The notes under the pieces are model-generated. The model made no database searches. It was not told the DNA's origin and saw only the letters and a list, made by a program, of their open reading frames with translations. Shown here piece after piece: positions 1 to 64,000 of a stretch of DNA of 64,000 bases. The first letter of the stretch is position 1, and every line of letters starts with the position of its first letter. Source of the stretch: an uncultured Pelagibacteraceae bacterium (GTDB lineage: Bacteria > Pseudomonadota > Alphaproteobacteria > Pelagibacterales > Pelagibacteraceae); the NCBI GenBank assembly GCA_902591535.1, contig CACJBA010000003.1:22859-86858 (forward strand), in the 5' to 3' direction. The translations under genes and the position numbers were made by a program.

Positions 1-620
1 AACCATGGCTCACCTGAGTCAGATGCCTTAGCAATAGAACCATCTAAACCTGCAGCTGAACCTGGATCAATAAGTTTCCAACCTTTTTTTTCCATTTCAA
101 ATGCTCTGTATAAATTTGCATTAGCTAATTGACATCCCCAACCAGCTGGACATCCCATGAAAGCACCTTTTGATGAGTCTTCTTTATCAGGAAATAAATC
201 TGGACGTTCTAAAATTTGAACAGCTGTCATTCCTTTAAGTTCTGGATGTTTTTCTAAAGCTGCTGGATTTAACCACCAACCTTCTCCTAGACCTGTAATT
301 GGAGCTTTATTAGCAATAATTAATCTTTTTTCACTTACTGCTTTTTTTAAAGGAGTGTAAACTGCATTCGCCCATTGTTCAGGGTTCATGTCAGGTGTTC
401 CTTTATCATTCATAGATGTAAATGTTGGCATGGTAGCACCAGGTACTAATTCTACCTCACATCCATATCCTTCTTCGAGGATGATTTTATCAACGTTTGC
501 CATTAACTCGGCAGATGCCCAGTTTTGTTCGGCAATAACTAATTTTCCACAAGCATTTGCAAAAGAAGTCATGCTGAATGCTAAAAGCGCAGAAAATAGA
601 ATTGTTTTTAATTTTTTCAT
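1..620 (-). CDS. proX: Glycine betaine/proline-family ABC substrate-binding protein (ProX/OpuAC-like), 3' end outside window
   Basis: Translated by hand from CAT at 618-620: MKKLKTILFSALLAFSMTSFANACGKLVIAEQNWASAELMANVDKIILEEGYGCEVELVPG...GCPAGWGCQ...DPGSAAGL. Has a signal peptide and NWAS/GCPxGWGC motifs; SD GGAGA upstream. Absent from the ORF track because it is truncated. Confidence 0.85.
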   Translation of the reverse strand, partial: MKKLKTILFSALLAFSMTSFANACGKLVIAEQNWASAELMANVDKIILEEGYGCEVELVPGATMPTFTSMNDKGTPDMNPEQWANAVYTPLKKAVSEKRLIIANKAPITGLGEGWWLNPAALEKHPELKGMTAVQILERPDLFPDKEDSSKGAFMGCPAGWGCQLANANLYRAFEMEKKGWKLIDPGSAAGLDGSIAKASDSGEPW

Positions 621-896
621 TATATCTCCGTTAGTTAATTTTCGATTAAACACTACAACATATCAATGAAAAGATTGCAAATATCTTTCAACCTTTAGTT
701 GAAGTCAAATTGTCTTTAAATGCCATTTATTAAGAGATAAAGTTTACTCATGAAATTTTCTGCAAATTTTTTTTTCAAAGAATTTGTTTATATTTTAAAT
801 TGTAAAACGGTATTTCAACAAATCATAATAAGAGAATCGTAAAAATTTAGCTTTAATTAATTCCAACTTAAACAAGGAGGTTTAATAAAAGTTGAA

Positions 897-2075
897 ATGA
901 AAAAGTTATCTGAAATAGTTGATTTAAAAAAAGTAAAAGTTGTAAATAAAAATATTGATAAAGCTCATGGCTTACCAAATGAGTGTTACACTGATCCAGA
1001 TTATTTATCTATTGAGAGAAAAAAAATTTTTGAAAATAAATGGGTAGTAATTGGTGTTGGCAGCTCCGTACCAAATATTGGAGATGCGAAACCATTTGAT
1101 CTGCTAGGAATTCCATTAATTATTTTACGAGATAAAAATAATAAAATAAAAGTTTTTCATAATGTTTGTAGTCATCGAGGTTTTAAGATTCTTCAAGAAA
1201 AATGTAAAATTAAGAATGTAATAAGATGCCCGTATCATTCTTGGTCGTATGATATGAGTGGCAAGTTAATAGCCACACCTCATATTGGTGGCATGAATAA
1301 ACATAATTGTAATAAATTTAGCAAATCACAAAGTGGTCTTAAGGAAGTTAGATCTCATGTTTGGTTAGATCTAATTTTTGTAAATTTAAACAACAATGAA
1401 ATTAATTTCGAAAAATACATTAAACCCTTAAGTGACAGATGGAAAAAATTCTGGCCAATAAAAGATAGAGACTTAACTGTTTATTCAAAAGATTATGGTT
1501 ATTTTAATTTAAATGCTAAATGTAATTGGAAATTTGCAATAGAAAATTATTGTGAAAGTTATCATCTACCTTGGGTCCATCCTGGATTAAATTCTTACTC
1601 AAAAATTGATGATCATTATCATATTCAAGGATTGCCCAATCGTTTTGCTGGTCAAGGCACTATGGTTTATAATCCGGGGTTTAAAAGTAACTTAAAATTT
1701 CCAACATTCCCAAACTGGCCTAAAGATCAAGAGCATATTGCTGAATACGTTGCTCTTTTCCCAAATGTTATGCTTGGGATTCATAAAGACCATTTTTACG
1801 CCTACTGGTTAGAACCAGTAAATAATGAATATACAAAAGAACATATGGAAATTTTTTATGTTGGTAAAGAAGCGGCAAATTCAAAGAAATTTAAATCACT
1901 GAGAAAACAGAACTTTGAACTTTGGAAAGGAGTGCAAAGTGAAGATTTAAATATAATTGAGGGAATGCAGGATGGTAGAAAATCACCATCTTATAATGGG
2001 GGAAATTTTTCACCTGTGATGGATAATCCCACCCATCATTTCCACAAATGGGTTGCAAACAATATAATGAAATGA
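897..2075 (+). CDS. Rieske non-heme iron oxygenase alpha subunit (choline monooxygenase/quaternary-amine oxygenase-like)
   Basis: Rieske motif CSH...CPYH; mononuclear Fe motif ENYCESYHLPWVH and a C-terminal QSED. Confidence 0.9.
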   Translation: MKKLSEIVDLKKVKVVNKNIDKAHGLPNECYTDPDYLSIERKKIFENKWVVIGVGSSVPNIGDAKPFDLLGIPLIILRDKNNKIKVFHNVCSHRGFKILQEKCKIKNVIRCPYHSWSYDMSGKLIATPHIGGMNKHNCNKFSKSQSGLKEVRSHVWLDLIFVNLNNNEINFEKYIKPLSDRWKKFWPIKDRDLTVYSKDYGYFNLNAKCNWKFAIENYCESYHLPWVHPGLNSYSKIDDHYHIQGLPNRFAGQGTMVYNPGFKSNLKFPTFPNWPKDQEHIAEYVALFPNVMLGIHKDHFYAYWLEPVNNEYTKEHMEIFYVGKEAANSKKFKSLRKQNFELWKGVQSEDLNIIEGMQDGRKSPSYNGGNFSPVMDNPTHHFHKWVANNIMK

Positions 2076-2086
2076 AAGGATAAATA

Positions 2087-3127
2087 ATGAAAAAAGATCT
2101 TATTTCTAGATTAAATGAAGGTCCAATAATGTGCGCAGAGGGATATCTTTTCGCAATGGAAAGAAGAGGGTATTTATCAGCAGGACCATTCGTGCCTGAA
2201 GTTGTATTAGAACATCCGGAGGTAGTAACACAATTACATAGAGAGTTTATCCGTGCGGGATCTGATGTTGTTCAAGCATTTACTTATTATGGGCATAGAG
2301 AAAAACTGAGAATTATTGGCAAAGAAGATATGTTAGAGCCACTCCAAAAAAATGCACTTAAAATTGCAAAAGATGCTGCAGCTGAATTTAAAGATTTAGA
2401 TTTGATGGTTTGCGGAGATGTAGCCAATACAAATATTTTTGATCCAGGAGATACTAGTACTCACAAAGAATGTCGAAAAATGTATGAAGAACAAATTGGT
2501 TGGGCGAAAGAAGCGGGAGTTGATTTTGTTATAGCAGAAACAATAAATTGGACAGAAGAAATGAAGATAGCTCTAAAAGCTATTAAAGATGCTAGTCTTA
2601 TTGCTGTTTGTAATTTTGCAATCCCAAGAGGTGACAAAACTAGAGAAGGACATAGCGCTGAGGATGCATGCAAGATGATGGAAGATCTAGGTGCTGATGT
2701 AGTTGGTTTAAATTGTTATCGAGGACCCGAAATGACAATGAAATTATTAAAAAAAGTTAGAGAAAAAGTTTCATGTCATGTTGCTGGACTTCCAGTACCT
2801 TATAGAACAACAGAGGAAGAGCCTGGTTTTTTAAATATAACTGATCATGGTTGTAGTTGTATTCCTGGGGGGAATGCATTCCCAGTAGCTTTAGACAATT
2901 TGTTTTGTAACAGATTTGAAATGGCAGAGTTTGCAAAAGAGTGTGTTCAAAATAAAATAAATTTTATTGGTATTTGTTGTGGAGCAGAAGCTCACCATGT
3001 TAGAGAAATGTCAGTTGCAATTGGAAAGAAACCAATTTCAATGAAATATATGCCAGACATGAGCAAACATTTTCACCATGGAACTGATAAATCATTAAAA
3101 AAAGTAAATAAGGAAATCAAATATTAA
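2087..3127 (+). CDS. bhmT: Betaine-homocysteine S-methyltransferase family protein
   Basis: AEGYLFAMERRG, QAFTYY, Zn ligands GLNC and GICCG; BHMT-like length. Confidence 0.85.
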   Translation: MKKDLISRLNEGPIMCAEGYLFAMERRGYLSAGPFVPEVVLEHPEVVTQLHREFIRAGSDVVQAFTYYGHREKLRIIGKEDMLEPLQKNALKIAKDAAAEFKDLDLMVCGDVANTNIFDPGDTSTHKECRKMYEEQIGWAKEAGVDFVIAETINWTEEMKIALKAIKDASLIAVCNFAIPRGDKTREGHSAEDACKMMEDLGADVVGLNCYRGPEMTMKLLKKVREKVSCHVAGLPVPYRTTEEEPGFLNITDHGCSCIPGGNAFPVALDNLFCNRFEMAEFAKECVQNKINFIGICCGAEAHHVREMSVAIGKKPISMKYMPDMSKHFHHGTDKSLKKVNKEIKY

Positions 3128-5532
3128 TGGAAAAGCATGCCAAAGTTGTAATCATTGGAGGTGGAGTTGTAGGTTGCTCTATACTTTATCATTTATCTAA
3201 ATTTGGATTAAAAGATTGTATCTTAGTTGAAAGAAACGAGCTTACTTCAGGTTCTTCGTGGCATGCTGCAGGTAATGTTCATGTAATTTCATCAGACCCT
3301 AATATCTCTCGGATGATGGCTTACACAATAGGTTTATATAAAGAGATTGAAAAAGAATCCGGTCACTCGACTGGATTTAAACCAAGTGGAGGATTCTACT
3401 TAGCATCAAATGAAGTTTGGGCTGACTACTTAAAAAGAGAAAGATCAAAAGCAAGATACATGGGACTTGATCAAGAATTTATCTCTTTAGAAGAAGTAAA
3501 AAAGAAACATCCATTAATTGACCCATCTAGATATTTATTAGCGTTATGGGATCCTATTGATGGTGAAGTTGATCCGTCAGGTGTTACCTACGCTTTTGCA
3601 AAAGCTGCAAAAGTTCATGGTGGTAAGTATTATACTCACACAGTGGTTAAAGATACCAAACAAAAAAAAGATGGTTCTTGGGATGTGTTTACAGACAAAG
3701 GAAACATTAATGCAGAAATAGTAATTAATGCAGGAGGACTTTGGGCAAGAGAAGTTGGGCAATTAGCTGGATTAAATCTTCCTGTACAGCCAATGGAACA
3801 TCATTATTTAATCACTGAACCTATTCCAGAAATTGAAGCAATGGGTGATCAAAGACTACCTATAGGAACAGATTTTGAGGGAAATATTTACTTTAGACAA
3901 GAAGGAAAGGGAATGTTGCTAGGAACCTATGAGCCAAAATCAACACCTTGGAAAGTTGAAGGTACCCCAATGAATTTTGGACATGAGTTACTTGAGCCAA
4001 AGTTGGATAATATTCAAGATAGACTAGCTATTGGTTTTGAAAGAATGCCAGCTTTAGAACGTGCGGGAATAAAAAATATAGTGAACGGTCCTTTTACTTT
4101 TGGTCCAGATGGTAGCCCATTGATTGGTCCAGTTCCAGGTATGAAAAATTATTGGGTTGCAGTTGGTGTTATGGCTGGTTTCTGCCAAGGTGGAGGAGTT
4201 GGGAAATGTATAGCAGAATGGATAATTGACGGAGAACCTTCAATAGATGTTTGGGCTATGGATGTTGCAAGATTTGGAGATTACGCATCACCTCAATATG
4301 GAACAATAAAATCTTCAGAAAATTATGAGCGAAGATTTATTATGACTTTTCCTAATGAAACTTTACCTAAAGGAAGAAAACAAAAAACTACTGCTCTTTA
4401 TGATCGTTTTGTAAATCAAGGAGCTGTAATGGGGGATAGTTTTGGTTTAGAAAATGTTTTATGGTTTGCAAATAATAAAGACGATGCTCATGAAGAACCT
4501 ACAATTAAAAGATCAAGGTCTCATGATTATGTATCAAAAGAAGTTATTAATGTAAGAGAGAATGTTGGGTTGATTGAAGTTGCAAATTTTTCAAAACATG
4601 AATTTAAAGGTCCAGATGCTAGAAAATTTTTAGATCATATAATGGCTGGAAGACTTCCTAAACCTGGAAGGATATCTTTATCACCAATGTTATCATACAG
4701 AGGAAAATTATGTGGAGATTTAACAGTTGCATGTTTGGATGAAAATGAATTTATGGTATTTGGATCTGGAGCTGCTCAAGAAATGCACAGACGTTGGTTT
4801 GAAAGTCACTTAGATAAATTTAATTTAAATTATAAAAATAGATCTGATGAGTTTCATGGATTATCAATTGCAGGACCTAACTCAAGAAAGGTTTTAGAAA
4901 AAATAGTAAGAGATGATGTTTCAAATGAAAAATTTAAATTTAGAGACTCGAGAAGAATGTTTGTTGGTGGAGTGCCTGCATTAGTAAATAGAATATCATT
5001 TACAGGAGAGCTTGGTTACGAAATTTATGTTGCACCTCATTATCAATTAAAACTTTATGAAGAGTTAATGGAAGCTGGAAAAGAATTTAATATTAAACCT
5101 TTTGGTGGAAGAGCATTAATGTCAATGAGGTTGGAGAAAAATTGGGGAGCTTGGACATTGGATTATAGGCCAGATTTTACCGCAAAAGAGACGGGCTTAG
5201 ATGTTTTTATTAATTGGGATAAAGAGTTTATTGGCAAAGAAAGTGCACAAAAGGAAAATTCTTCAAATAAACTCATACCATTAATTGTTGAAACAAATGA
5301 CATTGATGTAACAAATAATGAAGCCGTTATGAATGGAGATCAAAGCATTGGTTATGTAACTTCAGGTGGTTTTGCTCATTTTGTAAATAAAAGTGTAGCT
5401 TTTACTTTTATTAATCAAAAAAACATTAAATCTGAAAATAAAATTCAAGTAGAGATAAATGGAGACTTATTTAATTGTTCAATAATTAAAGAACCACTTT
5501 ACGATCCAAGTGGTCAAAAAATGAGAAGCTAA
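3127..5532 (+). CDS. Dimethylglycine/sarcosine dehydrogenase family (FAD oxidoreductase + GcvT THF domain)
   Basis: GGGVVG FAD motif, GSSWHAAG covalent-FAD His, RISFTGELGYE GcvT motif; 801 aa. Confidence 0.9.
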   Translation: MEKHAKVVIIGGGVVGCSILYHLSKFGLKDCILVERNELTSGSSWHAAGNVHVISSDPNISRMMAYTIGLYKEIEKESGHSTGFKPSGGFYLASNEVWADYLKRERSKARYMGLDQEFISLEEVKKKHPLIDPSRYLLALWDPIDGEVDPSGVTYAFAKAAKVHGGKYYTHTVVKDTKQKKDGSWDVFTDKGNINAEIVINAGGLWAREVGQLAGLNLPVQPMEHHYLITEPIPEIEAMGDQRLPIGTDFEGNIYFRQEGKGMLLGTYEPKSTPWKVEGTPMNFGHELLEPKLDNIQDRLAIGFERMPALERAGIKNIVNGPFTFGPDGSPLIGPVPGMKNYWVAVGVMAGFCQGGGVGKCIAEWIIDGEPSIDVWAMDVARFGDYASPQYGTIKSSENYERRFIMTFPNETLPKGRKQKTTALYDRFVNQGAVMGDSFGLENVLWFANNKDDAHEEPTIKRSRSHDYVSKEVINVRENVGLIEVANFSKHEFKGPDARKFLDHIMAGRLPKPGRISLSPMLSYRGKLCGDLTVACLDENEFMVFGSGAAQEMHRRWFESHLDKFNLNYKNRSDEFHGLSIAGPNSRKVLEKIVRDDVSNEKFKFRDSRRMFVGGVPALVNRISFTGELGYEIYVAPHYQLKLYEELMEAGKEFNIKPFGGRALMSMRLEKNWGAWTLDYRPDFTAKETGLDVFINWDKEFIGKESAQKENSSNKLIPLIVETNDIDVTNNEAVMNGDQSIGYVTSGGFAHFVNKSVAFTFINQKNIKSENKIQVEINGDLFNCSIIKEPLYDPSGQKMRS

Positions 5533-6158
5533 TGGCTCAAAAAGATGTAGGAAACAAAATTCCAATTTACAAACTTAAAACCACCGATGAAGTTATGAAG
5601 TATTACGATGAGTGGGGAGACAAAGATAAGTATAATAAGGACATGGTTGATTGGAACTATACAGGACCTAAAGAAACCGCAGAAACATTTAATAAATATG
5701 AAAAAAATAAAGATACTTTAATTTTTGATGCTGGATGTGGAACAGGTTTAGTTGGCTTGGAGCTTAAAAAATATAGTTTTAAAAATTTTCATGGAGCCGA
5801 TTTATCTCAAACTCTATTAGATACTATACCAAAAGATCTTTATCAAAAATTAATAAAGGTTGATCTAAATAAACCAATAGAAGCTGAGGACAACTTTTAT
5901 GGTGGAGTTATGTGTGTTGGAACATTTACTTTTGGGCATGTAAAACCAAATGCATTAGATGAATTTATAAGAATAACAAAAACTGGTGGCTTAATTTGTT
6001 TCACAATTAATGAAGGAATTCATGAAGAGTATGGTTTTGATAAAAAAATTGATATACTGAAAGACAGTAAGAAGTGGGAAGAAGTAGAATTTTTTAAATC
6101 TGACTATATTGCAAGCAAAGATGTTAACGCATGGTTAGGATTGTATAGGGTATTATGA
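5532..6158 (+). CDS. Class I SAM-dependent methyltransferase (WBSCR27/METTL27-like)
   Basis: DAGCGTGLVG motif I, GADLS, CVGTFTFGHV. Confidence 0.85.
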   Translation: MAQKDVGNKIPIYKLKTTDEVMKYYDEWGDKDKYNKDMVDWNYTGPKETAETFNKYEKNKDTLIFDAGCGTGLVGLELKKYSFKNFHGADLSQTLLDTIPKDLYQKLIKVDLNKPIEAEDNFYGGVMCVGTFTFGHVKPNALDEFIRITKTGGLICFTINEGIHEEYGFDKKIDILKDSKKWEEVEFFKSDYIASKDVNAWLGLYRVL

Positions 6159-7390
6159 GGTTTAGTAGAAAAATTACTCCAGACGTAAAAACAAGAAAAA
6201 ATTTTATTACTAAGAAAAGATTAAAAGAGGATGAGATTGATTTTGATAAATTAAGATCATATCGTTTGGATAGGGTTCGAAAAGAATTATTAAAGAATAA
6301 TTTAGAGACTTGTATTCTCTTTGATCCTGTAAATGTTCGTTATGCTTTAGATACTATAAACATGAGTGTCTATAATATGCATAATTTAACAAGATATTGT
6401 TTTGTTCCAGTTAATGGGCCAACTATTCTTTATGAGTATTTTAATTGTGAGATATTATCTAAGCATTTAAATCTAATTGATGAAATAAGACCTGCAATTA
6501 CATGGGATTATTTTAGTAATGGAGACCAAGCAAATTTACAATTATCAAAATGGATAAAAGAAGTTAAAGATTTATCAAATAATTATTTTAAATCTAAAAA
6601 AATTGCAATTGATGTTCTTAATGGTCCTGCTGTTACAGCTTTAAATAAAGAGGGTATTGAAGTTGTAGATGCGAAATTAATTTTAGAACAAGCAAGAGTA
6701 ATAAAGTCACCTGATGAATTAATATGTATGAAAGCAGCAATAGAAGTTGCAGAAAAAGGTGTGTCTAAAATGAGATCAGATCTTAAGCCAGGAATGACGG
6801 AAGATGAATTGTGGTCAATATTACATAAAACAAATATTGAAAATGGGGGTGAATGGATTGAGTGTAGGATTTTATCTTCTGGAGAAAGAACAAATCCATG
6901 GATGCAAGAGAGTAGCAATAAAGTTATGCAACAAGGTGAAATTGTTGCTTTTGATACAGATATGGTAGGTCCCTATGGATATTGTGCGGATATATCAAGA
7001 GCTTTTGTAGTTGGACATAAATTTAATGATGAGCAAAAAAAACTTTATTCAATGGCTAGAAATCAAATAGATCATAATTTTAGATTAATAAAACCAGGAA
7101 TGAGTTTTAAAGAATTTATTAAAAAATCTTGGATTTTACCTGATGAATATTATGGAAATAGGTATTCATGCATGGTTCATGGAATTGGTTTATGTGACGA
7201 GTGGCCTCAAATAAGATATCCAACTGATGGTGGAGAAGAAGGGGGAACTTTTGAAAAGAATATGACTATCACACTTGAGAGTTATATTGGTAAAGTTGGC
7301 GGTAAAGAGGGTGTAAAACTTGAACAACAGTACCTTGTTGGTGAAAATGGACTTGAATTAATGTCCCATCATCCGTTAGAAGATATTTAA
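6155..7390 (+). CDS. dddP: M24B peptidase-fold protein, DMSP lyase DddP-like
   Basis: Creatinase N-domain (LFDPVNVRYA); binuclear ligands FDTD, DISR, HGIGLCDEWP, LES, KLEQQ resemble DddP from memory. Activity not established. Confidence 0.6.
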   Translation: MRFSRKITPDVKTRKNFITKKRLKEDEIDFDKLRSYRLDRVRKELLKNNLETCILFDPVNVRYALDTINMSVYNMHNLTRYCFVPVNGPTILYEYFNCEILSKHLNLIDEIRPAITWDYFSNGDQANLQLSKWIKEVKDLSNNYFKSKKIAIDVLNGPAVTALNKEGIEVVDAKLILEQARVIKSPDELICMKAAIEVAEKGVSKMRSDLKPGMTEDELWSILHKTNIENGGEWIECRILSSGERTNPWMQESSNKVMQQGEIVAFDTDMVGPYGYCADISRAFVVGHKFNDEQKKLYSMARNQIDHNFRLIKPGMSFKEFIKKSWILPDEYYGNRYSCMVHGIGLCDEWPQIRYPTDGGEEGGTFEKNMTITLESYIGKVGGKEGVKLEQQYLVGENGLELMSHHPLEDI

Positions 7391-7800
7391 TGAAAATTAT
7401 TTTAGTAATGGGTTTGCCTGGAGCAGGTAAAACAACTCTAGCTGATGAAATGGCACCACTCTTAAATGCAAAAAGATTAAATGCAGATGAAGTAAGAAAA
7501 GCTGCAAATGACTGGGATTTTTCAGAAGAAGGAAGGGTAAGACAAGCAAAAAGAATGGCTGAAGCAGCATTGAAATTAAAAGCAGAAGGTTATTATGTAA
7601 TTGCTGATTTTATTGCACCAACCCCTGAAGCAAGAAGCTTGTTTCCAGCAGATTTTAAAGTGTGGGTCGATACAATTAAAAAAGGAAGATTTGAAGATAC
7701 CAATCAAATGTTTGTTAATCCTAAGAATTTTGATTTTCATGTAACAACTCAGGATGCTAAGGAATGGGCACCTAAAATAATAAAGGAGATAAAAAAATGA
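7390..7800 (+). CDS. Short adenylylsulfate-kinase-like P-loop kinase
   Basis: GLPGAGKTT, LNADEVR, WDFSEEGR; only 136 aa. Confidence 0.75.
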   Translation: MKIILVMGLPGAGKTTLADEMAPLLNAKRLNADEVRKAANDWDFSEEGRVRQAKRMAEAALKLKAEGYYVIADFIAPTPEARSLFPADFKVWVDTIKKGRFEDTNQMFVNPKNFDFHVTTQDAKEWAPKIIKEIKK

Positions 7801-8171
7801 CATATCAATGGGATAACAAAAAACCTACAGCTCAAATGTTAGGAAGATGGCAACCGTTCCATGAAGGACATTATAAATTATTTAAAGAAATTATTAAAAA
7901 GACGGAACAAGTTTGTATTCAGATAAGAGATGTACAAGGGGTTGATGATAATCCTTTTGATTTTGAAACAGTTAAAAAAAATATTGAAGATAGACTGAAC
8001 CCAGAATTTCAAGGTCACTTCAAAATAATGTTAGTACCTAACATTACCAATATTTGTTATGGTAGAGGAGTTGGGTATAAGATTGAGGAAATAGTTTTGG
8101 ACGAAGAAACTCAAAAAATATCAGCAACCAAAATAAGAGCAAAAATGAGAGAAGAAGGAAAGTTAAAATAA
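7797..8171 (+). CDS. HxGH nucleotidyltransferase (cytidyltransferase-like/NadM-like)
   Basis: GRWQPFHEGH, DNPF and KISATKIR motifs. Confidence 0.8.
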   Translation: MTYQWDNKKPTAQMLGRWQPFHEGHYKLFKEIIKKTEQVCIQIRDVQGVDDNPFDFETVKKNIEDRLNPEFQGHFKIMLVPNITNICYGRGVGYKIEEIVLDEETQKISATKIRAKMREEGKLK

Positions 8172-8177
8172 ACTTAA

Positions 8178-9029
8178 ATGAACGATAGACTGAAAACTAT
8201 TGTAGATTTAGAAAGATATCCAATATACAATTTAAGTTCACCTATAATTAAAAATCTTATAAAAAAATGTAAAAAAGAACTTGATAAACATAGCTGTTCA
8301 ACAATTCCAAATTTTATTTTACCTAAATCACTTAAGGTAATGAATTCTGAGTTAGAAAAACAATTAGATGAAGTTTATATGTCTAAAGAAAGTATAAATG
8401 CTTACTTATATGCAAAGGACGATCCTTCGTTACCAAAAGATCACCCAAAAAGAACTTTTATGAATAGATATAACGGATATTTAAATTCAGATTGTTTTCC
8501 AAAAGACTCCGAGATGAAATATCTCTACGAAACTGAAGAACTTTTAAAATTTGTATCTGCTTGTTTAGGTGTTTCACCTATATACAGATGGGCAGATCCT
8601 TTAGCATGTCATGCGTATAATGTTATGAAACCAGATGGAGTACTGCCATGGCATTTTGATAGTTGTGAATTTACACTTAGTTTAATGATACAAAAACCCG
8701 ATAAGGGAGGTGTATTTGAGTACTGCCCAAATATTAGAGAACCTGGAAATGAAAATTTTGAAGAAGTTCAAAAGGTTATAGCAGGAGATAGAACTAGAGT
8801 AAGAAAATTGAAATTAGAGCCAGGAGATTTACAAATATTTAAAGGTAGATTTACTTTGCATAGGGTAACAAAGGTAGAAGGTCAGAAATCTAGATATATG
8901 TGTATTCCTGCTTATGTTTTAGATCCTTGGAGAGTGAACACACCAGAACACTCTAAAGCTATATATGGTAAAGTTTTACCAATTCATATAGAAAGAAATC
9001 AGGCTAGATCCGATGGATTAACTGATTAA
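8178..9029 (+). CDS. 2OG-Fe(II) oxygenase, BesD/HalD-like family (predicted hydroxylase)
   Basis: WHFD (HxD), GGVFEY, LEPGDLQIF, LHRVT and a downstream Arg. Confidence 0.75.
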   Translation: MNDRLKTIVDLERYPIYNLSSPIIKNLIKKCKKELDKHSCSTIPNFILPKSLKVMNSELEKQLDEVYMSKESINAYLYAKDDPSLPKDHPKRTFMNRYNGYLNSDCFPKDSEMKYLYETEELLKFVSACLGVSPIYRWADPLACHAYNVMKPDGVLPWHFDSCEFTLSLMIQKPDKGGVFEYCPNIREPGNENFEEVQKVIAGDRTRVRKLKLEPGDLQIFKGRFTLHRVTKVEGQKSRYMCIPAYVLDPWRVNTPEHSKAIYGKVLPIHIERNQARSDGLTD

Positions 9030-9809
9030 ATGACTAGTAATATTAAAATTAAAAAAATTAATAATGAAGTCGCATCAATAATAATTGATGAACCAAAAAC
9101 GTATAACTCCTTATCATTCAAGAACCTTTCCGATTTATTAAAGGCTCTAAAAAATTTAGATATTGATAAAAAAGTTAAAGTAATAATATTAGAGGGTGTT
9201 GGTAAAGGATTTAGTGCCGGGCACAATTTAAAAGAGGTGAGAAGTCTTAAAAAGAAAGATAAATATTTAAAATTATTTAATCTTTGTTCTAAAGTAATGC
9301 TTCAAATTGTTGAGGGCAAAAAGCCAGTAATAGCAAAAGTTCACGGTGCAGCATTTGCAGCCGGATGTCAATTGGTTGCAAGTTGTGATTTAGCTTACAG
9401 TACTAAGGATGCGTTATTTGCCACTCCTGGTGTAAATATTGGTTTATTTTGTAGTACACCAATGGTTGCCGTTAGTAGAAAGATTAATCGAAAACCAATG
9501 ATGAAAATGCTCTTAACAGGAGAGCCTATCAAAGCAAATTATGCAAAAGAAATAGGCTTAATAAATGACCATTTTTCAAAATCAAAACTAAACAATGAAG
9601 TATTAAAAGTAGCAAATAAAATTGCTTCTAAATCTAATTTAACAATTAAAATTGGAAAACAAGCATTTTATAAACAATTAGAAATGCCATTAAGTAAAGC
9701 TTACGCTTACACAAGCAAAATGATGACGCTTAACATGATGGCAATGGACGCTAAAGAAGGTATTTCAGCTTTTCTTGAAAAAAGAAAACCTAATTGGAAG
9801 AATAAATGA
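9030..9809 (+). CDS. Enoyl-CoA hydratase/isomerase family (ECHDC3-like)
   Basis: FSAGHNL, AFAAGCQLVASCDL, PGVNIGLFCSTP, EGISAFLEKRKP. Confidence 0.9.
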   Translation: MTSNIKIKKINNEVASIIIDEPKTYNSLSFKNLSDLLKALKNLDIDKKVKVIILEGVGKGFSAGHNLKEVRSLKKKDKYLKLFNLCSKVMLQIVEGKKPVIAKVHGAAFAAGCQLVASCDLAYSTKDALFATPGVNIGLFCSTPMVAVSRKINRKPMMKMLLTGEPIKANYAKEIGLINDHFSKSKLNNEVLKVANKIASKSNLTIKIGKQAFYKQLEMPLSKAYAYTSKMMTLNMMAMDAKEGISAFLEKRKPNWKNK

Positions 9810-9997
9810 AAATAAAAAATATTTTAATAGTGATATTTATTTTTGTAGGACTTTATATAGTTTTAGATTTTAGAGATCATAATACTAAAAGAGCGATTGA
9901 TGCATGTGTTGCTGGTAGTCAAAAATTAGAAAAACCAATGACTATTCAAGAGGCTAAAGAATTTTGTAAGAAAAAAATTTCAGCTAAAGATAAATAA
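9806..9997 (+). CDS. Small membrane-anchored hypothetical protein
   Basis: N-terminal hydrophobic helix and two Cys; ATGA overlap with the upstream gene. Confidence 0.6.
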   Translation: MKIKNILIVIFIFVGLYIVLDFRDHNTKRAIDACVAGSQKLEKPMTIQEAKEFCKKKISAKDK

Positions 9998-10002
9998 ATC
10001 AC

Positions 10003-10437
10003 ATGAGTGAAATTAAAAATATTCTCTCTAAATATAAATCTATTGCAATGGTGGGTGTTAGTAAGGATCTCAAAAAAACTTCAACTATTGTTATGAAATA
10101 TATGCAGGATTATGGTTTTAAAGTTTATCCAGTTAATCCATCTGCAAAAGGAGAAAAAATATTAGGTGAAGAAGTTTACGCTAAAATTACAGATATTAAT
10201 AAAAATGTAGATATAGTTGATGTATTCAGACCTTCAAAAGAAGTGTATGGAATTGCAGAAGATGCTGTAAAAATAGGTGCAAAAGTTTTGTGGCTTCAAC
10301 TTGGTATTCGAGATGAAAATGCAAAAAAATTAGTTGAAGAAAATAAAATAGAATATATTGAAAACAAATGTACCAAAATGGAATATCAAAAATACTTTTT
10401 GAAAGTAAGACAGGCATTTCCTGTTTTAAGTGATTAA
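10003..10437 (+). CDS. CoA-binding protein (YccU-like)
   Basis: IAMVGVS, YPVNP, VDIVDVFRPS, WLQLGI. Confidence 0.9.
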   Translation: MSEIKNILSKYKSIAMVGVSKDLKKTSTIVMKYMQDYGFKVYPVNPSAKGEKILGEEVYAKITDINKNVDIVDVFRPSKEVYGIAEDAVKIGAKVLWLQLGIRDENAKKLVEENKIEYIENKCTKMEYQKYFLKVRQAFPVLSD

Positions 10438-12048
10438 ATGAACAAGATAATTAAATTTTTAGATAGTACTTTTTTAGATCTGGGTCGTCAGTTCAAATGG
10501 ACCTACTTGCCACCATTAATGGTTTATATGGCTGCTGGAATTTCTGGATTAACTGGAATAGTTGGAACATTTTTTGTTAAGGATTATTTAAATTTATCAG
10601 CTGCTTTTCTTGCAGGATTAGGCTTTTGGGCAGGAATTCCTTGGGCATTAAAAATGCCATTAGGACATCTTGTTGATCTCATTTGGGAAAGAAAAAATAT
10701 TATGGTTTATTTTGGAGCATCATTAATAGCTCTAAGTTTATTAATTATGTATGGGCTTATTATTCATACAGAGGAAATGTCTCAAGTTTTTTCAGTAGAA
10801 ACATGGTTTGTAATTAGTGTTATTTTAGCTCCTGTTGGGTATGTAGTTCAAGATGTTGTTGCAGATGCTATGACTGTAGAAGCTGTCCCTTTAATTGACG
10901 AGTCTGGAAATGATTATTCTAAAGATCAAGTAAAAATAATGCATACGACAATGCAAACACTTGGTCGGTTTGCAATTATTGGTGGTACAGTTCTTGTTGC
11001 ATTAGTAAATGTTATTTTATTTAGAGATGTGGAAAGCTTAAATCAGGCTGATAAAATTAATTTATATGGAACTATTTATCTTTATGCTCTTGTAATTCCT
11101 TTAGTTTCTATTTTAGGTGTAATTTTAGCTAATTATTTAAGACATAAAAAAATACAAAATTTAAAATCGCAAGGATTAGAATTCAAAGATGAAAGAGGAA
11201 GTGAGAAAACAAAAGTAAATTGGTGGATTTTGGGAGGCAGTTTAGTCTTTGTTATTTTTACTTTATCTATAGGCTCATTTAATGTGCCATTTGCTCAAGA
11301 AATAGTTTTTTTAGGCTCAGTTGTTATTATTTTATTTTTGATGTTTAAACTCATCAAAGAGCTTCCTGAGGAATTAAGACTAACAATTGTTGGCACAGCT
11401 GTAATTATTTTTATATTTCGAGCGATGCCTGGGCCAGGACCAGGTCTTACTTGGTTTGAAATTGATGTTCTTGGATTTAATGAACAGTTTTTCTCGATTT
11501 TATCTTTGCTTGCATCAATTTTAACATTAGCTGGAATTGTTTTGTTAAGACCATTTATGGCAAATAATTCAATTGCTAAAATTATTGTTGTACTAAGTAT
11601 TGCTGGCGCAATTTTATTTTTACCAAGTGTTGGGATGTACTACGGTTTTCATAATTGGACAGCTTCTTTAACAGGAGGGGTTGTTGATGCAAAATTTATA
11701 GCTTTAATTAATACAGCGATAGAGTCTCCATTAGGACAAGTATCTATGATACCTTTACTAGCTTGGATTGCAAAAAATGCTCCGGCACATTTAAAAGCAA
11801 CTTTTTTTGCAGTTTTTGCTTCCTTTACCAATCTTGCATTATCTGCAAGCTCACTTGGAACAAAATATTTAAACGAAATATTCACAGTGACACGAGAAGT
11901 TAAAGATAAAGTTTCTGGTGAAATTCAAACAACAGCAGATTATTCCGAACTTGGGATTTTATTGATTGTTGTGACACTTTTGACATTAATTCTTCCTATA
12001 TTTTTTGTATTTATTATTAATAATAGTAAATACAAAACATCGGAATAA
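10438..12048 (+). CDS. BT1 folate/biopterin transporter family MFS protein
   Basis: About 12 TM segments; PWALKMPLGHLVD, QDVVADAMTVE, ATFFAVFASFTN. Confidence 0.75.
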   Translation: MNKIIKFLDSTFLDLGRQFKWTYLPPLMVYMAAGISGLTGIVGTFFVKDYLNLSAAFLAGLGFWAGIPWALKMPLGHLVDLIWERKNIMVYFGASLIALSLLIMYGLIIHTEEMSQVFSVETWFVISVILAPVGYVVQDVVADAMTVEAVPLIDESGNDYSKDQVKIMHTTMQTLGRFAIIGGTVLVALVNVILFRDVESLNQADKINLYGTIYLYALVIPLVSILGVILANYLRHKKIQNLKSQGLEFKDERGSEKTKVNWWILGGSLVFVIFTLSIGSFNVPFAQEIVFLGSVVIILFLMFKLIKELPEELRLTIVGTAVIIFIFRAMPGPGPGLTWFEIDVLGFNEQFFSILSLLASILTLAGIVLLRPFMANNSIAKIIVVLSIAGAILFLPSVGMYYGFHNWTASLTGGVVDAKFIALINTAIESPLGQVSMIPLLAWIAKNAPAHLKATFFAVFASFTNLALSASSLGTKYLNEIFTVTREVKDKVSGEIQTTADYSELGILLIVVTLLTLILPIFFVFIINNSKYKTSE

Positions 12049-12059
12049 ATATTTTTAAT

Positions 12060-12521
12060 ATGAAGATTATTATTAAAGTACTTTTATTGTTATTGGTAAA
12101 TATTTCCTTATCAAATGCTGAATTGCTAAAACCAAATAACTCCATTAGCCCAAAAGAGGTAGTAAGTATTCAGCTCACTGGTTTAAAGGATAATGATCGA
12201 GAATATAAAGATAGTGGAATTGAGCAAACTTGGAATTTTGCTCACCCAAATAACAAGAGGGTAACTGGGCCGTTAGATAATTTCAAAAGAATGATTAAAA
12301 GTGACTCTTATCAAATGATGATCAACCATTTAAGTCATACTATTACTGAGATTGGAAGTAGTGATAAATGGGCTCAATTCGAGGTTATAATTTTAGATAA
12401 AAACAAAATTTACCACAAGTTTAATTGGCAAGTAGAAAAGTATACTCTAGAAGGAACTTTAAAGGATTGCTGGATGACAACAATGGTTTCCAGCCCTATA
12501 CCACTTGGTAGCTCAATTTGA
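12060..12521 (+). CDS. Secreted hypothetical protein (DUF4864-like)
   Basis: Signal peptide; VVSIQLTGL, FAHP, FKRMI, CWMT pattern. Confidence 0.6.
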   Translation: MKIIIKVLLLLLVNISLSNAELLKPNNSISPKEVVSIQLTGLKDNDREYKDSGIEQTWNFAHPNNKRVTGPLDNFKRMIKSDSYQMMINHLSHTITEIGSSDKWAQFEVIILDKNKIYHKFNWQVEKYTLEGTLKDCWMTTMVSSPIPLGSSI

Positions 12522-12578
12522 TTATATACAGTTACATTTTTGTTTCGCAAATATTAAAAATTTAGTAGGAATTGCAGA

Positions 12579-15011
12579 ATGAAAACAAAAACTAAAGTTG
12601 TAGTAGTTGGTGGAGGAGTTGTAGGAGTTAGTGCTCTTTATCACCTAGCTAAAAAAGGATGGTCAGATGTTGTTCTAATTGAAAGAAAAGAGTTAACTTC
12701 AGGATCTACCTGGCATGCAGCAGGTTTATTGCCATTGTTTAATATGAGTTACTCTGTAGGTCAGCTTCATAAGTATGCAGTTAATCTTTATAAAACACTC
12801 GAGGAAGAAACTGGAAAAAATGTTGGCTTTAGTGTTGTTTCAAATATTCGTTTAGCTAGTACAAAAGATAGAATGGATGAGTACCACCAGTATGCAGGTG
12901 TTGCTCGTACTATCGGAGTTGATGTAAAATTTTTAAGCCCACAACAAGTAAAAGAAATTTGGCCTTTATGTCATACAGATGATTTAGTTGGAGCAATACA
13001 ACATCCAGAAGATGGATATATTCAACCAGCAGATCTAACACAAGCTTTAGCAACTGGTGCAAGAAATAGAGGTGGTGAGATATATAGAAATACAACTGTT
13101 CTTTCAATGAGACAAACTAAAGATGGATGGGTTGTTGAAACAGATAAAGGATCAATAGAGTGTGAACATGTTATTTCTTGTTCGGGAAATTTTGCAAGAC
13201 AAACAGGTGAAATGGTAGGACTAGATATACCAGTAATTCCTGTTGAGCATCAATACATTGTTACTGAACCTCACCCTGCAATTCAAAAGAGAAAGAAAGA
13301 CGGTTTACCAGAAATGGGAGTCTTGAGAGATAGTGACAGTAGATGGTATATGAGAGAAGAAGCTGGAGGATTAATTTTGGGTCCTTATGAAGATGGTGCA
13401 CCAGCTTGTTACGTAGAGGGACCATCAAAAAATTCTGAATATGAATTATTTCAAGAAGACTTAGATAGATTAGCTCCACATATAGAGGGAGCAATTCATA
13501 GAGTTCCAGCATTTGGAGAGGTTGGCGTAAAAAAAGTATATAACGGAGCAATCTGTTACACACCAGACGGAAATCCAATTGTCGGACCTGCTTGGGGTCT
13601 TAAAAATTTCTGGATTAATGAAGGACATAGTTTTGGAATTACGGCAGCAGGTGGCGCAGGTTGGCAATTAGCAGAGTGGATCGTTGATGGTGAACCTACA
13701 ATTGATATGTTGGGAGTTGAACCAAGACGTTACGGAAATTATGCAACTAAATCTTATTTGAAAGCAAAAAATGAAGAAGCATATAGTCATGTATTTATTG
13801 TTCACTATCCAGATGAGGAAAGACCAGCAGCACGACCATTAAGAACAGCTCCTTGTTATGAGCGAATGAAAAATTTAGGTGCTGTATTTGGTCAGAAATT
13901 TGGATGGGAAAGACCCAATTTTTTTGCAACAGATGGTATGGAACAAAAAGATGATTGGTCATTCAGAAGATCAAAATGGTTTGATGCAATTAAAAAAGAA
14001 TGTCAAAACGTAAAAGAAAACGTTGGTCTTTTAGATATGACTGCGTTTGCAAAATGCAGAATTAGAGGACCTAAAGCTGAAGAATTTTTAGATTATCTAG
14101 TTGCAAACAAACTTCCAAAAAAAATTGGAAGGATAAATCTATGTCATGCTTTAAACACAAAGGGTGGAGTTCATTCTGAATTTACGATAATGAAAGAAGC
14201 AGAGAATAGTTATTACCTAGTATCAGCTGGAGCAAATTTAAGATTAGATCATGATTGGATACAAAAATGGATGCCAAATGATGGATCAGTAATATTTGAA
14301 GATCTAACAAACAGCACAGGAGTACTTGTTGTAGCAGGTCCTAAAGCTAGACAATTAATGCAAAAGGTTTCAACGGACGATTTTTCTAATGAAAACTTTA
14401 AATGGCTTACTGCTAAAAACGTAAATGTTGGATATGCTCCAGTAAATGCAATGAGAGTAAACTTTGTAGGTGAGCTTGGTTGGGAATTACATCACCCAAT
14501 TGAATATCAAAATCATATTTTTGATAAATTAATGGAAGCAGGCAAAGATTTAGGAATAAAACCTTTTGGAATTCGAGCTATGAATAGTTTAAGGGTTGAA
14601 AAATCTTATAAATTAGTAGGTACAGAATTATCAATAGAATATTCACCTTACGAATCTGGTCTTGATAGATTTGTTCATCCAAACAAAGGAAACTTTATTG
14701 GTTTAGATGCACTTAATAAATGGAGAGAGAAAGGTTTTGATAACAAGTTAGTTACTTTAGAGGTTCATAATACAAAGGATGCTGATGTATTGGGAAATAA
14801 CCCAATTTTTAAAGATGGAAAGGTAGTTGGAAGAGCAACAGGAGGAGAATTTGGGTTTAGACTAGATAAATCAATAGCACTAGCGATGGTTAAACCAGAT
14901 TGTTCTAATGTGGGCGACAAATTACAAGTTGATATATTAGGAGAAATGTACGACGCTACAGTATTAGATGAGAGTCCATACGATTCAGAAAATAAATTGT
15001 TGAGAGCTTAA
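12579..15011 (+). CDS. Dimethylglycine dehydrogenase (FAD + GcvT domain)
   Basis: [31 protein letters not shown]; directly followed by etfBA. Confidence 0.9.
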
Positions 15012-15760
15012 TGAAAATTTTAGTCGCTGTAAAAAGAGTAATTGATTACAATGTTCAAATCAGAGTGAAAGAAGATGGAACGGGTGTGGTTACTGATAAT
15101 GTCAAAATGTCAACCAATCCACCAGACGATAATGCAATTGAAGAGGCTGTAAAAATTAAAGAAGCAGGCAAAGCAACCGAGGTAGTTGCAATAACTGTTG
15201 GAGAAGACAAAGCACAAGAAACAGTACGTAAAGCTTTAGCAGTTGGTGCTGACAGAGGTATTCATGTAAAAGTTGATAGTGTGATTGAGCCTTTAGCTGT
15301 TTCAAAAATTTTACAAAAAGTAGTTGATAAAGAAAAACCAGACTTAGTGTTTATGGGTAAACAAGCAATTGATGATGATTGTAATCAAACAGGACAAATG
15401 TTGAGTGCCTTATTAAACTGGCCTCAAGCAACGTTTGCATCAAAGATTGATGTTAAAGAAAATAAATTAGAAGTAACTAGAGAAATAGATGAAGGTCTTG
15501 AAACAATTGAAATAAATGTTCCAGCTATTGTAACTTGCGATCTTAGATTGAATGAACCTAGATATGCTTCGTTACCAAATATAATGAAAGCAAAGAAAAA
15601 ACCGATTGAGGAAATTCCTGTGTCTGATTTAGGTGTAGATGTTTCACCAAGACTAGAACAATTAAAAGTAGAGGAACCTCCAAAAAGAAAAGCGGGAATA
15701 AAAGTAGCAAATGTTGCTGAATTAGTTCAAAAATTAAAAAATGAGGCAAAGGTAATTTAA
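15011..15760 (+). CDS. etfB: Electron transfer flavoprotein beta subunit
   Basis: [28 protein letters not shown]. Confidence 0.97.
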
Positions 15761-16713
15761 TGGCTGTTTTACTTATAGCAGAGCACAATAATAAAGAATT
15801 AAGACCATTTACTCTAAATGCAGCTACGGCTGCTTCCCAAATTGATGCAGAGGTTCATGCTGTTATTATTGGATATAACAGTAGTGAGGCTGCAAAAAAA
15901 ATGTCTGAACTTCCAGTAATTAAAAAAGTCATAAATATTGAAGCACCATATTATGAAAATTTTACTGCAGAAAATTTTACTCCAGTAATTGTCAAACTTG
16001 CAGAAAATTATTCTCATATCGTTTGTTCAGCAAATACATTTGGTAAAAATTTAATGCCAAGGATTGCTGCTCATCTTGATACTTCACAAGTAAGCGACAT
16101 TATTAAAGTAATATCATCTGATACTTTTTTAAGACCAATTTATGCTGGAAATGCTTTTGCAACAATTAAAAGTAATGATTCTAAGAAATGTGTAACAATA
16201 AGACCTACTTCTTTCGATCCATGTGAAAGTTCTGGAGGATCAGCTCCTATTGAAAAAGTAGATGCTAGTGAAGAGTTTTCAAATACAAAATTTATTAAAA
16301 GAGAAGAAATTAAATCTGATCGACCTGAGCTTGGAACAGCAAGAATCGTTGTATCTGGTGGCAGAGGAATGCAAAGTGGAGACAATTTTAAATTAATTAC
16401 AGAAATTGCCGATAAACTAGGTGCAGCGATTGGAGCATCTAGAGCAGCAGTAGATGCTGGTTACATAAGCAATGATCATCAAGTAGGACAAACTGGAAAA
16501 GTAGTTGTTCCAGATTTGTATATTGCTATTGGAATTTCTGGAGCAATTCAGCATTTAGCTGGAATGAAGGAAAGTAAAGTCATTGTTGCAATTAATAAAG
16601 ATGGCGAAGCGCCAATTTTTAGTGTAGCAGATTATGGTCTTGAAGCAGATTTATTCGAGGCAATACCTCAGTTCATGGAAGAGCTGAACAAATTAAACAC
16701 TATACAAAAATAA
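15760..16713 (+). CDS. etfA: Electron transfer flavoprotein alpha subunit
   Basis: [30 protein letters not shown]. Confidence 0.97.
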
Positions 16714-16736
16714 TCCTTACAGTTAAAAACTAGAGT

Positions 16737-18356
16737 ATGTCTAGAGAATCAATGGAATATGATGTTGTAATTATAGGTGGAGGACCATCAGGGTTATCAA
16801 CTGCAATAAAGTTAAAACAACTAGATGCAAATTTAAATGTTTGCTTATTAGAAAAAGCATCAGAAATTGGAGCTCATATTTTAAGTGGAAATGTATTTGA
16901 AACACGTGCACTAGATGAATTGTTACCGGATTGGAGAAAATTAAATTCTCCAATTAAAACAAAAGTAACTAAAGAAAAATTTTTATTTTTAGGAAAAACT
17001 AAATCTTTAAGTTGGCCAACTTGGTTATTACCTGCCGTACAACAAAATCATAAAAATTATATTATCAGTTTAGCAAATTTATGTAGATGGCTTGCTGAAC
17101 AAGCTGAAAATTTAGGTGTAGAAATTTTTCCAGGATTTCCAGCAAGTGAAATTTTATATAACGAAGATGGATCTGTTAAAGGTGTTGCAACTCAAGATAT
17201 GGGTATAGATAAAGATGGTAATAAAAAAGATAGTTTTGAACCTGGTATTGAGCTTTTAGGTAAAGTAACTGTTTTTGCTGAGGGGTGTAGAGGTCATTTA
17301 GGAAAACAATTGATTGAAAAATTTGAATTAAATAAAGGTAAAGATCCTCAACAATATGGAATTGGTTTTAAAGAAATTTGGGAAATAGAGGATAAAAATC
17401 ATGAAGAGGGCTTAGTTATGCATACAGCTGGATGGCCATTAGATAACAATACATATGGTGGTAGTTTTATGTATCACGCAGAAAATAAACAAGTTTTTCT
17501 AGGTTATGTAATAGGATTAGATTATAAAAATCCTCACCTTTCTCCTTATGATGAATTTCAGAGATTTAAAACGCATCCAGCAATTAAAAAAATTATAGAA
17601 GGTGGAAAAAGGATTTCTTATGGCGCAAGAGCCTTAATTGAAGGTGGATTTCAAAGTTTACCAAAAATGTTTATGCCTGGAGCGTTATTGGTTGGTTGTG
17701 ATGCTGGGACTTTAAATATGCCAAAAATTAAAGGCTCTCATACTGCAATGAAAAGTGGAATAATCGCAGCTGAAACTATTAATGAACATTTAAAGGAAAA
17801 TAAAGACTTATCTATTTATGAAGATAAATTTAATAATAGCTGGTTAAATAAAGAGCTTTATGAAGCTCGAAATGTAAAACCCAGTTTTAGTTGGGGATTA
17901 ATTTTAGGAATAATATTTACTGGGATTGATCAAATATTATTTAGAGGCAAACTTCCTTTTACATTAAAACACAAACATGCCGATCATGAAACACTAAAGT
18001 CTGCAGATCAAATGCCTAAAATTGATTATCCAAAATATGACAATATCATAACGTTTGATAAAACCAGCTCTGTTTATCTCACTGGAACTAATCATGCTGA
18101 TAATCAGCCAGTTCATTTGAAACTAAAAGATCCAAATTTACCGATTAATTATACTTTAGGAAAATTTGATGAACCTGCTCAAAGATATTGTCCTGCTGGA
18201 GTTTATGAAGTTCAAAAAGAAAATAATATAAGTAAATTTGTGATCAATTCTCAAAACTGCATTCATTGTAAAACTTGTGATATTAAGGAGCCTTCTCAAA
18301 ATATAACTTGGGTAACACCTGAAGGTAGTGGAGGTCCAAGATATGGAAATATGTAA
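16737..18356 (+). CDS. ETF-ubiquinone oxidoreductase
   Basis: GGGPSG, AHILSG, YCPAGVYE, NCIHCKTCDIK 4Fe-4S motif. Confidence 0.97.
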   Translation: MSRESMEYDVVIIGGGPSGLSTAIKLKQLDANLNVCLLEKASEIGAHILSGNVFETRALDELLPDWRKLNSPIKTKVTKEKFLFLGKTKSLSWPTWLLPAVQQNHKNYIISLANLCRWLAEQAENLGVEIFPGFPASEILYNEDGSVKGVATQDMGIDKDGNKKDSFEPGIELLGKVTVFAEGCRGHLGKQLIEKFELNKGKDPQQYGIGFKEIWEIEDKNHEEGLVMHTAGWPLDNNTYGGSFMYHAENKQVFLGYVIGLDYKNPHLSPYDEFQRFKTHPAIKKIIEGGKRISYGARALIEGGFQSLPKMFMPGALLVGCDAGTLNMPKIKGSHTAMKSGIIAAETINEHLKENKDLSIYEDKFNNSWLNKELYEARNVKPSFSWGLILGIIFTGIDQILFRGKLPFTLKHKHADHETLKSADQMPKIDYPKYDNIITFDKTSSVYLTGTNHADNQPVHLKLKDPNLPINYTLGKFDEPAQRYCPAGVYEVQKENNISKFVINSQNCIHCKTCDIKEPSQNITWVTPEGSGGPRYGNM

Positions 18357-18731
18357 TTAAGATAAGTCTATTGCAAATTTCTTCAAAGTTTCTATAGGAA
18401 GATGTTTTAAAGTATTTTTATGTGTTCTTTTTAGGAATATTGGACAACCTTTTCCAGCTTCAACAGCTCTAGCATACCAACTGGCGCATACACACCAACC
18501 ATCACCATCTTTTAAACCTGGAAAACCAAATTCTGGATGAGGTGTGATTAAATCATTTCCTGCTTCTTTTAACCATTCTAAAAATTCAGTTGTTACTTTT
18601 GCACAAACAGTATGCACTCCATGATCATTTTCATCAGTATTGCAACAACCATCACGAAACCATCCTGTTAAAGGATCGTTTGAACATTCTTCTAAATCTT
18701 CATCAAGTACATTTTTTTGTTTTTCAATCAT
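18357..18731 (-). CDS. DUF2237 family protein
   Basis: DPLTGWFRDGCC, HTVCA, GNDL, WCVCA. Confidence 0.9.
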   Translation of the reverse strand: MIEKQKNVLDEDLEECSNDPLTGWFRDGCCNTDENDHGVHTVCAKVTTEFLEWLKEAGNDLITPHPEFGFPGLKDGDGWCVCASWYARAVEAGKGCPIFLKRTHKNTLKHLPIETLKKFAIDLS

Positions 18732-18740
18732 ATTTTGAAT

Positions 18741-19370
18741 TTATACTTGATTATAAATCTCATCATCAATTAAAGCATTAAACGATATAGACCTTCTTTC
18801 CTCAGAAGTTCCTTTAAAAGGATAAACTGCATGCATTAGGTAGTGTGGAAAAAAATAAAAATCTCCAACTTCAGGTTTTATTGTATATACAGGATTAGAC
18901 AGAAATTGGCGAGATCCGTGAATTAGATTTAATGTACCCCCTAAATAAGCTTTATCTTTTTTTTGGACAAAATTACCAAAAGATTTTGGTAACTTAAGAA
19001 AACCTGCACCAGATATATGACCACTATGATAATGAGCTGGATTATATTCGTTTTCAAATTGCCTAACTACCCAAGAGTTTATCAATGTAAATTTACTTAT
19101 CTTTTTATTTGCTACCGTTTGTATCCATTTAGAAGTACACATTGCTAAAAAATCAATCCAACCTATTTTTTTTGAAAATTCATTTTCTAATTTAAATTCT
19201 TGAGTTACGTCACCAAATAGTTTACTTCCATGATCAAGTTCATTAGACTTGATTTCATTTTTAATAACTTCATCAATATAATTATTTAAATCATTTAAAA
19301 TCTTTTCTGGAATTTTTACTTTTACAATAGAAGGACCTAGAGGTTTTAATACTCGAAAATCTATATCCAT
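18741..19370 (-). CDS. Putative 2OG-Fe(II) oxygenase (TIGR02466-like)
   Basis: SW...YNPAHYH...ISG...P.VGDFYFFPHYLMHAVYP...RRSISFN. Confidence 0.75.
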   Translation of the reverse strand: MDIDFRVLKPLGPSIVKVKIPEKILNDLNNYIDEVIKNEIKSNELDHGSKLFGDVTQEFKLENEFSKKIGWIDFLAMCTSKWIQTVANKKISKFTLINSWVVRQFENEYNPAHYHSGHISGAGFLKLPKSFGNFVQKKDKAYLGGTLNLIHGSRQFLSNPVYTIKPEVGDFYFFPHYLMHAVYPFKGTSEERRSISFNALIDDEIYNQV

Positions 19371-19838
19371 CTAAATTTTTGTCGGGTTTGGTTGACCTTT
19401 ATACACTTCTTCTGGATCAAATTTTTTTTCCTTTTCAAGAAATTTCATTTCGACTTTTCTTCCATTGTCTATCGGTCCCATAGGAATTGATCTATAAAAA
19501 CAAGATCTATATCCAACATGACAACTAGCCCCATCACCAATATTAACTGTTAACCATATCGAGTCTTGATCATCATCAATCCTAATTTCAGTAACTTTTT
19601 GAGTGAATCCGCTAGTCTTTCCTTTGTGCCAAATAGCTTTTCTAGATCTACTAAAATAATGTGCTTCTTTAGTTTCAATTGTTTTTTTGAGAGCTTCAAC
19701 ATTCATATATCCATGCATCAAAATATCTTTAGTTTTTGAACACATAGTGATTACTGGAATTAACCCATCATTGTCGAATTTAGGAGAAAGAAGATTTCCT
19801 TCTTCAATTTCGTAGATATTTTCTCTTTTTTTGAACAT
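19371..19838 (-). CDS. hisI: Phosphoribosyl-AMP cyclohydrolase
   Basis: GLIPVI, YFSRSR, WHKGKTSG, DDDQD, SCHVGYRSCF. Confidence 0.92.
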   Translation of the reverse strand: MFKKRENIYEIEEGNLLSPKFDNDGLIPVITMCSKTKDILMHGYMNVEALKKTIETKEAHYFSRSRKAIWHKGKTSGFTQKVTEIRIDDDQDSIWLTVNIGDGASCHVGYRSCFYRSIPMGPIDNGRKVEMKFLEKEKKFDPEEVYKGQPNPTKI

Positions 19839-19915
19839 ACGGGGTGATTATGTAGCACATATCTGAATATATTAAATATTTTTAAATTAAGGTATTTACT
19901 GTATAAAAAGGCGCT

Positions 19916-20536
19916 ATGAAATTAGTAAAAGACACAGACGACAAAAATTTAGACATAAAAAAGGTTTCGGATAAAGAAGCTGAAGAGGCTATCAGGACAA
20001 TTTTATCTTGGATGGGAGAAGACCCTAAAAGAGAAGGGTTATTAGAAACTCCTAAAAGAGTTGTAAAAGCATTCAAAGAATATTTTCAAGGTTATGGTGA
20101 GGATGCAAAGAAAGTTTTAGACAAAACTTTCGGTGATGTAGAGGGTTACAGTGATATGGTTGTTCAAAAAAATATTTCAGTGCAAAGTCATTGTGAACAT
20201 CATATGGCTCCAATTATTGGAAAGGCCCACGTTGCATATATACCAAATGAAAGAGTTGTTGGATTGAGTAAAATTGCAAGAGTAGTTGAAATATTTTCAA
20301 AAAGATTACAGACACAAGAGAGATTAACAGTTCAAATAGCTAATACATTAATGGAAGCATTGGACGCAAAAGGTGTTGCGGTAACTATTGATTCAACTCA
20401 CCAGTGTATGACGATGAGAGGAATTAAAAAAGAACAAGCAACAACAGTAACTAATTTTTACTTAGGTCAATTTAAAGAGGATTTAAGTTATCAAAATAGA
20501 TATTTACGATTTATCAGCACTACGTTAAAAGATTAA
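19916..20536 (+). CDS. folE: GTP cyclohydrolase I
   Basis: REGLLETPKRV, SHCEHH, GLSK, QTQERLT, HQCMTMRG. Confidence 0.96.
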   Translation: MKLVKDTDDKNLDIKKVSDKEAEEAIRTILSWMGEDPKREGLLETPKRVVKAFKEYFQGYGEDAKKVLDKTFGDVEGYSDMVVQKNISVQSHCEHHMAPIIGKAHVAYIPNERVVGLSKIARVVEIFSKRLQTQERLTVQIANTLMEALDAKGVAVTIDSTHQCMTMRGIKKEQATTVTNFYLGQFKEDLSYQNRYLRFISTTLKD

Positions 20537-20537
20537 T

Positions 20538-21542
20538 GTGTCTGATCAATTTAAAGCGTTAATCCTTAATCAAGAAGGCGAAACTTTCACACGTGATGTT
20601 AAATCTATTGATAAAAGTTTCTTAAAACACGGAGATGTAACTGTAAAAGTTGAATACTCTGGTTTGAATTATAAAGATGCTTTAATTTTAAAAAATGGTG
20701 CAAGACTTGTAAAAGAATTCCCACATATACCAGGTATAGATTTTTCTGGTACAGTTGAGGAGAGCAATAGCGATCAATTCAAACCCGGAGACGAGGTTAT
20801 TTTGACAGGTTGGCGCGTTGGTGAAATTTATTATGGTGGTTATTCTCAATATGCAAAGGTAGATAGTAAATTTCTAGTAAAAAAACCTAAAGACCTAACA
20901 TTAAAACAAACAATGATAATTGGAACCGCAGGTTTAACAGCATTACAATGTGCATTTGTAACAAAATTGACAAGAGAAGAATTGCTATTAGGAGACAAAG
21001 TTAATGATGTTATTGTGAGTGGATCATCGGGCGGTGTTGGAAGTATAGCAATTATGATTTTAAATAAATTAGGATGCAATGTTACAGCAGTGACTGGAAA
21101 AAATAATAATATTGAATATTTGAAATTACTTGGTGCAAAAAACGTTATAAATACTGAAGAATTAACTAAAGATGCCCGAACTCTAGACAAAGGTCTTTGG
21201 GACGGTGCTGTTGATACTGTTGGAGGTAAAGTTTTAGAAAATATACTTTCGCAAACAAAGGATGCAGGTATAGTTGCCTGCTGTGGAAACGCTGCTGATA
21301 TAAAATTAAATACAACAGTGATGCCATTTATTATAAGAGGAGTTAAACTTTGGGGAATTAATTCTGTTACAGTATCCAATGTAAGAAGAAAATTTTTGTG
21401 GAGCGAGGTATCAAAATTAGTTGATTTTGAATTACTAAATAAATCGATCAAAGAAATCAATTTGGAAGAGGTAAATGATGTTTATTCAAAAATGCTTAAA
21501 GGAGAAACATCCGGTAGATATATAATAAATTTGAGTAAGTAA
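20538..21542 (+). CDS. acuI: Acryloyl-CoA reductase AcuI/YhdH family (MDR)
   Basis: LNYKDAL, PGIDFSG, GTAGLTA, GGVGS, VDTVGG, PFIIRGV. Confidence 0.85.
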   Translation: MSDQFKALILNQEGETFTRDVKSIDKSFLKHGDVTVKVEYSGLNYKDALILKNGARLVKEFPHIPGIDFSGTVEESNSDQFKPGDEVILTGWRVGEIYYGGYSQYAKVDSKFLVKKPKDLTLKQTMIIGTAGLTALQCAFVTKLTREELLLGDKVNDVIVSGSSGGVGSIAIMILNKLGCNVTAVTGKNNNIEYLKLLGAKNVINTEELTKDARTLDKGLWDGAVDTVGGKVLENILSQTKDAGIVACCGNAADIKLNTTVMPFIIRGVKLWGINSVTVSNVRRKFLWSEVSKLVDFELLNKSIKEINLEEVNDVYSKMLKGETSGRYIINLSK

Positions 21543-22429
21543 TGGATTGGGATAAATTAAAAATTTTTCATGCTGTAGCAGAAGCTGGTAGTTTTACAAA
21601 TGCTACTGTAAATTTGAATCTCAGCCAATCGGCTATTAGTAGGCAAATCCAATCACTAGAACAAGATTTAAAAGTACAATTATTCGAAAGACATGCAAGA
21701 GGTTTAACCCTAACCCAAAATGGAGAATATGTTTTTAAAACTGCTCATGAAGTAATTAGCAAGCTTAAAGAAGTTGAAACATCCTTAGGCGATCAAAAAA
21801 ACAAACCATCAGGTAAATTAATGATTACTACAGTTAGAAGTTTTGGTACGCACTGGTTAACTCCAAGAATTCAAGAATTTATGTCACTTAATCCAGAGAT
21901 TGAGATTGAGTTAGTTTTTGATGATAAAGAATTAGACCTAAGTACTCGTCAAGCAGACATAGGTATTTTTATGAGAAGACCAAAACAACTAAATTATATT
22001 CAAAAAAAATTAGTTGATATTAAGTATTATATATATGGATCTAATAAGTATTTAGAAAAATATGGAATGCCAAAAACAGTTAATGATTTAAATAAACATA
22101 AATTTATTTCATTTGGAAAAGGTGCTCCATCACCAGTTTATAATCCTGATTGGGCGTTAAAAATTGGGATGCATGATGGAAAAAAACGAAAATCTATAAT
22201 GAAGGTTAATAGTGTTAGTGGATTGTTGTACGGTGTTGAATCAGGTGTGGGACTAGCAGCATTACCAGAATATTTAGTATCAAATAGCAACAACATCATT
22301 AAAGTGCTTCCAAAAATAGAAGGTCCAATAACCGAAGCACATTTTGTTTATCCTCAATCATTAAAGAACACAGCTAGAGTTCAGGCTTTCAGAAATTTCC
22401 TATTTAGTAAAATAGGCGACTGGAAATAG
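21542..22429 (+). CDS. LysR family regulator (VtlR/LsrB-like)
   Basis: N-terminal HTH MDWDKLKIFHAVAEAGSFT...LSQSAISRQI...LFERHARGL. Confidence 0.9.
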   Translation: MDWDKLKIFHAVAEAGSFTNATVNLNLSQSAISRQIQSLEQDLKVQLFERHARGLTLTQNGEYVFKTAHEVISKLKEVETSLGDQKNKPSGKLMITTVRSFGTHWLTPRIQEFMSLNPEIEIELVFDDKELDLSTRQADIGIFMRRPKQLNYIQKKLVDIKYYIYGSNKYLEKYGMPKTVNDLNKHKFISFGKGAPSPVYNPDWALKIGMHDGKKRKSIMKVNSVSGLLYGVESGVGLAALPEYLVSNSNNIIKVLPKIEGPITEAHFVYPQSLKNTARVQAFRNFLFSKIGDWK

Positions 22430-22481
22430 ATATTCCCAAAAACCCTTATAAATACTGAAGAACGCAATATGCGACACTATT

Positions 22482-22517
22482 GCGATTGATAATCATTCTC
22501 ATTGAGAATAGTTCTCA
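22482..22517 (+). promoter_or_regulatory. Tandem Fur-like boxes upstream of the Fe(III) binding protein
   Basis: GCGATTGATAATCATTCTC (22482-22500) matches GATAATGATAATCATTATC at 15/19. Two 7-1-7 units: TGATAAT-C-ATTCTCA (22487-22501) and TGAGAAT-A-GTTCTCA (22503-22517). Confidence 0.85.
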
Positions 22518-22549
22518 TTCTCAAAATAACGATAATTTTAAGGAAAAAC

Positions 22550-23578
22550 ATGAAAAAAATATCAATTTTAACATTGATTGTTTCTTTATTTGTATCAGCT
22601 TTTGCTGTTGCAAATGAAGTAAACATATTCAATGCAAGACACTATAAAGCTGATGCTGAAATGTATGATAAATTTACAGCAGCTACTGGTATTAAAGTAA
22701 ATTTAATTAATGGTAAATCAGGAGCTTTAGAAAAAAGAATAGCCGAAGAAGGAGTAGATTCTTCAGCTGATCTTTATATCACTGCGGATGCTGGAAGATG
22801 TGGGGCAATGGATGCTAAAGGTTTACTTCAAGGTGGTTTATCATCAAAAACAATAAGAGCGTCTGTTCCAAAAAACTTCAGAACGAACAAATGGGTTGGA
22901 GTAGCAAAAAGAGCACGAATAATTTATTACTCCCCTGAAAGAGTTAGTGGTGCTGAATTATCTGGTTTAACTTATGAAGGTTTAGCTGATCCAAAATGGA
23001 AAGGTAGATTGGTAATAAGAAAATCAAGCAATATTTATAACAAATCGCTTGTGGCTTCATTAATAGAAAACAATGGAAAAAAAGCTACAGCTGAATGGGC
23101 AAAAGGTGTTGTTGCGAACATGGCAAGAGAGCCTAAAGGTAATGACAGGGCTCAAATTATGGCTGTTGCAGCAGGAGAAGCAGATATTGCGGTAGCAAAC
23201 ACTTATTATTTAGCACTTATGTTGTCTGGTAATAAAGGTGCAGAGCAACAAGCAGCTGCTAAAAAGGTAAAAGCATTTTTCCCTAATCAAAACGACAGAG
23301 GAACACATATGAATATCAGTTGTGCTGCTTTAGTCAAGGGAGCACCAAATAAAGCAAATGCGATTGCACTTGTTGACTTTTTGCTATCAGCAGAATCTCA
23401 AGAACACTTTACGAATAATACTTTTGAGTTTCCAATGATAGGTGGAGTTTCTCCAAGTCCATTAGTAGTAAATAATTTAGGTTTAGATTTTAAACAAGAT
23501 CTAGCAACTAAAGTTTCTAGTTATGGAAAAAATCAAGCTGCTGCATTAGAAGTAATGACAGCTGCTGGTTGGAAGTAA
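22550..23578 (+). CDS. fbpA: Fe(III) ABC transporter substrate-binding protein (FbpA/FutA; called SfuC in the SAR11 literature)
   Basis: Start reassigned to ATG 22550 (SD AAGGA, signal peptide); ARHY, TADAG, NIYNKSL, ANTYY tyrosine ligands. Confidence 0.92.
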   Translation: MKKISILTLIVSLFVSAFAVANEVNIFNARHYKADAEMYDKFTAATGIKVNLINGKSGALEKRIAEEGVDSSADLYITADAGRCGAMDAKGLLQGGLSSKTIRASVPKNFRTNKWVGVAKRARIIYYSPERVSGAELSGLTYEGLADPKWKGRLVIRKSSNIYNKSLVASLIENNGKKATAEWAKGVVANMAREPKGNDRAQIMAVAAGEADIAVANTYYLALMLSGNKGAEQQAAAKKVKAFFPNQNDRGTHMNISCAALVKGAPNKANAIALVDFLLSAESQEHFTNNTFEFPMIGGVSPSPLVVNNLGLDFKQDLATKVSSYGKNQAAALEVMTAAGWK

Positions 23579-23585
23579 ATAATAA

Positions 23586-23774
23586 GTGAAAAAGAATTTA
23601 TTTAATTTTAATTTAAGTAATTCTTCTGGCACGAGCGGTTCACTTGAGGGTCAGATAACATGTGAACCATGCTCGTCAGAGTGTGAAAAAATTAAAAGAA
23701 AAATAAATAATAGAAAATTATCTGAGATTGAAAAAGACGAGGCTCTAGACATCCTCACTCCTTTTAAACGATGA
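23586..23774 (+). CDS. Small hypothetical protein with CxxCxxxC motif
   Basis: GTG start 7 nt after the fbpA stop; CEPCSSEC; fills an otherwise empty gap. Confidence 0.5.
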   Translation: MKKNLFNFNLSNSSGTSGSLEGQITCEPCSSECEKIKRKINNRKLSEIEKDEALDILTPFKR

Positions 23775-23794
23775 TATATTTCTTTTTAGACACG

Positions 23795-23850
23795 TGCCCA
23801 CGTCACTCTCCTTTAGGATCTTTACCCTTTCCTAAAAATTGTCGTGGGCA
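23795..23850. ncRNA. Candidate structured RNA element (nested GC-rich hairpin)
   Basis: TGCCCACG (23795-802) pairs with CGTGGGCA (23843-850); inner TTTAGGA (23812-818) pairs with TCCTAAA (23830-836); pyrimidine-rich loops. Confidence 0.5.
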
Positions 23851-23859
23851 TTAAAAATT

Positions 23860-24405
23860 ATGATAGAAGGATTTAAAATACCTCAAGTAACTTTTAGAAT
23901 TAGAGAAGGTGATACTTCGGATAATGAAGTTGCATGCGCAATTGGAGGAAAGTGGACTAGTAAGACCACAGATGATTTTTTTAAAAATAAAAGAGTAATT
24001 TTGTTTAGTTTGCCTGGCGCTTTTACGCCAACTTGTTCTTCTCAACAATTACCTGGATTTGAAAATAATGCCGATAAATTGAAAAAGTTAGGCATTGATG
24101 AAATTTATTGTTGCTCAGTGAATGACTCATACGTGATGAATGCTTGGGCAAAAAAGATGAATATTTCTAATGTTAAAGTAATACCAGATGGATCAGGGCT
24201 TTTTACAAAATACATGGGAATGCTAATTTCTAAAGATCATGATGGATTTGGTCAAAGAAGTTGGAGATATATGGCTATTATAAAAGACGGTATTGTTGAA
24301 AAATGGTGGCAGGAGCCAGGAATTAATAATTCAGGCTCAGATGATGACCCATATGTAGAAACAACGCCAGAAAACTCAATAAAGTATCTTTCTGCATCAA
24401 AGTAA
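23860..24405 (+). CDS. Peroxiredoxin (Prx5/redoxin type)
   Basis: LPGAFTPTCS, SVND.YVM.AW, RSWRY; start placed at ATG 23860. Confidence 0.93.
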   Translation: MIEGFKIPQVTFRIREGDTSDNEVACAIGGKWTSKTTDDFFKNKRVILFSLPGAFTPTCSSQQLPGFENNADKLKKLGIDEIYCCSVNDSYVMNAWAKKMNISNVKVIPDGSGLFTKYMGMLISKDHDGFGQRSWRYMAIIKDGIVEKWWQEPGINNSGSDDDPYVETTPENSIKYLSASK

Positions 24406-24445
24406 AATTATATTAAAAAATTTTTTTTATATTATAAGACCCTTA

Positions 24446-26065
24446 ATGTTAAAAAGTTTAAATATTTGGGTACTATCATCATTGATAATTTCGATAGGTG
24501 TATTAATTCCAATCACAACAGTTTTTTTTAGTTTCTTTGAGGAAACTTCAAATTATTATCAAATACTTAAAGATACTTTTCTACTTGAGTATATTTTTAA
24601 TTCTTTCACATTGTTAGTAAGTGTTTTGATGCTAACATTCATTATTGGAACAGCTTGCGCATATTTAGTTTCTTTTTACAAATTTCCTTTTAGTGATTTT
24701 TTTAAATGGGCACTTATACTATCTTTTGCCGTCCCACCTTATATCTACGCATATTCATTAACAGCTTTCTTTGAAAATTATGGTACAGCTTTTACAATCT
24801 TAACTAACTTATTTGGTGAAGGTGAATACAATAGAAATATTCCAAAGTTTGATGGTCTTCTTGGAGCAGTACTTTCCCTTTCTTTCTCATTATATGCTTA
24901 TGTGTATATCCTTTCTAGAGCATCGTTTTTATATCAATCACAAAACTTGATTGATTTGGGAAGAAGTTTAGGCTTTTCAAAATTGAAGTCTTTATTTTCT
25001 TTAATATTACCAGCTGCCAGGCCAGCCATTGTAGCTGGACTTTCTCTAGTTGCAATGGAGACACTAGCAGAATTTGGTGCAGTTGATTTTTTTTCTATTA
25101 ATACATTGACTACAGGAATATATAATTCATGGATTACATTTGACGATCTGGCTTTTTCAAATCGATTATCGTTTTTTTTACTAATTTTTATATTTGCATG
25201 TTTTGTAATTGAGAATTTTTCAAGAAAGAAAGCTAGATACCATTTTAATTCAAAGGGAGGATTTAAACAAAAAGAAAAAATTACTCTAACTGGAAACAAA
25301 TCTTTTTTTGCATTTATATTTTGTTTTCTTATTTTCTTTTTAAGTTTTTTATTTCCTTTAAGTCAAATGTTGTATTGGACTATAAAATTTCCAGAAAATC
25401 TTTTTGATATTGATATAGTTTCACTTACTTTAAATACTATTTATTTAGTAATTCTATCAAGTTTAGTACTAATTATTTTCTCTCTTATTTCAAATTACGG
25501 AAATAGAGTTTCTAAAAATAAAATTTTAAACTTTTTATCCACACTATCGATATCAGGTTATGCTATCCCTGGTGTTATTTTAGCAGTTGCATTTATTACA
25601 TTTATTGCTTGGTTTGATGAAAATATTGTCAAATCTTTAGGATTTTTGTCTATTAAAAAAGTTTTTATTGGTTCTGTTTTCGGTCTGGTTTTAGTTTACT
25701 TTGTAAGATTTTATTCTTTAGCCTTTAATGGAATTAAATCTGGATATGAAAAAATAAACATTTCAGTAGATGAAAGCTCATATTTACTTGGTTATTCAAA
25801 ACAAAAAACCTTTTTAAATATTCATGTACCTTTTTTAAGAAATTCACTTTTATTTGTAGCTATTTTGATTTCTTTAGAAATTATAAGAGAACTCCCAATA
25901 ACTCTCATTTTAAGACCTTTTAACTTTGAAACATTTGCAACTACAGCTTATATATCTGCATCAGAAGATTTATTAGAAGCGGCTGCAGTTCCATCATTAT
26001 TTTTAATTTTGATTGCAACTATATTTATTATGCTTACATCTAAATATATTCTTAGAGAAAAATGA
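24446..26065 (+). CDS. fbpB: Fe(III) ABC transporter permease
   Basis: Two BPD_transp_1 repeats; ARPAIVAG, ETLAEFG, ELPITLILRPFNFET. Confidence 0.92.
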   Translation: MLKSLNIWVLSSLIISIGVLIPITTVFFSFFEETSNYYQILKDTFLLEYIFNSFTLLVSVLMLTFIIGTACAYLVSFYKFPFSDFFKWALILSFAVPPYIYAYSLTAFFENYGTAFTILTNLFGEGEYNRNIPKFDGLLGAVLSLSFSLYAYVYILSRASFLYQSQNLIDLGRSLGFSKLKSLFSLILPAARPAIVAGLSLVAMETLAEFGAVDFFSINTLTTGIYNSWITFDDLAFSNRLSFFLLIFIFACFVIENFSRKKARYHFNSKGGFKQKEKITLTGNKSFFAFIFCFLIFFLSFLFPLSQMLYWTIKFPENLFDIDIVSLTLNTIYLVILSSLVLIIFSLISNYGNRVSKNKILNFLSTLSISGYAIPGVILAVAFITFIAWFDENIVKSLGFLSIKKVFIGSVFGLVLVYFVRFYSLAFNGIKSGYEKINISVDESSYLLGYSKQKTFLNIHVPFLRNSLLFVAILISLEIIRELPITLILRPFNFETFATTAYISASEDLLEAAAVPSLFLILIATIFIMLTSKYILREK

Positions 26066-27123
26066 AAAATAATTTTTTAGAAATTAAAAATGTTGATTTC
26101 ACAATTGGTGGAAAAATAAAAGTTAAAAATGCTTCATTTGTTATTGAAAACGAAGGTGAAACTTTATGTATTTTGGGGCCTTCAGGAATTGGAAAGACAA
26201 CAATACTAAGAACAATAGCTGGTTTAGAAAAAGTTGAAAAGGGTTCAGTAAAATTAAATGGTAAATTATTATCTTCCAAAGACAAACATGTTGAGCCTGA
26301 ACATAGAAATGTATCTTTAGCTTTTCAGGATAATAGCTTATTTCCACATTATACAGTTGAAAAGAATATAGTATTAGGTTCTGAAAGAAATAAATCAAAA
26401 AAGAAAAAAAAACTTGGTTTTAAGGAAATTATCAATTTGCTAGATATTTCAAAGATACTTAAAAAATATCCACACGAAATAAGTGCTGGAGAAGCACAGA
26501 GAGCTTCTCTTGCAAGATCTTTATTAACGCAACCTGATCTTTTATTATTAGATGAACCATTATCAAATGTTGATCAAAGTTTTAAAGAAGAAATTCAAGT
26601 AAGATTGAAAAAAATTTTAGGTAAATTAAAAATTACAACAATAATCGTAACTCACGACTCTTACGAAGCTTTTTATTTAGGAAATAAGTGTGCAATTATA
26701 CTCGATGGTCAAATAAAACAGTTTGATGATCCTTATAATGTATATCATTTTCCAAACTCAGTAGAAGTAGTGAATTTTTTAAATAGAGGTATTTTAATTC
26801 CAGCAAAAGTAACTGGAGAAAATTCATTGGAAAATAAAGATCTAGGCACTATTAAAGGTAATTTTATTAAGCATTACCCAAAAGGTTCAAATGTACAATT
26901 GTTATTACAGCCGGAAGATCTTGAACATGACGATAAAAGCAATCTAAAATTGGAAGTAGTTGATAGAAAATTTAGAGGTACCAACTTTATTTATACTTTA
27001 AAAACCAGTAGTGATTTGTTAATACCAGTTTTTGTACATTCTCATCACGAACATCAACATGAAGCCGACGAAAAGTTTGGAATTAAAAGACCGATTAATA
27101 TTGATCACATAGTTTGTTTTTAA
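26062..27123 (+). CDS. fbpC: Fe(III) ABC transporter ATP-binding protein
   Basis: GPSGIGKTT, FQDNSLFPH, LLLDEP, VTHD; TOBE-like C-terminus. Confidence 0.92.
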   Translation: MKNNFLEIKNVDFTIGGKIKVKNASFVIENEGETLCILGPSGIGKTTILRTIAGLEKVEKGSVKLNGKLLSSKDKHVEPEHRNVSLAFQDNSLFPHYTVEKNIVLGSERNKSKKKKKLGFKEIINLLDISKILKKYPHEISAGEAQRASLARSLLTQPDLLLLDEPLSNVDQSFKEEIQVRLKKILGKLKITTIIVTHDSYEAFYLGNKCAIILDGQIKQFDDPYNVYHFPNSVEVVNFLNRGILIPAKVTGENSLENKDLGTIKGNFIKHYPKGSNVQLLLQPEDLEHDDKSNLKLEVVDRKFRGTNFIYTLKTSSDLLIPVFVHSHHEHQHEADEKFGIKRPINIDHIVCF

Positions 27124-27135
27124 TAAAACAAGCAA

Positions 27136-27822
27136 ATGCTTACCAAAAAACAATTATTCACTAGAGGCATGCTGGATATTTCTCCACATATGCTATCTGT
27201 TATTCCATTTGGAATAATTTGTGGAGCAATTGGAGTTGAGCTTGGTTTTAATCCATATTTAGTTTACGCAATGTCTTTTATTATTTTTGGAGGCGCATCA
27301 CAAATAGTTTTTTTACAGTTGTTATCAGGAGGCGCGTCTAGTTTAGTTGCTGTTACCTCTGTTGGAATCATAAATTCTCGGCATTTATTATATGGAGCGG
27401 TTTTATCTGAATATTTAGAGAAATTATCTTTTATTAAAAAATTATTAATTTCTTATGTTGTAGTAGATCAAGGTTTTGCAGAGTCTAATAAATTTTTTAA
27501 AAAAAATAGAAGTGAAGAATATTTACATTACCACCTAATTGGTACAGGTTGCACAATGTGGGTTTGTTGGCAGATTGCAACCCTTTCAGGAATAATCTTA
27601 GGATCTTTTGTTCCGGAAGAACTTGGATTGAAATTTGCAATACCTTTAACTTTTATAGCTATTGTTGTTCAAGATTTAAAAAAAATTGATCATGTGATTG
27701 TTATGATTACTTGTGGAATGAGTTCTTTATTATTTTTTGATGCCCCATTTAAATCTTACATAATTATCTCACCAGTAATCGCTTTGTTCGTTGCCGCACT
27801 ATTATTGAGGTTGAAAAAATGA
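27136..27822 (+). CDS. azlC: AzlC family branched-chain amino acid exporter
   Basis: FGIICGA, FGGASQ, NSRHLLYG, GLKFAIPLTF. Confidence 0.88.
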   Translation: MLTKKQLFTRGMLDISPHMLSVIPFGIICGAIGVELGFNPYLVYAMSFIIFGGASQIVFLQLLSGGASSLVAVTSVGIINSRHLLYGAVLSEYLEKLSFIKKLLISYVVVDQGFAESNKFFKKNRSEEYLHYHLIGTGCTMWVCWQIATLSGIILGSFVPEELGLKFAIPLTFIAIVVQDLKKIDHVIVMITCGMSSLLFFDAPFKSYIIISPVIALFVAALLLRLKK

Positions 27823-28136
27823 CCTTGGCATCAATTATAGCTGCTGGGATATTAACTTATTTCACTAGAATGACTATGATCGCGTTAATTAGTAGAGATA
27901 TGTTGGGAGATAAAATCAAAGCTGTATTAGAATATGTTCCTTCTGCAGTATTCCCAGCAATAATATTTCCGGGAATATTTATAAATGATTTTGGAACTTT
28001 TATAGAAATGAATGATCCCAAAATTTTTGGAGCATTAATTGCTGTAATAGTAGGTTATTTTTCTAAAAATATTATCGCAACAATTTCAGCTGGATTAGTT
28101 TCTTATTGGTTTTTAATATTTGTAGTATTTAATTAG
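27819..28136 (+). CDS. azlD: AzlD family protein
   Basis: TYFTR, LEYVPSAVFPAII; small hydrophobic partner of AzlC. Confidence 0.85.
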   Translation: MTLASIIAAGILTYFTRMTMIALISRDMLGDKIKAVLEYVPSAVFPAIIFPGIFINDFGTFIEMNDPKIFGALIAVIVGYFSKNIIATISAGLVSYWFLIFVVFN

Positions 28137-28812
28137 CGCCTAATTTTATATTTCTACTTACATTAATATCTATTAATTTTGGTTTTGCTAAATTTAGGTT
28201 TGACATGAGTTCTACATACTCATCAACATTATTAACTTGCAATCTTGGATTAAATTTTTTTTCATTACCAATTGTACTAAATTCTTTGCCGTTATAATCA
28301 TGACCAGGATATAAAATGGTATCCTCAGATAATTTTAACAATCTATTAAAGATCGAGTTATAAGCATCCTTTGAACTACCATTTTGAAAGTCAGTTCTAC
28401 CAGTTCCATTTATTAAGAGAGTATCTCCCGAAAATAAATATTTATTCATTAAGAAACTATAGCTGTCAGAAGTATGTCCTGGAGTATACATTGCTTTAAT
28501 TTCTATTTGATCAATTTTTATTATTTCATCATCTTTTACTTTAACTTCTACAGCATCAGCAGGCGTGTGTTCCCCCATAAGCGTTGAGCAATTTGTTGCT
28601 TGCTTGAGTTTACTTGCACCAGTTACATGGTCAGCATGAATATGAGTATCTATTACCTTAACTAGTTTTAAATCTAATTCTTGAAGTAATTTAATGTAGC
28701 TTTCAACATTCTCAATTACTGGATCAATTATGACTGCCTCGCGACCTTTTGCCGACGCAATTAAATAAGTATAGGTTGATGATTTATTATCAAAAACTTG
28801 TCTAAAAATCAT
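28129..28812 (-). CDS. Persulfide dioxygenase (ETHE1-like MBL fold)
   Basis: TYTYL, DPV, THIHADHVTG, TPGHT, GRTDFQNG, PGHDY, NPRL. Confidence 0.88.
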   Translation of the reverse strand: MIFRQVFDNKSSTYTYLIASAKGREAVIIDPVIENVESYIKLLQELDLKLVKVIDTHIHADHVTGASKLKQATNCSTLMGEHTPADAVEVKVKDDEIIKIDQIEIKAMYTPGHTSDSYSFLMNKYLFSGDTLLINGTGRTDFQNGSSKDAYNSIFNRLLKLSEDTILYPGHDYNGKEFSTIGNEKKFNPRLQVNNVDEYVELMSNLNLAKPKLIDINVSRNIKLGAN

Positions 28813-28834
28813 TTATCATTAATATCAAATTATA

Positions 28835-29272
28835 ATGAATACCTCTACATTTCATTGGTCTTGTAAACATACTTGGAAAAGAAGCGCAAAAAATACAGCT
28901 TGGTGTGTAGTTGGTTGTGCTATTGGAGACTTTGGAACAATATTATTTTTTCAATTAACTCAACTTCCTTTTCCAGTTTTAGGTATAATGATTTTAGCCA
29001 TAATCAATGGCCTGATTACAAGTATTATTTTAGAAACAATAATTTTAATGACACAGAATTTTAATTTTGTTAACGCATTTAAAACTGCTTGTGGCATGAG
29101 TTTAATTTCAATGATTAGCATGGAGATCATGATGAATCTGACTGACTATATTTTAACTGGTGGTGCAATCTTAACTTGGTGGGTAGTCCCAATAATGTTG
29201 ATTGTAGGTTTTTTAACTCCTTGGCCTTACAATTATTGGAGATTAAAAAAATTTGGTATTGCTTGTCATTAA
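28835..29272 (+). CDS. DUF4396 membrane protein
   Basis: TAWCVVGCAIGD, SMISMEI.MN, GFLTPWPYNYW. Confidence 0.8.
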   Translation: MNTSTFHWSCKHTWKRSAKNTAWCVVGCAIGDFGTILFFQLTQLPFPVLGIMILAIINGLITSIILETIILMTQNFNFVNAFKTACGMSLISMISMEIMMNLTDYILTGGAILTWWVVPIMLIVGFLTPWPYNYWRLKKFGIACH

Positions 29273-29274
29273 GA

Positions 29275-29802
29275 TTAAAGAATTTTCTTTATTAAATTGT
29301 CCCCAAAAAAAAGTTTGTGAATAATCACAGCAGTTATATGAATTACTATTAAACCTATAAGAATATAATTTGAAAGAATATGAATTTCATAAAACTGATC
29401 TGCTAAATCAAAATTTTCATTAATTTGGATTTCTCTAAAAATTATTGTTAATGTTTCCCCGTTAAATAATTTTTTTAATATTCCTGAAATTGTTATTGCC
29501 AATATAGTAATATATAAAAGCACATGGTTCATCTTTGCTAGAAATCTTTGTCCTTTAAAAATACTTGGATCTAATTTTGGAGTTGGATTAAGTATATTAT
29601 TTATTAACCTTATTATTATTATATAAAATATGGTTAAACCTAACGTAACGTGTATATCTTCAATGGTTATTCTTTGATCACCAAAATCTAGATCAACTAA
29701 ATAGAAACCCAAAGGTATTTGTATTAAAAGAATAATTGCGCTGAGCCAATGTAACACCTTTGAGATAATGCCATACTCTGTTACGGTGTTTGTTACATGC
29801 AT
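29275..29802 (-). CDS. Cytochrome b561 family protein
   Basis: YG...LHW, H..LGL, NH..LY, IH...IHITAV.IH heme ligands; 4 TM. Confidence 0.88.
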   Translation of the reverse strand: MHVTNTVTEYGIISKVLHWLSAIILLIQIPLGFYLVDLDFGDQRITIEDIHVTLGLTIFYIIIIRLINNILNPTPKLDPSIFKGQRFLAKMNHVLLYITILAITISGILKKLFNGETLTIIFREIQINENFDLADQFYEIHILSNYILIGLIVIHITAVIIHKLFFGDNLIKKIL

Positions 29803-30264
29803 ATTTTATTTAATCACATAAAAAAATATATTAAAATAATTATATTCTCAATTTTAAGTGTATTTTTCGTCTCATCTAGTAATGCCGAATTAACAGTTGA
29901 GGAGATTGTTAAAAGTAGACAAGCATTGTTTAGTAAAAACTATAGTACGGCTAAAAGGGTTCAAGCTTTTTCATCAAAAGGAGATTTTGAAAAAGCAAAA
30001 AAACTAATGATTGAAATGAGTGAAAATTATAAAGTTTTGATAGACCTATTTCCTGAAAATACTGAAGATGAATTTGATACTGAGGCTTTACCAACTGTTT
30101 GGGAAGAAAAAGATGCTTTTAATGCATTAATGACAAAAGCATCTGACAATATGATAAAACTTACGTCTATAATTGAAGATACTGATGATATAAGAGGCAC
30201 TCTGAAACAATTTATGTGGAGTAACTGTAAAGCTTGTCACAGTAAGTACAGAGAAGAACATTAG
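29797..30264 (+). CDS. Cytochrome c' (class II), start uncertain
   Basis: Signal peptide ending SSNA; LFPENT, TEALPTVW; C-terminal CKACHSKYR. Confidence 0.88.
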   Translation: MHILFNHIKKYIKIIIFSILSVFFVSSSNAELTVEEIVKSRQALFSKNYSTAKRVQAFSSKGDFEKAKKLMIEMSENYKVLIDLFPENTEDEFDTEALPTVWEEKDAFNALMTKASDNMIKLTSIIEDTDDIRGTLKQFMWSNCKACHSKYREEH

Positions 30265-30279
30265 TTACTAAAATCAAAA

Positions 30280-30807
30280 ATGATACCTCAAAAAGTTAAA
30301 GATCACATAGAAGAATATATTAGCCAAGAAGTTTATGTGCAAATAGCTATAATTAAAGGTAAAGAAAAGGTTTCAACAGAAACAGCTATAAATAAATACT
30401 TTAACACAAATCATTTTAGAGATTTTGCTGAGGGCAAACCATATTTTCATTTTATTGAAGGATTAAGAGATAAATGCCTTGGAAAAATTAAGAATTCTCC
30501 CATGAGAGATAAGGAAACAGAGGATGAGACTATAAAATTATTACAAAATAAATTAAATGATTTATCTGATATTGAGCTTGAAGACACATATTGGGAAATA
30601 GAAACAGGAGAATTTTTTTCAGGAGAGCAAATAAAAGAATTAGAAAAAAATTGTAGTGAATTAATTAAAGAGCTTAATTTTTCAAACAAAAATAAAAAAG
30701 AAGTGCAAAAAACCATCATGAGTTTTTGTGAAAACTATGAAAAGCTGTGTCAAAAAAAATACCCAGAAGCTCCACTTCCACTAGAAATATTAAAATCAGT
30801 AAGTTAG
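30280..30807 (+). CDS. Hypothetical protein
   Basis: 175-aa ORF with typical composition; no motif recognised. Confidence 0.7.
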   Translation: MIPQKVKDHIEEYISQEVYVQIAIIKGKEKVSTETAINKYFNTNHFRDFAEGKPYFHFIEGLRDKCLGKIKNSPMRDKETEDETIKLLQNKLNDLSDIELEDTYWEIETGEFFSGEQIKELEKNCSELIKELNFSNKNKKEVQKTIMSFCENYEKLCQKKYPEAPLPLEILKSVS

Positions 30808-30813
30808 TTTTTA

Positions 30814-30886
30814 AAGGGTTCGCTCTTTAAGCGTATACCTAAAGAGCTCCCTTGTATCGCCTCTTTGGCATTATAATCCCGAGAGG
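30814..30886. other. Two adjacent GC-rich hairpins (terminator and/or sRNA 3' domain)
   Basis: AAGGG..GCTCTTTA (30814-829) pairs with TAAAGAGC.CCCTT (30840-853); CCTCTT.GG (30860-868) pairs with CCGAGAGG (30879-886). Confidence 0.6.
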
Positions 30887-30928
30887 AATTTATTTTTCGT
30901 TATATTTTTGAAATATAAAGCTGTCCAG

Positions 30929-30958
30929 CTAAGTATCAGGTGGTGAAAGTATTAACAT
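30929..30958 (-). CDS. Putative micro-peptide MLILSPPDT
   Basis: Minus strand reads AGAAGGAGGT-TT-ATG TTA ATA CTT TCA CCA CCT GAT ACT TAG; TATAAT at 30988-30983 upstream. Confidence 0.4.
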   Translation of the reverse strand: MLILSPPDT

Positions 30959-31092
30959 AAACCTCCTTCTATAAAAAAGGTAATTATAATTTATACAATT
31001 TCAATTAATTTATTTTAATTTAGAGCAAATATATTTATTGAATACAACCTAATGCTTTTATAGATTCCCGGTAACTTGATTTGTTTTAAAAA

Positions 31093-31950
31093 TTATTTTT
31101 TATTTATTAATTCACTAATAAAATTTTCGCCGTAACCATCGTCAACAGCTTTTTGAAAATAATTTTTATTTAATTCAGCAACTTTTTCAGCTTCAGGAAA
31201 GTCTTTCAACAAGTCTTGAATATAAGTTAAATCTTTTACGGAATTACTTGCTGTAAATTTAAATCCAGTAAAATCACCTTTTAACAGATTATCAAAAACT
31301 CTATTAAGTGCTGCTGAATTTCCAGAACCAAGTTTTGCAACATCAAATACTTTTTTTAAATCTAAACCCATTTCTGTAGCACTTTTAGCTAAATGATTAA
31401 CTAATGCAGCATTTCCAAGGGATAAAAAATTATTTAAAAGTTTTGATTTTGCTCCCATACCCACGGGTCCAAAGTGAAAATATTGTTTACAGAAAAAACT
31501 AAAGTATGGCTCAGCGATTTTAAAATTTTCATCTGATGCCCCGACAATTCCTCCCAATATACCTTCCTCCGCTTGAACGGGTCCTCCCATTACAGGACAT
31601 TCAACATAATTAATATTTTTTACTTTGAATATTTCCTCTGTTTCCATTGATCCGGTTTTATTATGAGTAGTGATATCAATAATTAAAGTTTTTGTATCCA
31701 AAATATTAGATAGTTTTTCAGAAATTATTTTCGCTATGGGAGTATTGGTAACACACATGAACATCGCATCTAAATTTTTACTGTAAAAATCTTCAAAAGA
31801 TTTTACTTCTTCAGCTCCATCGCTAACAATTTTCTCAATTGGTTTCCTATTTTTATTAGCAATGACAAAAAGATTATTTTTATGTTTTAAAATATTTTTA
31901 GCTATCCCATAGCCCATATAACCAACACCAATAAATCCAATATTTTTCAT
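31093..31950 (-). CDS. Beta-hydroxyacid dehydrogenase family (NAD(P)-dependent)
   Basis: IGFIGVGYMG, ECPVMGGP, KLLNN, KDL. Confidence 0.85.
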   Translation of the reverse strand: MKNIGFIGVGYMGYGIAKNILKHKNNLFVIANKNRKPIEKIVSDGAEEVKSFEDFYSKNLDAMFMCVTNTPIAKIISEKLSNILDTKTLIIDITTHNKTGSMETEEIFKVKNINYVECPVMGGPVQAEEGILGGIVGASDENFKIAEPYFSFFCKQYFHFGPVGMGAKSKLLNNFLSLGNAALVNHLAKSATEMGLDLKKVFDVAKLGSGNSAALNRVFDNLLKGDFTGFKFTASNSVKDLTYIQDLLKDFPEAEKVAELNKNYFQKAVDDGYGENFISELINKK

Positions 31951-31964
31951 AATTATCTCATCAA

Positions 31965-32831
31965 TTAACTTTTCTTAATTCCCTCTGTTCGAATAAACAT
32001 TATACCAAAAATTATAATCCCTATTACACCAACAATTTTATTATAATCGAATGGTACACCAAATATTAAAAAATTTATAATTGTTGACCAAACCAATTGT
32101 GAATATTGAAAATTTGTTACAAAAGATAAATTAGACAGCTGAATAGCATAAATAATCAAAGAATGACTTACAAAACCTGCCACACCAATTAATATTAGAT
32201 ATAACCAGAAGATGTTTTTTTCCAATGGAACCCAATTGAAAAATATAAATACACTAAAAATAATTGCACCCAGAATAGACGTATAAAAAATTGCAGCAAA
32301 AGGATCATTATCACCTGATAATAGTTTAGTAAAAAATTGATATAGAGCCCAGCAAATTGGTGGAACTATTGGAAAAATTAAATCAACACTAAATATTCTC
32401 ATACTTGGGCCTAATGAGTAAATAATTGATCCAAAACTAAGCAACATCAAAATTATACCCTTAGGGGTTAATATGTCTTTTAAAAAGTATGCTGAAAGTA
32501 ATGAGACAATTAATGGAGCTGTGAAGAAAACAACATAAATATCTACCAAATCAAATTTTTGTAAAGAATAAAACATAAATGAAGTAGCAGTAATCATTAA
32601 AGTTGATCTTATTATTTGAACTTTAAAATTTTTTTTTAAGTTTACTTTTGGTTTAAAAATTAAAAAAAATATAATTAAAGAAACTAGGTGAAAAAAAAAC
32701 CTTCCCCAAATTGCTTGAGTAATTGGCATTACAGTCCCAAGGTATTTTGCCATAGAGTCCATACAAACAAACATGAAAAAACCACCGGCAGCTAATAAAA
32801 TTACATTAATTAGTGATGTTTGTTGTGGCAC
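31965..32831 (-). CDS. DMT/EamA family transporter
   Basis: About 10 TM segments; DSMAKYL, FQYSQLVW; GTG start. Confidence 0.85.
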   Translation of the reverse strand: MPQQTSLINVILLAAGGFFMFVCMDSMAKYLGTVMPITQAIWGRFFFHLVSLIIFFLIFKPKVNLKKNFKVQIIRSTLMITATSFMFYSLQKFDLVDIYVVFFTAPLIVSLLSAYFLKDILTPKGIILMLLSFGSIIYSLGPSMRIFSVDLIFPIVPPICWALYQFFTKLLSGDNDPFAAIFYTSILGAIIFSVFIFFNWVPLEKNIFWLYLILIGVAGFVSHSLIIYAIQLSNLSFVTNFQYSQLVWSTIINFLIFGVPFDYNKIVGVIGIIIFGIMFIRTEGIKKS

Positions 32832-32843
32832 AGAAAATATTAA

Positions 32844-34349
32844 TTACATTACAACGCCTACTTGCCAAGGATTAAATTCCTCGTCACCGTAGCCGTTGAT
32901 TTCACTTTTTGATTTATTTCCTGAAGCAGTATTTACAATTAATTCAAATATTTTTTGACCAACTTCTTCAACTTTTTCTTTTCCTTCAGCAATTGTCCCA
33001 CAATTAATATCCATATCTTCAGACATTCTTTCAAACATGGCTGAGTTAGTAGAAAGTTTTAAACTTGGTACTGGTTTACAACCAAAGCAAGATCCACGTC
33101 CAGTTGTAAAACAAATTACATTTGCACCTGATGCGACTTGACCTGTAACTGATACAGGATCATAACCAGGTGAATCCATAAAATTAAAACCTTTGTTTTT
33201 TAAAGGTTCTGCATAATGTAATACATCTTGAAGAATAGAATTCCCACCTTTTGCAACAGCACCTAAAGATTTTTCTAATATAGTAGTAAGACCACCTTTT
33301 TTATTTCCTGGTGCTGGATTGTTATCCATCGAACTATTATTAATTGAAGTATAATGCCTCCACCATTCGATCCTTTTAATTAATTTATCAGCAGTCTCTT
33401 GCGAGTTAGCTCTATTAATTAACAAATGTTCAGCACCATAAATCTCCGGAGTTTCAGATAAAATTGCACTTCCACCTTTTTTAACCAATAGATCTGCCGC
33501 CACTCCTAAAGCAGGATTTGCAGTTATTCCCGAATACCCATCAGAACCTCCACATTGAAGAGCTAAAGTTAAGTGACTTACTGGTTGAGAAGTTCTTTGG
33601 ACCTTATTTGCCTCAGAAAGTAAATTTTTAATTTGTGATAATACTTTATCTACAATTTTTTTAGTTCCACCTTCATCTTGAATAGTCAAAAAATGTATTC
33701 GGTTATGTTTTTTTAAAGACTCATCAAATAAACTTACTTGGGCGCATTCACAACCAAGACCAATTACAAAAACATGAGAAAAGTTTGGATGATTTTTAAA
33801 TCCGTCTATAGTTCTTTGGAAAATTTGCATTCCTTCACTTTCTGTATTCATTCCACATCCAGTTGAATGAGTAATTGGTACTATGCCGTCGATGTTTGGA
33901 TAATCTTTTAAAATGTTAGAATATTTTATCTTCTCAACAATCATTTTTGTGACAGTTGCTGAGCAATTTACGGTGCTCACTATTCCAATATAATTTCTAG
34001 TAGCGACCTGTCCATTATCTCTTAATATTCCATTAAAGAAGGTGTCTGCTTTTTCATCAACAATGTGCTTTTTATCTGTAACTTTAAAATCTCTTTTGAA
34101 TTCTCTGAATTCTAAATTATGTGAATGAACATGTTGTCCTGGTTTAATATCATCTAATGCAAAACCAATAATTTGATCATATTTAATGATTGGATCACCT
34201 TTTTTAATTGTTTTTAAACAAACTTTATGTCCAAAAGGGATTGGATCGATGGTACTAATCTCATAACCTTCAATTTTAGTTTTTTCAGGAATAATAAATT
34301 GGCTTACACCCACATTGTCATTCTTATTTAAAACTATTAGATTATTCAT
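32844..34349 (-). CDS. uxaA: UxaA/GarD family sugar-acid dehydratase with SAF domain
   Basis: DNVG, IPFGHK, HVHSHN, LQCGGSDG, SETPEIYGAE, EKSLG, FTTGRG. Confidence 0.88.
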   Translation of the reverse strand: MNNLIVLNKNDNVGVSQFIIPEKTKIEGYEISTIDPIPFGHKVCLKTIKKGDPIIKYDQIIGFALDDIKPGQHVHSHNLEFREFKRDFKVTDKKHIVDEKADTFFNGILRDNGQVATRNYIGIVSTVNCSATVTKMIVEKIKYSNILKDYPNIDGIVPITHSTGCGMNTESEGMQIFQRTIDGFKNHPNFSHVFVIGLGCECAQVSLFDESLKKHNRIHFLTIQDEGGTKKIVDKVLSQIKNLLSEANKVQRTSQPVSHLTLALQCGGSDGYSGITANPALGVAADLLVKKGGSAILSETPEIYGAEHLLINRANSQETADKLIKRIEWWRHYTSINNSSMDNNPAPGNKKGGLTTILEKSLGAVAKGGNSILQDVLHYAEPLKNKGFNFMDSPGYDPVSVTGQVASGANVICFTTGRGSCFGCKPVPSLKLSTNSAMFERMSEDMDINCGTIAEGKEKVEEVGQKIFELIVNTASGNKSKSEINGYGDEEFNPWQVGVVM

Positions 34350-34395
34350 AAAATTATTATATAACTATAAATCTAAACAAACCATTATTTAAATT

Positions 34396-36180
34396 ATGCC
34401 TAAAAAAAGAAAAAAAAGTTTTAGAAGTCAACAATGGTTCAATAATCCAAAAAACCCTGACATGACGGCTTTATATCTGGAAAGATATTTAAATTATGGT
34501 CTCACAAGAAAAGAATTGCAATCTGGAAATCCAATTATAGGAATAGCTCAATCCGGAAGTGATCTTTCTCCGTGCAATAGGCATTTCATGTCTTTGAGCA
34601 AAAGGATAAAAGACGGAATTAGAAGAGCAGGTGGTATACCAATGGAATTTCCTACTCACCCAATTCAAGAAACTGGAAAAAGACCAACAGCAATGTTGGA
34701 TAGAAATCTTTCTTATTTATCATTAGTTGAAGTTTTATATGGTTATCCAATAGATGGAGTTATCTTAACCACAGGATGTGACAAAACTACTCCAGCAGCT
34801 TTGATGGCTGCAGCAACTGTAAACATTCCTGCAATAGTTTTATCAGGTGGTCCAATGTTGGATGGAGTTTACAAAGGAAAATTAGCTGGCTCAGGAATGG
34901 TAGTTTGGGAAGCTAGAAAAATGTTAGCCAAAGGAGAAATTAAATACGAGGAATTTATGGATATGGTTGCATCGTCTGCGCCAAGTGCAGGTCATTGCAA
35001 CACTATGGGAACAGCTTCCTCAATGAACTCTGTTGCAGAGGCATTAGGAATGTCTTTACCAGGAGGTGCAGTTATTCCAGCTCCTTATAGAGAAAGAGAG
35101 CAAATTTCTTATGAAACAGGAAAAAGAATTGTTGGAATGGTTCATGAAGATTTAACCCCATCAAAAATTTTGACACGTAAAGCTTTTGAAAATGCAGTCG
35201 TAGTTGCGAGTGCTATTGGTGGATCTAGTAATTGTACAGCTCATCTAAGTGCTATTGCAAAACATATGGGAATTAAATTTGATCTTTCTGATTGGCAAAA
35301 ACTTGGGCACAACATTCCTTTATTGGTAAATTGCCAACCTGCAGGAGAATACTTAATGGAAAGTTTTCATAGAGCCGGAGCAATACCTGCTGTAATGAGG
35401 GAATTAATTAAAAATAAAAAAATCCATACAAATATTAAGACAGTTACAGGAAAAACTGTAGGAGAAAATTTAAGAAAGAAAGTTGATGTAGATAACAAAG
35501 TAATTAAAACATTTAAGAATGCATTGACTGAAAAAGCTGGTTTTTTAGTTATGAAAAGCAACTTTTTTTCATCTGCTATCATGAAAACATCTGTAATCAG
35601 TAAAGAATTTAGAGATCAATACTTATCAAATCCTAAACACCCAAATGTTTTTGAATGTAAAGCTATAGTTTTTGAAGGTCCTGAGGATTATCATAAAAGA
35701 CTTAATGATAAGAAGTTAAAAATAGATGAAAACTCACTATTGATTATTAGAGGCTGTGGACCTGTTGGTTATCCTGGATCAGCTGAAGTGGTTAACATGC
35801 AACCACCAGACAGATTATTAAAAAAAGGAATTAGACATTTACCAACTTTGGGAGATGGAAGACAGAGCGGTACATCAGAAAGCCCGTCAATACTTCATGT
35901 TTCACCAGAATCAGCGGTAGGCGGAGATCTAGGCATTGTTAAAACTTACGATAAAATAAAAATAGACTTAAATAAGAGAAGAGTTGATTTATTGATTTCT
36001 CAAGCTGAATTTAAAAAACGAAGAAAAAACAAAAAAGTATTTAAACCAAATAATCAAACTCCTTGGCAGGAAATATTTAGAAATACTGTTGGTCAATTGG
36101 ATGATGGTGCATGTATTAATTCTCGAGGTAAATATTTAGACATATCACATACCAAAGGCTTACCAAGAGATTCTCATTAA
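34396..36180 (+). CDS. xylD: IlvD/Edd family aldonate dehydratase, D-xylonate dehydratase-like
   Basis: DMTALYLERYLNYG, PIIGIAQ.GSD.SPCN, GCDKT, GHCNTMGTAS, DGRQSGTS; resembles Caulobacter XylD from memory. Confidence 0.75.
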   Translation: MPKKRKKSFRSQQWFNNPKNPDMTALYLERYLNYGLTRKELQSGNPIIGIAQSGSDLSPCNRHFMSLSKRIKDGIRRAGGIPMEFPTHPIQETGKRPTAMLDRNLSYLSLVEVLYGYPIDGVILTTGCDKTTPAALMAAATVNIPAIVLSGGPMLDGVYKGKLAGSGMVVWEARKMLAKGEIKYEEFMDMVASSAPSAGHCNTMGTASSMNSVAEALGMSLPGGAVIPAPYREREQISYETGKRIVGMVHEDLTPSKILTRKAFENAVVVASAIGGSSNCTAHLSAIAKHMGIKFDLSDWQKLGHNIPLLVNCQPAGEYLMESFHRAGAIPAVMRELIKNKKIHTNIKTVTGKTVGENLRKKVDVDNKVIKTFKNALTEKAGFLVMKSNFFSSAIMKTSVISKEFRDQYLSNPKHPNVFECKAIVFEGPEDYHKRLNDKKLKIDENSLLIIRGCGPVGYPGSAEVVNMQPPDRLLKKGIRHLPTLGDGRQSGTSESPSILHVSPESAVGGDLGIVKTYDKIKIDLNKRRVDLLISQAEFKKRRKNKKVFKPNNQTPWQEIFRNTVGQLDDGACINSRGKYLDISHTKGLPRDSH

Positions 36181-36181
36181 T

Positions 36182-37150
36182 ATGAGGCCAAAAATATTAG
36201 TTTCTAGAAAAATCTCAGATTTAGCAGAAGAAAAACTTCAAAAAGAATTTGAAGCAACGCTTAATCCAAAAGACGAACCCATTCCAGAAAGCGAATTAAT
36301 AAAAATTGTTAATGATTATGATGGAATGATTTCAACAGGATTTGATAAAATCAGTGAAAATTTTTTTAATAATTTAAATGGTAAATTAAAAATCATAGCT
36401 CAAGTTGGTGTTGGCTATGACAATATTTCAATTAAATCTGCTGAAGAAAAAAAAATTAAAGTAACAAATACTCCAAATGTATTAAATGAAGCAGTTGCAG
36501 AAACTACAATCCTTTTAATATTAGCTGCATCCAGAAGAATCGGTGAAGCTTATAACTTAGTTAGAGCTGATGATTGGAAAAATCAAAAACCAGACCTTAC
36601 TAAATTTATGATTGGAAATTCTGTAACAGGGAAAACCTTAGGTATCATTGGTATGGGTCGTATCGGTAGAATGGCTGCAAAATCTGCTAAGGCATTTGGT
36701 ATGAAGATTATTTATTACAATAGAAACAAACTTTCTGATGATCTAGAGGATGGTGCAAAGTATTATTCTGATATAAATACAATGCTACCAGAGTGTGATT
36801 TTTTAAGTATTCACACACCTGCAACAGCTGAAACAAAAAACATCCTTAATGAATCAACAATAAGTTTGCTACCAAAGCATGCTGTAGTTATTAATACTTC
36901 AAGAGGATCAACTATTGATGACGATGCATTGATAGATGCACTAGAAAATAAAAAAATTTATGCAGCAGGTTTAGATGTTTTTAATAATGAACCAAACTTA
37001 GATAAAAGATATTTAAAATTAGATAATTGTTTTGTCCTACCTCACATCGGAAGTGCAACACATGAGACAAGATTGGCCATGAGCATGATGGCAGTAGATA
37101 ATATTTATTGCTATTTCAACAAAAAACCTCTTATTTCAGAAGTAGTTTAA
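36182..37150 (+). CDS. D-2-hydroxyacid dehydrogenase (glyoxylate/hydroxypyruvate/2-ketoaldonate reductase)
   Basis: VGYDN, NTPNVL, GMGRIG, NTSRG, GLDVFNNEP, PHIGSAT. Confidence 0.9.
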   Translation: MRPKILVSRKISDLAEEKLQKEFEATLNPKDEPIPESELIKIVNDYDGMISTGFDKISENFFNNLNGKLKIIAQVGVGYDNISIKSAEEKKIKVTNTPNVLNEAVAETTILLILAASRRIGEAYNLVRADDWKNQKPDLTKFMIGNSVTGKTLGIIGMGRIGRMAAKSAKAFGMKIIYYNRNKLSDDLEDGAKYYSDINTMLPECDFLSIHTPATAETKNILNESTISLLPKHAVVINTSRGSTIDDDALIDALENKKIYAAGLDVFNNEPNLDKRYLKLDNCFVLPHIGSATHETRLAMSMMAVDNIYCYFNKKPLISEVV

Positions 37151-37271
37151 GCAACTTCAAGTTGTGTGTTTAGAGAATATATATAATTTCTATATATAAG
37201 TTAAATGAATCCGTTGATCTCAAAAATCTTTTATGATTAACTTTCAAAAAAACATAAACGAGAGGAAGATA

Positions 37272-38288
37272 ATGTTTAAACTTATATCTAAAACTATAGC
37301 AGCAGTAGCTATTGTTTCAGTTGCTTTATTTGGCTCTGCAAATGCAAAGACTTTAAAGATTGAAACACACTTTACTGCTAGTTCACCAAATGGTGAAGTT
37401 GCGGCTCAATTCGCTAAAAACGTGGAAGAGTTTTCTGGCGGAAGCTTAAAAATACAAATGTTCTACTCATCATCAGTAACTGGTAAATCTGCTGAGGTAT
37501 TTAACTCTGCACAAACTGGAATTATTGATTGTGATATGACTGGTGCAGGTTACCAAACTGGTAAAAATGCAGCATTCCAATTCGCAGGCGATGTAATGGG
37601 AGGATACGATAACCCATATCAACAATATGATTTCTTGAAATTCCCAGGAGCTCAAGAAGCAGTTGATGCACTTTATAACAAATATGGAATGACTTTAATT
37701 GGTTGGTGGATACCAGGACATGAGTCTTTAATATCTAGCAGACCGATTCCAGATGTTGCCTCATTGAAAGACTTTAAATTCAGATCACCTCCAGGAATGG
37801 AAAGTATGATCTTTACAGCATTAGGTGCTAAGCCAATTGTTATGGACTTTGGTGAAGTTCCTACAGCTTTACAAACTGGTCTTATCGATGGTGCTGATTA
37901 TTCATCTTTAGCAACTAACTATGCAGGTGGACACTATGAGCAAAACAAATATGCTACATATCCAGGTTTCCACTCTATGCCAGCTGACCACTTAGCTTGT
38001 AACACTAAAGTTTGGAACAAGTTAAAACCTCACGAAAGAGGAGCGATGAAAGCTGGAATAGAAATTGCTGGTAGAACTATTACTAGTTTAGTTGAAAGAA
38101 AAAACGCTGAAGCTGTAAAAGCTTTAAATGAGATGGGAGTTACTCTTCATGATTGGTCTAGAGAAGATAGACTTAAATTCAGACAAGCTGCTTTAGGAGC
38201 TTGGGAAGAATGGAAGAAAAAATCTCCAGAGGCAGCTGAGCTTATTAAGATACATACTGCTTATATGAAAGCTAATGGTATTATGTAA
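37272..38288 (+). CDS. dctP: TRAP transporter substrate-binding protein
   Basis: Start reassigned to ATG 37272 (SD GAGAGGA); signal peptide; KFRSPPG Arg; ALQTGLIDG. Confidence 0.92.
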   Translation: MFKLISKTIAAVAIVSVALFGSANAKTLKIETHFTASSPNGEVAAQFAKNVEEFSGGSLKIQMFYSSSVTGKSAEVFNSAQTGIIDCDMTGAGYQTGKNAAFQFAGDVMGGYDNPYQQYDFLKFPGAQEAVDALYNKYGMTLIGWWIPGHESLISSRPIPDVASLKDFKFRSPPGMESMIFTALGAKPIVMDFGEVPTALQTGLIDGADYSSLATNYAGGHYEQNKYATYPGFHSMPADHLACNTKVWNKLKPHERGAMKAGIEIAGRTITSLVERKNAEAVKALNEMGVTLHDWSREDRLKFRQAALGAWEEWKKKSPEAAELIKIHTAYMKANGIM

Positions 38289-38308
38289 TTAAGAGTTCCA
38301 AAAAATTT

Positions 38309-38330
38309 GAAGGGCCTGAAAAGGCCCTTC
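38309..38330 (+). terminator. Stem-loop after dctP (partial terminator/mRNA stabiliser)
   Basis: GAAGGGCCT-GAAA-AGGCCCTTC, a perfect 9-bp stem with GNRA loop. Confidence 0.8.
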
Positions 38331-38352
38331 TTATCAATAAAATTTTTTAGCT

Positions 38353-38937
38353 ATGCGTGACAAGGATTTACAAGATAAACAATTAAAAGAGCAAAGTGAA
38401 AAAGTTGCAAGTAAAGACGATTTTCCAATAAATTGGATTGATAGAATTTCCCTATTTTTAAGTCACACAATTAAATACCTAATCCCCATTATAGTGATTG
38501 TGATGATGTATGAAATTTTTATGAGATATGTTTTGTTTAAACCAACATTATGGGCTAATGAATTATGTTTGTGGTTAGCGGGTGTTTGTTATTTGGTTGG
38601 AGGAATATACGCAACAAGACTAAGAAGCCATATTAGAATAGTATTATTATATGATTATGTAAGTAGACCCACACAACGAATTTTTGATTTAATTAGTACC
38701 CTTATAATTGTTACTTTTGCTGCAGCAGTAATTTATGGTGGTATGGAAGATGCATACAGATCATTTATAAATTGGGAAAGATTTGCAACTTATTGGGATC
38801 CACCAATTCCTGCAACTATGAAACCACTAACATTAATTTGTATATTTCTTATCGCTCTTCAATCGGTGAATAACCTAATTATTGACTGGAAAAATCCTAA
38901 AGAAAAACAATACCAACCTGCCAAAGATTTAAAATAA
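38353..38937 (+). CDS. dctQ: TRAP small permease
   Basis: YEIFMRY, PTLWANE, HIRI; 4 TM. Confidence 0.9.
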   Translation: MRDKDLQDKQLKEQSEKVASKDDFPINWIDRISLFLSHTIKYLIPIIVIVMMYEIFMRYVLFKPTLWANELCLWLAGVCYLVGGIYATRLRSHIRIVLLYDYVSRPTQRIFDLISTLIIVTFAAAVIYGGMEDAYRSFINWERFATYWDPPIPATMKPLTLICIFLIALQSVNNLIIDWKNPKEKQYQPAKDLK

Positions 38938-38938
38938 G

Positions 38939-40261
38939 ATGGAATTTGAGATAGGTACACTCTCGATAATACTTATTGTTGGATTATTAGCACTAATATC
39001 AATTGGTGTTCCGATGGGTTTTGCTTCAGGTTTTATGGGTGCAGTACTAGTATTTTTGTATATTGGTGAGCATGCATTAGGTATTTTACTTTCAAGATAT
39101 TATTCACTTGTTGTAACTTATTCCTTTTTATCAGTTCCTTTATTTATATTTATGGCCTCCTTACTTGAGCGCTCAAATATAGCTAGAGATTTATATGATG
39201 CTTTAAATGCTTGGCTAAGAAAAACTAGAGGTGGGGTAGGAGTAGTAACTGCGATCATGGCAACAATCATGGCTGCTATGAGTGGAATTATTGGAGGAGA
39301 AATAGTTTTATTAGGATTGATTGCGCTACCTCAGATGTTGAGATTAAAATATGATCAAGATATGTCTATTGGTATTATTTGTGCATCAGGCTCTTTAGGC
39401 ACAATGATACCTCCATCGATTGTTTTAATTATTTACGGATTAACAACAGAAACTTCAATCACAATGTTATTTCAAGAAGCTATTGTTCCAGGTTTAATGA
39501 TTTCAGGTTTAATAATTACCTACATTCTTATTCGAACAAGATTGCAACCACATCTTGCTCCTTTAAGTGATGAGCCAGCTTTAACTTTAAAAGAAAAAAT
39601 GTCATACCTCCCAGGTCTTTTACCGCCAATTGGTATAGTAATAATAGTTTTAGGTTCAATTTATTCTGGTATGACTGGAATTACCGAAGCTGCTGGAATG
39701 GGAGTTGTTGCAACCTTAATCATTATTTTTGCTAGACGAGAACTTACTTGGTTTTTATTTAAAGATGCATTGGTAAGAACTTTTAAAGCCTCAGGAACTA
39801 TTTTAACAATTACTTTTGGTGCTACAGTTTTAGCTGGGGCCTACTCTCTTGCAGGAGGACCAACTTATGTAGCTGAAACAATTTTAGCTTATGATCTAAA
39901 ACCAATGTATTTAATTTTCATGATGCAAATAATGTTTTTAATAATGGGAGCATTTATGGATTGGGTTGGAATCGTATTATTAGCGATGCCAGTATTTTTA
40001 CCAATAGTTTTAGCTCTTGGATTTGATCCAATATGGTTTGGAATTTTATTTTGTGTAAACATGCAGGTTTCATTTTTAAGCCCACCATTTGGACCTGCAG
40101 CTTTCTATTTAAAATCAGTTGCGCCTCCACATATTTCATTAACAGATATTTTTAGAGGTTTTGCTCCATTTATAGTAATTCAATTAATTGTTTTAGCTTG
40201 TGTAATGTTTTTTCCAGAGGCAATGACACAAAATTTCCACGAATTTAAACCAAAACCATGA
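38939..40261 (+). CDS. dctM: TRAP large permease
   Basis: VPLFIFM, GSLGTMIPPS, TEAAG, DPIWFG, SPPFG. Confidence 0.93.
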   Translation: MEFEIGTLSIILIVGLLALISIGVPMGFASGFMGAVLVFLYIGEHALGILLSRYYSLVVTYSFLSVPLFIFMASLLERSNIARDLYDALNAWLRKTRGGVGVVTAIMATIMAAMSGIIGGEIVLLGLIALPQMLRLKYDQDMSIGIICASGSLGTMIPPSIVLIIYGLTTETSITMLFQEAIVPGLMISGLIITYILIRTRLQPHLAPLSDEPALTLKEKMSYLPGLLPPIGIVIIVLGSIYSGMTGITEAAGMGVVATLIIIFARRELTWFLFKDALVRTFKASGTILTITFGATVLAGAYSLAGGPTYVAETILAYDLKPMYLIFMMQIMFLIMGAFMDWVGIVLLAMPVFLPIVLALGFDPIWFGILFCVNMQVSFLSPPFGPAAFYLKSVAPPHISLTDIFRGFAPFIVIQLIVLACVMFFPEAMTQNFHEFKPKP

Positions 40262-41127
40262 ATAAAATAGGCTTTATTGGAACAGGCCTTATGGGTCTAC
40301 CAATGGCTAAAAATTTATTAAAAGCAGGATTTAAATTAAAAGCTTACAATCGTTCTACAAAAAAAGCTGAACCTTTAAAAGAGCTTGGCGCAGAGGTAAC
40401 AAAAAACTTAAGTGAAGTAGTTAAAGATAATGATTTTATAATTACAATGTTAACAGATGATGTTGCTATTGATGCAATAATGAGCAATTCAGATTTTTTA
40501 GATAATTTAAAATTTAATTCAACAGTTATCGACATGAGTTCAATTAAACCAACTACTGCAAAAAAATATGGAGATATTTTAAAATTAAAAAAAATAAATT
40601 ATTTAGATGCACCTGTTTCTGGAGGAACTATTGGAGCTGAAGAAGCTTCTTTAGCTATTATGGTTGGTGGTGACCAAAGTGTTTTTGACAATTCTCTTAA
40701 TATTTTAAAAGCTATGGGAAACCCAACATTAGTAGGACCCACTGGTAGTGGCCAAGTTTCAAAGTTAGCAAATCAAATTGTTGTAGGGGTTACAATTGGA
40801 GCAGTTGCAGAGGCAATAACTTTATGTGAAAAAGCAGGTGCAGATCCAATCAAACTAATTAAAGCTCTAACCGGAGGTTGGGCAGATAGTAAAATATTAC
40901 AAACACATGGAAAAAGAATGATTGATAAAGATTTTAGTCCAAAAGGTAAAACATCGACTCATTTAAAAGATATGAATAACATTTTAGAGTGTGCAAATTC
41001 ATATAATACACATTTACCTATTTCAAATTTGGTAAAAGAAATGTATAAAACTTTAGTCGATAATGGTCATGGAAATACTGACCATAGTTCACTTTATAAT
41101 GAAATTGAAAGGATAAATAAAAAATGA
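40258..41127 (+). CDS. 2-hydroxy-3-oxopropionate reductase-like beta-hydroxyacid dehydrogenase
   Basis: GTGLMGLPMA, DAPVSGG, GSGQ.SKLANQ, KD. Confidence 0.85.
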   Translation: MNKIGFIGTGLMGLPMAKNLLKAGFKLKAYNRSTKKAEPLKELGAEVTKNLSEVVKDNDFIITMLTDDVAIDAIMSNSDFLDNLKFNSTVIDMSSIKPTTAKKYGDILKLKKINYLDAPVSGGTIGAEEASLAIMVGGDQSVFDNSLNILKAMGNPTLVGPTGSGQVSKLANQIVVGVTIGAVAEAITLCEKAGADPIKLIKALTGGWADSKILQTHGKRMIDKDFSPKGKTSTHLKDMNNILECANSYNTHLPISNLVKEMYKTLVDNGHGNTDHSSLYNEIERINKK

Positions 41128-41867
41128 GTGGTAGATTAGAAGGAAAACAAATTGTTGTTACAGCAGCTGGTCAAGGAATCGGTAAGGCAACAGCAATTGC
41201 ATTTCATAAAGAGGGCGCTCATGTAATCGCAACAGATTTAAATGATAAAACTCTGGGTGATTTAAACAAAGAATATCCTAAAATAAAAGTACAAAAGCTA
41301 GACTCAACAGATAACAAAGCAATATCAGAATTTACAAAATCCTTAGATAAAGTTGATGTTTTGTTTAATGCAGTTGGTTTTGTCCATCACGGAACTATCC
41401 TTGATTGTGAAGAAAAAGATTGGGACTTTTCATTTGATGTAAATATTAAATCTATGTATTTTATGTGTAGAGCAATCTTGCCTTTAATGATCAAGCAAAA
41501 TGGAGGAAGTATAATTAATATTTCTTCAATAGCTTCTAGTTTAAAAGGTTTACCAAATCGATTTGTTTACGGTGCATCAAAGGCAGCAATTATTGGTTTA
41601 ACAAAATCAATTGCTTCAGATTTTGTTAAGCAAAATATCAGATGCAATGCAATAGCGCCTGGAACTGTTTTCTCTCCTTCCTGGCAAGAAAGAGTGAATC
41701 AAAGTCCAGATCCTGTTCAAGCAAAGAAAGATTTTATAGCAAGACAGCCCATGGGGAGATTAGGAACAGCTGAAGAAATTGCATCTATGGCTATTTATTT
41801 AGCTGGAGATGAATCGACATTTACAACAGGCAATACATTTTCTGTTGATGGTGGAATGACAATTTAA
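41124..41867 (+). CDS. SDR, 2-keto-3-deoxy-L-fuconate/pentonate 4-dehydrogenase (BDH2-like)
   Basis: TAAGQGIG, GFVHHGTILDC, NRFVYGASK, FIARQPMGRLG. Confidence 0.8.
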   Translation: MSGRLEGKQIVVTAAGQGIGKATAIAFHKEGAHVIATDLNDKTLGDLNKEYPKIKVQKLDSTDNKAISEFTKSLDKVDVLFNAVGFVHHGTILDCEEKDWDFSFDVNIKSMYFMCRAILPLMIKQNGGSIINISSIASSLKGLPNRFVYGASKAAIIGLTKSIASDFVKQNIRCNAIAPGTVFSPSWQERVNQSPDPVQAKKDFIARQPMGRLGTAEEIASMAIYLAGDESTFTTGNTFSVDGGMTI

Positions 41868-41884
41868 ATATAAAAGGAGAAATA

Positions 41885-42727
41885 ATGAAACTATTAAGAG
41901 TGGGTGAAAAAGGAAAAGAAAAACCAGCTATTGTGGATAAGGATGGTAAAATTAGGGATATAAGTTCTCATGTTAAAGATTTAAATCCTGATTTTTTAAA
42001 CTTCGAGACTTTTGCAAAGCTACAAAGTGCTGATTTATCGAATTTACCTGAATTATCTTCAAATGAAAGAATAGGTTCGTGTATAACTAACCCAGGTAAG
42101 TTTATAGCTATAGGTCTTAATTATTCAGATCATGCAGCTGAAGTTGGAGCTGATATTCCTAAAGAACCAATAGTGTTTATGAAGGCAACTAGCTGCATAG
42201 TTGGACCTAACGATGATGTTGAAATTGTTTCAGGATCAAAAAAATTAGACTGGGAAGTAGAGCTTGGTATTGTAATAGGTAAAGAAGCTAAACATATTAA
42301 AGAAAATCAATCACAAGACCATATTTTAGGTTATTGTTTAGTAAATGATGTAAGTGAACGTGAATGGCAACTTGAAAAAATGGGACAGTGGGTTAAAGGG
42401 AAATCTCATGACACGTATGGCCCTGTTGGTCCGCATTTAGTTACTAAGGATGAAATTGCAGACGTTAACAACTTAAAGATGAGTTTAGATGTTAATGGAA
42501 AAAGAATGCAAACAGGAAATACAAGCACAATGATATTTAACGTTGATGTTATAGTATCTTATTTGAGTAAATATATGTCTCTTCAAGCAGGAGATATAAT
42601 TACGACCGGAACACCTCCTGGTGTAGGCATGGGCATGAAACCTCAGCAGTTTTTAAAAACTGGTGATACTATGAAGTTATCTATTGAAAATTTAGGAGAG
42701 CAAAACTCAAAAGTAGTAGCTTTGTAA
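41885..42727 (+). CDS. Fumarylacetoacetate hydrolase family (2,4-diketo-3-deoxy-aldonate hydrolase-like)
   Basis: MKLLR.G..G.EKP, IGLNYSDH, DWEVEL, NDVSER, TGTPPGVG. Confidence 0.85.
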   Translation: MKLLRVGEKGKEKPAIVDKDGKIRDISSHVKDLNPDFLNFETFAKLQSADLSNLPELSSNERIGSCITNPGKFIAIGLNYSDHAAEVGADIPKEPIVFMKATSCIVGPNDDVEIVSGSKKLDWEVELGIVIGKEAKHIKENQSQDHILGYCLVNDVSEREWQLEKMGQWVKGKSHDTYGPVGPHLVTKDEIADVNNLKMSLDVNGKRMQTGNTSTMIFNVDVIVSYLSKYMSLQAGDIITTGTPPGVGMGMKPQQFLKTGDTMKLSIENLGEQNSKVVAL

Positions 42728-42732
42728 TTATT

Positions 42733-43905
42733 GTGAAGATAACTTCTATTAAAAGTCATGTACTTAGATATGAGTTAGAAAAAGAACTTGGGTACTCACA
42801 ACAATATTATAAGCATCGTACAGCCCACCTAGTAGAGGTTCAAACTGATGATGGGATTACTGGTTGGGGAGAGTGTTTTGGCCCAGGCAATATTGCACTA
42901 GCGAATAAGTTTATTGTTGAGAAGGTTATACAGCCCCTAATTTTAGGCGAAGATCCTTTAAATAAAGAGCATATTTGGCAAAAAGTTTATAATCTTTTAA
43001 GAGATAGTGGTCAAAAAGGTATGCCAATACAAGCTTTGTCAGGTATTGATATAGCTTTATGGGATATTCTTGGAAAGAAAACAAGCGCTCCTCTCTATCA
43101 GCTTCTTGGCGGCAAATGTAATAATGATGTTCCAGTTTATGGATATGGAATGATGTTACAAAAAAAATCTGCTGATGAATTGATCGACTTGTTCAAAGAA
43201 GAATCTAAGCAAATAAAATCAAAAAATTTTAAAGCCATGAAAATGAAAGTTGGATTAGGTCCAAAAGAGGATTTAAAATTGGTTCAAGCTGTACGAGACT
43301 CTATTGGAAAAGATTTTAAATTAATGGTTGATGCAAATCATGCTTATAATTTGAAAGATGCTCTTTATGTTGGAAAAGGTTTGGATGAACTAGGTATTTA
43401 TTGGTTTGAAGAACCCGTTGCGCCTGAAGATTATGAAGGTTATAGAGAATTAAAACAAAAAATAAATACTAGTATTGCAGGTGGAGAAGCTGAATTTACT
43501 AAATATGGCTGGAATAAACTAATATCAAATAAATGCATAGATATAGCTCAACCAGAGGTTTGTGGACTTGGAGGAATTACTGAGTATTTAAAAGTTGCAG
43601 CATTAGCACAAGCTAATTTTATACCGGTAATTAATCATGTATGGGGCTCTGCAATTAGTATTGCAGTCAACCTTCATTTGTTAACAGCTCAGCCAGATAT
43701 GCCTGGTGGCTTATTTCCATCAAAATCTATGCTCGAGTTTGATACAACTGAAAAAAATATTTTTATCACAGATTTGCCAAAGGAAGAATTTTCAATTTTA
43801 GACCAAGTTAAAAACAATAACGGTTTTGCATCAGTAACTGAGAATATAGGTATTGGCATTAATCCTGATGAAAATTTTATAAAGGAGTTTGAGGTAAATG
43901 AATAA
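42733..43905 (+). CDS. Mandelate racemase/enolase superfamily (galactarolactone cycloisomerase-like)
   Basis: GWGECFGP, NLLRDSGQKG, SGIDIALWD, KMK, DAN, EEP, GE, HVWG. Confidence 0.8.
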   Translation: MKITSIKSHVLRYELEKELGYSQQYYKHRTAHLVEVQTDDGITGWGECFGPGNIALANKFIVEKVIQPLILGEDPLNKEHIWQKVYNLLRDSGQKGMPIQALSGIDIALWDILGKKTSAPLYQLLGGKCNNDVPVYGYGMMLQKKSADELIDLFKEESKQIKSKNFKAMKMKVGLGPKEDLKLVQAVRDSIGKDFKLMVDANHAYNLKDALYVGKGLDELGIYWFEEPVAPEDYEGYRELKQKINTSIAGGEAEFTKYGWNKLISNKCIDIAQPEVCGLGGITEYLKVAALAQANFIPVINHVWGSAISIAVNLHLLTAQPDMPGGLFPSKSMLEFDTTEKNIFITDLPKEEFSILDQVKNNNGFASVTENIGIGINPDENFIKEFEVNE

Positions 43906-44809
43906 AATAAAAACCTCTGAACCAAAACCTCTTTGGAAAATAAGATGTACTTTAGGTGAAGGAACATTATGGGTTAGTGAACATAGCTCAATTTATTTTG
44001 TAGATATTAAAAAAAAGAAAATTTTCTCTTTCAATATTAAAAATAAAAAAAAGAAAATATTTAAAGTAAATAAAGAAATTGGTTTTATAGCTCATATCAA
44101 AGATTATATTTTTATTTTAGGTCTCCAGGGAGAATTAAGAATTCAAAATTTAAAATCAAAAAAAATTTTAAAATCAATAAAGATAGAACCTAACTTGAAG
44201 CTAAATAGAATTAATGATGGAAAAACTGATCCTGCTGGAAATCTTTGGTTTGGTACCATGGATAACCTGGAGAGAAAAATTGAAAAAGGATCTTTGTATA
44301 AATTAGATAAAAATTTTAAATTAATTAAAGTAGATAAAAATTATAGAATTACTAACGGACCAGCATTTATCGATCACCATAATTTTTATCACACAGATAG
44401 CCCAAAAAAAATTATCTATAAAATTAAGATAAATAAAAACAATAAAATAGTAAGTAAAAAAATATTTAAAAAATTATCACCTGAAGAAGGATCGCCAGAT
44501 GGTATGACCTTAGATAAAAATAAAAATTTATGGGTAGCTCATTTCAATGGTGCATGTGTTTCCGTATTTAATCAAAAAGCAAAATTAATTCACAGAATTC
44601 AGTTTCCAGCAAAAAATATAACTAATTGTGCATTTGGAGGTAAAAATACTAAAGAACTTTATATTTCAACAGCTACAAAAGGTATGAGCAAAGCAGATTT
44701 GCGAAATTTTAGATATTCTGGATTCTTTTTTAGTGTAAAAACAAATACAAGAGGAGTTTTACAAAAAAAATTTATTTTAAGTAATGAAAAAAAGAGATCT
44801 TTACTATGA
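43898..44809 (+). CDS. SMP-30/gluconolactonase family sugar lactonase
   Basis: LGEG, R.NDGK.DP.G, NGP, PDG, TNCAFGG. Confidence 0.9.
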   Translation: MNKIKTSEPKPLWKIRCTLGEGTLWVSEHSSIYFVDIKKKKIFSFNIKNKKKKIFKVNKEIGFIAHIKDYIFILGLQGELRIQNLKSKKILKSIKIEPNLKLNRINDGKTDPAGNLWFGTMDNLERKIEKGSLYKLDKNFKLIKVDKNYRITNGPAFIDHHNFYHTDSPKKIIYKIKINKNNKIVSKKIFKKLSPEEGSPDGMTLDKNKNLWVAHFNGACVSVFNQKAKLIHRIQFPAKNITNCAFGGKNTKELYISTATKGMSKADLRNFRYSGFFFSVKTNTRGVLQKKFILSNEKKRSLL

Positions 44810-47474
44810 ACGAATACCAACAAAGCTTCTAAGGGAAGATATTAGATTATTAGGAACTTTTCTTGGAAGAGTAATTAAAGACCAGGAGGGTTTAGTTTTT
44901 TTTGAAATTGTAGAGAAATTTAGATTATTATCAAAAAACACACTTTCAGATAAAAATAAAACTAGAATATTTTCAAAAATTTCGAAAGAAGTAAAAAAAC
45001 TTTCTCCAAACAATACTTGTAAATTAACAAGAGCATTTTCACATATTTTAAATTTAATGAATTTAGCTGAGTCACTAGATGCATCTAGAAAGTTAAATGA
45101 GTTTGAAAATCCATATTTTAAAAGCAAAAACCAAAATCTTTTCATAGAAGATATAATTGAAGGTTTATTTAAAAACAGAAAAATTTCAGATAAAAAAATT
45201 TACGAACAAGCAACAAAACTTGATATAGGCATTGTCCTTACTGCCCATCCTACTGAGGTAAAAAGGAGAACCTTAATCCAAAAATATGCCAATTTAATTG
45301 AAATTATGGAGCAAAGACATCTTTATAAAAAATATCCATCAAAAATAATAGAATTAGATAGAAAGCTTTATTCAGAAATTGCAATCATATGGAAAACAGA
45401 TGAACTAAAAAGGACTAAACCATCTCCATTAGATGAAGCAAGGTGGGGTTTAGCTGTTATAGAGGATAGTCTATGGGACACCATTCCTAAAGTTTACAAA
45501 AGACTTAACGACATATTCAGAAAAAATTTAAAGAAAGATCTGCCTCGTGATTTCAATCCAATTCAATTTGGATCCTGGATGGGTGGAGATAGAGATGGGA
45601 ATCCCAATGTAACAGCTGAAGTTACAAAAAAAGTAATATTATTTTCTAGATGGCAAGCTGCAAAATTATATGAAAAAGAACTCACACAATTGATTCAAGA
45701 TTTATCAATGAAAGAATGCTCATTAAAGATTAAAAGAGCAACAGGAAATAGTTTTGAACCTTATAGAGTTTACTTAAGACCAATTAGGGATAAAGTAAGA
45801 TTAACCCATCAATTAATCGAAAGTCATTTAAATAACAACACAGCGCTAGATGAAAAAAAATTAATTCAAAATAAAAAAGAAATTACGCTACCATTAAGAG
45901 AAGTAAGAAATTCATTAAAAGTGAACCGAGGTGAACATATCGCAAATGCAGATTTGTTAGATTTAATGAGAAGAGTTAGATGTTTTGGAATTAATCTAGC
46001 AAGATTAGATATTAGACAAGAAGCTGATAGGCATGGAAAACTTTTAAATGAAATTTTTAGAAAGAAAAAAAATATTAAATTCTTTTCTTTAAGTGAAGTG
46101 GAAAAAATAAAATTATTAAACAAAACAATAAAACAAAAAAAATTATTTGTTGATAAATTAAAAATAAACAACAAAGAAAATAAAGAAGTTTGGAATACTT
46201 TTAAAGAAATATCCAAAACTCCAGATGAATGTTTAGGTGCTTATGTTATATCAATGACATCCACAGCATCTGACATATTGTCTGTTTATTTTTTGCAAAT
46301 GCAGGCAAAAATTAAAAATTTAATAAGAGTCGTTCCACTTTTCGAAACTTTAGATGATTTAAAGAATGCTAATGGAGTTATGGCTAATTTATTCAAACTC
46401 CCTTGGTACAGAAAAATGATTAATTCAAAACAAGAAGTGATGATTGGCTACTCAGATTCTAGCAAAGATGCTGGTAAGTTATCTGCCAGCTGGCATCAAT
46501 ACAAACTTCAAGAAGAGCTTAGAAATTTAGCAAAGAAATACAATATAGATCTTGTATTTTTTCACGGTAGAGGAGGTTCTCCAGGTAGAGGAGGTGGTCC
46601 AATTCAGGCAACCTTAAAATCACAACCTTCTGGAACTGTTAATGGAAAAATTAGAATTACTGATCAAGGAGAGGTAATACAACAAAAGTATGGTTACAAA
46701 CCTTTAGCCGAATATAACCTCTGTAGTTATATTGGTTCTGTAATGGATGCTTCTTTAAATCCACCACCAAAATCAAAAACCAAGTGGCGTGAATTAATTG
46801 AAAAAATGTCAGAAATTTCTACATCCTCATATAGAAAATATTTAAACCAAAGTGAAGATTTTATTCGTTATTTTAAAATTGTTACACCTCATAAATCACT
46901 TGGAAAACTTGCAATTGGTTCAAGACCGACCAAAAGAAAGAATGTTGATAACATTCAAAGTTTAAGAGCTATCCCCTGGGTATTTGCTTGGACGCAAATT
47001 AGATTAATGTTACCTGCGTGGCTTGGGACAACTGAGGCATTGAGATATGGATCTATTAAAAAGTTTAAAAAAACAATGACAGATATGGAAAGAAATTGGC
47101 CTTATTTTGTATCAACTATGGATATTTTAGACATGGTTATTTCTAAGGTAGATCCAGAAATATCAGTTATATACGAAAATAATTTAGCTGATGCTTCATT
47201 AAAAAGAATTGGTAAGAAATTAAGATTTCAATTTGAAGCACTGGTCAAATTGCATAATAAAATTACTCCAAAGGAAGTGATAAAAGAAAGAAAACAATTT
47301 AGAAAATCGTTATTTATAAGAAATAATTATACAGAAATGTTAAATATACTTCAGGCTAATGTGATGAATAAATTAACAAGTAAAAAATATAAAAGTTCAG
47401 ATAAAAAATTCCTTGAAGATGCTTTAATGACCTCGATTGCAGGTATTTCTGCGGCGATGAAAAATACTGGATAA
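44784..47474 (+). CDS. ppc: Phosphoenolpyruvate carboxylase
   Basis: VLTAHPT, WMGGDRDGN, MIGYSDSSKDAG, FHGRGG, LRAIPW, KNTG. Confidence 0.97.
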   Translation: MKKRDLYYERIPTKLLREDIRLLGTFLGRVIKDQEGLVFFEIVEKFRLLSKNTLSDKNKTRIFSKISKEVKKLSPNNTCKLTRAFSHILNLMNLAESLDASRKLNEFENPYFKSKNQNLFIEDIIEGLFKNRKISDKKIYEQATKLDIGIVLTAHPTEVKRRTLIQKYANLIEIMEQRHLYKKYPSKIIELDRKLYSEIAIIWKTDELKRTKPSPLDEARWGLAVIEDSLWDTIPKVYKRLNDIFRKNLKKDLPRDFNPIQFGSWMGGDRDGNPNVTAEVTKKVILFSRWQAAKLYEKELTQLIQDLSMKECSLKIKRATGNSFEPYRVYLRPIRDKVRLTHQLIESHLNNNTALDEKKLIQNKKEITLPLREVRNSLKVNRGEHIANADLLDLMRRVRCFGINLARLDIRQEADRHGKLLNEIFRKKKNIKFFSLSEVEKIKLLNKTIKQKKLFVDKLKINNKENKEVWNTFKEISKTPDECLGAYVISMTSTASDILSVYFLQMQAKIKNLIRVVPLFETLDDLKNANGVMANLFKLPWYRKMINSKQEVMIGYSDSSKDAGKLSASWHQYKLQEELRNLAKKYNIDLVFFHGRGGSPGRGGGPIQATLKSQPSGTVNGKIRITDQGEVIQQKYGYKPLAEYNLCSYIGSVMDASLNPPPKSKTKWRELIEKMSEISTSSYRKYLNQSEDFIRYFKIVTPHKSLGKLAIGSRPTKRKNVDNIQSLRAIPWVFAWTQIRLMLPAWLGTTEALRYGSIKKFKKTMTDMERNWPYFVSTMDILDMVISKVDPEISVIYENNLADASLKRIGKKLRFQFEALVKLHNKITPKEVIKERKQFRKSLFIRNNYTEMLNILQANVMNKLTSKKYKSSDKKFLEDALMTSIAGISAAMKNTG

Positions 47475-48182
47475 ATGTTTGAATACCTAATTGCTTTTGG
47501 AGCAGGACTTATAAGTTTTTTATCTCCATGTGTTTTACCTTTAATTCCAGGTTATATCTCATATATATCTGGTCAGTCGTTACAAGAAATTTTAAATCAA
47601 AAAAAAATAAACTTTTTTCCTCTAGTTTTATTTTGTTTGGGCTTTTCAACTGTGTTTGTTATTTTAGGAGCCTCAGCATCATTTCTTGGACAAGCTTTTT
47701 TACAAAACTCTGATGTTTTAAGAGTTGTAGCAGGAATAATTATAATTATTTTCTCTCTTCAATTGATTGGAGTAATTAATATTCCATATCTAAACTTTGA
47801 AAAAAGATTCGATGCAAAAGAATCCAGAAATATTCTTTTTCCATATGTGATTGGTCTTGCCTTTGGTTTTGGGTGGACACCATGCATAGGTCCAATTCTA
47901 GGTTCAATTTTAGCTTTGGCATCTATTGAAGAAACCCTATCAAGAGCAATTATATTATTGATTTGTTATTCATTAGGTCTTGCAATTCCATTTGTTTTAT
48001 CTGGATATTTAATTCAGAAATTTTTGCTATTTTCTAAAAATTTTAAAAAAAATATTAATTTAATATCAAAAATTGGAGGAATAACCTTATTAGTTACAGG
48101 TATCTTAATTTTAACCAATCAATTGCAAGCAATTGGTTTTTATATAATTGAAATCTTTCCCTTTATGCAAAAATTCGGGTAA
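47475..48182 (+). CDS. ccdA: Cytochrome c biogenesis protein CcdA
   Basis: SFLSPCVLPL and WTPCIGP. Confidence 0.93.
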   Translation: MFEYLIAFGAGLISFLSPCVLPLIPGYISYISGQSLQEILNQKKINFFPLVLFCLGFSTVFVILGASASFLGQAFLQNSDVLRVVAGIIIIIFSLQLIGVINIPYLNFEKRFDAKESRNILFPYVIGLAFGFGWTPCIGPILGSILALASIEETLSRAIILLICYSLGLAIPFVLSGYLIQKFLLFSKNFKKNINLISKIGGITLLVTGILILTNQLQAIGFYIIEIFPFMQKFG

Positions 48183-48191
48183 AAGGTATTG

Positions 48192-48779
48192 ATGAAAATT
48201 TACCAAATAGACTCTAGCGCTCGAAAAAAAGGCTCAACTTCTAGAGCTTTAGCAAAAAAGTTATTAGATAAAGTTAAAAAGCCAGGTGATGAAGTAATTT
48301 ATAGAGATTTAGACGATGAAATGCTTTTTGTAAGCGGGCTAACAGAATCTGGAATGAATATAGATGAAAAAGATCAAACAGAGGAACATAAAAAAATGTT
48401 CGAACTTTCTAATAAGCTAGTGAAAGAATTAAAAGAAAGCGATGTGATTATAATTTCAGCTCCAATTTATAATTACGGTCCTCCAGCAACCTTAAAAGCT
48501 TGGTCAGATTTAGCTGCTCGAATAGGTGAAACTTTTAGATTCAAACCTAATGGTAGGAGAGAAGGGTTATTAAAAAATAAACATGCTTATCTAGTTATCA
48601 CTTCTGGTGGAACAAAGTTGAATAGTTCAGAAGATTTTTTAACACCTTGGCTAAAATTTATTCTTAATTTTTTTGGTATAGAGAAAGTAGATATTATTAG
48701 CGCAGATCAAATGGCACTTGATTATGAAAAATCTATCAAAGAAGCTGAAACTCAAATCGAAAATTTATTTAAAGATTAA
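48192..48779 (+). CDS. azoR: FMN-dependent NADH-azoreductase/quinone reductase
   Basis: DSSAR..GSTSR, APIYNY..PA.LKAW.D, TSGG. Confidence 0.88.
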   Translation: MKIYQIDSSARKKGSTSRALAKKLLDKVKKPGDEVIYRDLDDEMLFVSGLTESGMNIDEKDQTEEHKKMFELSNKLVKELKESDVIIISAPIYNYGPPATLKAWSDLAARIGETFRFKPNGRREGLLKNKHAYLVITSGGTKLNSSEDFLTPWLKFILNFFGIEKVDIISADQMALDYEKSIKEAETQIENLFKD

Positions 48780-49872
48780 ATTTTCTCTTTAGGTGTCTTA
48801 GCTTACCTTCGGTACTATCATAATCAATATAACAGCCTTGTAAAAATCTTTCGCCTTCTTTTGTCTCATAAGCTGTTCGTCCGTGAAGCAGTCTGTGATT
48901 ATCCATCATCATTAAATCTTTTGGTTCAAGTTTAAATTCAATTCTGTAATGCTCAGAATTATACATTTCAGAAAGTTTTTTTCTTGCCTGATAGTATAAG
49001 TCTAATTTATCTTTATCTAAAATTGGTACGTAATCTAGTCTAGGACTAAACCTCACTTGCTTAAAACTTTTATTCTCATTAAGTTCAATTAGTGGAGAAA
49101 TATTTTCCAAAATAACCTCTTTATCAATAAACTTAAATCTAACTTTTACCTCAGTTAAAATCTTATAAAATTCTGGATATTTAATTTTAAGATCCTCTGT
49201 CACGGTATATCCATCGACTAAAGTTGATAAACCTCCTGAAACTTTACTCTCAATACAATGTAAAAGCTGAATACATGGAACAGGGTTTCTATATGGATTA
49301 TCTGTATGCGGAGCTAAAGCAAGAGATGTATACGCCAGGTCGTTAGGATCTGGTTTAGATTTTACATCAAAATATTCACCGAAATTAGTTCTTCGTACAC
49401 TTCCTATAGAATTTGCAAATTCTACAATATAATTTTTACTGACTGGTATATTTTTAATAACAACAAATCCATATTTATAAAAAGATACAAGCAAATCATG
49501 CATTTCTTTACTTTCGTGAAAGTTTTCTTGAAATTTATAATTTTTAATATCTTTTAATGAAGAGTCCCATTTAATTTTTTCAATTGATTTAACAACTGTA
49601 TCTTCTTTAGAAAACTCTAATGTAATTTTATCAATTTCTAGTTTTGAATTAACACCATCATTAAAATCAATTTCTAAATATTTTTCATTGATATTAGCTT
49701 TATTTATTGAGATATCCTTGCTAAGAAAAGTTGGATCAAAAAGTCTTTGTTGTGTTCCTTTATCAAGATATTCTTCACCATTTGCCCTTTCTCTAAGCCA
49801 GAATGGGTGGATTTCTTTTTTTTCTGACCCATTATTAAAAAATACTTTATTTTGATTGAGTTCAATTTTCAT
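48769..49872 (-). CDS. Gamma-butyrobetaine hydroxylase-like TauD family 2OG dioxygenase
   Basis: WLRE N-domain, LAYT..ALAPHTDNPY, QLLHC, DNHRLLHGR, R.LQGCY. Confidence 0.85.
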   Translation of the reverse strand: MKIELNQNKVFFNNGSEKKEIHPFWLRERANGEEYLDKGTQQRLFDPTFLSKDISINKANINEKYLEIDFNDGVNSKLEIDKITLEFSKEDTVVKSIEKIKWDSSLKDIKNYKFQENFHESKEMHDLLVSFYKYGFVVIKNIPVSKNYIVEFANSIGSVRRTNFGEYFDVKSKPDPNDLAYTSLALAPHTDNPYRNPVPCIQLLHCIESKVSGGLSTLVDGYTVTEDLKIKYPEFYKILTEVKVRFKFIDKEVILENISPLIELNENKSFKQVRFSPRLDYVPILDKDKLDLYYQARKKLSEMYNSEHYRIEFKLEPKDLMMMDNHRLLHGRTAYETKEGERFLQGCYIDYDSTEGKLRHLKRKFNL

Positions 49873-49939
49873 ACTTATTTACTAAGGATTATTTAAAATT
49901 TAACTTTAATCAATATAAATTAAATAGTAAGAGTTCTTT

Positions 49940-50746
49940 GTGAAAAATTTTGATACAAAAAAATATCCCATATATGCTAACTTTTTAAATCAATTAGCAA
50001 AAGATTTAACGAGATTTTATTACAGCAAACTAGATAAACCTTTTAAGATAACTAATAAGCTCAAAGGCAAGGGATATGACCCGGTGACCACATCAGATAA
50101 AGCTTTTGAAAAGTTTATAAGATCCAAAATTTCAAAAAAATTCCCAGATCATCAAATTATAGGTGAAGAGTATGGTCACAAAAATTCTAAAAGTCTATTT
50201 TCTTGGGTAATTGATCCAATTGACGGAACTAGATCCTATGTTGTTGGAAATCCAAGTTGGAGTAATTTAATTTCTTTAAATTATAATGGAGAGCCTATTT
50301 TAGGTTTGGCTAACTTTCCAAAAATGAAAAAATACTATTTAAATATTAATAAAAATTCTGCTTATGTTTTTGAAAATAATAAAAAAAGAAAATTAAAGGT
50401 AAATACTAAAGTAAATTTTACAAATGCAAAATTAGCTGCTGCATTTCATAATACTTTAACTTTAAAACAACAATCAAAAATAAGTAAGTTTATAAAACGA
50501 ATGCAATTTCCATGTTTTGATGCTTTGACATACTGCCAACTAGCTGAAGGTAGACTTGAAATAGTTGCGCAATGTGCAAATAAGATTTGGGATATTCATC
50601 CTATTATGCCAATTGTAAGAGCTAGTGGAGCAATTGTAACAACTTGGGGAAATAAAAACCCGGTGGTAGGTGGAAATATTATTGTTTCAAATAATATAAG
50701 TAATCATAAAAAAGTTTTAAAATTATTAAAACCTTTAGCTAAATGA
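49940..50746 (+). CDS. Inositol monophosphatase family (HisN-like histidinol-phosphatase)
   Basis: DPVT..D, GEE, WVIDPIDGT, WD. Confidence 0.85.
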   Translation: MKNFDTKKYPIYANFLNQLAKDLTRFYYSKLDKPFKITNKLKGKGYDPVTTSDKAFEKFIRSKISKKFPDHQIIGEEYGHKNSKSLFSWVIDPIDGTRSYVVGNPSWSNLISLNYNGEPILGLANFPKMKKYYLNINKNSAYVFENNKKRKLKVNTKVNFTNAKLAAAFHNTLTLKQQSKISKFIKRMQFPCFDALTYCQLAEGRLEIVAQCANKIWDIHPIMPIVRASGAIVTTWGNKNPVVGGNIIVSNNISNHKKVLKLLKPLAK

Positions 50747-51306
50747 TACCTGATAAAGCCCAAGAAATTTTAGATTTTTGGTTTAAAGAAACTCCCTCCG
50801 AGATGCGATTCAAAAAAGATGAAAAATTTGATCAAAAAATTAGAGATAAATTTTTAAAGGATTATGAAGTTGCATCAAAAAATGAGTATGATGATTGGCA
50901 AGATAACCCAATGAGTTGTTTAGCTTTAGTTATTCTATTTGATCAGTTTTCAAGGAATATGTTTAGAAATGATAAAAAAGCATATGCACAAGATCATAAA
51001 ACTAGATTAATAGTAAATGATGCAGTTTATTCAGGGTATTTAGAAGCAATGAATGTTAATCAAAGATTATTTATGTTGTTACCACTAATTCATAGTGAAG
51101 AAATAAGTGACCATGAAATGGCTTACTATTTATTGAGTAAATATTTAAGGGAACACGAAGGATACAATAAAATCAAAAAGTTTTGGCAAGATCATACAAA
51201 AGTAATTAGACAGTTTCATCGTTATCCACATAGAAATGAAATCTTAGGTAGAGAAGCTACCGAGGAAGAAATTGAATTCCTAAAAGGCCCAAACTCTTCT
51301 TGGTAA
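50743..51306 (+). CDS. DUF924 family protein
   Basis: ILDFWF, DQFSRNMFR, PLIHSE, RYPHRN.LGR. Confidence 0.9.
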   Translation: MIPDKAQEILDFWFKETPSEMRFKKDEKFDQKIRDKFLKDYEVASKNEYDDWQDNPMSCLALVILFDQFSRNMFRNDKKAYAQDHKTRLIVNDAVYSGYLEAMNVNQRLFMLLPLIHSEEISDHEMAYYLLSKYLREHEGYNKIKKFWQDHTKVIRQFHRYPHRNEILGREATEEEIEFLKGPNSSW

Positions 51307-51307
51307 T

Positions 51308-51679
51308 ATGAATCTAGAATTTGTTTTTAAAATTATTGAAAAAGAGGAATGGCAAAATGCTAAGCAAACTGGAACTTACAATGGATCTGATAATGACAAA
51401 AAAGATGGGTATATTCACTTCTCTGAGGAAGATCAGGTACCAGAAACTCTCAAAAAGTATTACCCAAATAAAGAAAACCTTATTTTATTAAAAGTTAACG
51501 CTTTTAAACTTGAGCATTTACTTTGGGAACAGGCTTCAAATGGGGATATGTATCCACACTTATATTCACCTCTAGATATCAAAAATGTTGTAGATGAGTT
51601 TGAGCTACCTTTAGATAATGATGGAATTCACGAGCTTCCTGAAATTTTAAAAAAATATCAATTTAGTCGTCCTAGGTAA
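51308..51679 (+). CDS. DUF952 family protein
   Basis: FKI...W, DGYIHFS, YPHLY..L. Confidence 0.9.
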   Translation: MNLEFVFKIIEKEEWQNAKQTGTYNGSDNDKKDGYIHFSEEDQVPETLKKYYPNKENLILLKVNAFKLEHLLWEQASNGDMYPHLYSPLDIKNVVDEFELPLDNDGIHELPEILKKYQFSRPR

Positions 51680-51993
51680 TTTACCATTACCACACCAATG
51701 ACAATTAAAATAATTCCTATAGTTCCATAAATATTTGGAACCTGGTTGAATCTTAATACTGCAAAAAGTACGACACCAGTAACGGTTAAACCACTATAAG
51801 TAGAATAGGCAAAACCAACTGGAAGTGCTGACATTGCTTTTGCAATCGAAAACATTGTGATGCACATAAATAATATACACAAAATTGATGGAGTTAATTT
51901 TGTAAAACCTTCAGAAATTTTAGCTAAACTATTAGAGGCAATTCCAAAAATGATACCATTTGCTAGAAATAAGTATCCAAATAAAGGTTTCAC
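51658..51993 (-). CDS. SMR/DMT small multidrug-type transporter subunit
   Basis: 4 TM; KISEGFT, LPVGFAY. Confidence 0.85.
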   Translation of the reverse strand: MKPLFGYLFLANGIIFGIASNSLAKISEGFTKLTPSILCILFMCITMFSIAKAMSALPVGFAYSTYSGLTVTGVVLFAVLRFNQVPNIYGTIGIILIVIGVVMVNYLGRLN

Positions 51994-51995
51994 AA

Positions 51996-52328
51996 TTATT
52001 TATTTCCTAATAAGTTTACCATTAAAACTCCAATAATAATCAATGCCAGACCGATCATTGAGTATAAATTAGGTACTTGATTATATTTAATTACACCAAC
52101 AATGACTGTTGCAATTATAGTAAGTCCTGCAAATGAGGCATATGTAATACCCATTGGAATATTCTTCATTACCAATGAAAGAGCATACATACATAAAACA
52201 ATTGTGATTGCTGTAATTATACTTGGAAATATAAGGGTAAATCCTTCAGCACTTTTAGCAAAACTGTTTGAGGTAACTCCTAAGAAAACAGCTATACCTA
52301 GAAATAAATATGAAGTGACAAGACTCAT
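51996..52328 (-). CDS. SMR/DMT small multidrug-type transporter subunit
   Basis: 4 TM; KSAEGFT, IPMGITYA. Confidence 0.85.
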   Translation of the reverse strand: MSLVTSYLFLGIAVFLGVTSNSFAKSAEGFTLIFPSIITAITIVLCMYALSLVMKNIPMGITYASFAGLTIIATVIVGVIKYNQVPNLYSMIGLALIIIGVLMVNLLGNK

Positions 52329-52366
52329 TTAATTATCATAAATGAAATCTTGCCAAATTTATATAA

Positions 52367-52687
52367 TTATTTTGGCATTGGAGTAGCACCAGTTTCTAAA
52401 CTGACAATTTTCCCATTGTCATATTTGTAAACTGCCATTACAGCCTCAACATTTCCATCATTAAATGTTACAAATGCATGGTGAATTCCAACTTCATCAT
52501 TTTCATAAACAATTCTTGCCTTATCTTGATTAATGTCACCGCTCATAGCCCATTTAATAACATCAACTTTAGTTAAAACATTTCCTGATTTATGCATCGT
52601 GAATTTAAAATCATCATGCAACAGATCATTCATTGTAGCTTCATCTTTATTTTTTAATGCAGCACTATATTTTTCTAATATAGACAT
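52367..52687 (-). CDS. NTF2/SnoaL-like small protein
   Basis: LLHDDF, YEND, GKIVSLETGATP; 106 aa. Confidence 0.7.
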   Translation of the reverse strand: MSILEKYSAALKNKDEATMNDLLHDDFKFTMHKSGNVLTKVDVIKWAMSGDINQDKARIVYENDEVGIHHAFVTFNDGNVEAVMAVYKYDNGKIVSLETGATPMPK

Positions 52688-52692
52688 ATTTT

Positions 52693-52983
52693 TTATGCTC
52701 CTTTTATTATTATCCCATTAGTTTCAGCGTTATCTAATCGAATTTGTTTAATTGGTTGATATTCTTCTGAGTTATACCATTCCAAAGCTTTTTCATATGA
52801 GGGAAATTTCATCACTACAGTTCTTGGATGTTGCCAAGTTCCTTCTATCACTTGATTTTCGCCTCCTCTTACAATGTATTCTGCTCCAAACTTTTCAGCC
52901 ACTGTTACAACTTGTTCAATATAATGTTTGTAATTTTCTGGATTAGTAACATTGATATTAAATATTGCATAACCAGCTGACAT
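52693..52983 (-). CDS. DUF1330 family protein
   Basis: YIVRGG...EG.W..RTVV..FPS.E.A..WYNS.EYQ. Confidence 0.9.
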   Translation of the reverse strand: MSAGYAIFNINVTNPENYKHYIEQVVTVAEKFGAEYIVRGGENQVIEGTWQHPRTVVMKFPSYEKALEWYNSEEYQPIKQIRLDNAETNGIIIKGA

Positions 52984-53306
52984 TATTCACCTGGCTTCTT
53001 GTAACTTTTTGATGCATCAGAAGCTTTTTTAAATGCGCTGTTGTAGTCAAATACTTCATGAACCATCAGATCTGACATCATTCCGCTATTTAGAACAGTT
53101 ACTTTCATTGCAAGAACACTTTCATAGTCCCCCTCAACACAGAAAAGAACATCAAAACGTCCTCTTAACCACTCATAACTTATTGCTTTAACTCCTAAGC
53201 TATCACACATGGATTTCATCACTGCACCTCTATCTGCAGCAGGGTCAGCATGCATTTTTTTTAATAACTCAGGACTTGCTTTTCCAATTACATAAAATTT
53301 AGACAT
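52983..53306 (-). CDS. GYD-like small alpha+beta barrel protein
   Basis: DR.......LG........GRFD.......SG, C-terminal YKKPG. Confidence 0.7.
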   Translation of the reverse strand: MSKFYVIGKASPELLKKMHADPAADRGAVMKSMCDSLGVKAISYEWLRGRFDVLFCVEGDYESVLAMKVTVLNSGMMSDLMVHEVFDYNSAFKKASDASKSYKKPGE

Positions 53307-53656
53307 TATTCACCCCACATTCCATGAAATTCATATACTACTGCCGGTTTATCTCCAACAACCCATCCATCATGACCTGGTTGTATTGAATATGCATCAC
53401 CAGCTTTATAAGTTAGTTCAGTTCCATCATTATGTTTTGCACAAACAGCACCTGAGATAATTATACCAAGATGTGTAGCTTGACAACTGTCACCACCAAC
53501 TGTTGGCTTTATATCTTTTGACCATTGCCAACCAGGTTGCAAAGTAAGTTTCATCAATCTTTGATTTCCAACTTTGACCGCTTCAATTTTAGCATTATTA
53601 AAATTATCATTTACTTCATCTGCTTTATCAAAACTTTTTACTTCTATTCCAGCCAT
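53306..53656 (-). CDS. Cupin domain protein
   Basis: PGWQWS...SCQATH.G...I.PGHD.WVVGD.P; strong SD AGGAGG. Confidence 0.85.
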   Translation of the reverse strand: MAGIEVKSFDKADEVNDNFNNAKIEAVKVGNQRLMKLTLQPGWQWSKDIKPTVGGDSCQATHLGIIISGAVCAKHNDGTELTYKAGDAYSIQPGHDGWVVGDKPAVVYEFHGMWGE

Positions 53657-53732
53657 TTTTCCTCCTTGTTACCAATAATTTAGTTACTAACTCTAGCAGA
53701 GATCAGTCAGTATGTGTAGCCTCAGTTTTCAA

Positions 53733-54014
53733 CTATACTTTAGCTAACTCGTAAATTTCATAACCAGTCATTACTTCATCAAATACAGGTTTTGAAACTG
53801 GATTTGATCCATCCATAAATGAATGAAGTGCTGCCATGTCATGAACTACAATTTTAAACATTACTGTTGATTTATCAGGTGAAACACTAGCTATTGTTTT
53901 TGTAACATCTGCAACTTTTTTTCTTTCAGCCATACCTTCATCTGATTGCATAAAGCCCATAAACTTTTCAAATGCTCCTTCTTTTAACTTTCCTACTACC
54001 AATATATCTTTCAT
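53733..54014 (-). CDS. Hypothetical small ferredoxin-like alpha+beta barrel protein
   Basis: 93 aa with beta-alpha-beta pattern; SD AAGGAG. Confidence 0.7.
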   Translation of the reverse strand: MKDILVVGKLKEGAFEKFMGFMQSDEGMAERKKVADVTKTIASVSPDKSTVMFKIVVHDMAALHSFMDGSNPVSKPVFDEVMTGYEIYELAKV

Positions 54015-54047
54015 TTTTAACTCCTTTTTTTTATTTTATTTTCCTTT

Positions 54048-54524
54048 TTAATAAGTGTACTCCCCACTCATTTGATTCATTGAGTGAGCCATACCAGCTT
54101 TACCTCTTATATTTTGTCTACTTGAGAAACCGCTTCCAGAAATATTTTCATATTTTCCAGTTCCACCAATAATAATAAAAGTACCAGTTCCACCTTGACC
54201 ACCAGTTCCTTTGCCTTTGTAATTCATGTAAACTTTTTCTCCATCCATTAAATAAAATGTACACATACCTGTTTCATCATCAAACTTTCCAGATACCAAT
54301 GTTAGTCCACCAATACAATGCATAGTAGATTTATCAAAAATACTTCCAGGTTCTTTATCCATTAGTCCAGCATTACCATCGTAAGTAATACTCATGTTTC
54401 CGTTTCCAGCATCCATCGCATTTAATGACCATGATCCTGCTCCAGCAGCATTAAATTTCCCTGATTCTGCAAATGTTGTTGAAGACATTAATGTAAAAAT
54501 TAATGATAATATTATTTTTTTCAT
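54048..54524 (-). CDS. Secreted beta-barrel protein (allene-oxide-cyclase/dirigent-like, tentative)
   Basis: Signal peptide; C.GG...G.C...DG....GGTGKY..ISG motif. Confidence 0.65.
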   Translation of the reverse strand: MKKIILSLIFTLMSSTTFAESGKFNAAGAGSWSLNAMDAGNGNMSITYDGNAGLMDKEPGSIFDKSTMHCIGGLTLVSGKFDDETGMCTFYLMDGEKVYMNYKGKGTGGQGGTGTFIIIGGTGKYENISGSGFSSRQNIRGKAGMAHSMNQMSGEYTY

Positions 54525-54687
54525 ACTACTCCTATTGTTATTTATTTTTTTAACTATAGGGTCAGATTTTTATATATTAAGTATACTTATTCTTGTGTTT
54601 AAATCACTTAACAGTTATGCATATTTTGAGTAATAAAAACGTTGTTTAAAGCTATTAATTTTTTTTAAATTTTGGTAACTTGAACCT

Positions 54688-55104
54688 ATGATTGAAAAGT
54701 TTAATGGAATATTTTATTTAGTAGTGTTTCTTGCACATTTCATTGGAATAGCTGTTTATTGTTTTCAAACAATTGTTGGAACAAAAACATTCATGGATAA
54801 GTTTAATATAGATCATAGTGCTGCAATTATTGTTAGATTTGCCGGCGCGTTAATGATTGGTTGGGTAATAATGGCACTTTATATAATGTTCATAAGACCT
54901 AACGGTGCAGAAGGAACTTGGGCTTTCTTTACTTTATTAGTAATTATTCATGCTTGTGTTTTTCTGACAAATTTTTATTCAATTAAAATTGATAAAACTG
55001 GAATAAATGAAAAAACTAGTAACGAAGGAATAATTGCACCTTTTATCTTTTTTATTTTAAGCGCTATTCTTTGTTACGGATTAGCAGATAAAATTTACGC
55101 TTAA
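54688..55104 (+). CDS. Hypothetical 4-TM membrane protein
   Basis: Four hydrophobic segments; divergent from the small-protein cluster. Confidence 0.7.
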   Translation: MIEKFNGIFYLVVFLAHFIGIAVYCFQTIVGTKTFMDKFNIDHSAAIIVRFAGALMIGWVIMALYIMFIRPNGAEGTWAFFTLLVIIHACVFLTNFYSIKIDKTGINEKTSNEGIIAPFIFFILSAILCYGLADKIYA

Positions 55105-56102
55105 AACCAATTAGGTACTGGAAGACCTTTTTCTTCTAAGAATTTTTTATTAAACATTTTAGTTGCATACTTATCACTTCTATCACAAAGAATGGTTACT
55201 ATAGTTTTTCCAGGGCCTAATTCTTTACCCATCCTAATTGCTCCAGCTATATTTATTCCACAACTAGTACCTAGACTCAAACCTTCATTTTTAATTAAAT
55301 CATAAAGTATTGGTAAAGCTTCATGATCATCAATTGAATAAGCATCATCAATTTTAGCTTCAGCAAAGTTAGCTGTAACCCTACTTGATCCAATTCCTTC
55401 TGTAATAGATCCACCTTCTGATTTTAGTTCACCATTTTTAACATAATTATAGAGCGCGGAGCCTTTTGGATCAGATAAATAAATTTTTATATCTTTATTC
55501 TTTTCTTTAAGAGCATTACTTACCCCCGAAATTGTTCCTCCAGTACCTGAAGAGCATACAAAGCCATCAACTTTACCATCAGTCTGTTCCCAAATTTCCT
55601 GACCTGTACCTTCGTAATGACCTTTGGCATTAGCTGTATTATCAAACTGATTTGCCCAAATAACTCCATTATTATTTGTTGGTCTTAATTCATCAGCAAG
55701 TCTAGCTGCTACTTTAACAAAGTTATTGTCGTCTTTATAAGGTTTAGGTGGAACTAATTTTAATTCAGCTCCAAGATTTATTAATAAATCTTTTTTTTCC
55801 TGAGTTTGATTGTCATTCATCACAATGATTGTTTTGTAACCTAAAGAATTACCTAAAAGACCTAAACCAATTCCTGTGTTGCCTGCTGTTCCTTCAACAA
55901 CAGTACCACCTTTAGAAATTAATTTTTTATCTTGTGCATCTTTGATTAAAGCAAGAGCAGCTCTATCTTTGACTGATCCACCAGGATTTAAAAATTCTGC
56001 TTTTCCATAAATATTACATCCAGTAATTTCAGAAGCAGCTCTTAATTTGATTAGAGGAGTGTTTCCTATTCCTGAGATGAAATCAGTTTGTGTATTATTC
56101 AT
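55101..56102 (-). CDS. cysK: Cysteine synthase A (O-acetylserine sulfhydrylase)
   Basis: Start reassigned to 56102 (MNNTQT); [18 protein letters not shown] Lys, TAGNTG, GTGGT, EGIG. Confidence 0.93.
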
Positions 56103-56679
56103 TGTCTGATTTTTTATCACTATCAGGTGTGATACCATAAGGTTTAAATTCACTATCAGCAATCCCAACATTTCTTGCTGGAATTCCAACCATTACAGCA
56201 TTTTCTGGAACATCTTTTGTTATTACTGCATTTGCTCCAATTCTTGCACCTTTACCTACTACAACTGGTCCTAACACTTGTGCTCCTGATCCAATTACCA
56301 CATCTTCTCTTATGGTAGGATGTCTTTTAGTATTTCGCTGATCATTTGAATTTATACTTGGAGCAATTCCACCTAGTGTAACCATGTGATAAATAGTTAC
56401 ATTATCACCGATCTCTGATGTCTCACCGATTACGACTCCCATACCATGGTCAATAAACAAATTTTTTCCAATTTTTGCATTTGGATGAATTTCAATTCCA
56501 GTTAAGAACCTTGATAATTGAGAAATGATTCTAGCAATCAAATAAAATTTTGCAGTACTAAAAAAATTAGCTATTCTATGAAAGAATACTGCTTTTACTC
56601 CGGGATAAGTTAATATTAAACTTAATTTAGATCTTGCAGCAGGATCTCTATCAATTATGGATTGTAAAAAATCACTCAT
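56095..56679 (-). CDS. cysE: Serine O-acetyltransferase
   Basis: [33 protein letters not shown]. Confidence 0.96.
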
Positions 56680-56760
56680 TTTTTGTTAATTTACTAATTG
56701 TTGATTAAAAAATTATATGCCTTATATAGTATCTAAACACGCAATTTAAAGAGGGTCGAA

Positions 56761-57171
56761 ATGTATAAGAATACTAATTGTTTTCATTTAGCCATACCTT
56801 GTGGAGATTTAGAGGTAGCAAAAAAATTTTATAGTGAGACTTTAGGCTGTAGATTAGATAACTCCGCTCAAGAATGGGCAGATGTTGATTTTTGGGGCAA
56901 TGAATTAACTCTTCACAAAAGTGAACACAAATTAGATAGTGAAAGACATGATGTTGATATGGGCAATGTATCAGTTCCTCATTTTGGAGTTCATTTATCT
57001 AGAAAAGACTTTGATGCACTTAAACAGAGGTTAAAAGATAGTGGTACCAAATATTATGACGAACCTTATTTGAGATTTAAAGGAACAAAGTATGAGCAGG
57101 AGACTTTTTTTGTAAAAGATCCTAATGAAAATATTTTAGAAATAAAAACTCTTACTTCAAATCCAGATTAA
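56761..57171 (+). CDS. VOC/glyoxalase family protein
   Basis: FHLA, FYSE.LGC, HFGV, DPN.NILE.K. Confidence 0.85.
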   Translation: MYKNTNCFHLAIPCGDLEVAKKFYSETLGCRLDNSAQEWADVDFWGNELTLHKSEHKLDSERHDVDMGNVSVPHFGVHLSRKDFDALKQRLKDSGTKYYDEPYLRFKGTKYEQETFFVKDPNENILEIKTLTSNPD

Positions 57172-57279
57172 TTCTTTACAATTATTCTAATCTATATTGC
57201 ATTAATTACACATCTATTTTCTTTGACACACGATCTGAATTCGCGTTAAGTTCATTATTTAAATTTAAAAGGAGATAAA

Positions 57280-58242
57280 ATGCGAATAATTAAAACTACA
57301 CTTGTAGCTGGATTAATCTCAATTTTAGCAATGTTCTCTGCACAAGCAGAAAAAGTTAAAATTGGTGATCCAGGTTGGACAGGTGCAACAGCTATTGCAA
57401 ATTTATTAGCTGCAGTTGTTACAGATAAAATGGGTGGAGAAGCTGAGCTTGTTCCAGGAAACAATACTGCAATTTATGCAGCAATTGATAGAGGAAAAGG
57501 TGAAATCGATGTACACCCTGATATTTGGTTACCAAACCAAGAAGCTTATACAAATGATTTGGTTCCAAAAGGAACTTTAAAATTAAGTAGCAAACCTTAT
57601 GAAGGAAACCAAGGTTACTGTGTTTCCCAACAGTTTGCTAAAAAAATGAATATTACAGCAATTGAAGACTTAGCAAGACCTGAAGTTGTTAAAGCTATGG
57701 ATAGCGATGGAAATGGTAAAGGTGAGTTTTGGATTGGTGCTGATGGTTGGGCTTCTGCAAATGTGAACCAAGTTAAATTAAGAGACTATGGTTTATATGA
57801 TGCTGGTATCGAAGCAGTTAGAGCTGCTGAAGCAGTTAAAAATGCAAGAGTACTAGACTCAATTAAAAAAGGTGAAGGTTATGCATTCTATTGCTACAAA
57901 CCTCATGCAATATGGGGAATGGCTGACGTAGTAATGTTAACAGAACCAAAATACGATCCTGCAAAATATAAAATGATTCAACCTAAAGCAGATGCTGACT
58001 GGTATAAGAAATCTTATGTTGCATCAAAAGATGCTCTTAAGCAAATTCAAATCGGTTGGGCAACTTCTTTAGAGAGTCAATCACCAGCTATTGTAGAATT
58101 CTTTAAGAATTTTCAATTAACAGCTGATGATGTTTCTGCAATGGCTTATGCAGTTTCAGTTGAGAAAAAAGATCCAGCTGATGTCGCAAGAGCTTGGATG
58201 GAAGCAAATAAATCAACTGTAGACGGTTGGTTAGGACTATAA
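57280..58242 (+). CDS. Glycine betaine/choline/proline-family ABC substrate-binding protein
   Basis: Signal peptide; PGWT, DVHPDIWLPN, GADGW, PH, ARAW. Confidence 0.88.
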   Translation: MRIIKTTLVAGLISILAMFSAQAEKVKIGDPGWTGATAIANLLAAVVTDKMGGEAELVPGNNTAIYAAIDRGKGEIDVHPDIWLPNQEAYTNDLVPKGTLKLSSKPYEGNQGYCVSQQFAKKMNITAIEDLARPEVVKAMDSDGNGKGEFWIGADGWASANVNQVKLRDYGLYDAGIEAVRAAEAVKNARVLDSIKKGEGYAFYCYKPHAIWGMADVVMLTEPKYDPAKYKMIQPKADADWYKKSYVASKDALKQIQIGWATSLESQSPAIVEFFKNFQLTADDVSAMAYAVSVEKKDPADVARAWMEANKSTVDGWLGL

Positions 58243-58256
58243 TCTAAATCAAAATT

Positions 58257-58291
58257 TATACTCGGCGATTAAATGTTGCCGAGTATATTTT
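58257..58291 (+). terminator. Stem-loop after the SBP gene
   Basis: TATACTCGGCGA (58257-268) pairs with TTGCCGAGTATA (58276-287), followed by TTTT. Confidence 0.78.
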
Positions 58292-58310
58292 CCTATATTA
58301 AAAGAAAAAA

Positions 58311-59372
58311 ATGGATTCATCGAGTTCAGCTATAAAAATTCAAAATGTTTGGAAAGTATTTGGTAATACTTCTCCTGAAGCGTTAGATGCAATCCAAAAC
58401 AAAGGAATTTCAAAAACAGAAGCTTTAGAAGAATATAATTCAGTCATTGGTGTTTCAGATGTTTCATTTGATGTTAATCAAGGTGAAATATTTTGTGTAA
58501 TGGGTCTTTCAGGTAGCGGAAAATCTACACTAGTCAGACATATAAATAGGCTATTAGAACCTACATCTGGGAAAATTTTAATCAATGATCAAGATGTAAT
58601 GCAGCTAGATAGAGATCATTTACAGGAATTAAGAAACAAAAAAATAGGTATGGTTTTTCAAAACTTTGCCTTAATGCCTCATAGATCTGTAGTAGATAAT
58701 ATTGCAATGCCTCTAGAGATAAGAGGGGTTAGTAAAAATGACCGTCTAGATGCAGCGAATAAAATTTTAGAAATTGTGGAGTTGCAAGGATGGGGAAACA
58801 AATTTGCTCATGAATTGTCAGGAGGTATGCAACAAAGAGTAGGACTTGCAAGAGCACTTGCGGCAGATCCAGAGTTTCTTTTAATGGATGAACCTTTTAG
58901 TGCATTGGATCCACTAATTAGAAGGCAACTTCAATCAGAATTTATCAAGCTTTCAAAACAAATGAAAAAGACCACTGTCTTTATAACTCATGATTTAGAT
59001 GAGGCCGTAAGAGTAGGACATAGAATTGCAATCATGAGAGATGGTAAGGTAATACAAATTGGAACTCCTGAACAAATTGTCGTTAGTCCTGCTGATGAAT
59101 ATGTTGCAGATTTTGTAAAAGGAATTTCTAGACTTAAAGTTGTTCAAGCAAAAACAATAATGCAAACAATTCAAGATTATGAGAGTACCAATGGAAAACT
59201 AGATGAAAATTTACAAAGTGTAGGTGAAAATGAATTATTAAGTAAATTAATTGAAGTTTCAAAATCTAATCAGAAAGCATTGATTGTTAAAAATAATGAA
59301 CAAAAAAATATTGGTGTGATTACTCAGTCAGATCTTTTAAGAGCTGTGATAGAGGGTGGGGATGGAGAATAA
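58311..59372 (+). CDS. proV: Betaine/proline ABC ATP-binding protein
   Basis: MGLSGSGKST, LSGGMQQRVGLARAL, DEPFSALDPLIR; CBS-like tail. Confidence 0.92.
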   Translation: MDSSSSAIKIQNVWKVFGNTSPEALDAIQNKGISKTEALEEYNSVIGVSDVSFDVNQGEIFCVMGLSGSGKSTLVRHINRLLEPTSGKILINDQDVMQLDRDHLQELRNKKIGMVFQNFALMPHRSVVDNIAMPLEIRGVSKNDRLDAANKILEIVELQGWGNKFAHELSGGMQQRVGLARALAADPEFLLMDEPFSALDPLIRRQLQSEFIKLSKQMKKTTVFITHDLDEAVRVGHRIAIMRDGKVIQIGTPEQIVVSPADEYVADFVKGISRLKVVQAKTIMQTIQDYESTNGKLDENLQSVGENELLSKLIEVSKSNQKALIVKNNEQKNIGVITQSDLLRAVIEGGDGE

Positions 59373-60867
59373 ACAAATAATTAACCCATCTAGATCTGAA
59401 TTGATAACTGACTTTGTTAAATCAAATCCAGAATACTATATTAAGGAATTTCAAAAAATTGGAAGCAAACCTTCGTTCTCATTTTCATTTAATATTTATG
59501 CAGGAATTCTAGGTCCAATATGGTTTGGCATGAGAAATATATGGAATTGGGCTTTAGCTTTTTTGATAATTGAAACTTTTTCGGTAGTACAAATTATAAG
59601 AGGTTTGTTTGGAAATATTACTAAAGAGGCTGTTGAAAAAATAAAACAAGTTGAATCTACAATTGCATTTAGAAACAAGCAGCTTGAAGCAGCTATTACT
59701 AATAACCCAGATAAAGTTGATGTTTATAAACGGAATATTAAATCTTTAGAGGATGCAATGCAGGGATATATTGATGAAGTTGCTCGAATTGAAGCATCTG
59801 CTATTTGGATTACAATTTTCGGTATTGCTTTACTAATTTTAATTAAAATTATTCAGGGAATTTTAGCTAATTCCATTTTAGAAAAAAGATACTCTGAATG
59901 GTTATCAGACAAGACAATCAGACCAGGAATGCAAACTAAGAACTTTATTTCAAGCACAATATTTGCAGCAGTAATTATATTTTTCTCTGTTGTTCATTAT
60001 AGTTTTCCAGGTGTTATTACTATTATGGATGATTTTCCAACTCATCCAGACATAAGACTAACATCAATTAAATGGGTAGAAACTATTTTTGATTACGCAG
60101 TTTTAAAAGGGGATGCACTTTTTACAGCAATTACTATTGGAATTAGATCTGTATTAGATTTCTTAGAATTACTATTTGTAAAAACTCCATGGATAGTAAT
60201 CATTACAACTATAGTAACTTTAACTGGACTAGCTGCAGGCCCAAGGGCTGCAATTTATTCAGCTGGATTTTTATGTTACATGGGATTTTTAGGTTTTTGG
60301 GTAAAAGCAATGACTACTTTGGCTCTCCTTGGAACAGCTGCAGTATTAAGTATTGTAATAGGTATTCCACTTGGAATTTTTTGTGCAAGGCGTCAGAGAT
60401 TTTACTCAATGATAAGACCAATAATGGATTTCATGCAAACAATGCCAGCCTTTGTCTTCATGATTCCAGTAATAGCATTCTTTGGTACAGGAAAAGTTGC
60501 AGCAGTAATTATTACAATGATTTTTGGAGGGACACCTGTTGTTAGATTAACAGTTCTAGGATTAAGAGGTGTGCCTGAAACAATTAGAGAAGCTGCAATT
60601 GCTTACGGAGCATCTAAATGGTATTTATTACGTAAAGTAGATTTGCCATTAGCAACTCCTTCTATATTGGCAGGTGTAAACCAAACTGTAATGCTAAGTT
60701 TAGCTATGGTAGTTGTTGCATCATTAATTGGCGCAAAGGGTCTTGGACAAGATGTTTTAGAAGCACTTCAGTATGCTAATGTTGGTCAAGGAATTCTAGC
60801 TGGTGTAGCTATATTATTTGTAGCTCTTATTCTTGATAGGGTTGTTCAAGGTAAGAAAAGAGTTTAA
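59362..60867 (+). CDS. proW: Betaine/proline ABC permease with N-terminal DUF2628-like extension
   Basis: C-terminal DFMQTMPAFV, VRLT.LG, EAA.AYGA, GVNQT.ML; about 230-aa extra N-terminus. Confidence 0.88.
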   Translation: MENKQIINPSRSELITDFVKSNPEYYIKEFQKIGSKPSFSFSFNIYAGILGPIWFGMRNIWNWALAFLIIETFSVVQIIRGLFGNITKEAVEKIKQVESTIAFRNKQLEAAITNNPDKVDVYKRNIKSLEDAMQGYIDEVARIEASAIWITIFGIALLILIKIIQGILANSILEKRYSEWLSDKTIRPGMQTKNFISSTIFAAVIIFFSVVHYSFPGVITIMDDFPTHPDIRLTSIKWVETIFDYAVLKGDALFTAITIGIRSVLDFLELLFVKTPWIVIITTIVTLTGLAAGPRAAIYSAGFLCYMGFLGFWVKAMTTLALLGTAAVLSIVIGIPLGIFCARRQRFYSMIRPIMDFMQTMPAFVFMIPVIAFFGTGKVAAVIITMIFGGTPVVRLTVLGLRGVPETIREAAIAYGASKWYLLRKVDLPLATPSILAGVNQTVMLSLAMVVVASLIGAKGLGQDVLEALQYANVGQGILAGVAILFVALILDRVVQGKKRV

Positions 60868-60876
60868 CTATTCTTA

Positions 60877-61482
60877 ATGGAATATGCTTTATTAGGTTTT
60901 TTTACAGGATTAAGTTTAATTTTAGCTTTAGGAGCACAAAATATTTTTGTAATTGAGCAAGGATTAAAAAAACAATATGTATTCCTCATTTGTCTAATCT
61001 GTTCTTTATCTGATTTAATCTTAATATTTTTAGGTATCTTTCTTTTTCATTATTTTAATCAATATTTTAATCAAACAGTAGAATTAATTTTTAATATACT
61101 TCTTGTAATATTTTTACTGCATTTTATTTATATAAAAATTAAAACTCACTATTCAGATATTCATTTTCATAATGATTTAACGAGTATTTCAAAAACAAAT
61201 ATAATTATTAAAACACTTGGATTTACTTATCTTAATCCACATGTCTATTCAGATACAGTTTTTTTTCTAGGAAATTTTTCTAAAAATTATCTATTAAATC
61301 AGAAAATATCTTTTGGTATTGGTGCGGCTATTGCTTCATTTTTATTTTTTTTTACTTTAGGATATTTATCTAATTATTTATCGAAGTATGCTAAAAGTAA
61401 AAAAATTTGGAAAGTAATAAATATTTTTATTATATGTTTTATGTCTATATTAATTTTATTTATTATTAAGGAAATGTTATGA
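60877..61482 (+). CDS. LysE/ArgO family amino acid exporter
   Basis: SLILALGAQN..V..QG, LNPHVY.DT. Confidence 0.9.
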   Translation: MEYALLGFFTGLSLILALGAQNIFVIEQGLKKQYVFLICLICSLSDLILIFLGIFLFHYFNQYFNQTVELIFNILLVIFLLHFIYIKIKTHYSDIHFHNDLTSISKTNIIIKTLGFTYLNPHVYSDTVFFLGNFSKNYLLNQKISFGIGAAIASFLFFFTLGYLSNYLSKYAKSKKIWKVINIFIICFMSILILFIIKEML

Positions 61483-62234
61483 GCGATATTTATGTAGATG
61501 ATATAGGCGAAGGGTTTCCTTTTGTTTTTGTTCATGGTTATCTAGGTTCATCTGAAATGTGGACTTTTCAAAAAGAATTTTTTTCAAAAGATTACCGTGT
61601 AATTATCCCGGCTCTACCAGGTTTTGGTGAAAGTCATAATGTAAAATCTTTAGACTCTATTACTAAAATGGCAAAAAAAATTATAAATGTATTAGATGAA
61701 AAAAAGATAGATAAATTCAATTTAATTGGTCATTCAATGGGCGGAATGATAGTTCAAGAAATTACAAAATTGATTGGAGATAGAGTTAACAAATTAATTT
61801 GTTTCGCGACAGGATCAATTGGCGATATCCCGGGAAGATTTGAAACTATGGATGAAACAAGAGAAAAACTTAAGAAAGAAGGTGCTCAAATCTCTTTTTC
61901 TAGAGTACCACCTAAGTGGTTTGTAAAAGGCGATAAGGATAAAAATTATTTTCTTTGTGAAAATGCAGTTAAAAATGTTTCACTAGAAACTGCTGACAAT
62001 GCATTACTAGCAATGAAAAGTTGGAGAGGGATAGATAATCTAAAAAATATAAAAAATGAAACCCTTATTATATGGGGCGATAAAGACACCTCTTATAATT
62101 TTGATCAAGTCGATACATTAAATAGAAACATAAAAAATAGTCGTATAAAAATTTTTAAAAATTGTGCTCATAATGTTCACTTAGAACAGCCTGATGAATT
62201 TAATAATTTAGTAAAAGAATTTATTTCAAAATAA
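61479..62234 (+). CDS. Alpha/beta hydrolase
   Basis: HGYLG, GHSMGG nucleophile elbow, WGDKD, AHNVH. Confidence 0.9.
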   Translation: MSDIYVDDIGEGFPFVFVHGYLGSSEMWTFQKEFFSKDYRVIIPALPGFGESHNVKSLDSITKMAKKIINVLDEKKIDKFNLIGHSMGGMIVQEITKLIGDRVNKLICFATGSIGDIPGRFETMDETREKLKKEGAQISFSRVPPKWFVKGDKDKNYFLCENAVKNVSLETADNALLAMKSWRGIDNLKNIKNETLIIWGDKDTSYNFDQVDTLNRNIKNSRIKIFKNCAHNVHLEQPDEFNNLVKEFISK

Positions 62235-62883
62235 TATTTTTATTAAGTCTATAAACTTTTTTATAAGCACCAATAAATTTTTTTGAGGAATGAAATTTTC
62301 CAGGAAAAATTATACATTTTATTTTAGCTCGCCTAGCTGAATTTAGACTTTCTTGAGTATCTTCAATGGCCACACAATCATTTGCTTTAAGCTTTAGTTT
62401 TTTAAGTGACAATAAGTATATATCTGGGTTGGGTTTTAATCTTTTTACTAATTTTGCATTTCCTATAAAGTTAAAATCTCTTGTATTAATCGAATTTCTC
62501 AAAGAATATAAAATTGCATTTATATTGTTTGAAGATGTAGATGAAACAAATGCAATTTTAATTTTATTTTTTTTGCATATAGCAATTAAATTTTTTACAC
62601 CTGGCCTTAATTTAAGATGATTTTTTTTAAGATAATTATTAAATATTTTAGTTTTTAAATTTCTTAAATATGCTGAGTCTACAACTTTTTTTTTCTTTTT
62701 TGCATATCTTGATATTCTACCTTTGCCTCCAGATTTGCTTAATAAATTTTGATACTCATGTTTAGTCCAATTCCATTCGAGTCCATATTGTTTGAATGCT
62801 TCATTGAATGACTTTCTTTGAATTTCTGAAGTTTCAACAATTGATCCAATAGAACCAAAAAGTAATGCTTTATAATATTTCAA
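62221..62883 (-). CDS. HAD superfamily CbbY-like protein (motif I Asp absent)
   Basis: FGSIGSIVETSE, FNEAF, GGK.R, RPGV, KPNPDIY, AIED. Confidence 0.8.
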   Translation of the reverse strand: MKYYKALLFGSIGSIVETSEIQRKSFNEAFKQYGLEWNWTKHEYQNLLSKSGGKGRISRYAKKKKKVVDSAYLRNLKTKIFNNYLKKNHLKLRPGVKNLIAICKKNKIKIAFVSSTSSNNINAILYSLRNSINTRDFNFIGNAKLVKRLKPNPDIYLLSLKKLKLKANDCVAIEDTQESLNSARRAKIKCIIFPGKFHSSKKFIGAYKKVYRLNKNIILK

Positions 62884-63761
62884 CCTTTTACTGCTCCAGC
62901 TGTCAAACCACTAATAACCTGTCTTTGGAAAAACATAACAAGCATAAATAAAGGTGCAGTAGCAGATACAACTGCGGAGACTGCCCACATTAAATTACCT
63001 TCATGTTGATTTGTACCTAAATAACTTTGTATTTTTGGAACCATTGTATGATTTTCTTGATTAAGAAGTAATGCAGTTACTGTAAAATCATTGTAAGCTA
63101 ACATTAGACTAAATAATCCTGCTGTAATTACTCCAGGCCACATCACAGGCATAATGATATGCCTAAAAGCTTGGAAATATGAACAACCATCTATTAAAGC
63201 ACTTTCATCAAGTTCTTTAGGAACCGTTTTGAAAAAGGAATAGAGTAACCATAGTGTAAAAGGCTGATTTATTGCAACCAAAACAACAATTGTAGTTGGA
63301 AGAATTCCCCAGATCTGCAGTTCAAAGAAAGGAAAAAGATAACCTGAGACTAAAGTTATATGTGGCATAGCTCTAAAAATTAAAGCCGCCATCAAAATCC
63401 AAAATGCATATTTTTCCGTCGATCTTGAAAGGGCATATGCACCCAATGTTCCTAAAAATAGAGAAATACTAACAACAAAAACAGTAACTATAATTGTATT
63501 TTTTGATGCTTTCCAAAACTCACCTTCAGTCCAAGCCTGTGTGTAGGCATTTGTTGTAAATTTTCCACCTGTTTCAATTAAGGTATTAAATGCTGATATA
63601 GCATACCACCAATCAGATCTAGAAAAGAAATCAGCTCTTACTTTAAATGATCCCCAAAAAGTCCAAATAAAAGGAAAGCAAGCAATTAACAACCAAGTGA
63701 TAATAAAAATAGTATTAAAAGTTTTTAAACGAGCTGATTTTGTATCTAATCCATAATCCAT
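62880..63761 (-). CDS. Carbohydrate ABC transporter permease
   Basis: ELDESALIDG EAA motif; FFQRQVISGLTAGAVKG. Confidence 0.92.
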   Translation of the reverse strand: MDYGLDTKSARLKTFNTIFIITWLLIACFPFIWTFWGSFKVRADFFSRSDWWYAISAFNTLIETGGKFTTNAYTQAWTEGEFWKASKNTIIVTVFVVSISLFLGTLGAYALSRSTEKYAFWILMAALIFRAMPHITLVSGYLFPFFELQIWGILPTTIVVLVAINQPFTLWLLYSFFKTVPKELDESALIDGCSYFQAFRHIIMPVMWPGVITAGLFSLMLAYNDFTVTALLLNQENHTMVPKIQSYLGTNQHEGNLMWAVSAVVSATAPLFMLVMFFQRQVISGLTAGAVKG

Positions 63762-63763
63762 AA

Positions 63764-64000
63764 TTATCTCGCTGTTTTAAATTCTTTCCAAGTTCTTATT
63801 AAAACTGGTGCTAGCAGAATAGCTATACCAATAATAGTCATCATTGAAGTAGCCGCAGCAGAACCAAACAATATTACTTCCTCGTTAACTAAATTATCAT
63901 ATATTAACCAAGATAAAGACTGCGCACTTCCTTCAGCACTAAATCCTATAATGGGTTCAAATACTCTAAAGTTGTCCATTAAAGAAATTAAAGCAACAAA
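63764..64000 (-). CDS. Carbohydrate ABC transporter permease, 3' part (start outside window)
   Basis: ...MDNFRVFEPI...SLSWLIY...GSAAA, typical permease C-terminus; frame open to the window edge. Confidence 0.8.
   Translation of the reverse strand, partial: FVALISLMDNFRVFEPIIGFSAEGSAQSLSWLIYDNLVNEEVILFGSAAATSMMTIIGIAILLAPVLIRTWKEFKTAR

What the first reader, a model, noticed from the sequence alone, without database searches (positions are those of the whole stretch)
30808..30995. Free-standing structured RNA encoding a 9-aa 'SPPD' micro-peptide
Seen on the minus strand: TATAAT, then a full AAGGAGGT SD that can pair with upstream CCTTTT, then MLILSPPDT-stop. Four inverted repeats follow (30919-930, 30900-918, 30860-886, 30814-853), the last two GC-rich. 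No downstream gene lies on that strand, as the flanking genes converge. Keeping about 285 bp here is unusual for such a streamlined genome. Known: Pro-Pro motifs slow ribosomes (EF-P). Inference: a dual-function sRNA, a ribosome-stalling sensor, or an orphaned leader.
Basis: partly seen in the sequence, partly recalled or inferred. Interest (0 to 1): 0.65.

Follow-up and report, generated by a model that had tools for sequence, protein, structure and literature searches.

The report
Known SAR11 Pro-Pro mini-gene (sORF-2)
This is a real, conserved mini-gene of the ocean bacterium SAR11, a nine-codon reading frame ending in Pro-Pro-Asp-Thr followed by three RNA hairpins, which was described in 2019 as the 'sORF-2 motif' and whose job is still untested.

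Summary
The element is real but already published. It is the sORF-2 motif of Stav et al. 2019 (PMC6429828): my searches hit their HIMB5 interval, with the same PPDT peptide and flanking genes. The scan also found it before on other DNA (e1-5478837), which gave me the paper.

Confirmed: SD, MLILSPPDT-stop, convergent neighbours, hairpin 30814-853. Homologues occur in 85 of 110 genomes of the genus. PPDT-stop changes only synonymously in the 68 loci found by DNA similarity. Hairpins 1 and 3 covary, and the downstream gene is convergent in 200 of 204 loci.

Corrections: the conserved -10 is TACCTT (30977-982), not TATAAT. The 'CCTTTT' partner is therefore probably promoter DNA, and the SD pairs instead with the ORF's own Pro-Pro codons. 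Two of the four repeats are not conserved. The motif is PPD, not SPPD.

Not in the paper's text: relatives in other SAR11 genera (MSPPET, MSPPEI) and probably the sister family (MNPPA, xTPPTL), so only SD, start codon and Pro-Pro are order-wide. A mirror promoter is conserved upstream. Hfq was not found.

Best guess (0.4): ribosome transit over Pro-Pro sets the fold and lifetime of a trans-acting RNA. Expression, stalling and target are untested.

The parts
30999..31004 (-). Predicted -35 box (TTGAAA) of the sigma70-type promoter
   Evidence: TTG start and 16-17 nt spacer to TAnnnT in 137 of 143 homologues, 18 nt in one more; inference, no start-site data
30977..30982 (-). Predicted -10 box (TACCTT); transcription start predicted near 30970-30972
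   Evidence: Only TA....T is kept across homologues, 7-16 nt upstream of the SD
30961..30968 (-). Shine-Dalgarno AAGGAGGT
   Evidence: GGAGG invariant in alignments A1 and A3
30929..30958 (-). sORF MLILSPPDT-TAG
   Evidence: In-frame ATG and PPDT-stop in all 68 loci found by DNA similarity; synonymous variation, all three stop codons used
30938..30944 (-). ACCACCT: Pro-Pro codons that pair with the element's own SD (6 of 7 positions)
   Evidence: RNAalifold consensus; 35 of 43 diverse homologues keep 6 of 7 pairs; pair probability 0.51 here. The G-C pairs are invariant, so there is no covariation proof
30925..30928 (-). CTG(G) after the stop: 3' arm of an alternative hairpin with the Pro codons that frees the SD
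   Evidence: CTG in 144 of 150 sequences; pair probability 0.37 here; strong in the sister family, absent in genera g12 and g17
30874..30891 (-). Hairpin 1
   Evidence: 5 of 7 pairs have a change on both sides, 94% of cells paired
30859..30869 (-). Hairpin 2 (GCC-loop-GGC)
   Evidence: 81% paired, no two-sided change as aligned (a subgroup is misaligned by two columns). Variant stems are visible in g17 and g12
30814..30853 (-). Hairpin 3 with internal loop; probable 3' end or terminator
   Evidence: 7 of 12 pairs with two-sided changes, 97-99% paired; G-U pairs favour the minus strand; the sister-family counterpart has a U-tract. Not called as a terminator
31038..31066 (+). Mirror-image divergent promoter-like site TTGAAT-17-TAGATT, role unknown
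   Evidence: Exactly 17-nt spacer in 134 of 143 homologues, kept whichever way the upstream gene points
31093..31950 (-). Upstream neighbour, 3-hydroxyisobutyrate/6-phosphogluconate dehydrogenase family; not part of the unit
   Evidence: Pfam PF03446 and PF14833; replaced by other genes in many homologous loci
30280..30807 (+). Convergent downstream neighbour, 175 aa, no Pfam match; not part of the unit

Best explanation
A stand-alone transcript of about 160 nt whose 5' half is a tiny translated ORF and whose 3' half is a structured RNA domain. What matters most is probably the act of translation. Untranslated, the SD folds back on the Pro-Pro codons. A ribosome that initiates, pauses at Pro-Pro-Asp (EF-P and Pro-tRNA dependent) and terminates two codons later holds that fold open and changes the RNA's conformation and lifetime. 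The amount of the three-hairpin 3' domain would then report translation capacity and act in trans, on a protein or on RNA, without Hfq. Shown: conservation, coding signature, covarying hairpins, independence from neighbours. Inferred: promoter, transcription, translation, the two folds. Hypothesis only: pausing, the stability switch and the trans output.
For: Coding signature: (the start codon moves but stays in frame; TAG, TAA and TGA all used; D to E and T to I in distant genera; in the one decayed copy, G720, SD, ATG and first Pro are lost together). The N-terminus is free to vary, and in the probable sister-family homologues only Pro-Pro is kept, which points to the ribosome event more than to the free peptide. 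The codon pair CCA-CCT is 15% of Pro-Pro pairs in this genome (50 of 331), but CCA and CCT fill 144 and 143 of 150 element sequences, and the base before them is nearly always a purine that can pair with the SD's U. The two folds are near-equal in this genome (0.51 and 0.37). PPD is among the strongest EF-P-dependent pauses in E. coli (PMC13602936); efp is present. Hairpin covariation. No co-directional gene to regulate.
Against: No expression, ribosome or target data. The SD/Pro-codon pairs are invariant and so unproven by covariation, and codon constancy may partly reflect shared ancestry. The alternative hairpin is missing in g12 and g17. PPE, PPA and PPT variants are not among the top pauses listed. 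No mRNA target scores above shuffled queries and Hfq was not found in 5 genomes. Strict conservation of D/E-T/I-stop within the family is explained as well by a functional peptide.
Confidence: 0.4

Rival explanations
1. It is a small mRNA and the peptide is the product. The C-terminal P-P-D/E-T/I end is a short ligand for a protein partner. The hairpins only stabilise and terminate the mRNA, and the SD fold limits expression.
For: Amino-acid-level conservation with conservative changes and a fixed stop position across three genera; strong SD; free N-terminus as expected for a C-terminal motif.
Against: Peptides are only 5-10 aa. Probable sister-family homologues end PPA, PPT, PPTL or PPTV, or run on to 19-22 aa. 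Three conserved hairpins are more than termination needs. No PPDT was found inside a plausible long ORF of this genome that the peptide could mimic.
Confidence: 0.25
2. The RNA is a ribosome or translation-factor sink: an abundant short message with a strong SD, slow Pro-Pro and slow termination that parks ribosomes or EF-P under starvation, like the ribosome-bound rreB RNA.
For: Full SD, pause motif two codons before the stop, no downstream gene; rreB/rreR show ribosome-bound small mRNAs of unknown function in alphaproteobacteria.
Against: No 16-17 nt extended SD; the SD is partly self-masked; rreB overexpression did not affect growth; abundance unknown.
Confidence: 0.13
3. It is a base-pairing sRNA that uses CCACCU as an anti-SD seed; the ORF is incidental.
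For: Near-invariant nucleotides at synonymous positions; anti-SD seeds are common in alphaproteobacterial sRNAs (own knowledge).
Against: SD, in-frame start and stop are kept under synonymous change; Hfq not found; no target above background.
Confidence: 0.12
4. The hairpins are only a shared terminator for the convergent gene, or the unit is an orphaned attenuator leader.
For: The convergent gene's stop usually lies within about 30 nt of hairpin 3; the sister-family hairpin looks like a bidirectional terminator.
Against: Promoter, SD and ORF travel with the hairpins through about 16 neighbour families; G-U pairs favour the ORF strand; no lineage has a consistent co-directional downstream gene.
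Confidence: 0.1

Closest known systems
sORF-2 motif (Stav et al. 2019, BMC Microbiol 19:66, PMC6429828; Table S1, supplementary text, Fig. 6a)
   Same: Same element. The published HIMB5 interval 794806-795152 coincides with my hits in G213 (794901-795160; 794986-795158). Same PPDT peptide, hairpins, flanking genes (3-hydroxyisobutyrate dehydrogenase, SMR; unknown, DUF952, cytochrome c) and the same trans-acting sRNA + sORF proposal.
   Different: Nothing at this locus. The paper's text (I could not see Fig. 6a) does not mention the promoter pair, the SD/Pro-codon pairing, the PPET/PPEI variants, the second copies or the sister-family relatives. No experiment is reported in the passages I read.
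HTCC1062 intergenic region 762678-763012 (Meyer et al. 2009, PMC2704228, Table 1)
   Same: Same locus (G120 hit 762680-762865), listed as a long GC-enriched spacer between SAR11_0785 and qacH.
   Different: No motif was assigned there.
rreB / rreR small mRNAs (Hahn et al. 2016, PMC5711450)
   Same: Stand-alone ~165-nt alphaproteobacterial mRNA with a short conserved ORF, SD partly in a hairpin, stability dependent on the start codon, function unknown.
   Different: Defined by a 16-17 nt extended SD and GTG start with 14-18 aa products; here an ordinary 7-8 nt SD, ATG and a Pro-Pro motif.
Proline-rich attenuator leaders such as Salmonella mgtL / mgtP (own knowledge, not checked here)
   Same: Short ORF with Pro codons whose translation speed can switch RNA structure.
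   Different: They control a co-transcribed downstream gene; this unit has none.

Membership tests
sORF-2 motif (Stav 2019) | Homology to the HIMB5 locus NC_018643.1/794806-795152 | tested here: met
   BLAST E 2.5e-15 and CM E 5.5e-26 at the same coordinates of G213, a 1,343,202-bp single contig.
sORF-2 motif (Stav 2019) | Short ORF with conserved PPDT | tested here: met
sORF-2 motif (Stav 2019) | Adjacent RNA hairpins | tested here: met
   The exact drawing in Fig. 6a could not be compared; figures are not held.
sORF-2 motif (Stav 2019) | Diverse flanking genes, often pointing toward the element; SAR11 range | tested here: met
Rfam 15 families | Match at gathering score | tested here: not met
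   No match over the element here or in five homologous loci
rreB / rreR | 16-17 nt complementarity to the 16S 3' end, GTG start | tested here: not met
   Only AAGGAGGT is conserved, ATG start
Leader-peptide attenuator (mgtL-like) | Co-directional regulated gene downstream | tested here: not met
   200 of 204 downstream ORFs are convergent
EF-P-dependent stalling peptide | Ribosome pause at PPX relieved by EF-P | not testable with these tools
   Motif and efp gene present; no kinetic data
Hfq-dependent sRNA | Hfq in the host and a paired mRNA target | tested here: not met
   No Hfq match in 5 genomes, 4 of them 99% complete; no target above shuffles

The most novel reading that the evidence does not exclude
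sORF-2 is an order-wide, Hfq-independent translation sensor. It has attenuator-like logic (SD versus Pro-Pro pairing, EF-P-dependent pause) but no downstream gene, and its output is the level or fold of its own 3' RNA domain acting in trans.
Probability: 0.25. Interest if true: 0.65.

Novelty: already known. Interest (0 to 1): 0.33.

Why it matters
SAR11 keeps almost no non-coding DNA and few regulators, yet this ~300-bp unit is retained in most genomes of the genus searched, in two further genera and probably in the sister family. Whatever it does is likely to matter in very abundant ocean cells. The motif has been catalogued since 2019 without a function. The wider family, the corrected promoter and the SD/Pro-Pro pairing give specific mutations and reporter tests that separate 'peptide' from 'translation event'.

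Tried and rejected
Rfam: nothing over the element. tRNA/tmRNA scan: none. The promoter/terminator scan missed the site at its thresholds.

TATAAT as -10 and CCTTTT as anti-SD: rejected by conservation.

An RNA hairpin from the upstream palindrome (31038-49 with its mirror): the right arm has decayed in this genome and many others, so a pair of mirror promoters fits better. A genome scan for TTGAATACAACC showed no regulon.

Apparent second PPDT copies in eight genomes: chance matches antisense to a glutamine-synthetase-like gene.

Wider range: pattern scans of 400 and 300 alphaproteobacterial genomes (overlapping samples), metagenomes and viral contigs gave no credible relative outside SAR11. 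In-frame hits were at chance level (32 of 97 once SAR11-type hits are removed), and the viral MPPIPPPPDT series looks like the antisense of a conserved phage gene. These scans are pattern-limited, so absence is not shown.

Trans-target scan: best duplex -20.5 versus -19.8 +/- 2.1 kcal/mol for shuffled queries.

No follow-up paper on sORF-2 and no SAR11 start-site or ribosome-profiling data turned up. The iron-limitation paper lists only the neighbour SAR11_0785 (1.5-fold, P 0.051). Three pair probabilities (two for H1, one for H3) used wrong indices and were ignored.

Full report
Verdict. The feature is real, conserved and already described as the sORF-2 motif. Its function is unknown. My session adds corrections to the anatomy and a wider family.

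Observation. The minus strand carries AAGGAGGT (30961-968), the ORF MLILSPPDT-TAG (30929-958) and a folded 3' region between a dehydrogenase gene ending at 31093 and a convergent 175-aa gene ending at 30807. The region folds better than all 200 shuffles (z -3.78). Convergent gaps in this genome have a median of -4 bp. Rfam and ARAGORN find nothing.

Conservation. A DNA search of 300 family genomes found the spacer throughout the genus. All 68 such loci have SD, in-frame ATG and PPDT-stop; one further weak hit (L077) was spurious. These loci were picked without using the peptide pattern. A pattern scan of all GTDB species returned almost only Pelagibacteraceae, Pelagibacter included, among the 80 records listed. 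In 150 distinct sequences (146 SAR11, 4 chance hits) the N-terminus varies in length and sequence, while the core shows CCA/CCG, CCT/CCA, GAT/GAC, ACT/ACA and TAG/TAA (this larger set is pattern-selected). A covariance model of the RNA found it in 85 of 110 genomes of the genus and 4 of 4 of genus g17, where the peptide is MSPPET-TGA. It also found second copies encoding MSLSPPEI in six genomes and one decayed copy that has lost SD, ATG and the first Pro together. A second model added genus g12, 4 of 4, E 1e-14 to 1e-17, MSPPEI.

Sister family. The second model gave weak hits (E 3e-5 to 3e-3, rough calibration) in family f209. They share the layout: SD, start, one codon, Pro-Pro, stop, small hairpins, a terminator-like hairpin with a U-tract and a convergent gene. 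The diagnostic SD-start string occurs in 33 of 60 genomes. Peptides are MNPPA, MNPPT, (TTG)TPPTL, MVPPTV, or a 19-22 aa run-on in one genus. I regard these as probable, not proven, homologues. If they are, only SD, start and Pro-Pro are order-wide. No credible relative was found outside the order.

RNA structure. On 43 diverse sequences, 12 of 22 pairs show two-sided changes and 94.6% of cells pair, above all 500 shuffles and all slid controls (relatedness inflates this). Hairpins 1 (30874-891) and 3 (30814-853) are well supported. Hairpin 2 (30859-869) is supported by conservation and variant stems. G-U pairs and lower energy in 36 of 43 cases favour the ORF strand. RNAalifold also pairs the SD with the Pro-Pro codons: 6 of 7 positions in 35 of 43 sequences, at a nearly fixed distance of 22-26 nt although the ATG moves. 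CCA-CCT makes up 15% of Pro-Pro pairs genome-wide but nearly all elements, so these bases are constrained beyond coding. A second hairpin pairs the same codons with the CTG(G) after the stop. In this genome the two folds have probabilities 0.51 and 0.37.

Promoters. TTG..-16/17/18-TAnnnT precedes the SD in 138 of 143 homologues, whereas TATAAT occurs in 50. A mirror site, TTGAAT-17-TAGATT (31038-066, plus strand), is kept in 134 of 143 whichever way the upstream gene points. In this genome it would fire antisense into the 3' end of the dehydrogenase gene. I cannot explain it.

Context. Downstream ORFs are convergent in 200 of 204 loci and fall into about 16 unrelated families; upstream genes are equally varied. 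The unit is therefore independent of its neighbours and is not a leader. Hfq was not found, EF-P is present. No mRNA start region pairs with the conserved core better than with shuffled queries.

Prior art. A note from this scan pointed to Stav et al. 2019. I checked it: Table S1 lists sORF-2 at HIMB5 794806-795152 with 802 examples and the same neighbours, and the supplement describes the conserved PPDT, the hairpins, the inward-facing flanking genes and a possible trans-acting sRNA plus sORF. My hits in G213 fall on that interval. Meyer et al. 2009 listed the HTCC1062 spacer without assigning a motif. rreB/rreR are analogous but fail the extended-SD test. I found no functional follow-up.

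Mechanism. Shown: a conserved ORF with a coding signature, a covarying 3' domain and independence from neighbours. Inferred: transcription from the TACCTT promoter and translation. My preferred model (0.4) is that ribosome transit over Pro-Pro-Asp, a strong EF-P-dependent pause in E. coli (PMC13602936), switches the SD fold and sets the lifetime of a 3' domain that acts in trans. Rivals are a functional peptide (0.25), a ribosome sink (0.13), a pure anti-SD sRNA (0.12) and a terminator or orphan leader (0.1). None is tested, and the output of the preferred model is unknown.

Scores. Novelty: already known. Interest 0.33, because the motif is published but unexplained and the added anatomy makes it testable. 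Most novel reading: an order-wide, Hfq-independent translation sensor, probability 0.25, interest 0.65.

Noticed in passing
window 31038-31066 (+): Mirror-image promoter-like site conserved with the element in 134 of 143 homologues, even where it would fire antisense into the upstream gene. In several lineages an anti-SD-like ACTTCCCT/ACTCCTCT follows about 12-14 nt after its predicted start, but not in this genome.
   Followed up: partly
L457:1529-1760 and L461-L469 (genus g14): A stand-alone-looking unit with SD, MFMPIPDT-stop (variants MFVPIPDT, MCLPLPYT), a hairpin with a CU-rich loop and a terminator, in 8 of 21 genomes of that genus. Possibly a diverged relative or a separate sORF/sRNA family.
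   Followed up: partly
L249-L254: Second copy of the element (MSLSPPEI) in six genomes of the genus, in variable surroundings near a CBS-domain-like gene.
   Followed up: partly
L248 (G720:C6:25780-25942): Decayed copy: SD, ATG and first Pro lost, hairpins eroded.
   Followed up: partly
L027, L038, L045-L058, about 190-420 nt upstream of the Pro-Pro codons, opposite strand: A conserved ~57-aa hydrophobic ORF (starting MKYISGLINL or similar) often sits divergently next to the element, with its own promoter-like site.
   Followed up: no
L045:2344-2431: TPP riboswitch-like match below the gathering score (39.9 bits, E 7e-5).
   Followed up: no
L453-L456, L470-L479, about 130-60 nt upstream of the SD: In family f209 a conserved CACGTTATCAT stretch and a terminator-like hairpin lie between the upstream gene and the element.
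   Followed up: no
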